From contig NIVC01000365.1 in assembly GCA_002269645.1 (NCBI GenBank), positions 496,001-560,000 of the forward strand: DNA of 64,000 bases, written 5' to 3'. The position numbers and the translations under genes were made by a program. Below the pieces are notes generated by a model. The model did not search any database and was not told where the DNA came from. It saw only the letters and a list, made by a program, of their open reading frames with translations. This DNA is from Macrostomum lignano (Eukaryota). This document shows, in pieces, positions 1-64,000 of this stretch (the stretch's first letter is position 1; each line of letters starts with the position of its first letter).

Positions 1-165
1 TCCCAACTCCCAAGAGTGATCCCAACTCCCGAGAGTGATCTCATCTCCCGAGAGTGATCCCAACTCCCAAGAGTGATCCCAACTCCCGAGAGTGATCCCA
101 ACTCCCAAGAGTGATCCCATCTCCCAAGAGTGACCCCATCTCCCAAGAGTGATCCCAACTCTGGA
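1..165. repeat. 19-bp minisatellite (GAGTGATCCCAACTCCCAA), intronic, runs off the left edge
   Basis: About 8 tandem copies lying just beyond the minus-strand donor GTGAGT at 184-179. Confidence 0.9.
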
Positions 166-184
166 GGGCGATCCCCCTACTCAC

Positions 185-371
185 GCCTGCCGGATGCTGA
201 TAGGTTCGGTGTCGCCGCCACTCTGCAGGCGGTCCACCAGCACGGAGTTCCGGTTGACCCGGTTGACCGCATTTTCCAGCCCCGGGCTGAGCGCCGCCGA
301 GGCCGCCGCGCGGCGGACACCAGCAGCAGCGACAGCAGACACCGCTGTTGAACAGAAAAGCTGCCAGCCAT
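185..371 (-). CDS. Probable first coding exon of an unidentified gene continuing off the window; possibly secreted
   Basis: Acceptor-like AG at 399-398, ATG at 371 (MAGSFSVQQRCLLSLLLVSAA, signal-like), donor GTGAGT after 185. GC3-rich codon usage switches frame near 305-315, suggesting a 1-nt indel. Confidence 0.4.
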
Positions 372-1040
372 GAGGAAGCGCAGCTGACAGTTCGGTGCTG
401 TTTTGGAGTTGAGTAGCAAGGCGAGATCTCGCTATGGGAATTTGCAGGTTTGAATCAAAGCTTCGATTGGCTTGCGAGAGTTGCTGAGCCAAGTCGGACT
501 GCAGAAGCTCGGGCTGGGCGGCCCTCTGGCAGCTAAATAGCCTGGCGCGGGGGCGCGGGGGCGTCGGCGCCAGATGCCACCAGCTGCTGTCACAAGCACT
601 TCAAAGAGAAAAAACTTTCTCGTTTCGAAAACTTTACCGATCGGATTAAATTTAGGAGCAGAATTAAAATGTGAAAACTGCTGACAGGCAAGTTTCTTGA
701 AGAAATAACAGAGGAGCAACAACTTGAAGCAGATTACAGCAGAAAGCTTGCAACACTTTGGGAGCAAAATCTGAAGTGGGTGCTCAGCTGGACAACCAGA
801 ATATTCTTGTCGAGTGGTCAAAGTCGAACCCGCTTGCTTCCGCAATCCGGAGCTGAAAATCCAGCATTAATCAGCTCTGCCGGGCTCGAGTGGTTTCTGG
901 GACATTCGCTGCCATCAGAAACAATTTTGCTTCTTCAACTGTTGAAGATTAGTGTCCCTAATCCGACCTTGGGAATTGGCGTCACAGAAAAAATAAAATT
1001 TTAGTCCAGGTAAGTTTTTACCTTCATAGCTAGATCTTCA

Positions 1041-1745
1041 GTTTCCACCATCTCTCATTGGATTCTGGCAGTTTCCACCATCTCTCATTGGATTCTGGCA
1101 GTTTCCACCATCTCTAATTGGATTCTGGCAGTTTCCACCATCTCTCATTGGATTCTGGCAGTTTCCACCATCTCTCATTGGATTCTGGCAGTTTCCACCA
1201 TCTCTAATTGGACTCTGGCAGTTATCACCATCTCTAATTGGATTCTGGCAGTTTCCACCATCTCTAATTGGACTCTGGCAGTTTCCACCATCTCTCATTG
1301 GATTCTGGCAGTTTCCACCATCTCTCATTGGATTCTGGCAGTTTCCACCATCTCTAATTGGACTCTGGCAGTTTCACCATCTCTAATTGGATTCTGGCAG
1401 TTTCCACCATCTCTAATTGGACTCTGACAGTTTCCACCATCTCTCATTGGATTCTGGCAGTTTCCACCATCTCTCATTGGATTCTGGCAGTTTCCACCAT
1501 CTCTCATTGGATTCTGGCAGTTTCCACCATCTCTAATTGGACTCTGGCAGTTTCCACCATCTCTCATTGGATTCTGGCAGTTTCCATTGTCCCTCAGTAG
1601 ATTCTGGCAGGTTCCATTGTCCCTCAGTAGATTCTGGTAGTTTCCATTGTCCCTCAGTAAATTCTGGCAGGTTCCGCTGTCTTTAAACAGATTCTGGCAG
1701 TTTCCGCTATCTTCCAACAAATTTCAGCAGTTTCCGCTGCATCAA
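1041..1745. repeat. 30-bp minisatellite (GTTTCCACCATCTCTCATTGGATTCTGGCA) with a degenerating right tail
   Basis: About 18 near-perfect copies to ~1585, then progressively diverged copies. Confidence 0.95.
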
Positions 1746-2012
1746 ATCAAATTCCAGAAGCTTTCGTTAACTTGGCTTCTCTCCCGGCAGCAAGAAGTTT
1801 ACTCTTAAAGCCCTTTCCTATTAAACTGCCATATGCAGTTTAGGAGATTTTCATGTAAATCAGGAAAACACAAGCTGAAAAAACAATGAGATACAGTTTC
1901 TTTTGTAGAGCAGACAAAAAATGCAGTTCATAGACACAAATGTATTTTTTAATTTTCAGATACATAATGGTATTACAACTCAACCAGGCAATATTAAGTA
2001 GGATGCAGCAGT

Positions 2013-4436
2013 TCAAGGAGTCGTCCCAGACTCCGCCGCATCAGTCTTCCCAGCCTCCGCCGCATCAGTCTTCCCAGACTCCGCCGCATCAGTCTTCCCA
2101 GACTCCGCCGCATCAGTCTTCCCAGCCTCCGCCGCATCAGTCTTGCCAGCCTCCGCCGCATCAGTCTTGCCAGCCTCCGCCGCATCAGTCTTCCCAGCCT
2201 CCGCCGCATCAGTCTTGCCAGCCTCCGCCGCATCAGTCTTCCCAGCCTCCGCCGCATCAGTCTTCCCAGACTCTGCCGCATCAGTCGTCCCAGCCTCCGT
2301 GCCCGCGGAGTGCGCGACCACCTCGCTGAGGTTGTACTTGCGGTAGCGGCGAAAGTTGCGCAGCAGGCTGAGGCACGTGACCCGCTGCAGCACGTTGACA
2401 TCGATGACAACGCTGGCGCGGTCGTGGTCAACTGACCAGTCGGGGCTGACAGATTTCACAGCGGTGAAGACCCGGTTGATGACATCCTGACGCTCCAGCT
2501 TGTCGAAGTTGCGCGCCTTGAAGTGTACCGTGAAAGTCGGCTTAGCGGCTGTTGGCCAGAGGGTGGGCGGAGGCGCATCTTATTCGGCTGCGTGGATACA
2601 GAGGACAAGGTGTACTTTAACGTGCGTAACCAATATTTGGATGCCGTCAACCGCGAGCTTCTGAGATTCTCCCACATGAAATTCCCCCATTTTTTAGTTT
2701 TTTTTTTCACGAGAATCGCGATGGGAGAATCTCGGTGTGAGAATCTCTGTGGGAGAATCTCGGTATGAGAATCTCAGTGTGAGAATCTCGGTGGGAGAAT
2801 CTCAGTGTGAGAATCTCGGTGGTAGAATCTGTGGGAGAATCTCAGTGTGAGAATCTCGGTGTGAGAATCTCGGTGTGAGAATCTCTGTGGGAGAATCTCA
2901 GTGGGAGGATCTCTGTGGAGAATCTCGGGGGAGAATCTCAGTGGGAGGATCTCAGTGGGAGGATCTCTGTGGAGAATCTCGGTGTGAGAATCTCAGTGGG
3001 AGGATCTCTGTGGAGAATCTCGGTGGGAGAATCTCAGTGTGAGAATCTCGGTGGGAGAATCTCGGTGTGAGAATCTCTGTGGGAGAATCTCAGTGGGAGG
3101 ATCTCAGTGGGAGGATCTCTGTGGAGAATCTCGGTGGGAGAATCTCAGTGTGAGAATCTCGGTGGGAGAATCTCGGTGGGAGAATCTCTGTGGGAGAATC
3201 TCAGTGGGAGGATCTCTGTGGAGAATCTCGGTGGGAGAATCTCAGTGGGAGGATCTCGGTGGGAGAATCTCGGTGTGAGAATCTCAGTGGGAGGATCTCT
3301 GTGGAGAATCTCGGTGGGAGAATCTCTGTCGGAGAATCTCTGTGGGAGAATCTCAGTGGGAGAATCTCAGTGTGAGAATCTCGGTGGGAGAATCTCGGTG
3401 TGAGAATCTCAGTGGATGAATCTCTGTGGGAAAATCTCTGTGGATGAATCTCGGTGGGAGAATCTCAGTAGGAGAATCTGGGTGGGAGAAGTTCCTGGGG
3501 GAAATCTCGTGCTCGTGACTACCAAAAAAGCGGGCCAGCTTACCTGTGACTCGATCAGCAGCCACGAAGGCGGTCCACAGCGACTCGAAGGCCTCGCCGA
3601 TGTCCTGCAGGCCGGAGGCGCAGGTGGCCTCCACCGGCAGCAGCCGCAGGATATGGCGGCCGCCGACGCCGCGACTGCCGTCGCCTCGGGCGGCCGCCGC
3701 CACAGCCGCTTCAAAGACAGCGTCGGTGACATCGAAGAGCCACGGCAGGCGCGAGTCCGGCAGCGAGACACCGACGAATACGCAGTTCGGCACCTGCGCG
3801 AATTAGCCGGCGGCGTGAGGTCAGCGATATGTATCGAAAACTATCATGAGCAGGCGGTGGGAGTTAGGGGTGGAAGGTCGCGGCCTGGGACGGTTTGCAG
3901 GGGGGGGGGTGGAGCTGTGTGCACTGCCACAAGCTGACCAGAGGCAGGGAGGGGAAGAGCAGTCATGCCCAAGTCCGCTGACTCCAGATTTCTAGGCTCG
4001 GCGTTGACTATTAGAAAGTCCGCGGCAGGAGGCAGAATTGCCTCAGCGCCAGCAGTGAGTCTCACTCGGCGTCAACACTCGCCTTAGTCGGCAGGTGCTC
4101 GCACGGCTGCACAGCGGCCGCCCGGAGGCCCAGCCCGCCGCCGCGAGCCCGCTCCCGCTCCAGGCACTGCTGGATGTCATCCTCAGCGTTGTCGCCATCA
4201 TCAGCATCTTCCTCGGCGCCTTCGTTGTCTTCAGCTGGATCGTCAGGCAGGAAAGTGTCCAGCAGGTCGAGGGCCTCGCCGACGCACTCGCGCTCCCGCT
4301 TGTTGCAGGTGACCAGCAGGCCGCGCCAGCCGGCGGTCAGCAGCTGCTGGCGGCCGCCCCGCGGCCTCTTGGCGGCTAGAGCGGCCTGCCGGCGGTAGGC
4401 GGCCTTCCGCTTGCGCTTGTCCAGCTGGCGGCCCGA
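2013..4436 (-). CDS. THUMPD1: THUMP domain-containing protein 1 (tRNA acetylation adaptor); start-codon exon not located
   Basis: Exons 4436-4083, 3793-3544 and 2548-2013 are phase-compatible (GC donor at 4082-4081, GTAAG donor at 3543). Motifs KRKRKAAY..GLLVTCNKRERECVGEA, ILRLLPVEATC, TFTVHFKARN and RKYNLSEVV match THUMPD1/Tan1. Confidence 0.85.
2030..2295 (-). repeat. 24-bp coding minisatellite giving ~11 x TDAAE(A/S)GK at the THUMPD1 C-terminus
   Basis: In frame between RKYNLSEVV and the stop at 2013, with no intervening donor seen. Confidence 0.8.
2725..3500. repeat. 14-bp minisatellite (GAGAATCTCGGTGG family) in a THUMPD1 intron
   Basis: About 50 variant copies between exons. Confidence 0.95.
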
Positions 4437-4611
4437 CTGAATCGCAATCGCGGAGGGGCGGTGGGAGATTGCATGCCTGTATTGCTACTAATTTAAGTAG
4501 GCTATCTCGGTTTTCTGTTCACTTGCGAAAAACAGCAAGGATTTGCGCTCGCTGGGCCACTGCATGGCCGGTTTGTAGTTAATTGCATTGTAGATTTTTA
4601 TTAACATCAAC

Positions 4612-5460
4612 TGGATTGGTTTCCCTAATGGTCATAGATTGGTTTCCCTAATGGTCATGGGTGATTGGTTTCCCTAATGGTCATGGGTGATTGGTTTCCC
4701 TAATGGTCATAGATTGGTTTCCCTAATGGTCATAGATTGGTTTCCCTAATGGTCATGGGTGATTGGTTTCCCTAATGGTCATAGATTGGTTTCCCTAATG
4801 GTCATGGGTGATTCATTTCCCTAATGGTCATGGAAGATTGGTTTCCCTAATGGTCATAGATTGGTTTCCCTAATGGTCATGGGTGATTGGTTTCCCTAAT
4901 GGTCATAGATTGGTTTCCCTAATGGTCATGGGTGATTCATTTCCCTAATGGTCATGGAAGATTGGTTTCCCTAATGGTCATGGGTGATTGGTTTCCCTAA
5001 TGGTCATGGGTGATTGGTTTCCCTAATGGTCATGGGTGATTGGTTTCCCTAATGGTCATGGGTGATTGGTTTCCCTAATGGTCATAGATTGGTTTCCCTA
5101 ATGGTCATAGATTGGTTTCCCTAATGGTCATGGGTGATTGGTTTCCCTAATGGTCATAGATTTGTTTCCCTAATGGTCATGGGTGATTGGTGTCCCTAAT
5201 GGTCATGGATGATTGGTTTCCCTAATGGTCATGGGTGATTGATTTCCCTAATGGTCATGGGTGATTGATTTCCCTAATGGTCATGGGTGATTGGTTTCCC
5301 TATTGGTCATGGGTGATTGGTTTCCCTAATGGTCATGGGTGATTGGTTTCCCTAATGGTCATAGATTGGTTTCCCTATTGGTCATGGGTGATTGGTTTCC
5401 CTAATGGTCATAGATTGGTTTCCATAATGGTCATGGGTGATTGGTTTCCCTAATGGTCAT
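4612..5460. repeat. 23/26-bp minisatellite (GATTGGTTTCCCTAATGGTCAT[A/GGGT])
   Basis: About 33 copies of two interspersed length variants. Confidence 0.95.
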
Positions 5461-5855
5461 GCCTGAACGGAAGTGATCATGACTTACTGGTTTCCCGAAC
5501 GGGATGAGGACAAAAATAGTCGGTTTAATTGGCCTAAATTCAATTCTAAAGCAGGTCAAGTCTGTAAAAGACGCAAATCACAACAGACCAGATTTACAAC
5601 AAACAGCAAGCCTAAAAGCGGCCTGGCAATTCCACCGGACAAGAATTCAAATTTCGAAAGGCGCCATACTGACGGGCCGCCAGCAACTGTAACTTTATTA
5701 CGGCTGACACGATTGAAGCAACATAGAAAACATTAACTGACACGAATTCGCATGCAGACGCGATTTCAGTAGAAAATAATTGGCTGAATAGAAAATAAAC
5801 CACAGAGGTGGTCTTGAATAAACTAAGACTCCAAACACTCCAGCGGCCCTGCAGT

Positions 5856-7983
5856 TCAAAGTCCCGGATCGCCCGCGCCTCGCTTGCTCTGCGACTCCGA
5901 GAACGCCTTGGCGATGGTCCGCTTCATCTCGTCGTCGCCCTCCTCGTACATCTGGCGCATCAGCCCCATCATGCTGGCGCTGGGGTCCTCGTCAGCGCCC
6001 GGCGCCTTCTTGCTGCTGGCCGCCTTCTTGGCTTCGCTGGCCCGCCGCTCGTGCTCGGTGACGAATTCCCACCTGCAGTGCGAAATGGGGGAAGCTCACC
6101 TGACTGCCTGACTGCATATGGTCATGGCCCTCTGCCTGAGTGCATATGGTCATGGCCCTCTGCCTGACTGCATATGGTCATGGCCCTCTGCCTGAGTGCA
6201 TATGGTCATGGCCCTCTGCCTGAGTGCATATGGTCATGGCCCTCTGCCTGAGTGCATATGGTCATGGCCCTCTGCCTGACTGCATATGGTCATGGCCCTC
6301 TGCCTGAGTGCATATGGTCATGGCTCTCTGCCTGAGTGCATATGGTCATGGCCCTCTGCCTGACTGCATATGGTCATGGCCCTCTGCCTGACTGCATATG
6401 GTCATGGCCCTCTGCCTGACTGCATATGGTCATGGCCCTCTGCCTGAGTGCATATGGTCATGGCCCTCTGCCTAACTGCATATGGTCATGGCCCTCTGCC
6501 TGACTGCATATGGTCATGGCCCTCTGCCTAACTGCATATGGTCATGGCCCTCTGCCTAACTGCATATGGTCATGGCCCTCTGCCTGAGTGCATATGGTCA
6601 TGGCCCTCTGCCTAACTGCATATGGTCATGGCCCTCTGCCTAACTGCATATGGTCATGGCCCTCTGCCTAACTGCATATGGTCATGGCCCTCTGCCTAAC
6701 TGCATATGGTCATGGCCCTCTGCCTGACTGCATATGGTCATGGCCCTCTTCTACCTGACTGCATATGGTCATGGCCCTCTGCCTGAGTGCATATGGTCAT
6801 GGCCCTCTGCCTGACTGCATATGGTCATGGCCCTCTGCCTGAGTGCATATGGTCATGGCCCTCTGCCTGACTGCATATGGTCATGGCCCTCTGCCTGACT
6901 GCATATGGTCATGGCCCTCTGCCTGACTGCATATGGTCATGGCCCTCTGCCTGACTGCATATGGTCATGGCCCTCTGCCTGACTGCATATGGTCATGGCC
7001 CTCTGCCTGACTGCATATGGTCATGGCCCTCTTCTACCTGACTGCATATGGTCATGGCCCTCTGCCTGAGTGCATATGGTCATGGCCCTCTTCTACCTGA
7101 GTGCATATGGTCATGACCCTCTGCCTGACTGCATATGGTCATGGCCCTCTTCTACCTGACTGCATATGGTCATGGCCCTCTGCCTGAGTGCATATGGTCA
7201 TGGCCCTCTGCCTGACTGCATATGGTCATGGCCCTCTGCCTGACTGCATATGGTCATGGCCCTCTGCCTGACTGCATATGGTCATGGCCCTCTTCTACCT
7301 GAGTGCATATGGTCATGGCCCTCTTCTACCTGAGTGCATATGGTCATGGCCCTCTTCTACCTGAGTGCATATGGTCATGGCCCTCTTCTACCTGAGTGCA
7401 TATGGTCATGGCCCTCTTCTACCTGAGTGCATATGGTCATGGCCCTTTTCTACCCGAGTTTATGTCCCACAGCCAAGCAAGCATGGACCCACCTGTTGCA
7501 GGCGGCCTTCCGCAGGCTCAGAAGCACCTGATCGGACTTGACCTTGAACGAGCAGCTGTCCGGCAGGATGCGGTCGTACAGGCGGGGAATTCGCAGCTCC
7601 CTGTCGCGACCGTTCAGGCCGCGAACCCGCAGCAGCACGGAGTTCTCGGTGAACTCGGCCGTCACGGCGTCCTTGCCGAGGCTGCCCACCCCGGACAGGC
7701 CCTCGGACACGTAGAGCTTGCAGAATTTGTCCGAGTCGTCCCAGGCGTAGGTTTTGATCTCGGTGGTGAAGGACCTGTCCGACTGGCTGGCGGCCGAGCC
7801 GGCCGACTTGCCCGCTGGCTGGTCGCCGCCGGCGGCCTCTGCGGCAGCGGCCAAGTCCGTCTCAATGCGGCGAATCTGCAGGTCCAGCAGGTCCTGCACC
7901 CGCGGCCGCTGGCTGCTGGCGCGAAGTTCGCGCAGCTCCTGAAGGTCGAGCCTCTGATTTTCCAATGCAGCGGCTGATGACAT
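5856..7983 (-). CDS. CACYBP: Calcyclin-binding protein / Siah-interacting protein (SIP)
   Basis: Exons 7983-7493 and 6072-5856 join in phase 2. N-terminal helical hairpin (DLQELRELR..RPRVQDLL), CS domain (YAWDDSDKFCKLYV) and SGS domain (DPSASMMGLMRQMYEEGDDEMKRTIAKAFSES). Confidence 0.93.
6105..7455. repeat. 28-bp minisatellite (TGCATATGGTCATGGCCCTCTGCCTGAC; 31-bp variant) filling the CACYBP intron
   Basis: About 47 copies occupy nearly the whole 6073-7492 intron. Confidence 0.95.
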
Positions 7984-8799
7984 GGCGGCTGAGCTGTTTG
8001 GTCTGCAGTGGCCAGATAAGTTTAGTCTAACAGTTTGCTCAATACAATACTACACTGATCTAGGTATTTGAGCATCTTATACCTAATAACATTCATACAC
8101 TAAAAATGACATACATATAACCGATTGTACAACCCTCTGAGATTCTATATGAACTTTGGTTTGTTCAAGCCTTAAAACCAAAGTTAAATGCAAATTATAC
8201 TTTTGCAAAGCAGTTTTTAAGAGAACACTTTTTAATTTTGGAATTCAGAGTTTTATCAATATTATTTTTCCTGTACTGTTGTAATCTTTTTGAATATTAA
8301 AGAAAATTTTCAAAATAACTACACCAAAGGTCAGCAACCTTCTCCACTTGACGGCCAGATGAGGTTTTCAGTTCAAGTACATGGGCCACAGGTCGCCCCT
8401 ATTACCCCGCCCCTCCCTGGGTCTTTACCCTCCAAAATCCCCCATGGGTCTCTGGTTGCACCACTGATGCACTAAAATATAATTTGATGCTGAAGACACA
8501 GAATTAAAAACAAGTTTATAATAATTTGATGCATTCTTAGAAAGTTTGATTCTATTGCACAGTCAGCCCAATCAATGCACTAAATTTGTATCCCCATTGT
8601 TGGCTAGCTACCACCTCACTTTCCTTTGCTGCCAGTTACCCTATTTCTATTCTATTCAAAATTTTGAACTGATATGCTGTCTTTCTTTGAAAACTTTAAA
8701 AACAGACTTTGTAAACAGCCACTCAGACTTAGTCTGTGTCTCATTACAAATTTATAATTAAAATTGACAATTGGGCAGAGAGAAATTCCTTATTTTCAA

Positions 8800-8943
8800 T
8801 GCACAAAACTTTTATGGGCCAAAAAATGAAGTTGATTACAATGGTGCAGGCCAGATTATAATAATAAAGATAGAAGAAGTTTGTAGGCCGCATAGAAAGT
8901 CTGCGGGCCAGATCTGGCCATGGCCAAAGGTTGCCAACCCTTG
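8800..8943. mobile_element. Decayed end of a hAT/Charlie-like non-autonomous element
   Basis: GCGGGCCAGATCTGGCC...GGTTGCCAACCCTTG resembles Charlie-type ends; a similar left end (CAGGGGTCGG...GGGCCGG..GGCCGCATGTGGCCCG) lies at ~38505-38740. Confidence 0.4.
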
Positions 8944-9492
8944 AACTACACAATACCCATATAGCTTATTTATAGTAATATCAAAAGAATATTGCTTAAA
9001 ATTATATTTTAGCTCATATAATTTAAATAAACCTATAGTGGGATAAAATGAATACAAATCCTAAAACAAGAGTTCCAGGCACATATAAATGAATAAATAT
9101 AATTTTAAAAGACAAAAATAGACTCTTATAGCCATTATAATTCTAAAGTCCAAAAATGAAAACTTTATAAATAATAAACCTATCCACAAAAGCCAGATTG
9201 ATTTTTATTGGAAATAGCAACAACTAATGACATCAAATATACTTTTATAAATTTAAAGTTCTATTATATTAAAATTTATTTCTATATCCATAGCTGTAGC
9301 CATATCTTAAATTTTTCCTGTAGCCTATCTATATCTATAATTAGTGAATTTTCTATTTCTTATTCTTGCCAAGTGCCACTGGCTAGTAGTGCACTAACTA
9401 TAACAAGAAAGTTATATCATAGATGGGTCATTAGGACCTCTTGCTGCTAGCTATTATAGTTGCAAAAATGCAACATTGAAAAGTGTTTTGTA

Positions 9493-10456
9493 CGAGGGGT
9501 GTCCAAAAAGTAGTGATACTTTTAACTGTTGCTCTTATTCTATACCTTCCTGTGATTTAAAATTTTATGAACTGATAGCGGAAAATCTCTTCTACAGACT
9601 GCTTTTTGAATTTTTAAAATTGATACCAGAGAACAAAAGTTATACCCACGAAAGTAGCAGTACCCGCACCATAGAGTTACACAAATTATAGGCTGAGCTT
9701 CACGAGATCCATGCCGAGGAAGCTTCGATGAATTGTTGATTTTGTCTTGTCCAACCTGTCAGCGATCTCTCTAATGGTCAAGAAGATCCAGAATGGAGTT
9801 CGCTAGTACATCAGGTCGATGAACGTATGGCCGCCCCATCCAATGCTGATCTGCCAAGTCAGTCCTTCCCTCGCTGAACTGCTCCATCCATCGATAAACT
9901 GTCATTTTGCTGACCGCAGAGGATCCGTGCGCAGAGCAAAGTTTTGCGTGAATTTCTGAGGCACCATGGCCAGCGCCCCAAAGAGTGAAGATGGTACTTT
10001 GCTGAGCAACAACTGAGTGCACATCCTTGTGTGTTGTTGAGTATGGGCAATGAAATCATAAACAAATCGCAAAATGCAAGCTCCTCTGTTTGCTTTATTT
10101 AATGCTTTATTTTTCTGCACCTGATCCCGTCCATAGATAAATTTCAGTCAGTCACAGTGAGCATCATTTTGCAATTGGGGTTTGGTATTGCTTTAACAAG
10201 ACATTTATCGATGCCTTCTTAATGAATGAGTGCAGAAGTCGACTATTATAAATTTTGATATAATTTGTGTAACTCTATGGTACAGGTACTGTTACTTTCG
10301 TGGGTATAACTTTTGTTCTCTAGTATCAATTTTAAAAATTTAAAAAGCAGTCTGTAGAAGAGATTTTCCGCTATCAGTTCATAAAATTTTAAATCACAGG
10401 AAGGTATAGAATGAGAGCTACGGTTAAAAGTATCACTACTTTTTGGACACCCCTCG
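9493..10456 (-). mobile_element. Internally deleted Tc1/mariner element with 198-bp TIRs
   Basis: TA at both flanks (9491-92, 10457-58). TIRs 9493-9690 and 10259-10456 start CGAGGGGTGTCCAAAAAG. Internal ORF 10022-9771 encodes a mariner N-terminal HTH (ASEIHAKLCSAHG..VSKMTVYRWMEQFSEGRTDLAD). Confidence 0.9.
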
Positions 10457-10934
10457 TAGGTAATTTAGAACATATCTGATGTTCAATACCCATTAACTTG
10501 ATTGTCTTTTTCAATATTTTCTTTCTTTTTTTCTTTCTTTCCTTTCTCAGTTCTCTCTATGTCTTTCTTTTCTTTTCTTTTACCACTTTTCTTTCTTTTC
10601 TTTTTCTCCTTTCTTTTTTGCTTTTCTTCTCTCTTTTTCTTTCCTTTTGGCCCTCTCTTTTTATGTTTAAGTAACCAATAAAATAACAAAATCTTCTATG
10701 TTTAATAAGATCTTTTGTAAGAGTTATGGTCTACTTATAAATGTGTTCTTAAGAATATAGAATAGGCCCATCAAAAGCATTGAATTATTTTCAATATAGC
10801 CTCTTTAGTAGTAGTAAATACTAGGCAGCCTCTTTATTGGTATTATTTATCTTAATTTATGCCTCTTACTATCCCAATGTGCATGCATTATCAAAATTTC
10901 TACTGTTTAGATCCTTATCCTATGGACTTGAGAG

Positions 10935-11463
10935 TAGGGATTGCAATCCTAGGATCCCAGGATCCTGAAATCCTGGGATTGGGCCTAAATTTGGGACTCT
11001 AAATCCCAGGACAATTTTTGCTAATATTTTTACAAAAAATGCTATAATATAAACATAATTAGGCCCACAACTAGTTTATTATACTGTGCTAATTTCCATT
11101 AATTGCCTCACGTCATGTGGCACCTTTTTAAACCCCACATCACAGATTCAAATATGAAATTAATTCCCATTTAAATTTTGATATGATTTGCTTCTTTACT
11201 AATTAGTATATTTATACTATTTACTTTAATAGGTCACAAGACAATGCTGTTTTTCATTTACAAATAGATCATTAGGCCTATCTCTATAGTCTAATAATAA
11301 AAAAGTAAGCAAAAAAGCAATAAGCACATATTTTGCCTTAAAATTTCAACCTGGAAGCATAAAAATCTGTATTATTCTGATCCCGGGATTCAATCCTAGG
11401 ATTGGCCAAATCTGGGATTAAATCCCAGGATCACAAAAATCTGGGATATTGCAGCAATCCCTA
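10935..11463. mobile_element. hAT-type MITE, older copy (TIR TAGGGATTGC)
   Basis: Inverted ends with an 8-bp TSD CTTGAGAG/CTTAAGAG (1 mismatch); same family as 54701-55605. Confidence 0.8.
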
Positions 11464-12253
11464 CTTAAGAGCTCCTTTGCATTTGAAAATGAAAATATTT
11501 ATCTCAATTTTAGCCCTATTAGGCCTACCCTAATTATTATAATATGGATATGGAAAATTCTTTATTGCTTGAGTTCCTATTCTTGGGGACTTAAGAGCTT
11601 ATTGGAACTGCTCTTCTGTTTCAAATAAGGGGGCTACACTAATCTATTATGCTATAGCCTACAACCTACAAGGCAAATAAATATAGCAATAGACCTAGGT
11701 AGGCTAGCTAACAAAATCTTATAAAAGCTTTGAAATTTAAAACATTCATATATTTCAAAAGCATTTTTACTGATCTACCCCTACATATCAAAGCAATGGC
11801 TTCAATGGTAATTGGTATTTGATGTCTTAAGTCTTCAAGTTATTGAGTGATCTAGATATAAGAGCTTAGTGAGGTATTTTAGTATTTAGGCCTATAAAAA
11901 TTGTTCTTATAGGCCTAGGCCTAACCATATTTATATCTATATGATCTGTCTAAAAACCTTTATATCCATGGCTTCTTATTGCCATATCATAGCAGACTAG
12001 TGGAACTTTAATTGAATTTAAAGATAAAATTGCAACATAGTGCCTTAGTGGGCCTACATTAATTAGCTACAAAAATATTGAAAAATACTGAAAAATCTGA
12101 AAAAATGAAAAACTTAACCCAGGCCGACTCCATAAAAGTCTGAAAGGCTTGAAAACATAAAAAGTTAATTATGTCACCCACGTGGTTTCCCTAGTGTACC
12201 TATTACGCAAATGATAAACCAAGACCACTCCACACCCACCAACCCCATTCCTT

Positions 12254-12511
12254 GGGCCTTTTCATATTACCAATTCCAGAACCAGAATCGGTTCGGAATT
12301 CCAAGAAAAACAGCAGTATAACCATTAAACTCTGTTAATATTTGACTGCCTTAACAACCTAACTTGGCACAATTTTTCACTTTCTTCTTGGCGATTTTCG
12401 TTCAATAATAAAAACTTTTAGCACGTATCTCCCTCTAGTTATGGAGACAAAAAGTTATACTTCACAAATTGGTTCTGGTTCTGGAACCAGACAAGCAATA
12501 TGAAAAGGCCC
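12254..12511. mobile_element. MITE with TIR GGGCCTTTTCATATT and 3-bp flanking duplication CTT (PIF/Harbinger-like, uncertain)
   Basis: Inverted ends GGGCCTTTTCATATT / AATATGAAAAGGCCC plus inverted subterminal CCAGAACCA motifs. Confidence 0.65.
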
Positions 12512-14379
12512 CTTCGGAAAAAGGAAAATTCTAGAAAAATAAGTACAATACAACATAGCAAAGTAATACTGGCTAATTTATTATTTAATTTTTTTACTTG
12601 AGAAAGTACTTATAAGAGAGCAGTTTGCAAATTTTATGTTGATGTACGAATATTTTTGATAAAAAGTCAGGAAAAGCGAGTCAGGCTAAATTTTAAATAG
12701 TACTTTTATATGAAATTATAAATTAGTGTTTCGGATATGGGATTAGGAACATTATTACGACCGGTGGACGATGTAAGGTAGGTGCTAGAATGCGCAGTAA
12801 AGAAGTATGCTAAAACCGCAATGTAAATTGTTTAGGTAGAATTCACATTGGTTTCCTTTAATTGTACTTAAGAATAGTATCGCCAACAAGGACTATTCAA
12901 ATAGACAGCCAGGAAACGGACTGAAACCTCGTGCAGAATCCAGTGGAATGATAACCGTAATAAACTAATGAACTAAGTAGAATGAACTATGGATTCTACT
13001 AAATTTAAGTAAAATGCATATGCAGGGTAGCAGAAGTGCACTATGAACTATATATATATATATATATAATCTTACAACAATAATTTATAAAGCCTTCAAA
13101 ATTTGACAAAACTGCTAGTAGGCCCCTACTAGAGAGAAAATTATGGAAATATTTTCAACACCTATCGGCCATATTATTCATGAAAGAACCTATACTTACT
13201 ACTTTGAGTAGGCCTAATAAATGCTACTATTTTTAGTTAAGTTTGCCTCTATATAAAATCATACTAAAATTTCCTTATAGGCCCCTACATCTTTTTCATG
13301 GTCACATTGCTATATAGTAAATAGGTATAGCTATAGTATAGGTCTATGTATTTAGAATTACAATTTTTATTCCAATATTTTTTTATCTTTAAGTTAATAG
13401 ATTCCACAATTTATTCCACAATTTACTATTCCACTATGAAATGGATTCTACATTTTTATGCTATGCTATTCTATTCTAATTCTACTACAGATTCTACATT
13501 TTATTAGGTAGGCCTATCCTTCATAGTCCATATCATGCTGGATACATACCCAAACAAAAATTGAATAATTACAAATGCATGCAAAAAATTGAATACATGC
13601 CTATTCTCAAAACTATGCCAATGACGGCAATGTTATGACAATAAATGACTTTTTTACATTGTGACCATAAATTACCTTTTTTGAATTGCATAGGCCTAAT
13701 GAACCTTTTTGGAAAATAATTTGGTTCATTTTTTGTCATTTTTGTTATTTTTCATTTTTTGACAATACTATAATACTATTTATAATGGAAAATTAATACA
13801 TACAAAGATTTATTTAAATGCTTTATTACAGGCTTAAAAACCTGGAAAGCTTGATATTTATGCTTAAAATGAACCCATTTTCATCTTTTTTATACTTTAC
13901 AATAACTCTTCCACATGATTCTATGAAGTGCAGGCTAGGTATGCATGCACACTATTTTTTAAGAGTGATACACGCCAACTTTGCACACTTACTTTTGGCA
14001 TGCAAGGTCAATGCATGCCCAAATTTTTGTGTATATACCATATGATCTGGAGTGTGTGGTACCCTATTGATATTCCTAAAAACCTGTATCAATATTTTTT
14101 AAGCTTTTTGGTTAGAAAACTAGGGAGAAGGTCTTATTAATTTTATATTGATTATATAGGGCCTAATTGTATTTCCTATGAATAGAAATATAAAAATGGC
14201 ATGGTTTGGTTTATTCCTTGGTTTTATGAATCTATTTTATAATTCTTAGCTAACTATAGGGGTTTATATCTATTTATATGTAATAATATAGCAAATTTCA
14301 GCCAATTAAGCTAACTGGTAAGTGGTCTAGCTAAGGTAAGTCCAACTAAGCTGCAAAAATGCTAACCTAGAAAATAGTA

Positions 14380-15173
14380 CAAGGGGTGTTTCAAAAGTAA
14401 CAAGAATTTTGTTATAACTTTTGATTGGATAAACATATGAACTTGAAATTTTCACCTAATATGAACAACTAATAGCTTTATATTTTAAGCCTTATATAGC
14501 TGTATGCAATTATGTAATTGTATATGAAGGTCCATGCCTCGATATTGAAGATTACAATTTTTGTCTGGCAAAAAGACTCAAAAAGTTTAAAATTTAAAGG
14601 CTTTTAAACTTTTGCTGCTAAATTTGGCTACTTCTCATAAGGGCCCACTCTTTCTGCTTTCTATATGGGCAAAGTTGCTTGGGAATAATCTTGCAGTTTT
14701 GAGCTGCATAGCATTCCTGATTAAAGCTGCAATTTCTGACTTATGTGGCCACAGAATATTCTGTGAAAGTGGCTCAAATTTTTTCCAACTGAGACTATAG
14801 ATGGTCCAAAAATCTGTAAGTTTTTTTAGAGGAGGAAATTAACAAAACTGGTGCATTGCTGCGAGAAGGGTATCTAGATAAATGGCAGCTTTGTAGAGCT
14901 TGCTGAAATTGCTGAAGAAATGAAAAATGGTGCTGGATTTTTGACTTGATGAACACATTCAAACTTGGTTACTTTTGTCTTTTGCCATAGACAAAAATTG
15001 TAATTTAAAATTTTGAGGCATGATCTTTCATTTATGATTACACAGTTGCGTGCAGCTATATAAGGCTTAAAATATAAAGCTATTAGTTGTTCATGTTAGG
15101 TGAAAATTCCAGGTTCATACTCATCCAATCAAAAGTTATAACAAAATTCTCGTTACTTTTGAAACATCCCTCG
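14380..15173. mobile_element. Non-autonomous Tc1/mariner-type element with ~200-bp imperfect TIRs
   Basis: TA flanks (14378-79, 15174-75); ends CAAGGGGTGTTTCAAAAGTAAC / GTTACTTTTGAAACATCCCTCG; the arms remain alignable for about 200 bp. Confidence 0.85.
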
Positions 15174-15915
15174 TAGTACCTAATTAGATGACAAGACATT
15201 TATTCTTAATCATATAATTATATATAGTTACGAGGCCTACTTTGCCATTTACCCAAAATTATATTAATTTTTGCTTTATTTGGGGTTTTTCATAAGTTAA
15301 ATAGCATTTTTGGTCAAAAAGTAAATCATTATAATTTAATTTACTGACCTCTACAATTTAAAATTGTAGAGGTCAGTTTGGCATTAGGCCTAATGAAACA
15401 TCAAATTTTAGGGTTATATTGTCATGGAAAAATATTATATTTTTTATTGATTAATGTAATTTTTTATTTTTGGTATGTATCATATACCAAAATATTAAAA
15501 TTGTATGTTAAAAACCCAAAATCACTTTTTGTACTGCAACATATATTCCAAATTTCTTGATTGATAGACATCTGTTTTCTAAATTGGATATTTTGTTAAA
15601 TATACAATAAATTGTCTCTTTTTTGTTCATATTTTTTACATTGTGCTTTAAAATGTAAAAAATATGTTTAAGTGAAAACTAAGTTGCATGGCTAGTATAA
15701 ATGGAGAAGCTATATATATAAACTAGACTATGAATCTGACTATCAAAAAATGAAAATAAATTACCATATTATAATTACAGTTTATATTTAGTGTTATAGC
15801 TAGGGGGCATGATCATAAAAATATATAGAATGACTTCAATTTCATTTTAAATTATTATGCTTTATTGTTTCATTTTGTTTAATTCAACTTTTTGGTTTAA
15901 ACTTTGCAGCCAGGC

Positions 15916-18900
15916 ATGGCCCATCGCTACAGAGAGGGCGAGTATGACATCCGCAAGGATGAGGACCAGGAGGCCAAGGAGGCCGAGTGCCTTCAGCTGC
16001 TGGTCTCTGCTGGCTACTTCCGTGCCAGAATCCGTGGCCTCTCCGCCTTCGACAAGCTGGTAGGCGGCCTCTGCTGGTGCGTGCAGGGCTGCAGCGTTGA
16101 CATTGACGCCGACCTGCTGTTCCACGAGGGCTCCAGCATCGGGCAGAAGATCGCCCTCACAGAGAAAATCGTGCGAGCCCTCCGCAGGATGCGCTGTCCG
16201 CACGCCATCGAGCCGCACCAGATCCAGGGCCGCGACTTCGTCCACGTGTTCCCCGTGGTGCAGTGGCTGGTCACCCAGGTGATCGGCAGGCGGGACCAGA
16301 TGACTGCCGACTGGCGCCAGTTCGCTGTTGAGCAGTACCGCCTGCTGCAGCCCAGCGCTGCTCACCAGCCCGCCAGTCAGCCCGAGCTGGCTGCGGCCGC
16401 GGCGGCGCTCGCGGATCGGCGGGCGCAGCTGAAGGCGGCGTTTCCAACTCAGCGGCGGCTGCGCAAGCCGGCCGCGTATCGGGGCGCGCAGGTGCCGGAG
16501 GAGACGCAGGTGAGCATCTTCTAGGCTGGGGATGCGGCACTCTGAGCCCAGGTGTCAGAAATGCCACTCTGAGCCCAGGTGTCAGAAATGGCACTCTGAG
16601 CCCAGGTGTCAGAAATGCCACTCTGAGCCCAGGTGTCAGAAATGCCACTCTGAGCCCAGGTGTCAGAAATGGCACTCTGAGCCCAGGTGTCAGAAATGCC
16701 ACTCTGAGCCCAGGTGTCAGAAATGGCACTCTGAGCCCAGGTGTCAGAAATGGCACTCTGAGCCCAGGTGTCAGAAATGGCACTCTGAAGTCAGGTGTCA
16801 GAAATGGCACTCTGAAGCCAGGTGTCAGAAATGGCACTCTGAAGCCAGGTGTCAGAAATGGCATGGGATTCCGCTAGCAAAGAGATCCTCAAACTTCTCG
16901 GCCAGGTGCGAACTACCTTGCTAGAGTACAATGGCGGACTCGGCACAGGGGTCACCGGTGCAGGAACTGGTGCTGCTGGCGCCACAGGTGCTGGTGGAGC
17001 CGGTAGCGGCGCTGCCGGCGGCGCAGTGGCCGCCTCGGCCGCCTCGGAGCTCGCCGAGATGGGCGAAGCCGGGCAGCAAAAGCGGCTGGCGGCCAGCCTC
17101 GTGGGCACCATCGTCGGCCTGCAGTCGGCCGACATTCAACGAGCCCTGCTGGACTTCGGGGTCAAGCAGACGGAGCTGGCACAGCAGATGGAGAGCCTTC
17201 GGCAGCTGAGCCCCGAACAGCAGCAGCGGGTGCGCGATGGCATGGAGGAGCGGCTGGAAACCGCGAGGTGAGCCGTCTATGAGACTCCATCACTGCTCAC
17301 ACAGCCTGAGACTCCATCACTGCTCACACAGCCTGAGACTCCATCACTGCTCACACAGTATGAGACTCCATCACTGCTCACACAGTCTGTGAGACTCCAT
17401 CACTGCTCACACAGCCTGAGACTCCATCACTGCTCACACAGCCTGAGACTCCATCACTGCTCACACAGTATGAGACTCCATCACTGCTCACACAGTCTGT
17501 GAGACTCCATCACTGCTCACACAGCCTGAGACTCCATCACTGCTCAGACAGCCTGAGACTCCATCACTGCTCACACAGCCTGAGACTCCATCACTGCTCA
17601 CACAGCCTGAGACTCCATCACTGCTCACACAGTATGAGACTCCATCACTGCTCACACAGTATGAGACTCCATCACTGCTCACACAGTCTGTGAGACTCCA
17701 TCACTGCTCACACAGTATGAGACTCCATCACTGCTCACACAGCCTGAGACTCCATCACTGCTCACACAGCCTGTGAGACTCCATCACTGCTCACACAGCC
17801 TGAGACTCCATCACTGCTCACACAGCCTGAGACTCCATCACTGCTCACACAGTATGAGACTCCATCACTGCTCACACAGCCTGTGAGACTCCATCACTGC
17901 TCACACAGCCTGAGACTCCATCACTGCTCACACAGCCTGAGACTCCATCACTGCTCACACAGCATGAGACTCCATCACTGCTCACACAGCCTGAGACTCC
18001 ATCACTGCTCACACAGCCTGAGACTCCATCACTGCTCACACAGTATGAGACTCCATCACTGCTCACACAGCCTGAGACTCCATCACTGCTCACACAGCCT
18101 GAGACTCCATCACTGCTCACACAGCCTGAGACTCCATCACTGCTCACACAGCCTGAGACTCCATCACTGCTCACACAGCCTGAGACTCCATCACTGCTCA
18201 CACAGCCTGAGACTCCATCACTGCTCACACAGCCTGAGACTCCATCACTGCTCACACAGTATGAGACTCCATCACTGCTCACACAGCCTGTGAGACTCCA
18301 TCACTGCTCACACAGCACTGACGCTGTCCTCCCCGCAGGCAGCAGGCGGAGCAGGCGGCAGAGCGAGAGCGGGCAGCTCGCGAACGCCGAGATGTCGAAG
18401 TCGCTCGAGTTGCCGCGGCCGAGCAGCAGCGCGCCGATTTCGCGGCGCAACTATCGGCGCTCGGCGCGGTGGCGCAGGACCCGCGTGCCGCGGCCCGCCT
18501 TGACCGCCTGGTGGCGGCAGCCGAGGAGCTGCGGCAGCGCGAGGCCGAGCAGAAGGCGACGCTTCGGGCCGAGGCGGCCGAGCTGGAGGCTGAGCTGGCC
18601 AGGCTGCGGGACCGGGCGGCCGCTGCCGGCGACGTTGAAGCCGAGGCGGCGAACAGCGAGCGCGTTGCCAAGGCAACCGAGCAGGCGGCTGCGGCGGCCG
18701 AGCGGCTGGCGGCGGCCCGCGCCCAGCTGGCCGAGGCGAGCCGCGCCTGCGCCTCGCTGCGCCGCAGAATTGATGAGTTCCCCAGCCAGGTGAGGCGTAT
18801 TATCAGTCTCCAATGACCAATTCCCCATGACCAACATGACCCGATCTCCATGATCAATCTCCCCATGAACGATCCATATGACCAATCTCGTGAACAATCC

Positions 18901-19915
18901 CTATAAACAATCTCCCCATAACTAATCCCCATGACCAATCTCATCATGACCAATCTCATCATGACCAAAGCTTCTATGACCAATCTCATCATGACCAAAT
19001 CCCCCATGACCAATCTCATCATGACCAATCTCATCATGACCAATCTCATCATGACCAATCTCATCATGACCAATCTCATCATGACCAATCTCATCATGAC
19101 CAATCTCATCATGACCAATCTCATCATGACCAATCTTATCATGACTAATCTCATCATGACCAATCTCATCATTACCAATCTCATCATGACCAAATCTCCC
19201 ATGACCAATCTTATCATGACTAATCTCATCATGACCAATCTCATCATTACCAATCTCATCATTACCAATCTCATCATTACCAATCTCATCATTACCAATC
19301 TCATCATTACCAATCTCATCATTACCAATCTTTTCATGACCAATCTTATCATGACCAATCTCATCATTACCAATCTCATCATTACCAATCTCATCATGAC
19401 CAATCTCATCATGACCAATCTCATCATGATCAATCTCATCATGACCAAATCCCCCATGACCAATCTCATCATGACCAATCTCATCATTACCAATCTCCCA
19501 GGAGGAGGCCAGCCAGTACATGCGGCGGCTGCTTGAGCTGGCTGAGCAGGCGGCCACACTGCACCGTCAGACCAAGCAATTCTACTGCCTGTACAACTCT
19601 GCCTGCTCGCTTCGCGAACTGCTGGAGCGCGAGATCCAACTGCTGACATCGGTAGAGGACAACTACAGGCAGACGGAGCGGTCACCGGCAGGCAGGCAGG
19701 AGCTGGCCGGACAGCTGGAGAAGATCGTGGAGAGCGCCAGGCAGAACCAGAGCCAAGCAGAGCGGCGGCTGACCACGGAGAAGGCCAAGCGGGACGGCCT
19801 AAACTCTGAGTACCTGCGGCTGGTGGAGAGCGAGCGGCGGTATAACAAGCTGGTGAAGGACTTCAGGGCCGAGGCCGCCAAGAATGAGCGGCTCAGTGCC
19901 CTCAGCGCGGCGTAG
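15916..19915 (+). CDS. CCDC93: Coiled-coil domain-containing protein 93 (CCC/Commander complex)
   Basis: Exons 15916-16509, 16906-17267, 18339-18789 and 19502-19915 are all phase-compatible. Motifs LLVSAGYFRARIRGLSAFDKLVGGLCWC, IGQKIALTEKIV, CPHAIEPHQIQG and TKQFYCLYN. Confidence 0.95.
16532..16860. repeat. 27-bp minisatellite in CCDC93 intron 1
   Basis: About 12 copies of GCCACTCTGAGCCCAGGTGTCAGAAAT. Confidence 0.95.
17278..18318. repeat. 27-bp minisatellite (29-bp variant) in CCDC93 intron 2
   Basis: About 38 copies of TGAGACTCCATCACTGCTCACACAGCC, from ~10 bp after the donor to ~20 bp before the acceptor. Confidence 0.95.
18813..19500. repeat. 15-bp minisatellite in CCDC93 intron 3
   Basis: About 40 copies of ACCAATCTCATCATG; degenerate 5' copies, and the last unit merges into the acceptor AATCTCCCAG. 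Confidence 0.95.
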
Positions 19916-19924
19916 CGTCTTAAC

Positions 19925-20885
19925 TCATTCACGCTGTCTGATTCACTCATTTACACTGTCTGATTCACTCATTTACGATGTCTGATTCACTCATTCACGA
20001 TGTCTGATTCACTCATTCACGATGTCTGATTCACTCATTCACGATGTCTGATTCACTCATTTACGATGTCTGATTCACTCATTTACGATGTCTGATTCAC
20101 TCATTCACGATGTCTGTTTAACTCTCAAACTATCTGATTGATTCACTCATTTACACTGTCTGATTCACTCATTCACGATGTCTGATTCACTCATTCACGA
20201 TGTCTGATTCACTCATTCACGATGTCTGATTCACTCATTCACGATGTCTGATTCACTCATTCACGATGTCTGATTCACTCATTCACGCTGTCTGATTCAC
20301 TCATTCACGATGTCTGATTCACTCATTCACGATGTCTGATTCACTCATTCCCGATGTCTGATTCACTCATTCACGATGTCTGATTCACTCATTCACGATG
20401 TCTGATTCACTCATTCACGATGTCTGATTCACTCATTCACGATGTCTGATTCACTCATTTACGATGTCTGATTCACTCATTCACGATGTCTGTTTAACTC
20501 TCAAACTATCTGATTGATTCACTCATTTACACTGTCTGATTCACTCATTCACGATGTCTGATTCACTCATTCACGATGTCTGATTCACTCATTCACGATG
20601 TCTGATTCACTCATTCACGATGTCTGATTCACTCATTCACGATGTCTGATTCACTCATTCACGATGTCTGATTCACTCATTTACGATGTCTGATTCACTC
20701 ATTTACAATGTCTGATTCACTCATTCACGATGTCTGTTTAACTCTCAAACTATCTGATTGATTCACTCATTTACACTGTCTGATTCACTCATTCACGATG
20801 TCTGATTCACTCTTTCAAGCTGTTTGATTCACTCATTCACGCTGTCTGTTTCACGCATTCACGCTGTCTGATTCACTCATTCACT
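19925..20885. repeat. 22-bp minisatellite just 3' of the CCDC93 stop
   Basis: About 40 copies of CTGATTCACTCATTCACGATGT with a recurring interruption unit. Confidence 0.95.
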
Positions 20886-21510
20886 AATTTGGCACACTTG
20901 ATCGCAGGCTGTGAAGCCTGACTCGTACATGATTATTCAGTCATATTCGGTGCAGTGATGTACAATAATTCCCCCTGAGTATACCTGTAGTCATCGCTTA
21001 CAAAAATGTATGTTAATAAGATTTTCTAATTAGAATTATCACTATACTCGTATGTCTACTTTCTGTGATTGCCAAACTGCTCCGTGATTCGCGATGCCAA
21101 CGCAGTTATTGAGAATAAAATTCAATTGATGCTGAGCAAGTGCTGCTCGACATTGTGAATGTCTGATTGCTGCAGAAATCAAATTTCTTTCCACTTGTGA
21201 GGTTTTCCATTTCATACTCGTAATTTACTCAGAGGTGCGGCCTCTCATAACAGAGCTCAGTTGCATCATCATCATGTATTTGTGCGGCCAAATTGACTCT
21301 AAGCAATGTGGTTAAGCGTGTCGAATACAGGATAGCCAAGATTGGAATAAATATATGAAGACTAATTCAAATAGATTGTTCATACGGCTGTCTATGTTAA
21401 CTGTACCGGCTATATGTACAAATTTGTCTTTGTGGTGATTGTGGAGCAGACCGTAAGCTATATAATTCGACTGCCATGTCGCCAATAGAGCAGGGTGTAC
21501 TTTAATCAGC

Positions 21511-24500
21511 TCAGGCGGGCACCATCCGGTTCTCCCGGGCGCCCAGGTTCTCCGTGCGCAGCCGCTTGGTCTCGTAGTAGAGGTCCTTGAAGTACTTGGA
21601 CTTCGCTAGGAAGCGCCTGGCCGAGTCGATCTCCTTGGCCAGCCGGCTCAGGTCGTCGCCCTCGAATGCGGGCAGGTTGGGGTACTCGGGGTCGTCCAGC
21701 TGCGACTCCTCCAGCAGCCGGTGGGCGAACAGCTTGGCGTCGAATTCCTCCACAACCTTGTGGTAGCGGCCGCCGGTCTCCGAGGCCAGGCACTGCAGGA
21801 AGTTGTTGGCGGTGGCGTCGCAGCAGTTGAAGCTGATGGTGTGTATGGCGATGTTTCTGCCTGCGTCCAGGCGGTTGATGCTGCGCAGGATGGTGCTGGT
21901 GGAGGTGTCCGGTTTGCCGTCCGTCAGCAGGTAGATCGCGTCCACCGGCTCCCTGGAGCAGATTCGGTTGTGGTTGCATTTTTATGGCATATTTGATATG
22001 AGCGGTGAGGAACTGGCTGATACAGGTGAGGAATTGGCTGATGATACAGTTGAGAAACTGGCTGATACAGGTGAGGAATTGGCTGATGATACAGTTGAGG
22101 AACTGGCTGATACAGGTGAGGAACTGGCTGATGATACAGGTGAGGAACTGGCTGATACAGTTGAGGAACTGGCTGATACAGGTGAGGAACTGGCTGATGA
22201 TACAGGTGAGGAACTGGCTGATACAGGTGAGGAACTGGCTGATGATACAGGTGAGGAACTGGCTGATACAGGTGAGGAACTGGCTGATACAGGTGAGGAA
22301 TTGGCTGATGATACAATTGAGAAACTGGCTGATACAGGTGAGGAACTGGCTGATGATACAGTTGAGAAACTGGCTGATACAGGTGAGGAACTGGCTGATG
22401 ATACAGTTGAGGAACTGGCTGATACAGGTGAGGAACTGGCTGATGATACAGGTGAGGAACTGGCTGATACAGTTGAGGAACTGGCTGATACAGGTGAGGA
22501 ACTGGCTGATGATACAGGTGAGGAACTGGCTGATACAGGTGAGGAACTGGCTGATACAGGTGAGGAATTGGCTGATGATACAGTTGAGAAACTGGCTGAT
22601 ACAGGTGAGGAATTGGCTGATGATACAGTTGAGAAACTGGCTGATACAGTTGAGGAACTGGCTGATGATACAGGTGAGGAACTGGCTGATGATACAGGTG
22701 AGGAACTGGCTGATGATACAGGTGAGGAACTGGCTGATGATACAGGTGAGGAATTGGCTGATGATACAGTTGAGAAACTGGCTGATACAGGTGAGGAACT
22801 GGCTGATGATACAGTTGAGAAACTGGCTGATGATACAGGTGAGGAACTGGCTGATACAGGTGAGGAACTGGCTGATACAGGTGAGGAACTGGCTGATGAT
22901 ACAGTTGAGGAACTGGCTGATGATACAGGTGAGGAACTGGCTGATGATACAACTGAAGAACTGGCTGATGATACAGGTGAGGAACTGGCTGATACAGGTG
23001 AGGAACTGGCTGATACAGGTGAGGAACTGGCTGATGATACAGGTGAGGAACTGGCTGATAACACAGGTGAGGAACTGGCTGATACAGGTGAGGAACTGGC
23101 TGATGATACAGGTGAGGAACTGGCTGATACAGGTGAGGAACTGGCTGATACAGGTGAGGAACTGGCTGATGATACAGTTGAGGAACTGGCTGATGATACA
23201 GTTGAGGAACTGGCTGATGATACAGGTGAGGAACTGGCTGATACAGGTGAGGAACTGGCTGATGATACAGTTGAGAAACTGGCTGATACAGCTGAAGAAC
23301 TGGCTGATGATACAGCTGAAGAACTGGCTGATGATACAGGTGAGGAACTGGCTGATACAGGTGAGGAACTGGCTGATACAGGTGAGGAACTGGCTGATGA
23401 TACAGGTGAGGAACTGGCTGATGATACAGCTGAAGAACTGGCTGATGATACAGGTGAGGAACTGGCTGATGATACAGCTGAGAAACTGGCTGATGATACA
23501 GCTGAAGAACTGGCTGATGATACAGGTGAGGAACTGGCTGATACAGGTGAGGAACTGGCTGATGATACAGGTGAGGAACTGGCTGATACAGGTGAGGAAT
23601 TGGCTGATGATACAGGTGAGGAATTGGCTGATGATACAGGTGAGGAAATGGCTGATGATACAGGTGAGGAACTGGCTGATGATACAGGTGAGGAACTGGC
23701 TGATGATACAGGTGAGGAATTGGCTGATGATACAGGTGAGGAAATGGCTGATGATACAGGTGAGGAACTGGCTGATGATACAGGTGAGGAACTGGCTGAT
23801 AATACAGGTGAGGAACTGGCTGATGATACAGGTGAGGAACTGGCTGATGATACAGATGAGGAACTGGCTGATACAGGTGAGGAACTGGCTGATGATACAG
23901 GTGAGGAACTGGCTGATGATACAGGTGAGGAACTGGCTGATGATACAGGTGAGGAACTGGCTGATGATACAGGTGAGGAACTGGCTGATGATACAGGTGA
24001 GGAACTGGCTGATGATACAGGTGAGGAACTGGCTGATGATACAGGTGAGGAACTGGCTGATGATACAGTTGAGAAACTGGCTGATACAGGTGAGGAACTG
24101 GCTGATACAGGTGAGGAATTGGCTGATGATACAGTTGAGAAACTGGCTGATACAGGTGAGGAACTGGCTGATGATACAGCTGAAGAACTGGCTGATGATA
24201 CAGGTGAGGAACTGGCTGATGATACAGGTGAGGAACTGGCTGATAATACAGGTGAGGAACTGGCTGATGATACAGGTGAGGAACTGGCTGATGATACAGG
24301 TGAGGAACTGGCTGATGATACAGGTGAGGAACTGGCTGATGATACAGGTGAGGAACTGGCTGATGATACAGGTGGAACTGGCTGATGATACAGGTGAGGA
24401 ACTGGCTGAGTCAGGTGGGGCACTGGCTGAGTCAGGTGGGGCACTGGCTGAGTCAGGTGGGGCACTGGCTGAGTCAGGTGGGGCACTGGCTGAGTCAGGT

Positions 24501-27500
24501 GGGGCACTGGCTTAGTCAGGTGGGGCACTGGCTGAGTCAGGTGGGACACTGGCTGAGTCAGGTGGGGCACTGGCTAATGGCCGCTCACTTGGTGGCGAAG
24601 GCGGCCTCCAGCGCCTCAAGCGTGGCCGTGTTGCCCATGGACTCCAGCCGGTCAATCCAGGCCACAGCGGCGTGGCAGCTGTCCTCCTCGGCGGGCTCCA
24701 GGCCGGGGCTCCAGGCGCGCAGGCCGCTGCTGAAGGCGATGAGATTGAAAGCCACCCGGAACTTGTACAGCTGCTCCCAGACCAGCGCCTTGAGCGCCAG
24801 TTTCAGCTCCTCCATGTACGGCGCCATCGAGCCAGAGACGTCGACAAGGAAGACCGCCCGGGTCTCCACCACGACGCCGAAGAGCCGCCGGCTGCCTGAC
24901 AGCAGCCAGTGCAGCCGCTGCAGGTAGCGCTTCAGCGCACGGACGCATTCCGCATCGTAGGACTGCAGCTCCACGGGCGTGTACTGCAGGTGCTTGGTGA
25001 CGCCTCTCACGTTCACCGTGGGGAACAGGCCGCTGCAGTACTTGGCCGACACCGTCTTGCCCAGCGGCTTCACCAGCTTCTCCTCGTGCCGGCAGTCCGG
25101 CCCGGAGACCAGGCGGTACAGGTCCAGGCCCAGCTTGGCCAGGCTGTACCGCTTGAACCAGGCCTTGGACGTCACCTGGTCCTCCTTGTCCGGGATCTCC
25201 GCCCGGCCCACCGCCTTGCGGACGGACTTGCCGCCCTGGTAGTCGGAGATCACCTGGCCCTTGCGGTTCCGCTCGCCCGTGTAGAAGGCCGACTTCACGC
25301 AGCGCCGGTTCAGGCGGACGCTCTCGAGCGGCTCCGCCTTGACGGAACTGGCGGCACCCGGCCGCAGGCCGAGCGCCTTCGGCACCGGCGGCTCAGAGTC
25401 CAGCGCGTCGCGCACGAACGACTGTCGGGCCAGGCTTTTCGCCGTCGGCTTCGGTGGAGGCAGCGCCTTCGGCTTGGCGCCGCCTCCCCCGCCTCCGCCG
25501 CCGTCGCCTCCGCCGCCGCCATCGGGATCGTCGTCGCCACCGGACTCCGGGCCGCTGCCCCCGCCAAGGGCCTTGGGGTATTTGTCGGGGAACATCTCCT
25601 CGTACTTGGAGCGGACGGCATCGATGAGCGTCTTCGCCCGGCGCGAGAAATTCACGGCCTTGTCGATCTCCGACATGATAAGCCGGATGTCGTCGGACTC
25701 GATGATGCCGGTCTCGCGGAACCAGTGGAACCGGCCGCCGGTGCAGTGCGCCAGGAAGCGCAGCGAGTCGGCGGTCTTGGTGATGCTGGCGTACCTGCCG
25801 GGGATGGCGCCGTCCTTGTCGTAGTCATCCACGTTGAACAGCACGCAGTGCAGCCGCAGGTCCCGGCCGACGGCCTTCTCCTCGAGGTAGGCGCTCACCT
25901 GGAATAGTTTGTTGCGTGGAGTGGAGGAGAAGTAGCGGACTGCCAAGCGCACTTCCAAAACACACCAGTCAGCCCAGTGCCTGGCACCCCAGCCAGCTCC
26001 AAAACACCCCAGCCCGGTGCCTGACTGACACCCAGCCAGCTCCAAAACACACCAACCCGGTGCCTGACTGACACCCAGCCAGCTCCAAAACACCTCAGCC
26101 CGGTGCCTGACACCCCAGCCAGCTCCAAAACACCTCAGCCCGGTGCCTGACACCCCAGCCAGCTATCAGTCACTGCAGCCCCAGATCCTCAGCGGCAATC
26201 AGGCTCGAATATCCTAATCCGAAACTCACCTGCTCGGCGCCCTGGTCCGGAATGCCCGAGGTGAACAGGTACAGGCCCTCCGGGTACACGCGGTGCTTCT
26301 CCTCCTCCTCGTTCTCCAGCACCTTCCGCAGGGCGCCCAGCAGGTTGCGTGAGCCGGCGCACTCGAGTCCCAGAATCCACTTCCAGCCGGCCTGCAGCGA
26401 GGCCTCGCTGACCTTGACCATGGTTTTGCTGAAGAAGCGAACCTCACTACCGAACGCAACCAAGTTGAAGTAGTCTTTGTTCGACATCTGCTGCTCCATC
26501 AGCATCCGCATGGAGTGCTGGATGTGCACCAGGTAGTTCACGTTGGCCGCCGACATGTCCAGCAGGAAGAGCATGTTCCTCTCCACGATGGTGCCGAAGA
26601 TCTTCCTGCTGGAGCTGGCCAGCCAGTTGATGCGCTGCTCGTACAGCTTCACCAGGTGGCCCAGCTGCTTCTGGTACTCGAACAGCTGCGCCAGGTCCAC
26701 GTGTACATTCTTCACCGAGCCGTCGTGCCAGGGGAACTGGGCCATGACCTTCTCGTGCACCTGAGATTGCACCGTCTTGCGGATGATCGGGACGAAGCCC
26801 TCGCAGTAGGAGTAGGCGTTGGGCGCGAGGATCTGGTACAGGTCCATCTTGTTGGCCTTCAGCCCGTTCTCCATCAGCCAGTCGATGCTGCTGGCCGGCT
26901 GGAACTTGGCCGGCTCCACCTTCAGCGGCTCGTCATGGCCGGGCGGCCGGGGCAGGAAGCGGGACTGCGGCAGCTTGTCGACCTCCATGCTGATCTCGTT
27001 CATGATGCTGACCAGGGTGCTGTCCAGCATCCCCTGCCGCATCTCGCCGATCTTCTTCAGCACCTCCTGGGTGGTGTCGATCTCTTGCAGCAGGCCGCTG
27101 ATGTCCGATGAAGCGTAGATGAGCTCGTCCGAGGTGGCCGAGTAGCAGTGGAAGCGGCCGCCGGTGACCTCGGCGAGGCGGCGCAGGCCGGAGTTGCTGA
27201 TCTGGCTGGCGCAGTCGAAGGCCACGGTGTGCAGCCGAAGGTCGCGCCCGGCGCTCAGCTGGAGGGCGAAGTCTTCGAGAATGTCGGCCGGCTGATCCGG
27301 CGTGGAGCCTACGACGATGAGAATGGAGTCAACGCCGCGGAGTCTGGAGAGATGGCGCAGCGCCTTGAGCAGGTTGCAACCGCCGGCAGCCTGCGATGGC
27401 GAGGTCAATTCGGGTCAAAGCTCAGTGCTTATTTAAAAACTGGCAGTGAGTTTTACAATGCTGTTGGGTAGCGTTTGACATTTTTTCAACCGTTTATTCG

Positions 27501-29618
27501 TTACGAAGCGACTTTTATCAATTGTGCAAAACCCTTGCTGTGTTTTCAGCAACGACTTGTCAATGAGACTTGCAGTACGACACATCAATACAGGTGCTAA
27601 GGCATATCCAGACAAGTTCTAGGACACATCAAGACAGGCACTAAGACACATCCAGACAGGCACTAAGACACATCCAGACAGGCACTAAGACACATCCAGA
27701 CAGGCACTAAGACACATCCAGACAGGCACTAAGACACATCCAGACAGGCACTAAGATCCAAGGCATGCTGAGACGGAATCCAAGTTCGTTGGTGTACTCA
27801 ACGAATTCTTCGGAAACGGCCTAAAAACTTGTTCGATCAGCATTTTTCCATTCTAAATGAGCAATTCGGAATCGAGCCCCTGTCCTCACCTGTCTGGTCA
27901 TGGCGAACATCTTGGCCTCCTCCAGAGTTCTGCAGTTGACGTCCATGACGTTCGGCCAGAGCAGCTGCAACTCCGTACCGAAGGACATCATGTACACAGA
28001 CTGCTTGCTGGACAACTGCTCGTCGATGAGGTGCAGCAGCGCCTGCTGGAGTGTCTCAGCCCGGCCGAAGCTCATGTTGGCGTCCGAGCAGTCTACGCAG
28101 ACGGCGACCCGCTCGCCTTGGACGAGGCCGAACAGCTTCCTGGAGCCGCGGAGGCACCACTTGATGCGCTCGGTGTAAGCCTGCACGGCTTGGTGCAGCC
28201 GGTACTCGAACTGGATGACGTCGGCCGCGTCAAACTGCAGGTGCGGCATCGGCTTGCCGGTCTCCGCGTCCGGCTTCGGCTTGGTCAGCTTGCCGAGCTG
28301 CACGAGGTCCTTCACGGTGAGGCGCAGGGCCTCCACGCTGTGCCTCTGCAGCCACTCCTGGGTGCTCTGCTGCTCGGCGGCGCCAACCTCCAGTCCGGAG
28401 ACGCGCAGCAGGTCGTGCGTCTGGTCGATCTGCGTCACCATCAGCTCGTGCGGCGGCACGAGTTGGCCGTGGGCACCGGGCGCCAGCGGGCGGCCCCCTG
28501 CGGAGCAGCGTAGGCGGGCATTCGATAAAGTGTTCGCAAAGACTTATTCATCATGGGGATCGATCCCTGAGGGATGATTTATCTGAAGCATTTTCTTTAA
28601 ATGAACCAACAAGTTGAATGGCGTTCAGCCCAAGTTTCTCACCTGGACATCGTCCCGCAGCAGCTTCTCGCCTTCGTACTTTGCGTTGGTGTTGCGCATG
28701 AGGAACATGTTGAGCGCCTCCAGCATGGCCTGCTGCTCCTGGCCGCTGCTCCGCTCACCGCGATCCAGGGCAACGCGCATCAGCCCCGGCTCCGGCTTCT
28801 TGCCGGGCGTCGGCTTCTTCTGTCGCTGGTGACGGCGCCAGCTCGCGTCATCTTCCTCTTCGTCATCTTCTTCCTCCTCCTCCTCTTCCTCGTCCTCTTC
28901 CTCGAACAAGTCATCGGGTTCCGCCGCCTCATCTTCTGCGCGATCCGACAAATTAAAACAAACAATACGTTATTTACGCTCGTACTAGTTTAATTATTTT
29001 TAACAGTAAAAGTAATTTAATGACAAAAGTTTCTGGACATAGGTGTATGTGCTCAATTAGCAGTTTTAGTTATTCTATATTTAAAATCCGGTCCTTCACT
29101 GTATGCTTCTTTCGATTGAAGTACATTTTAGGTAGAAGTTCATGCAATGCTCAATATTTTTTATCAATACGACCAAAATGTTATGCAAATAGATTAAAAG
29201 CATTAAAACATTAGAATATTGCAAAAGCCTGTAGCAAAGATAGTGTATTAATATTTCAATTTTCCTAAAAGTTACTTAAATTTCGACTTATACAAGTACA
29301 CTATGTTGGCTTAAAATGCAAGAAAAATCGAGCAGAGAAAGTATCATTTTTTGCTGTAAATTTATGCTTAAGCTTAAATAGTCATGAAATAAATAGATAA
29401 AGTCTATAAATAATATAATTAAAAGGAAATGTTTCAATGTATCCATGTAGATATGCTATGCCTACTAGTAAAATAAGTTTCAGGTTTATAGATTTTATAT
29501 TATTTATATATTAACTCGTAAAGAGGTTATATATAAGGTGTGAAGGTTTAAGAAAACAAAAAAGCTAAAAAAGTAAAAAACGGTTACCTGCTCTCCTTGC
29601 TGCTTGGCGTCGAAGCAT
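21511..29618 (-). CDS. VWA3A: von Willebrand factor A domain-containing protein 3A
   Basis: Exons 29618-29588, 28935-28643, ~28497-27890, 27390-26230, 25898-24589 and 21951-21511; all junctions are in phase except exon 2/3. Three VWA modules with the SRRLFG..VFLVDVSGSM and AIYLLTDGKPD..HTISFNC..LASETGGRYH signature. Confidence 0.88.
22000..24405. repeat. 21/24-bp minisatellite (ACAGGTGAGGAACTGGCTGAT[GAT]) in the last VWA3A intron
   Basis: About 100 copies; length variants differ by a GAT triplet. Confidence 0.95.
24405..24575. repeat. 21-bp minisatellite (CTGGCTGAGTCAGGTGGGGCA) abutting the previous array
   Basis: 8 copies sharing CTGGCTGA and CAGGTG with the neighbouring array. Confidence 0.9.
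25960..26165. repeat. ~36-40-bp minisatellite in a VWA3A intron
   Basis: About 5 copies of CCCGGTGCCTGAC..CCCAGCCAGCTCCAAAACAC. Confidence 0.85.
27620..27755. repeat. 22-bp minisatellite in a VWA3A intron
   Basis: About 6 copies of GACACATCCAGACAGGCACTAA. Confidence 0.9.
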
Positions 29619-31611
29619 TTTCAGTACGGGAATACGAACAAAGCTCCGTGTTAAGCTAAAAATATTTGACCTGACGCTAACACTAACGAATTTCAATATG
29701 CATTCATTTAACGAACGTCAAAATTATGCTACTATTGATGCTAAATTGAAGAAATCATATTTCTATGGAATACAAATATGCAACGCAAAAAACCTGGACT
29801 AAAACAACTATGATCACATTTAATAAATATTATCTTTAATTTTTAAAATATTTTTACGAAAAAGTTAAATAATAAAGCTAGCACTTATTACTTTTGTTTA
29901 ATTCGTTTGTCATTAACGGTGTTTAACTTTAGGTTCCAGCTTGCAGTACTTGTAACAAAACTGCTAAGTTAAACCGATTATGATTGTTTTTATAAAAAAT
30001 TATGTCGTTTATCGAAAGGATCTTTAATGCCGAAATCAATTGAGCCCTCCAATTTACACGCCTTAATTAATTATTTAATATAAATGGAGAGACGAAAAAA
30101 ACGAAAGTGTCTGGCATGAGAAATTATTATGATTAAAAATATTGGTTCGTGGTTGGAATCTCTTGACAGTGTAAAAAAGCATTTTTTGTTCCAGCCTGGC
30201 AGTGAAAACATATATATAGGGACAAAGAGGAAACATGCATATCACAGATTACATGCATGTTTACTTTAAGCTGACCATGCGCGATTGCTCGAATTATTCG
30301 ATATTATACATTTCAAAGACGAATTAGCGTACATAAATTTATTGCATGCACACTAACAGCTGTAGTCAAGTATGCTAAAACAGATTTTTTTCTGGATTTG
30401 CTATCCATTTCTGCATTTGTTTATTCATTTATTGTATGCTATTCAAAACGTACGATCAGTAATGATCATTCTTTAATGTTCCTGCATGGCGCTCTTTTTT
30501 ACTTTCAGTAGGCAATCATGGCCTTGAGAATATTAAAATTGAGTGCAACTCGAGAATTGTTGCCCATGCAGCAACTCCCTTTAAGCCACATACTCATACA
30601 TGTATTTATAATTACATGATGATGTATATAGAAGTCCTCACGGTGGGAGAATGCCACACCGTGGACGAGTTAAAATTGCCTTTCCAATGGCTGTGCACTT
30701 TTGCAAGCACATGCTGTCCTCTATCGCTGCGTTTGTTCTAAGCTGTAGCTTCTTTATCTAGTAAGACAAGACTGCTGCGTACGTCTTTTTTAGTTCTCGA
30801 GTTTTCCGCTTGCCAGTCTGCATGGCTTGTTGCTGCCAGAGAATTTCGCAAAAAGCATGCAGCTGCTTTCTCCGACTGCAGCTGTGTTGTAAAATTGTAA
30901 ACTGAAAAACCGGAGTTGTAGAGTTTCAATTCAGAGTTCCGACCTGCAACGTGCGACCTCCGACGCTGCCTTCTAAAAGACCCTTAAGGCGTATATTTGT
31001 TTTAGTTGTATGTAATTGAGTTATAATTGCAATGCGCATCTGGTTTCTTGCCGCACAATTGTTCCGTTGGCTTTGGCAGCCACGAACTCTTTGCGGAGCG
31101 GCACTGTAGGCGGTTGAATAGTTTATGAAACCCAAGTTGAGCCCAAGGTCGCAGTCGCTCCACTAGCTCAAATGATGCCATTCAGAATCGAGATTTTCTT
31201 TCGCTGCAAGAAAGAACAAGCGCGATGTCCACACGGAGCAACTGCATGAATGAGCTGACAGGTGGGCGCTTGGGCTCGCTGCTTTAATACTGTTCTTCTC
31301 TTGCTCAATTATGCTATAAGCCGAGGCCGATGTTAAACTCGGGTCTCATCTCGAGAAAGGCAAGCAACAACAACGCGACGATGAGTGCCGAGTGCGGCGA
31401 GCAGACTTGAGTCAAGCGCTCATTAAAAAGGCTTCCCAATAGAGCAGTCATACCGCGCTGAGATAATTCCTTACAGTGTTATTTTTAGAAAGCGAAACGG
31501 ACTGCATATTAAGCTGCTTTTCAATAAAAGTACAGAATCGCATTTCACGAACATAGCTCGTACTCAGAGTATCAGATATGAGTTAGAACTGCAGGGACTA
31601 AAGTGGCACCC

Positions 31612-32215
31612 GGTAACCAAAGCGTCACTCAGGAACCAAAGCGTCACTCAGGAACCAAAGCGTCACTCAGGAACCAAAGCGTCACTCAGGAACCAAAGCG
31701 TCACTCAGGAACCAAAGCGTCACTCAGGAACCAAAGCGACACTCAGGAACCAAAGCGTCACTCAGAAACCAAAGCGTCACTCAGGAACCAAAGCGTCGCT
31801 CAGGAACCAAAGCGTCACTCAGGAACCAAAGCGTCGCTCAGGAACCAAAGCGTCACTCAGGAACCAAAGCGTCACTCAGGAACCAAAGCGTCACTCAGAA
31901 ACCAAAGCGTCACTCAGGAACCAAAGCGTCGCTCAGGAACCAAAGCGTCACTCAGGAACCAAAGCGTCGCTCAGGAACCAAAACGTCACTCAGAAACCAA
32001 AGCGTCACTCAGGAACCAAAGCGTCACTCAGGAACCAAAGCGTCACTCAGGAACCAAAGCGTCACTCAGGAACCAAAGCGTCGTTCAGGAACCAAAGCGT
32101 CACTCAGGAACCAAAGCGTCACGATCAGGATTTGCAACCAAAGCGACACTCAGGAACCAAAGCGTCACGATCAGGATTTGGAACCATAGCGTCGCTCAGG
32201 AACCAAAGCGTCACC
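31612..32215. repeat. 19-bp intergenic minisatellite (AACCAAAGCGTCACTCAGG)
   Basis: About 30 copies; the unit is not a multiple of 3. Confidence 0.95.
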
Positions 32216-32385
32216 CAGAGAGCGCATTCATTAACAGCTAAAAGTGTCAGAGGCGCAGGTGCAGCATTCACAGAAGTACAATATTACAGAAAACATACGA
32301 GTACGTGGTTAAAAATGTGCAGTTGGAATACTAATCGAAGAGTAGGTGGGCAAAAGCACAGCTTTGCAGTGAATACTATAGCGCA

Positions 32386-33913
32386 TCAGGCGCGGAGTCC
32401 AGGCAGGCAGCAGGCGATGGCCAGAGCGACGACCACCTGGCGAAGGTCGATCGCCGGCCTGGTGCCGCTGTTGCAATAGCTGCGGTCCCGGCAGCAGCTG
32501 TAGCAGGTCTGCCCGGCGTTATCGCAGAGATCGCGGGCGGTCGACTGCGGCTGGCGGGCGCACGTGGTGGTGTCCATGCAGCCCTGAGATTGCATAGTTT
32601 GGCGAATGAGATTGAGACATATAATGGTGCTGCTGTTGGAGTGACCAGGTAGGTGAGGAAGTGCTTGAAGGGATTGTATATAGATGGAGGAGTGATCAGG
32701 TACTGTATGTAGGCGGAGGAGTGATCAGGTGGAGGAGTGATCAGGTGGAGGAGTGATCAGGTGGAGGAGTGATCAGGTGGAGGAGTGATCAGGTGGAGGA
32801 GTGATCAGGTGGAAGAGTGATCAGGTGGAGGAGTGATCAGGTGGAGGAGTGATCAGGTGGAGGAGTGATCAGGTTGAGGAGTGATCAGGTGGAGGAGTGA
32901 TCAGGTGGAGGAGTGATCAGGTGGAGGAGTGATCAGGTGGAGGAGTGATCAGGTGGAGGAGTGATCAGGTGGAGAAGTGATCAGGTATTGTATACAGGTG
33001 GAGGAGTTATCAGGTACTGTAGGTGATGGAGAGATCAGGTACTGCATGTAGGTGGAGTGATCAAGTGAAGCAAGAAGCAGTCGGGGATGCGAGTTGATTT
33101 CACAAAATTTGATCGCATCCTCACCATGGAATATTTCTCAACCACCCCTGTCATTGAGCCGGCTGTCTCTGCCTTGTAGCAGGACTCGCTGCCGGAGCAG
33201 GTCTCAGTGCGCGAAAGGCAGACGCTGAGGTCGCGGGAGTTGCTGCACTTGTAGCAAGTCAGGCCGTCAGCAGTCTGCCCATCTGGAGGCATACATATTC
33301 AGCGAGGAGAGCGCGAGATATGCATGTGCAGGCCGGCAAACAGTCCCAGACCTCCGCTCACTCTCCACTGCTGTTCTTGAAGCAGACAGGGGTAGAAATG
33401 CTTCTGGGGGCTCGGCCGGAGAGAGGTTGAAAAGTAGGAAACGAGAAACATGGCTGGAGGGGATACCTGGCTGAGCAGAGGCTGGGGTTTGGTCGCATTG
33501 TCACGTGACAGAGGATGGCCCGTTGTATGAAGGTGGGCGATTCCTGAATAATTAATTCGCCTGCTATAAAACCGCAGCTGTGTTTGCACTGCTCTACAGG
33601 CTTGAGCAGTTGTTTTGAAACTTAGCTTGCCGCAATTCAGCTGCTCAGCCTCATCAGCCCATCAGAATTTCAGAGAGGCTGATGATGAGGCGGTGTGAAG
33701 TTTGATGGAAGAGAGAAGCCACGTCTAGAATAGCAGGCACTGTTTCACAGCGAGCATCATGAAAACGAGTCCTCATCCAGGTGAATTAAAGCGGCAACAT
33801 GCAGCTCTGTATATTGGCCATGGGGTTCCGTACTCACGGCAGAGAAGGGCCATCGATGCCAGAATGAGCAGCGGCAGCAGCGCACAGCCAGACGCCTCAT
33901 CGACCACTCTCAT
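32386..33913 (-). CDS. GPI-anchored Ly6/uPAR (three-finger) protein, quiver/sleepless-like
   Basis: Exons 33913-33838 (signal peptide MRVVDEASGCALLPLLILASMALLC, donor GTGAGT), 33282-33125 and 32583-32386 are in phase. LTCYKC start, CCRDRSYCN end, 12 Cys, hydrophobic C-terminal GPI signal. Confidence 0.85.
32685..33065. repeat. 16-bp minisatellite (GGAGGAGTGATCAGGT) in the Ly6 intron
   Basis: About 18 core copies with degenerate flanks. Confidence 0.95.
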
Positions 33914-34558
33914 CCGGAGCCTCTTCAGCCGCAGCGCTATTAGGCAGCTAAAACTTGAGACCGAATTCCAAAATATGAGTCGTTGGCTTATGCAGGTTTC
34001 AGTGCGCTCAGAGCATTTGTGAGCAGCGCGCCGGTGCAGGGGTCTATAAAGTCTCTCCTCTCCAAAACTGCCATTTGCTTTCTCATTGGCTCAGTGCATT
34101 AAAGCTCCCTGTAAACACTTCTCCCTGTGAGCACAGCTCAGTCCAACCATCGTAGCGCGTACATGAGCTGTGCATGAGCAGTACAATAGACTTTTTGAGT
34201 GCTGTTTGCTTAGCGAATTGTATATCCTCGGGCTGCCTGCTTGCCGCTTAATAAAGGAGGCAACTCGCAATTTCACAGCAGAGATAACGGGCCCTAATCA
34301 TACTGCAGGTAGCAGGCATTGCTGACAGAAAGAGATCTGCAGGAAGCATGAGCCACTTCCAGTGCTGGGCAGAAATTAACTTAGTCGAGAAAAAGAATAC
34401 ACTGTACGAAAACGAAAATTGATGCGAAATAACCGATTCCAAGTTTATTGTTAAAGTTATGAGCAGTGCTCACCTTAAAATTTGTTAATATTAATAATGT
34501 AGTCTAAATCTGCAGTAAAAGCACAAGACAATGGAAAACTGACACCATAAATCATAGA

Positions 34559-35871
34559 TCAGCAGATACCGCAGGAACCACCTTTGCTCCACTCCTTGCC
34601 GCCTCCACCGCTGCTGCTTCCGTGACTGCTCCACTCCTTGCCGCCTCCACCGCTGCTGCTTCCGTGATTGCTCCACTCCTTGCCGCCTCCACTGCTGCTG
34701 CTTCCGTGACTGCTCCACTCCTTGCCGCCTCCACTGCTGCTGTTTCCGTGATTGCTCCACTCCTTGCCGCCTCCACTGCTGCTGTTTCCGTGATTGCTCC
34801 ACTCCTTGCCGCCTCCACCGCTGCTGCTTCCGTGACGGCTCCACTCCTTGCCGCCTCCACCGCTGCTGCTTCCGTGACTGCTCCACTCCTTGCCGCCTCC
34901 ACCGCTGCTGCTTCCGTGACTGCTCCACTCCTTGCCGCCTCCACCGCTGCTGCTTCCGTGACTGCTCCACTCCTTGCCGCCTCCACCGCTGCTGCTTCCG
35001 TGACTGCTCCACTCCTTGCCGCCTCCACCGCTGCTGCTTCCGTGACTGCTCCACTCCTTGCCGCCTCCACCGCTGCTGCTTCCGTGACTGCTCCACTCCT
35101 TGCCGCCTCCACTGCTGCTGTTTCCGTGATTGCTCCACTCCTTGCCGCCTCCACCGCTGCTGCTTCCGTGACGGCTCCACTCCTTGCCGCCTCCACCGCT
35201 GCTGCTTCCGTGACTGCTCCACTCCTTGCCGCCTCCACCGCTGCTGCTTCCGTGACTGCTCCACTCCTTGCCGCCTCCACCGCTACTGCTTCCGTGACGG
35301 CTCCACTCCTTGCCGCCTCCACCGCTGCTGCTTCCGTGATTGCTCCACTCCTTGCCGCCTCCACCGCTGCTGCTTCCGTGACTGCTCCACTCCTTGCCGC
35401 CTCCACCGCTGCTGCTTCCGTGACTGCTCCACTCCTTGCCGCCTCCACCGCTGCTGCTTCCGTGACTGCTCCACTCCTTGCCGCCTCCACCGCTGCTGCT
35501 TCCGTGATTGCTCCACTCCTTGCCGCCTCCACTGCTGCTGCTTCCGTGACTGCTCCACTCCTTTCCTCCTCCACTGCTGCTGTTTCCGTGACGCTCCACT
35601 CCTTGCCGCCTCCACTGCTGCTGCTTCCGTGACTGCTCCACTCCTTTCCTCCTCCACCGCTGCTGCTTCCGTGACTGCTCCACTCCTTGCCGCCTCCACC
35701 GCTGCTGCTTCCGTGACTGCTCCACTCCTTGCCGCCTCCACCGCTGCTGCTTCCGTGACTGCTCCATTCTTTTCCTTCACTGCTGGCTGGATATCCGAAG
35801 GCTTGATCCGTTCCGCAGGCTACAGCAGTCAGACAAAGGACTAGAAGATACAGCCTTAGTCTCTTCGCCAT
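34559..35871 (-). CDS. Candidate secreted Gly/Ser/His/Trp repeat protein: signal peptide + ~28 x EWS(S/N/R)HG(S/N)SS(G/S)GGGK, with a 1-nt frameshift at ~35592
   Basis: ATG at 35871 gives MAKRLRLYLLVLCLTAVACG, in frame with the 42-bp repeat. Several repeat variants are synonymous in this frame (GGC GGC AAG/GGA GGA AAG, AAA GAA/AAG GAG, AGC/AGT). Stop at 34559 if the frameshift is corrected; AATAAA at 34449-34444. Confidence 0.65.
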
Positions 35872-37125
35872 TACTAAGCAGTTCTTTTGAATCCTAGCTA
35901 GAAGCAAATAGAAAAAGATGCAGCTCTAACCATGCCAATACTCTACTTGGTCGTCAGGGTTAAATAGTCTGCTTAGCTCGCCGGCACGTTGACCACACTG
36001 GTTTACTGCACGTGACAGCTTTCTAAAAGCTTTTCCGAAACCCAATTCCACTTCGGCCAAAGGTTTGCAAATTAACTTTAAAAGAAGCGTCTCTGCTGGA
36101 ATGGAATTTCCCTCAATGGAAAACCTGCTTTGTTCACGTCTGGGAGTCTTGTTTGACCGGTTTAGCGGAAAATACGCCCGTAAGCAGCAGCTAACGTGCT
36201 CGTTATACTTCAAACTTTTTTCACCTGCCGTTCCAGATTTGTACTCGTATTTTGGCGAGTTGCTTGCTCTGCTTCAATCTTCTTAGTAATTTGTCACGCT
36301 TTACCGGACGCTTTAGGACCCTTTGCCGGAAATGCTTCCGGAGACCGGCAATTAGACAGATTTCTCGACAAACAATGTCTATGGCGAACCCCCCATTCAG
36401 CGCTATGCAAAAGACAAATCTTAGCAAAATCCGTTTAGAAAGCACATCTGTAGTTTGAGCGTTGCAGTTCTCGAATAATCTTGCTTTTTCAAACTTTCAA
36501 CTAACTTTTGAGTTCACCTCAATCGAAACGATTCACACACTTGCTTGATTTGGACTTCGGAAGTGCGGCTAGGCAGTGAGATGTTGGGAATTTAGTGCTA
36601 AAAAACTGAAAACTTGCAGTCTCGCCAATTGCAGTCTCGCCAACTTGCAGTCTCGCGACATTGTCACGATTTAAGCGTCTTTCAGTTTTCATGTACCTGT
36701 TCAATGTTCATGCATGGTTTGCCCAAGGACGACTCTTTAAGTCATCATTGGGTTTGCCTGCAGCTGTTTCATCAACGCAAACTGCTTATTTGTATGCCAG
36801 ACTTCTACAACTTTGAGCTCGCCTTTCAAAAACAGAGATACCACTTCTCGAGGCAGTGTTCCCAAAGTCGAAATAAGTAGACGGCTTGCAGCTCTGGTTG
36901 CACGCTTCAACCTGTGTGGATTGTATTCTAGTCCCCACGTATTCAAGCTTTAACAGAGATAAACAAAAAGCTATGTTTAAAGAAGACTTGACTACTTCCA
37001 CAGAGACATCCAGTGAAATTTGGTAATAGACGCGTCTGACTTCATGTATCAAGTAGGAGATACGTGACCATTTTTCTAAATTTTTTAGCTGTCTATAGGA
37101 TCAGACGGCATGAATTCAAATTATA

Positions 37126-37320
37126 CAAGGGGTGTCCCAAAAGTTCCCGGAATCTTTGCCCCAGCTCCTCAGTACCTTGACCAATTTTTATGGTTTATGT
37201 GTCAAACTAAAGATAATTTTTCAACGAAAAAACGTGTCATTTGAATTTCCTTTCTATCTGGTTTCGGTTAGGAGTTACACCAGGAAATGTGAAGGAATTT
37301 CAGTACCAGTGTTACACACC
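37126..37320 (+). mobile_element. Solo left end of a Tc1/mariner-type element
   Basis: TA followed by CAAGGGGTGTCCCAAAAGTTC, like the other mariner TIRs here; no matching right end found. Confidence 0.55.
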
Positions 37321-37323
37321 CAG

Positions 37324-37576
37324 AATGCTCAATGAGCGATTTTATGTAATTAAACTGCGTAGAAATAGATATGCGTACAAACTACTAATCCGGTGAAGAA
37401 ACATAAGTAGCCATAGACTATTTACTCAAATGTGCAGCACAAGACCGCCTAACTTATTAAGTCAGTAACATTTGAGTAATAGTCTATGGCTACTTATGTT
37501 TCTTCACCGGATTAGTAGTTGGTACGCATATCTATTTCTACGCAGTTTAATTTCATAAAATCGCTGATTGAGCATT
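37324..37576. repeat. Foldback inverted repeat with ~110-bp arms and a 34-bp spacer
   Basis: 37324-37433 is the reverse complement of 37468-37576 with only a few mismatches. Confidence 0.9.
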
Positions 37577-39399
37577 GTCGGCTGATTTTCCATGCAAGAA
37601 TGGCATTCTTGCACTCTTTTGCGTGCAGGAATGGATGTCTATGGTAAAATCTCACTGAAAAAGCATTAGGCGCAGAAATGCATTCCTGCACGGTTTTGTG
37701 CATTCCTGCACGATGAATCATCCGACAATGGAATTCCTTCACGTTCACTCGTGCGTGAAGGACATCGTGCACTCGTGCGCTAGCGCGCACTCGTGCAGAT
37801 GTCATTCCCGCACTCGTGACCGTGCAGGAATATATCATTCTTATTTGATCCAGCGTGCAAGAATGCTTTGGAAGTCGCCATATGCGTGCAGAAATGCAAG
37901 TGTCTATGGTAAAAGCACCTTGGATTTACATGTGCACTCCGTGCAGGAATTTCAATCGTGCAAGAATGTAATGCGCAATGTTTCTATATTTAGCATAACA
38001 GCCATAGACTACAAGCATAATCTTCTTTCCATCGTGCAAGAATGTTCAGACTAGCTCGCGCATATTTTGTCTATGGTTCAAGTCTAACTCCATACCCCCA
38101 GCTCCACCCTTTTCTACTTTAGCCACACATGTTGGATCAAATAAGAATGGGAATCAGGCACTTTGACTTGTGCGTCTATGGAAAAAACCCTCGTGTTTCA
38201 GCCATTGACGCACTCGTCAGCGTGCTAGATTCCTCCATTCTGGGTAAGTTCTGTGGTGTTACAAAACCTCGAATGTCTGTGGTATCCTTTTTCTATTAAC
38301 AGTTTTTTTGCAAAATTCAACTTTGAATTCGTCATAAAGATGTGGAAACGTCTATGGATGAAACCAGTAAATTGCTGATCAGATCTAGTGGTGCCAGCGC
38401 TTGCTTCTTTTTCATGAAGGTTTTGCGTCTTTATGCCTTGAAATTGATTGTTCTATCTATCTTGGATTCTCTTTCGATTTAACTGGCTGAAGCCTAGCTT
38501 TAGAACAGGGGTCGGTGAACTTTTAACACAATTAAGACCAGATAAAGAGTCTAGACCATTGCTGCGGGACAGATGAGAGTGGAAGAGAAACGAGGGAGAG
38601 GGGGAAAAGAGAGGAGGGGAAAGAGAAGAGCTAAGAAGACACAAACCTTGAGCGGGCCGGGCCGCATTGCTATTGTGCAGTTTCAAAGGACCCGAGGGCC
38701 GGATAGAGAGGCTTTGCAGGCCGCATGTGGCCCGAGAATTGCCCGCAGACGAATTCCCACCGAGATTTGCCCGAGGAGACAACACCCGAATTTTATCATT
38801 TCAGCTGCTAAATATTAAAAGTAAAATAGACAGCGACAGAGAATTTGTATTTTTACAATTGATTAAAATAGAGTTTATCAAATAGTTGAACTTCACATTA
38901 TAAAAGGTAATTACATGCGCATAATTGTTATGATACAGACAATAAAAGATGCTAATACTCTGTGGTAAAATGTGCTCAATAAATTAGAGTTACTGAGCAA
39001 AATTAATGACTAAGGGGTCACATTACATTGCCTGTACACAAGCTGATCAAATGTAGCCACAATGCAATGCAAACCAGTCGTAACAGTATGTTATTACAAA
39101 GGGAATTTACCCAAAGAATATTAGCTTCTGTGCCCAACATTCAAAGGGCATGCGTGGGCTTTCATTCCGCATCTTTTTTGAAACAAAAAAGCAATTTCTT
39201 GTGCCCTCAAGACTCTGACATTTTTGGTGCCAAAGACTGGTATCCCTAATAGGTACAGCTGCAATCTGCATATTCCAACAGCTTTGATTGCTGGCTATTT
39301 GAAAACTTGGCTGTAATGTTAGGAACAAAATATAAGACAAACTTCGTGTGAGTTGCTTCATTGCTTGAATCGGTGCATTCGGATACAGCAGAAAAATTT

Positions 39400-39984
39400 C
39401 TAGAGGGCCCGAGAGGACTGTCCATTGCTGCCACAGCTCAAGCAGAAGCCGCTAGTGGAGCCGCAGCGACACCGAGGACAAAAGAAAGGCAGCCGGGCTA
39501 AGTGCACCTTCTCCAAGTGGCTCATCAAGTTAATCTTCTGAACAAAGCCTTTATGGCACATTGAGCAGTGAAAGTCCTTAGCAACCAGGTGAATCTTTCT
39601 GTGTGTGTGCAGGTTGGCCTGCTGACTGAACTTCCGGCCGCAGAGGTCACAGAAGAACGGCTGCTCACCTGTGTGCACCCGCTCGTGGTCCAGCAGGTTG
39701 ACTCTCTGGCTGAAGCGTCTGGAGCAGATGCAGCACTTAAAGGGCTTGACATGAGTCAGCCTGTGCTGCATCAGAGTGGCCTGGGTACGCAGCCTCTTGC
39801 CGCAGTCTGAGCATGCAAACTGCGGTGTGCCAGACTTGCCTAGCAGGCTGACTGCATCTTGGTAGGTTGAGCCACCTGCAACTGTTGGTAGTTTAGTGAG
39901 GCCAAGGCTGTGGTGACGCAGCAAGTGCTTCTTGTACCACCTGGGGCTGCTGAACTGAAGGTTGCAGAATGGGCAGCTGGTCAT
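39400..39984 (-). CDS. C2H2 zinc-finger protein (194 aa, ~6 fingers)
   Basis: Repeated CxxC..HxxxH motifs with an HTGEQPF linker; single coding exon; strong T-rich acceptor ~50 nt upstream of the ATG. Confidence 0.9.
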   Translation of the reverse strand: MTSCPFCNLQFSSPRWYKKHLLRHHSLGLTKLPTVAGGSTYQDAVSLLGKSGTPQFACSDCGKRLRTQATLMQHRLTHVKPFKCCICSRRFSQRVNLLDHERVHTGEQPFFCDLCGRKFSQQANLHTHRKIHLVAKDFHCSMCHKGFVQKINLMSHLEKVHLARLPFFCPRCRCGSTSGFCLSCGSNGQSSRAL

Positions 39985-40644
39985 TGACAGTGTAGGTCTG
40001 TTGACTTTTCATGTACACTAACTGATGGCAGCCCTGAAAAAAAACAAAGAAAAAGATTTTATATACTTAGCAGAGCTTTGTTGGCTTAAAACAGTTGTTG
40101 CATATTTTATATAGTAATTAAATGATAAGCCTAGCAAAAGTTTATTTTAATGTTAAGCAAAAAACAAAGATCAATGATAGTTTATATCAGCAATTTTTAC
40201 TGTTTATATATCTTATATTTTTTGTAAAAGAAATTGCTTATATTAGATTTAAACTATTGTTTTCTTAAGTAATAGAAATATATATTGGTAATTTATTAAA
40301 TAATTAAATAAATATTAAAGATTGCTCATCAAAATAATATTGATCTAGTTTAATATAAACTTATACCAACAATTGCTAATGTCAATATTAATATACAAAA
40401 ATGACCTACTTTGATATAGGCCTGGAATAGCTGACTAAAGAATAATACAAATATATGCATTTGCATGTAAGTCTAAAGCAAGCTACCAATAAGGCATAGA
40501 CCTAACTTATTTATTGTTGCCATTGTTTTTATTATTAGCGAATCAAAACTTTCTTGTTTTGTATATACTTAGTGTGAAGTTATGAGCCGAGTGATTGTAG
40601 TTAGAAGTAGAAAAGGAAGGACACGTGAAACTCTCCACGCGCGG

Positions 40645-43600
40645 TGTTGTATTTATTTATATTGATTTACTGACTCAGCACAGACAGAGATTAGGGGTGG
40701 GTGACTGAACAACACACAGAGAGAGAGAGAGTAAATAACCAACTCCAAACCCCCCCCCGACACTGGGGTGGCAAAAGTGCACTAGAACTAAAAAATAAAC
40801 AAATAATAATAACTAACTGAGAGACCTAGCCAAGCCATACACATAACTAACTATCTGACATCTCCCCCCTAAAGTTCGAAACATCCCCAAGCAAAGTTCG
40901 TTCGAAGTCAGAGTCAGTTCAAATTCAGGATCAAAGTTGCAGGCGTTCAGGTGGCTGCCTCCGACGCTGCGGATAGCGCCTCGCCGGACTGCTCGGCCGG
41001 TCAGCGGCGGCGGTGGCCGCGTCATCCTGCGGCGCGTCATTGCCGCCGTCGCCTTCGCTTTGCTCGGTGGGCAGCGAATGCGGTTCATCGGAGACAGCGG
41101 CCGGCGTCACCGGGTCGGCCTCTGGCAGCGAGCTCGTCAGCAGCTGGTCCGTGTGCCGCCGATGGAGAGCGCCGCCGACCTCAACGTCGCAGTTGCGGGA
41201 TCCAGCGGACACGACGCTGCCCTCCGCCCAGCGAGTGCCGCCGCCAGCCCTAGCGTTGGAGCTGAAGTCGCGCAGTAGAACTCGGTCGCCGACTTGAAAC
41301 TCGCGCGCATGCGGCTGCTGCTCGACCTGCCGCTCTTGGTGTTGCTGCATGCTGCTCGTCAGCGATGGCATCAGCAGGTCCAGCCGACTGCGCAGTCTGC
41401 GGCCGATGAGCAGCTGGCTGGGAGCTTCGCCGGTGATCGAGTGCGGCGTGTTGCGGTAGGACAGCAGCATCCGCTGCAGTGCCGCCGTCGAGTGCCCGCT
41501 CTTGAGCAGATGTCGCTTGAGCACCTGAACGAATCTCTCCGCTTGGCCGTTCGTTGCCGGATGGAACGGCGCCGAGAAAACATGCCGAATGCCATTGCGC
41601 CTTGTGAACTCGCCGAACTCCGCGGAGGTGAACTGCGTGCCGTTGTCGGAGACCAACACCCGGGGAATGCCCAGTCTGGCGAAGACCTCGCGGAGTCGCT
41701 CGATGGTGGCAGCAGACGTAACGCTGTGCACTTGATGAACCTCCGGCCACTTGCTGAAGGCATCCATGATGACCAGGTACGTGCGACCGTTAACGGGGCC
41801 GGCGAAGTCCAGGTGCAGCCTCGCCCAAGGTTCAGCAGGAAACGGCCACGGTTGCACCGGCGCCTTGGGCGGGTCTGCCTGGTTCAGCATGCAGGTCCGG
41901 CACGACTTGACGGTCATCGCAAGCTGCTCGTCCAGGCCGGGCCACCAGACGTAGCTGCGGGCTAGCGCTCGCATGCGGTTGATGCCGGGATGCGCCTGGT
42001 GCAGCTCGTCCAGCACGCCTTGTCGCAGAACCGCGGGCACCACGACGCGGGCGCCCCACAGCACGCAGCCCTGTTCAACGCTCAGCTCGTCCTGGCGCCT
42101 CGAGAAGTCGATGAGATCGGCGCCAGCCATTGGCGCGCCAGTCTGCAGACAGCGAAGCACCCGGCCGAGGATGGCATCCGAGCGAGTGCTGCGCGCGACC
42201 GCCTGAGCCGTTATGGCGGACCCGGTCTCCTCATCCAGTAGCAGGGCGTTGACGGCCGGCTCTTCCTCAAACTGCCTCGGCAATGGCAGCCGGGACAGAG
42301 AGTCGCAGTTGGCGTGCTTGCTGGTGGGCCGGAACTCCAGCGAGTAGTCGTAACCGGCCAAACGGATCGCCCAGCGCTGCATGCGAGCCGCCGCGTGCTC
42401 TGGAATCGCCTTGTTTTCACCGAGAAGTCCTAGGAGCGGTTTGTGGTCGGTCACGATGACGAACTTGCGGCCTTGGAGGAACTGATTGAAGCGCTGGAGG
42501 CCGAACATGATCGCTAGCGCCTCCTTGTCTAACTGCGAGTAGCCCTTTTGAGCCGTCGTCAGGCTGCGACTGGCGAAGGCAATGGCTCGGTCCTGGCCGT
42601 CCACTCGGTGCGTCAGCACCACGCCGAGACCATAGGGGCTGGCGTCGCACTCTAGCCGCAGCGGCAGCTTGGCGTCATAATGCATCAGCACCGGAGACTC
42701 GAGCAGAAGACGCTTGGACTTCTCGAAGGCTATCTGCTGAGGCTCCCCCCACGTCCAGCGCGCGTTCTTAGTCAGCAGCTGATTCAGGGGAGCGACCACC
42801 GTGGACAGATGAGGCAGAAATTTGCCGTAGTGCGTCAACATGCCCAAATAAGCTCGGAGTTGACTGCAGTCTGCGGGTGGCGGGGCGTCCTGCACCGCCT
42901 TCACCTTCTCTGTCAGCGGCCGCAGTCCGTTGCTGTCGATCCGGTGGCCCAGATACTCGACCGAATCGCGGAACAACTCGCACTTGTCTTTGTTCAGTCG
43001 TAGGCCCGCCTCCCGTAGGCGCTGAAGGACCTTGATAAGATTCTCGCGATTATGCTGCAGCGTCTTGCCCGTCACCAGGATGTCGTCCACAAAGACTTGC
43101 ACAGACTCTAGGTCACCGAGCAGCGAGTCTAGCGTGCGCTGGAATACCGCACTGGCGCAGTTGATGCCGAACGGCATGCGGTTCAGCTGGTACAGGCCTC
43201 GCTGCGTGTTGATAGTCAAGAAGGGCTTGCTGTCCTCAGACAATGGCAGCTGCAGGAAGGCGTTTGACATGTCCAGCTTGGACCATTTGCAGCCGCCACC
43301 CAGCTTTGCAAATAAGTCCTCAATGCGCGGCAGTGGGTACAGCTCCGGCCTGGACTCTGCGTTGTAGGTGAGCTTGTAGTCGCCGCAGATCCTCACCGAA
43401 CCGTCCTTCTTGACAACAGGCACAATTGGCGCAGCCCAGTCGGAATGTTTGACTGGCGTGATGATGCCGTCAGTCTCCATCCGTCGAAGTTCCTGATCGA
43501 CGCGCTCCCGGAGTGCATAGGGGACCGGTCTGGCCTTGAAAAAGCGCGGCTTTGCCTCAGTCGGCATGTGCAGTTTCACCTCGCCGTGCCGATAGGTGCC

Positions 43601-44100
43601 AAGGCCGCCTTGGAAGACCTCGGGGAACTGCGCGAGCAGATCAGCTGCTTGTCCGGTCACTGAGTTGACCTGACCAAGGATCGTCGGCCAGTCCAATCTC
43701 AGCTGCGTCAGCCAGTCGCGACCCAATAGTGCGACATCGCCTTGCTCGACCACAAGCAGCGTCAACCGCCGATCTTGGCCATTATGCTGAACCGCGACCT
43801 CTGCCTGTCCGATGGGTCGAAAGCTCTCGCCCGTGTAGGTGCGCAGCACCGTGGATGTCGGCGACAGATGGAGACCCGGCAGGACATCCTCTTGGAGACT
43901 CTTCGGGATGACGGTGAGGGCGGAGCCGGTATCCACCTCGAAGCGACATGGCTTGCCTTGGAGCAACAGCTCGACCGCCAGACCCTTGCTCGATCCGCTC
44001 TGCCTAATGCTGAAGAGGGGCTCCTGCAGCTCAGCCGGCTCTGGGTCCAGCTTGTGCAGCTTTGAAGACCTGCACACCTTGCGGATGTGCCCGACTTTGC
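40645..44100 (-). mobile_element. Gypsy (Metaviridae, probably Mag-like) LTR retrotransposon A: 5'-truncated, intact pol, 3' LTR at 40860-40645
   Basis: Uninterrupted 1048-aa ORF (44077-40931): protease VDTGS, RT FVDD, RNase H CDASPYGLG, integrase HHCC and D,D35E. PPT AGGGGGGAGA at 40870-40861; LTR TGT...ACA with AATAAA. The gag CCHC knuckle is cut at ..GKVGHIRKVC. Confidence 0.95.
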
Positions 44101-45224
44101 CTTTTCAGCAAAATGGAGAAACAGGAGTATCGAGCTCTCAATAAATTTTTTACCTTTAAAGGATTAAAGCCACCAGCGATCGAAGCAGAGATCAAGTCTG
44201 TGTACCCCGCAACTTGCCTATCTCTACGCACAATTGAGAGACACCATACTGAATTTAAGCAAGGCAGGGTGACCCTCGAAGATGACCCCCGGAGTGGGCG
44301 CCCTGCTACCAGCGCCAACCAGGAGAAAGTTGATGCAGTTGCCAAGCTCCTGGATGAAGATCGGCGAATTTGAGTTGCCAGCATTGCACACACTGTTGGC
44401 ATCTCAATTGGCTTAGTTGAGGAAATCCTGCACCAAATCCTTGGATACAACAAGGTCAATGCCCGTTGAGTGCCCCGAATGCTTTTGCGGGACCACAAGC
44501 TGAATCGGGTGAACTCTAGCCGCTTCATGCTTGACCTGTACAACGCGGACCCAAATGGATTCGAGTGACGAATCATAACAGGGGATGAGTACTGGCTACA
44601 CCACTATGACCCTGAGTCCAAGCGTGACTCCATGGAGTGGCGGCGCCCAGGAGAAGATGCACCTCGCAAGTTCAAGCAAGTGAAGTTGGCTGACAAGGTC
44701 TTGGGCTGCTTCTTCTGGGATTGTCAGGGGATGCTGCTTGCTGAGTACCTGCCAGTTGGGCACACTGTGACAGGTGTGCGGTACGCTGAACAGCTGGGCC
44801 GACTTCGTCAAGCAGTTGTCAGGAAGAGGCGAGGCAAGTTGAGTGCTCGCCCCCTGCTGCTTCATGACAATGCCCCTGCTCACACAGCCCAAGTTGCAGT
44901 GAATGCTGCCACCACTGCAGGATTCGAAATTCTGCCCCATCCTGCCTATTCACCAGACCTGGCCCCATCGGATTTCTACTTGTTTCGCCAGCAGAAGCCA
45001 CTCCGAGGGCGCCATTTTGAGTCCAATGAGGAAGTCATCGCCCTCGTGAACCAGTGGCTGGAGGACCAGATGGCAACCTTCTACACCAGCGGCATCCAAG
45101 AGCTGTGTGACCATTGGCAGAAGTGTATTGATCGCCAAGGAGATTATGTTGAAAAATAATGTAGCCTTGTCCCAAAATTTTTTGTTTGAATATACAAACG
45201 ACAGAACTTTTTGAACCCCCCTCG
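44101..45224 (+). mobile_element. Mariner (D,D34D) element lacking its left TIR; transposase pseudogene at 44113-45159
   Basis: 349-codon frame with 3 in-frame TGA (44371, 44467, 44566). Motifs TGDEYW, HDNAPAH and YSPDLAPSDFYLF. Right TIR GAACTTTTTGAACCCCCCTCG followed by TA. Confidence 0.93.
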
Positions 45225-48200
45225 TACGTCCCTAGCCAAGACATCAGAATCTGGCTTACCGCATTCGACCAGCGATGTGAGAACGAAGGCATCGAAGAAG
45301 AGAATCGAAAGCAGGAATTGCTCACTAATTTAGATCTAAGCACTGCGTTTGCAGCAGTCCAACGCCTCAACCTCCCAGCTAATCTCCCCTATGAGGAATT
45401 CAAGGAAAGATTGATAGAGAGATTCGGAAAGGTAGGAAGCTCCGCCGAATTCCACAGAGTTCCGAAACCGATGCCAAGGTCGAAACAAATCTATAGACAG
45501 TTTCACTGATGCCCTAATTGAATTAGCCTCCCGCGCATTCTTAAATATGGATGCTAAGCAAAGAGAAGAGGAACTGGTTGAGCAGTTCATTAAAGGTGTG
45601 AGAACCCCTCCCGACACCCGTGAAAAGCTAATTTTTGCCCAACCTGCTAGTCTCCAAGCCGCCCATAGAATGTTGCACAGAATTGAAGCTGCTTACCAGA
45701 TGTCCCACAAAGGTGGAATTAGAGTGACAAAGGATGAGAAAGAGGAACACAAGGTCAGAACTGATCGGTTGATCATTGACCAGCAGACTAAGATTGACCG
45801 CCAAGAAAGGCTTATTCAGAACTTGCAGAAGCAACTGGCCGAAACAGCGCAATGCGTCCCGCTGTCTCAGGTGTTTCCCCAGCAACAGTATAGGCAGCCA
45901 AACCCCCAGCAACAGTACAGGCAGCCAAACCCCCAGCAACAGTACAGGCAGCCAAACCCCCAGCAACAGTACAGACAGCCACCCCCTCAGCAGTACAGGC
46001 AGTTAAACCCTCAGCTGTACAGACAGCCACCCTAGCAGCAGTACAGGCCGCAACCTCAGCAGCAGTACAGGCCCCAGCTGATGAACCAGCCGCCAAGACG
46101 TGAGCCCCCAAGAAGGAATGAGCGTCAGCCCCCTAACCCAAGATATGAGCCGCTGAAGTTCCGCAACCCCCGTGACTCCCAGAAGTCGGGAAACTGAGAA
46201 GCCAGGGTCGAATTAAGAGGCCACGCCCCTCAGGCCAAAATTTTGCTTACTCTCCGGCCTCCCCATCATTTTGAAATGCCCCCCAACCAAAATACTGGCA
46301 ACCTCCCCAGTACAGTTTCCGTTATCCCCGCAAAACCTCCCATGTACAGCCAATGCCTATAAATAACGCAATATCTGTCTCCCCCAATAATTTTTAATTT
46401 CTTACCTTTGATGATGCCGACAATGCTATGCCAAATGCCCCCCATGGCCCCCATGTGTACAATTCCCCTCATGCGACCACCTCTCATGTAACCAATGCGA
46501 CCAAAGCTCATGTACATCATGCGTCCGCACCCCATGTACCCACTGCGCTTGCACCCCATGTATCCCATGCGATTGAAGTCAATAATGCTCTATCCAGTGC
46601 TAAAAACTGCTCAAGGAAGCGACAAAAGCCAAAACCCAATTCCCCATCCCGAATTGACCTGACTAAACTAGAAGGTTATGAAGCTGTAATTGTCGGCGAT
46701 ATCCAGAAAGAATCAATTGATTTCTTGCTAGACATAGGCGCCAGAAATAATTTCCTGAGCCACTCAACCTGGTCTAAGCTATTCTGTTCTGATCAAATCC
46801 GAGACACTAACAAAAGAATTAGTACATTTGACGGTACCCCAGTCCAATTAGAAGGAGAAGTATCTGCCCAAGTGAAGTTTGGCAATATCCAAATCGAAGT
46901 TGATTTCCTCCTATGCCGACATGATTGTGACAATATTCTAGGTATGGAATTTTTCCTATCCCAATGCAAAAGCATTCAGCTAGCCAAAGGAATGCTAGTT
47001 TTTAACGAAGGTACCTGTATACCCATGCAGTATACCCGCCTATCCGTGAAAGTTTGCCAAGTTTATACTCAAGAAAGAGTAATCATCCCAGCTAATAGTG
47101 CCCTCCGAATACCTGTGAAGTTAGCCAAGAATTGCGAATCGAATTATGGCACTCCCATGACCATTGAAGCTATTGGCGATACTATCCAAACCCGTGATTT
47201 CTCATTAGAAATGGTTCCAACCCTAGTAACTATGAAAGAAGGCAAAGGAATTGTCAAAATTATTAACCGCCACCCAGTAGATGTGAATCTAACTAAAACT
47301 TCCTTAATTGGCCTAGCCAGACCCATAAAAGCCAAAGACTTGACCTATTGGCAAACCCAACCCCCCAGCTCCCAACGCCCTGCAAAAGTCAACCAGACTC
47401 AATGTACAGATGATTCATGGATTAATGAGGTGAGCCTTGGCCCTAAATTGTCAGATGAACAGCAAAAAGCAGTCATCGACTTAATGAAAGAAAACTATGA
47501 AGCTTTTTGCCAGAATGAATTAGACATGGGCCTGACACACTTAGTAACCCACGAAATTTCTATCAAAGACCCCACTCCCATTAGAATCCCAGCTAGACGC
47601 ATCCCCCCACACTTGCAAAAGCAAGTTGACGCCCAATCAGATGATATGTTAGCCAAAAATCTAATTAGACCCTGCTACTCAACCTATTCCACTCTCGTAG
47701 TAATTGTCCCCAAGAAAGATGGTTCTATCAGAATCGTTAGCGATTTCCAAGTGCTCAACTCAAGAGTTAATTACTACCCCTACCCCTCCCTAATATCCAA
47801 GAGACCTTCTCCCACCTAACTGGTAGCCAATACTTTAGCAGTTTAGATTTAAATTCAGGATACTGGCAAGTCCCCATCAAAGAAGAAGATAAGCATCGAA
47901 CCGCCTTCTCCATCCTAACTAGAGGCCAATTTGAATACCAAGTGATGGCCCAAGGACTTTCCAATGCCCCCGGAACCTTCCAACGTCTAATGAATTTAGT
48001 ACTATTAGGAATTCAACACAAGTTTGCCATGTCCTATATAGACGACATAATAGCCTACTCCTAAACTAGGCTAGGACTCGAGAAGTGTTTAAGCGATTAA
48101 TTGCCACAGGTCTAAAGTTGAGACCCAAAAAGTGCAATCTTTTCCATCACGAGTTACAGTACTTAGGACACGGGATTGGCCGACAAGGCATTCAAACAGA

Positions 48201-51200
48201 CAAGATGAAGATTGAAGCAATCCAAACTTGGCCCCGTCCCAAAGACGTAAAAGAACTATGCAGTTTTCTTGGCCTATGCAATTATTATTGCCGATTTGTA
48301 AAGAATTATGCCGAAGTGGCTTACCCCCTATTCCAATTGACTCGAAAAGGAGTTGAGAATTTCCAATCTAAGTGGAGCAAAGTGCATGACGAAGCCTTTG
48401 AGTCCCTAAAGCAATGAATGATGTCTACTGAAGTATTAGCATACCCCGAATATGTCAATGATGAGAATGTGAAGATGGTGCTTGAAACAGATGCCAGTGA
48501 CGACAGGATTGGCACATGCCTTGGCCAAATCCAGAGTGATGGCATAGAGCGACCAATAGCCTATTTTAGTAGAGCAATGAAGGAATCAGAGAAGCGTTAC
48601 CCCATTACTCGGAAAGAATTGTTAGCCCTTGTCGACGCTATAAGGCATTTCAGATTTTATCTGATCGGCAAGAAATTCTTAGCCCGAACTGATCATAAAG
48701 CAATAATTTGGCTCATGAGACAGACTGAAGCAACCGGAATCCTAGGTAGATAGATAGAGCATCTGAACGAATTCAGGTTCGACATTGAACACAGAAGCGG
48801 CGCAAAGCATTCCAATGCCGACGGATTGTCGCGAAGACTAGCTGAGATAGCTGAAGCCCCTGAAATATCCCCTGAAGCAGCCCCTGAACTTGCTGAAATA
48901 GCATCTGAAGTTTTTGAAGTCCCTGACGCAGCCCCTGAGCCTGCTGAAGCGATCCCTGAAGCCCCTGAAGCATTTGAAGAAAATTTTGAGAAAATTGAGC
49001 CAATCCCTGAGAAAGTTAAGAAGTTGACCCCTGTTCCCCTGAGAGATGAGAGTGCTCCCGTTGAAACTAAGGACAACCCCATGTCCCAGTCACCTAAAGC
49101 CCTGACAGAAAGCGAGACCCAGCCTGAATATCCCGAATCTAGGATACAGCTGAATGTCTCAGGCAGAGATGAAAGTAAAGAAGAGACAGGAAAGTGTGAG
49201 AAACTGTTAACTGATTACCTTCCCAGCCCTCTGAAGAAAGAACAGATTCGAGAAGCCCAAGCTGCTGACCCCATCATTAAAGCTCTATTAGAAGCCAACA
49301 ATCAGAAACTGAGCCAACTCCCCAAATCACCGGACATGCCCGAGAAAATTAGTAAACACTTCGAAGCCATGAAAATTGATAATGATCTGTTAACAATTGC
49401 CGAAGACAGAAAAAACAAAGTAGTTTTGCCCCCATCCCTAGACAAAGCAGTCTTTACTAACTTACACTGCAGCCCCCTCACAGGACATCTAGGAAGAGAT
49501 AAACAGTCCAAAGAATCAGAGAAAGATTTTGGCGACCCGGACTAAGCACTTCAGTCGAGCAATTAATTGCTGATTGCATCCCCTGCCTTGAGAGCAAGAA
49601 AGGACATTTTGTCCAGGCCCCAGTCCAGTCATTCCCTATTGGTGAAGCATTTAGCCGCCTGCATATAGACATTATCGGCCCAATCTCAAAAGAAAGCAAA
49701 TGAGGTCACAAATACATTCTGACAGTTGTAGATAGTACCACTCGATATCCATTCGCTTTTCCCATCAGAAATCAAAAATCAGATACAGTCATCAAGATAC
49801 TACTCGAGCGAATAGTAGCAGAATATGGATAGCCCATCTGGATCCACATAGACAATGGAAAAATCTTCGCTAGTAAACAATTTAAAGCTTTCTGCGAACT
49901 TTATAATATTTGCCACACCTTTACTACCCCATACCATGCCCAATCTAACGGACTAGTAGAAAGATTTAATAAGCAAGTAAAGTCAATCATCACCTGCCTG
50001 ATCAATAAGGATCACGGTGATTAGGACTTACTGATTCCCGCAGCCCTAGTAGCCGTTCGCACCAGCCCCAATGTAACAACAGGATTTTCCCCGCACTTTC
50101 TACTATTTGGAAGAGAAGCTACTCTACCCTTAGATACTCAAATTAGAAGCGCAGCCGAACACGCAGATTATCCCGCCTACATTACTAAGCATGCTGAAGA
50201 TTAGAGGAAGCCCATAAGATAGTCAAGAAAAAATTAGAAAAAGTAGTACAGAAAAGACAGACCGCTGCTGAAACTAATAAACTTCCCCCTAGAGTCCCCA
50301 TAGGTTGTTTAGTTTTAATTAATAACCCCCAGCTAGATAGCAAAGAATCCCACAAGTTTCATCGAAAGAAGAGATCCGCCTTCAGAGTTCTAGCCCAATT
50401 ATCAGAAGTAGTCTTCAAAGTCCAGAAAGAAGAAGAAGGAGAATTAGTAGGAAAAGAAATGCTTGTGCATCGAGACAATTTAGCTCCAATTCCAAATTCA
50501 ACTACAGAACAAATCATTAAGGAAGGCCAGCGAGATGCCCCTGATTCCGCCCCTAATTCCGCCCCTGTTCTAATTCCCACTCCTGCTCCAATTCCCGCCT
50601 CTACTAAACCTAAGAGACAACCTGTAATTAAGGAAGGCCAACCCCGCCGAAATTCCCAAAAACTAATCTTGCCCGAACCAGTTGAATCTGAAGAAGAATC
50701 CGATGAGGAAGACATGAATTGGAGATGCCAAATTAGAGACGCAGAGAATGAAGAGGTAGAAGAAGACAATGAAGCTCAGCTAGAAGAATGGAATGAAGCC
50801 CAGACAGAGGAAGAAAATGAAATGACCGATGAGTCAGAGAGTGAGGCCCCGAACGAAGAAATCCCTGAGCCCCAACCTCCCTCTCCTGCCCTGCGAGATC
50901 CCAAACCCCCGCGCCGTCACCCTTACAATTTAAGGCCCCCACCCCAAAATAAACAGCGTTGCAACTGCCATCTAGACAGACTACTATTAGCACTAAACCT
51001 CTTGCGCAACTTAGAATTTTAGCCCGTCTACACCTTCCTACCCCTCCCTCGCCGTCCCCATTTGCCCAACAGACTCCAAATTTTAGACAAAGAAAGCCCT
51101 CGACTAGACCCCTGCTATGCACAAATAACCCTTTAAAATATCGATCGACAGAGAAATTAGAGCCCAAAGAACATAGAAAATGAGGTGGGTTACAAAAACA

Positions 51201-51425
51201 AAGGGATCCTCTCTATCTGTGAACAAGAGTCGATAAATAAATGCAAATTTGAGCCGTTGCACAACCAGATCCCAAAACCTCCCGTTTCCTGAAATTCCCG
51301 CCTCTTGCTCTATTCAATACTGTCAAGCCCGACTTTTAGTTCTTCAATACTGTCAAGCCAACTTTTAATTGTTTAATATCCAAGTGATATTTAAACCCTA
51401 AGCTGCTTTAATAGACAGCCTGCCA

Positions 51426-52394
51426 ATGTACTCAGAAGAAAGCCTCAAGCAATTAGAGGATGACCTCCACCTCAGCGATTCTGACACTGATGAGTTCAAT
51501 GATGAGTCAGACGATGACTTGCCTGTCCCAGATCGCCAGCCAACAAAACCAAGTAAGCCCGGTCCAAAGCCCTGAATCGCCTCGGTTGTCACCCATCCAC
51601 TGCCGCCATCCACCTCAGACACCCATCCTTCGCCACCGCCTACATCAGCCGTTCACCTATCATCTGCCCGAGAAGAGAGAATTAAATTGCTCAAACGTCA
51701 CGCCAACGCTCCTGTCACTGTCTCCCCGGCCATCATTTAGCGCCAACCCCCTGACGCCTGGTCAGCGATTGTATTGACGACGAACGAAGCCCCTCGGCCA
51801 CCAATACGCCAGAGATTAGGCCCCCATCCTTCATCAACGCAGACAGAGCCTCATCCTCGCTCCTGATCTCCACCAAGGCAGCCTGAGAAGCCACTAGTAA
51901 CCCTGCCACCGACGTACGGAGTTTGTTCTATGAATCAGCCACACCCTCGCAATATGCCGCCGATCAAGATAGAGCCACTAGACTCTGGCGTGCCACCTCT
52001 GATGGCAGGATTTGTCCGGCAAGGTCAGCCGCTGCAAGAAATCGGCAGAAACTTTACTCAAGCCATTGAGAGCCTGCCCAAAGCTCAACGTGCTGATTTT
52101 CGCTGCCTGATTATGGCTATGAAGCTTTACCTGATTCATGCCGGAAAATTTCGTGACGGCCGAGAGTTTCCTCAGCGTGAGACTCTGCAACCAGTACTAA
52201 ATAATTTGCGCCAGCTACCACCAGTACACGCGGTTGCCGCCTGGAGGCCCGCAGTGCATTATGCGCTGTCTGACCTTTGCCGCGGACCACGCCAATTCAA
52301 CGAAGCAAGTCTGCAGATCAAAATCCGCTGGCTCAGCCAGGAATGTGGCTGGCCGCATCGCCACCGACTGCCCGGCAAATTCAATATGTTTTAG
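51426..52394 (+). pseudogene. Additional ORF of Gypsy B, function unknown
   Basis: 323-codon frame from ATG 51426 with three in-frame stops (TGA, TAG, TGA), each one C>T away from a sense codon; acidic/Pro-rich N-half and helical-looking C-half. Confidence 0.65.
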
Positions 52395-52817
52395 TAACTG
52401 ATAACATTTGCATTTTAATACTTCCATTATTTTTCTGTTCTATTTTTTTGCTCGTCTATACGTATTTTTGAAAATTTTCACTATGCATTCAAATTTTTCA
52501 AGTCAGGAAGGCCAGTTGTAAGAGTCACTTTTCTTTTTGCCGATTATTTTACGTATATTGCCTTAATAAAATACAACTATTTTTCTAAATCGCCAAAAAC
52601 ATCATTGTGCCTGCATAAATAAATCTTTTATATAGTTAATAGTAACTCTTAGTATTGTTTAGTAGCTCAAAGTATAACCTAGTGCTTTTATTAGTTTTAA
52701 TGCATATGCCATTTTTGCTATATTTTGTATATAAGCGAAAGAATAAACTGAAAGAGGAGCATCTTCTTTTGCTGCCTGGCTTGACTTGTCTGGTCTTGCC
52801 TTCGACCTCCTCCAGCC

Positions 52818-52997
52818 CAGTGGCGCAACCAGGGGGGGGGCGGTCGCCCCCCCTTAGGCGGGGGACCGAAAAAAAATCAAAGGGGGGACCAAGCGAATTT
52901 TCGCCAAAAACAGAGCCACCCCTCCGCCGCCCCCCCTCCCGGGACTTTACCCTCAGAATCCGCCCCCCCCCTTGAAAAATTTCTGGTTGCGCTACTG
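52818..52997. mobile_element. 180-bp hAT-type MITE inserted in the Gypsy B LTR
   Basis: TIR CAGTGGCGCAACCAG / CTGGTTGCGCTACTG with a perfect 8-bp TSD CTCCAGCC; related ends at ~8451-8466 and ~55690. Confidence 0.9.
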
Positions 52998-54700
52998 CTC
53001 CAGCCTATCTATAATTGAGGCTTTGTAACTGAACATTGTTCTATAAATAGATCGGAATTGGTCTTAGTCATTTAAAAGTGTTCTGTCTTCCTTCTCCTAA
53101 GGAGCCTTGAGTATCCAGCAATTCTCTTCCCCGTTCTCCCCAGGACGTACAGTCCTGCCCGAGCAATCGCTCAACCCCCCCCTCTTCCCCCAATAGAACA
53201 GGCGTTTCCTTTCTATTCCCTTCCCCTTTTGTAGACACTTTGTCTACACAGGTGTACAGCCTTATTCCCTCAGACTTACAGTCTGATCCTTGCCTATCTC
53301 CCATATCTATTAGGCATACTGCCTTCTTACCGAAAGCGATATTAGATGCTCTGCCTACTCATGCTAGCATACCCTATTAGTTATTAGAAATTCCCCATTA
53401 GTGCGCCAGTTTCCTAGGCAACTCTGATCTATTGCGAAGCCCTTACTCCCCCCCCCTTACTAAATACTCAGACTAAATAGAGATATAATGTCTTGCCGCT
53501 CGGACACACCACGCCACCAGGAGCAACCTACGGCTTATTCCTGTCAGTAGTAGAATTTGCATCTTTCTTTATTCCCCAATTAAATCCCTTGTGATAATTT
53601 GATAGAATAGGAGTCAGTAATCTCACCCTACAACAGATTTTAGTGATATCAGTGAGATCCTAATAGATTACCCAGGAGACCTGTGACAGTATATTTAAAC
53701 AAAAGGCTATTATTCGAGAATATTTAGAAAAGTAAAACAACATATAAAATTTTATGCGTACATTTGAATTAAAAGCTTTTCTAGGAAACCCTACCACATT
53801 ATAATAGCTTGAAATTTCATATTATCAAATATAGAATCCAAGAGAACATACCTAAAATTTTAATACCTTGAAACAAATATGCTTAAAAGTTAAAGCTTAG
53901 CATTAATTAGAAAACATATTTATAATGGTCATTTTCAAGTTTATAGGCCCTAGACTCTAAGCCTAAGCTCAAAATTTTATAAGCTCAAAGCTTCATCTTT
54001 TGGCATGGGTTTCATAAAATCAGGATTTCAGAGGCTTCAAATTTTAGTCTTTTTAATGCTTTTCTTTTTTTACTTTAAAATTTATCAAACTGTATGCACT
54101 AAAAGTAAAACTAAATGCACTTAGGGGCCTACTACAATCTTACTTTGGCCTTTATACTAAAATTCTAGCTAGTATGGTAGAACTTCTATAGTAAAAATAA
54201 AAATAAAGACTGACAGTGACGTGAAAGTATAATAGGCCTAAAATAAAGCCACTAAGTAAGATTAGGAATATTCTCAAGATATGATGGTCGATTTATTAGG
54301 CATACCACCTAGTCGCTAGTCCTAGTACAGATCATTATCACTGCGAAGACCAATTAATGGAATCTAACTCACTCCTCAATATTGTATTGCCTAGATCCAA
54401 TATACAAAAATGTTTTTTTTATATATTATCTTATAAGAAGAGAAGTTGGATAGATTAGAAATGTTTTTTAAGAGTTAGGCCCTAAAGAAGTTAAATATTC
54501 GAGTACACAATCCTAAATCTTTCTTCAATTAAAACAAACGGAGATAACAATAATATATAATGCACACTATATATTGGCTTGAAAAGCAGGACCATTTAAA
54601 AGATTTTAAGTTTATTCGCTATAAAAACGCTATCGAGCTACATCGCCAAATTTGTTTTTTGAAAGCACAATGCTAGGACTTTTGCCAATTTAGTAGCCTT

Positions 54701-55605
54701 TAGGGATTGCAATCCCGGGATCCCGAGACACTTTTTGGCCTGAAGGGATCCTGGGATTAGGGCTCGGGATTCCAGGATTGGAAACTTTTTTGATAAAGTG
54801 GGTGATATCCCGGAAATATCAAAATGTTCGTAATTTAAATGCGTTACACAAGTAAACATTCGCGCGTCGTGATCGTGAGTCGTGACGTGACTCTCGATTC
54901 TCGAATCGTGACGTGATACAATACAAATTATACAATACATACAATACATGCGAGTCTCAAACTTGTGTTGTGTTTGTGTATTTGACTACTTGTGTTACTT
55001 GTGTAGCTTGTGAAGTTGCTGTGTAACTTGTGTCATGTACATAAAAGCATTGAAAAATGACTCATTGACGTCTGCTGGGAGTTCAACGCATTTACTGAAA
55101 TCAGCCTGCATGTACATGTACTTCTACAGGCTTTGGAAGGAAACAAAAGCATGCCTAACTGCCTTGGGCATCGGACCTTGAGTCAAAGGCAATTTGTAAA
55201 ACAAACTTGAGGTCGGACGAGCAGAAAATTTTGGTCGAGCGTGAAATTTCGTGAAATTTTCAAAGTCAGGCGTGATCGTGAATTTATACATGTATACATG
55301 TATTACGAGAGTTACAAGTGTAGAAAATAACAAAACAAGAAAAGAAACCATTATATATTAGATAATAGATACTCGGTAATGCTGTCAAGTCGAGAAATAT
55401 AAAATGTATTACTGCTTTACACATTTGTGTTCGTAAAATTTAGTAAAATCAAATAGAAAAGTTATTACTTTTAAAAAACGTTTTAAAAAGCGGGTTTTCT
55501 GGCATTCTATCGGCAGAAATGTTTAAAATGTCAATCCCGGGATTGGGTCCGGGATCCCGGGATTGAGTCATTGCTTCGTCCGGGATCCCGGGATTGCAAT
55601 CCCTA
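54701..55605. mobile_element. hAT-type non-autonomous element, young copy
   Basis: TIR TAGGGATTGCAATCCCGGGATCCCG with a perfect 8-bp TSD GTAGCCTT (54693-54700, 55606-55613). Confidence 0.93.
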
Positions 55606-57448
55606 GTAGCCTTTAGCTTAGCTTTGCTACGGGCTGCTGGGCAAAATACAAATTTGGCAGAATGAAAAGTGAATACTATGCCATTTGGCATTGCGCAACC
55701 AGAAATTTCTTAAGGGAAATTAAGGGGGTTGCATGGGGCTGTCTGTTGTTTAGAATAAAAAGCAAGATCTGGGAAGGGGAGGAGTTTTCGTCCCCTTCCC
55801 TCCCGAATGAAATATTTTATTCTTCCCGAATTCCCGAATGGGGCGCGACACATGCCACGACCCGTTCCACATTCATGGTATAATAATTTGTGTCGTTTTT
55901 AAGATTTCAATGGTCATTTTGGGGGCTCTCAGAATCTGGATTATTTATATGAGTTTATGCCCCTTGACATGATCAGGGACAAAATGTTTTGCAAACTGGA
56001 TGTATAGCGTTTTGAGTGAACGCAAAATATTAGTCATGTCCTGGAATCATATAGTATGGCCAAAAATACCTTGAACTCGTTTTTTTGGCTGCACCAGCGG
56101 AGAAAAACGTTTTCAGTCAGACTGAACGTGCGGTCACAGCTAAATTAATCAACCGGAGGATATTTATACTTCTTATAAACCGTTGCTTTCGTGAGCAAAT
56201 TTCTCGCTATCAAACTTTGTAGACCCTTTTCATCTAGGCATCCTGAACTGCACATGCATTCCAATTCAAAGTCTCAAAGTCAAGTTCATGAACTCCAGAA
56301 AAGTCCAATTTTATATATTATACCCTGTTGCGAACTCTATACATGCTATTAAAATGTGAAGCTCTCCTTTGCCCCCTGTGTTTGCTTTCTGCAAGATTGG
56401 ATTACCAGATGTTGAGAGAAGGTTCAGCAAAAGAATCGTTTCAAGTCGCCATGCGCTCTTAGATTGAAACCGTGGACAGTTCTCTGACCTCCGCACGTCA
56501 AGGGGGGCTGCTCCGCACTTGGATTGCTTGGATACTAAAAGAAAGCCTCGATTCGGTCAAATTTCTGTCTTCCAACCTCCGCCATTGCGCTCAAAACTGC
56601 AAGTCTAAAGTATCCGAAAACAATTTGAAAATTGATCAGCTACGCTGCCAGTGCTTGGGCTGAGCGATTGATTTTCTTCGCCGTTTCGTAGTGGAGCAAA
56701 GTTGGAAACGCGGATCGAGTCCTCTCCGCCAGCAACTGTTGCTCTTCGTTGGACTCGTGTTGGGGTTCTCCGACCCCCCCCCCCAACTCAGTCGTCTCCC
56801 AAATGCGGACGCCGCCCGAGTCCAGTCAGCTCAAAACCCCACCCCTTTTGCATGAGTCGACCGCGGGGTGAGGAATCGGAACTGGGAGGAGAGACCTGGG
56901 GAAGCGGGGAGTCGCTGGCGTGCAGAATAAAACCCCCCAGACTGACTCTTGCTTCCGCTAATTTCCTGTTATGGCGCGGCCTGAACTGCCTTGGCTCTGA
57001 CGGACTCGCAAGGTAAGCAAGCGGAAGCGCCGCCACTATCGCAAAATACATTGAAAATCACTGCAGACAGCCTGGTTGAGCTGCCGTGCCGCTGGCTCTC
57101 TCTGCCAACACTTTCGAGCAATTTTGCGTTGATTGCCTCGCAACGCAGAATGCAAATCATTCCCAGGCCTGAAAGGCGCGCTCCACTTGCTGAGTCTCCA
57201 TATTAGCTGCACCATGCAGTCTGATTTCAGCAGCGGGCGTATCAAGGCCGTTCACGCGGAACAGTCCCTCAGACCACACTGCAGCTATAAACAGAGGCCC
57301 TTGCTCGATTGCACCTGCACTAACACCTCAGTGTATAAAACGCCTTCTGCTCGGCTACAACACCCTACGCCTAGAAAAGCTACACTTCATTCGCTTCTCT
57401 TTCTCTTAACTTTAATTTGTAGAAGCCGAGAAGTTCGCACCAACTGAC

Positions 57449-64000
<6,552 letters not shown>

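Follow-up and report, generated by a model that had tools for sequence, protein, structure and literature searches.

The window, by which we mean the whole 64-kb stretch of Macrostomum lignano DNA analysed here (contig NIVC01000365.1), comes from assembly GCA_002269645.1, known as Mlig_3_7 (PMC5730564). Pfam matches identify within it a calcyclin-binding-protein-like gene, CCDC93 and a gene encoding a VWA_3 domain, together with a C2H2 zinc-finger ORF, a Ty3/gypsy-type pol ORF and the remnant of a mariner-type transposase. The window also holds about 18 large tandem arrays, several of them with periods that are multiples of 3, in a genome of which 15% consists of simple and tandem repeats (PMC5730564). 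One of these arrays, detected by Tandem Repeats Finder at 34585-35766 (period 42, 28.2 copies, 96% matches, 0% indels, score 2182), appears to form the body of a gene. In the 20 kb around it the GenBank annotation lists a zinc-finger gene and a Ly6 gene only, and leaves the repeat gene unannotated.

Read from its ATG at 35871, the minus strand translates through MAKRLRLYLLVLCLTAVACG-TDQAFGYPASSEGK into EWSSHGSSSGGGGK units in the same frame, and the signal peptide, the 42-bp array and the tail with its stop codon all belong to this one frame (termed here the EWS frame). The 28 complete units at 35769..34595 are followed by a partial 29th unit, which yields EWSKGGSCGIC and then TGA. The features of the gene are the following.

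35960..35966, minus strand: TATA-like box TATTTAA, read from the sequence, about 95 nt 5' of the ATG and the same in all three genomic copies; putative promoter element
35812..35871, minus strand: start codon (35871-35869, context GTAATGG) and predicted signal peptide MAKRLRLYLLVLCLTAVACG, from the translation
35770..35811, minus strand: non-repeat spacer TDQAFGYPASSEGK, which resembles a degenerate edge unit and is 100% identical across the 3 copies
34595..35769, minus strand: 28 tandem 42-bp units coding for EWSSHGSSSGGGGK and its variants (S4 to N or R, S7 to N, G10 to S), from Tandem Repeats Finder and translation
35561..35601, minus strand: unit 5, of 41 bp, with one C of a CC pair absent beside 35593/35592 and the frame shifting to AVTEAAAVEAARSG; the orthologous units are intact
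34562..34594, minus strand: C-terminal tail EWSKGGSCGIC with two cysteines, the same in all 3 copies
34559..34561, minus strand: stop codon TGA of the EWS frame, from the translation
34443..34448, minus strand: AATAAA, a putative polyadenylation signal about 110 nt past the stop, kept in all 3 copies

A preliminary description made from the sequence alone had proposed a secreted protein of about 28 tandem units at 34559-35871, its signal peptide in frame with the repeat. These coordinates prove to be the exact stop-to-start span, and both the unit number and the common frame of signal peptide and units agree with our translation. The gene is compact (~1.5 kb) and requires no intron, and there is no in-frame ATG 5' of its ATG. 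Past unit 5 the literal translation continues in the AVTEAAAVEAARSG frame and remains open to 34552.

The predicted mature protein has 32-41 kDa, a pI of about 9 and a strongly biased composition, with ~33% Gly, ~33% Ser and one Glu, Trp, His and Lys per 14 residues. According to the -3/-1 rule, the candidate sites of signal peptide cleavage lie between AVA and CG or between ACG and TD, and of the roughly 30 unit-lengths in the mature chain 28 would be repeat. An AlphaFold2 model calculated with no alignment has a mean pLDDT of 39 and is devoid of secondary structure; the confidence is low throughout, and the model lends weak support to a disordered chain.

Further copies of the repeat gene were located by synteny, i.e. 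the conceptual Ly6 protein of the window led to two annotated paralogues (P0102 and P0104) and these to their contigs. We found two more copies, L003 and L004, both on NIVC01001187.1, in opposite orientation and about 94 kb apart. At both loci the repeat gene is followed by the Ly6 gene and then by the gene with the VWA_3 domain; the zinc-finger gene also lies upstream at L003, while L004 begins at the contig end. The L003 copy has 22 units in an unbroken ORF of 353 aa and the L004 copy has 29 units in an unbroken ORF of 451 aa, and both share the ATG and the CGIC stop of the window copy. The assembly thus contains three near-identical copies, with 22, 28 (window) and 29 units. Mlig_3_7 has 180 Mb duplicated at >=95% identity, and the DV1 line carries extra large chromosomes with much redundancy (PMC5730564).

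Comparison of the copies clarifies the nature of the frameshift. The orthologues of the broken unit (GAGTGGAGCCGTCAC..., EWSRHGNSSSGGGK; unit 6 of L003, units 4 and 10 of L004) are intact, so the frameshift is private to the window copy. The preliminary description had placed a missing base at ~35592, and this position holds, as it lies in the 41-bp unit; the base lost, however, is not an A, as had been assumed, but one C of a CC pair (codon CGT, Arg). The same description had held that a one-base deletion conceals the protein from ORF callers, and the two other genomic copies, which carry the gene without the frameshift, bear this out. The contigs are a Canu assembly of PacBio data, which Pilon polished by means of short reads. 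We consider an uncorrected long-read deletion inside the repeat, i.e. an assembly error, to be the likelier cause, because a 1.2-kb array present at three loci offers short reads no unique placement, and Pilon polishing is unreliable there. The alternative, in which the window copy is a true pseudogene or null allele and the other two copies are functional, seems to us the less likely one, and it concerns the frameshift only, being compatible with our preferred reading of the gene. Loss of one of three copies should be tolerated given the extra chromosomes and redundancy of DV1, and other indels of 1-4 bp separate the copies in the unique flanks, where polishing should work; on the other hand, the window copy has no second lesion.

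To judge whether the array is coding, we considered every open frame of the window, on either strand, that starts with ATG and spans at least 40 codons, 560 in total. The repeat gene, with an n-region charge of +3, is the only one of them with a signal peptide according to the criteria used (Kyte-Doolittle core mean >=2.9, n-region charge >=+2), and its array is the only one of the 18 tandem arrays in the window that is preceded by a signal-peptide-like N-terminus. The preliminary description had also argued for coding from substitutions that are silent in the EWS frame. Indeed, the window array has 8 variable unit positions, comprising four silent third positions (3, 24, 36, 39) and four that change a residue, but the argument becomes borderline when the 79 units of the three copies are pooled: of 12 distinct substitution events 5 are silent in the EWS frame vs 18% expected (P=0.05), and the other two sense frames have 3 silent events each. 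As many as 78 of the 79 units are exactly 42 bp long. Indels in the flanks of the copies (about 5 events per 1050 nt) predict about 4.4 per shared array (P=0.07), and intronic arrays at the same loci have 3-5% indels; several other arrays of the window with periods that are multiples of 3 are likewise free of indels. The non-repeat coding sequence (138 nt) shows 0 differences in the three copies vs 6 in the 111 nt past the stop (P=0.007). As the three copies do not differ in the 110 nt 5' of the ATG either, this identity may stem from recent duplication or gene conversion rather than from selection. The repeat is open in four of the six frames, so the uninterrupted ORF is weak evidence by itself. 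Codon usage, scored as a log-likelihood trained on the Pfam-supported exons of the window, gives -0.85 bits for the unit in the EWS frame vs +3.5 in the VEQSRKQQ frame, and -13 bits for the N-terminal 34 codons, in which A/T-ending codons are abundant while the neighboring genes are GC3-rich.

The Ly6 gene lies downstream on the same strand, and its exons are the following.

33913-33838, minus strand: Ly6 exon 1, bearing a signal peptide of its own and the donor GTGAGT, phase 1
33282-33125, minus strand: Ly6 exon 2, in phase with exon 1
32583-32386, minus strand: Ly6 exon 3, with a GPI-type tail, in phase

This three-exon Ly6/uPAR splice model equals the annotated P0102 and P0104, and its length matches a UniRef entry of 143 aa. 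The 5'-partial, transcript-based Ly6 models of the L003 and L004 copies begin at positions equivalent to 34003 and 34015 of the window, 33 nt past a TATA-like TTTATAGA (34050-34043). The AATAAA of the repeat gene lies about 430 nt upstream of these starts. Since the Ly6 gene possesses a TATA box, a start site and a signal-peptide exon of its own, the array is not an intron of it. The preliminary description had named the splicing out of the repeat as an intron of the Ly6 5' UTR as the finding that would speak against a separate gene; the starts of the Ly6 models do not support this scenario.

Two explanations dispense with a separate protein-coding gene. The more serious one is that the array is a non-coding minisatellite behind a chance ATG and a hydrophobic stretch, and that it either escapes transcription or gives rise to no functional protein. 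Such an origin would be in keeping with the repeat-rich genome, with the many other arrays of the window, with a unit open in so many frames, with a codon usage that is unhelpful and an N-terminus that is atypical of the local genes, with the frameshift in one copy, with the lack of homologs in the collections searched (see below), and with the fact that every selection-type test is borderline when taken singly. Against it stand the uniqueness of the signal peptide among the open frames and the exact length kept by nearly all units; moreover, the silent excess falls in the very frame set by the signal peptide, and the ATG context, the TATA-like box, the AATAAA and the in-frame Cys tail occupy the positions that a gene would require and are shared by the three copies. 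Taken together, these features provide moderate support for coding, and we regard the repeat gene as probably a real protein-coding gene and the minisatellite as an unlikely, if the strongest, competitor. The other explanation, that the MAKRL exon and the array are part of the downstream Ly6 gene as an alternative first exon or a 5' UTR intron, appears highly improbable. The two share a strand, only about 650 bp separate the stop of the repeat gene from the Ly6 ATG, and a weak GT at 35777, read from the sequence, is in phase with Ly6 exon 2. However, spliced continuity of the repeat with the Ly6 coding exons was not found, the Ly6 gene is complete on its own, and its models start after the TATA-like box and downstream of the AATAAA of the repeat gene. 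The candidate donor, GTGAA, also mismatches the GT[G/A]AG motif of this species (PMC8629364).

Searches for relatives of the repeat protein returned no homolog. None of the Pfam-A families matched the conceptual protein at E<=0.01 in hmmscan, for which a shortened form was used (the signal peptide, 13 of the units with the frameshift written as X, and the tail). The full protein gave no match at E<=1e-3 among 5.8 billion clusters, a search in which the 8000-candidate word filter was possibly swamped by Gly/Ser words, and the N-terminus alone gave no match at E<=1 in the same collection. A phmmer search over 1.84 billion representatives gave 101 matches, all of them unrelated proteins with a 14-residue periodicity; we rejected these as artefacts of periodicity and composition, as the EWS or W-x-x-HG motif is present in none of the 101. 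Exact look-up of the two ORFs as literally read, of 439 and 402 aa, gave no record, and an exact 27-mer was not found among contigs from metagenomes or prokaryotic genomes. Neither EWSSHG in a full-text search nor the unit motif EWSSHGSSSGGGGK in the literature searched was found to be described, and a search through the supplementary material of the seminal-fluid screen in M. lignano did not turn up the repeat protein. The protein thus fits no recognisable family in the collections searched, in agreement with the preliminary description, and the idea of a hidden secreted repeat protein outside the known families has such support as sequence can give and is strengthened by the two intact copies.

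The silence of the databases should be read with two features of the collections in mind. The GenBank annotation of M. lignano left out, by design, transcripts that overlap repeat annotations (PMC5730564), and short-read transcriptomes fail on repeat proteins of Macrostomum (PMC8621496). The silence of the annotation on the repeat gene is thus uninformative, and we rejected the missing annotation as an argument against expression. Similarly, the clusters of the neighboring Ly6 protein contain NCBI and UniRef/MetaClust entries only, which suggests that the protein collections lack RNA-derived assemblies of M. lignano, so their silence says little on the expression of the repeat gene.

Despite the lack of homologs, the architecture of the predicted protein invites comparison with several known systems. 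It has both a signal peptide and a dominant array of near-identical repeats, as do secreted tandem-repeat structural proteins, which are a functional class and not a homology family. Silk fibroin and sericin, the dipteran Sgs glue proteins and marine adhesive or cement proteins share with it a signal peptide, short unique ends and a Gly/Ser-rich core of near-identical repeats, as well as terminal cysteines, a variable copy number and lineage restriction; unlike them, it has no Tyr/DOPA, Pro or Ala blocks, and a sequence relationship to them was not found. Single aromatic residues or His at regular intervals in Gly/Ser runs, together with predicted disorder, are also reminiscent of the glycine-loop or sticker-spacer proteins, such as loricrin, the keratin end domains, and the squid-beak and Nereis jaw proteins, although homology to these was not found either. 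Loricrin is intracellular, and the squid-beak and Nereis jaw proteins are far richer in His than the repeat protein.

Within M. lignano itself, the Mlig-ap1 and Mlig-ap2 adhesion proteins are also secreted, have large low-complexity or tandem-repeat regions and are poorly recovered by short-read assemblies (PMC8621496). They have, however, 5,407 and 14,794 aa, with vWD, C8, TIL, EGF, lectin and TSP-1 domains and with GRK-rich regions or repeats of 221-255 aa (PMC8621496), while the repeat protein has 353-451 aa, 14-aa units and 0 Pfam domains. It thus lacks the lectin/vWD/C8/TIL/EGF/TSP-1 core of that group. Gel-forming mucins have repeats rich in Pro, Thr and Ser, flanked by vWD/C8/TIL and cystine-knot domains. 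The repeat protein does not conform to this type, as its Ser/Gly-rich repeats are devoid of Pro and Thr, vWD and CK domains were not found in it, and its terminal cysteines are confined to the CGIC tail. Among platyhelminths, the Cs1 antigen of Clonorchis sinensis resembles it in having a signal peptide, tandem repeats and a gland-type secretion (PMC6091968). No sequence similarity to the tandem-repeat antigens of parasitic flatworms was detected in our database searches. Each unit also contains S-G-G-G, which fits the Ser-Gly-X-Gly motif of serglycin-type proteoglycan cores, a resemblance of motif only. Ser-Gly-X-Gly is a glycosaminoglycan-attachment motif; in the repeat protein no acidic cluster stands beside S-G-G-G.

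A different function, a multi-copy propeptide releasing amidated peptides, was considered as an alternative in the preliminary description. In this case the protein would be a polyprotein precursor, cut after each Lys and amidated at the preceding Gly, and each molecule would yield the 12-residue peptide (p)EWSSHGSSSGGG-amide 22-29 times over; the peptide would serve as a neuropeptide, hormone or pheromone. Precursors of high-copy amidated peptides do exist in invertebrates, and the molluscan FMRFamide-type precursors are similar to the repeat protein in having a signal peptide and many identical copies that end in Gly and a basic residue. In the repeat protein the N-terminal MAKRLRLYLLVLCLTAVACG would supply the signal peptide, the units follow each other head to tail, and GGGGK closes every one of them, with Gly as the potential amide donor before the basic site. 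The processing sites nevertheless fit poorly. Monobasic processing by prohormone convertases normally needs a basic residue at P4, P6 or P8. In the array a single Lys is the sole basic residue per unit, with Gly at P4, Ser at P6 and either Ser or Asn at P8. Dibasic KR, RR or KK sites are absent, and the lone Lys stands in place of the KR/RR of the FMRFamide-type precursors. There are no spacers, acidic or other, and the putative peptide is two-thirds Gly/Ser. In addition, related precursors were not found in the collections searched, and a copy number free to vary (22, 28, 29) among near-identical copies is typical of bulk repeat proteins. We regard such a precursor as very unlikely. A slightly slimmer chance still may be given to a bolder version, in which a young, possibly de novo-born Macrostomum-specific gene, grown as a minisatellite behind a signal peptide, would yield by lone-Lys processing 22-29 amidated Trp/His dodecapeptides, e.g. 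a pheromone or reproductive signal; if true, a peptide precursor of this design would follow an unusual processing rule, with monobasic Lys sites.

The structural reading is favoured over the precursor, and the composition and architecture of the protein make a structural secretion plausible. According to this preferred reading, to which we assign a probability of roughly 55%, the locus contains a genuine protein-coding gene of M. lignano, with one exon and a restricted taxonomic range, which is absent from the public annotation and whose product is exported as disordered bulk material. Its own TATA-type promoter would drive the gene, and the transcript would be polyadenylated about 130 nt past the stop. 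In the product, a signal peptide of 20 residues would be followed by a spacer of 14 residues, then by EWSSHGSSSGGGGK repeated 22-29 times, and last by a short tail that closes with CGIC. A gland or epidermal cell would export it as intrinsically disordered material for a mucus, an adhesive, or an egg or seminal matrix, in which the regularly spaced Trp, His and Lys may make weak multivalent contacts between flexible Gly/Ser spacers. His would render these contacts pH-sensitive, the terminal cysteines would permit disulfide linking, and the Ser runs, NSS variants and SGGG motifs are potential glycosylation sites. The product is probably a species-restricted gland secretion, and its material function is proposed by analogy of composition.

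The repeat gene would thus encode a lineage-restricted secreted tandem-repeat protein of a familiar kind and would otherwise be an ordinary orphan repeat gene; it opens no long-standing question, and its main practical interest lies in a likely annotation gap. If expressed, it provides a concrete case of a gene missing from the annotation of a model organism for technical reasons, i.e. the repeat-overlap filter, the inability of short reads to assemble the array, and a one-base deletion in one copy. M. lignano serves as a model for adhesion, seminal fluid proteins and regeneration, and its gland secretions are often lineage-specific repeat proteins. A Gly/Ser/Trp/His repeat protein of the size predicted here, for which the assembly has three gene copies, may reasonably be proposed as a component of such a secretion, and EWSSHGSSSGGGGK, as a tryptic peptide, would be a simple diagnostic marker in proteomic data that already exist.

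Two minor features were noted near the gene's 5' end. A possible acceptor for SL trans-splicing at 35901 (ttgcttctag, followed by C) was rejected, as it ends in TAG and does not follow the [T/C]TNCAG motif of this species, in which taxon-restricted genes are mostly not trans-spliced (PMC8629364). An upstream ORF of 11 codons opens with an ATG at 35933 and terminates ahead of the main ATG; it may sit at or before the transcription start.

The repeat gene, the Ly6 gene downstream of it on the same strand and a gene with a VWA_3 domain form a block that, besides the copy in the window, occurs twice on NIVC01001187.1. We reached these two further loci through the annotated Ly6 paralogues P0102 and P0104:

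NIVC01001187.1:109357-131334, reversed, locus L003
NIVC01001187.1:1-15432, locus L004

The two blocks lie in opposite orientation with ~94 kb between them, an arrangement that reflects either a segmental duplication in inverted orientation or redundant haplotypes joined during assembly. Similarity across the three copies is mosaic: upstream the window is nearer to L004, and downstream it is nearer to L003. At ~1841 of L004, 112 nt before the ATG (column 290 of alignment A1), one G of CCGGCG is missing relative to the other two copies. Because this gap falls in unique sequence, single-base indel differences, or errors, between copies also occur outside the repeat.

The GenBank model of the Ly6 gene in the window (P0103, PAA84645.1, 86 aa) appears to be mis-built: its start codon, the ATG at 33900, is out of frame, and exon 2 is left out. 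The model we propose comprises three exons on the minus strand (within 32386-33913 of the window):

33913-33838, minus strand, exon 1
33282-33125, minus strand, exon 2
32583-32386, minus strand, exon 3

The encoded protein of 143 aa possesses a signal peptide and a GPI-type tail, matches both P0102 and P0104, and is equal in length to UniRef entry A0A1I8I6K7. A further splice signal was found in the 3' UTR of the repeat gene:

34467-34476, minus strand, splice donor AAG|GTGAGC of consensus quality

This site, located 85 nt past the stop codon and ~25 nt ahead of AATAAA, is kept in all three copies and fits the GT[G/A]AG donor motif of the species; it may serve as a donor, e.g. for read-through into Ly6.

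The second intron of the Ly6 gene contains a 16-bp array that has 3-5% indels and 21, 45 and 18 copies in the window, L003 and L004, respectively; it served us as the non-coding reference against which the 42-bp array was compared:

32685-33015 (L003 10979-11681; L004 4853-5135), 16-bp array

Besides the 42-bp array, two more arrays in the window have a period divisible by 3 and 0% indels:

2019-2299, plus strand, 24-bp array
1039-1712, minus strand, 30-bp array

A hydrophobic N-terminus that starts with an ATG (MYFLIFRYIMVLQLNQAILS...) but has no positively charged n-region leads in frame into the 24-bp array and its SSQPPPHQ repeats; this putative ORF matched no family in Pfam, and that of the 30-bp array gave only sub-threshold Pro-rich and zinc-finger-primase matches there.

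Mobile-element remnants are clustered at 40931-49545 of the window, including:

40931-44077, minus strand, Ty3/gypsy-type pol ORF of 1047 aa (protease, RT, RNase H, integrase)
44632-45159, plus strand, mariner-type transposase fragment
46428-47819, plus strand, second retroelement protease ORF

A (TCTA)n microsatellite at 63214-63587 of the window has 93.5 copies.
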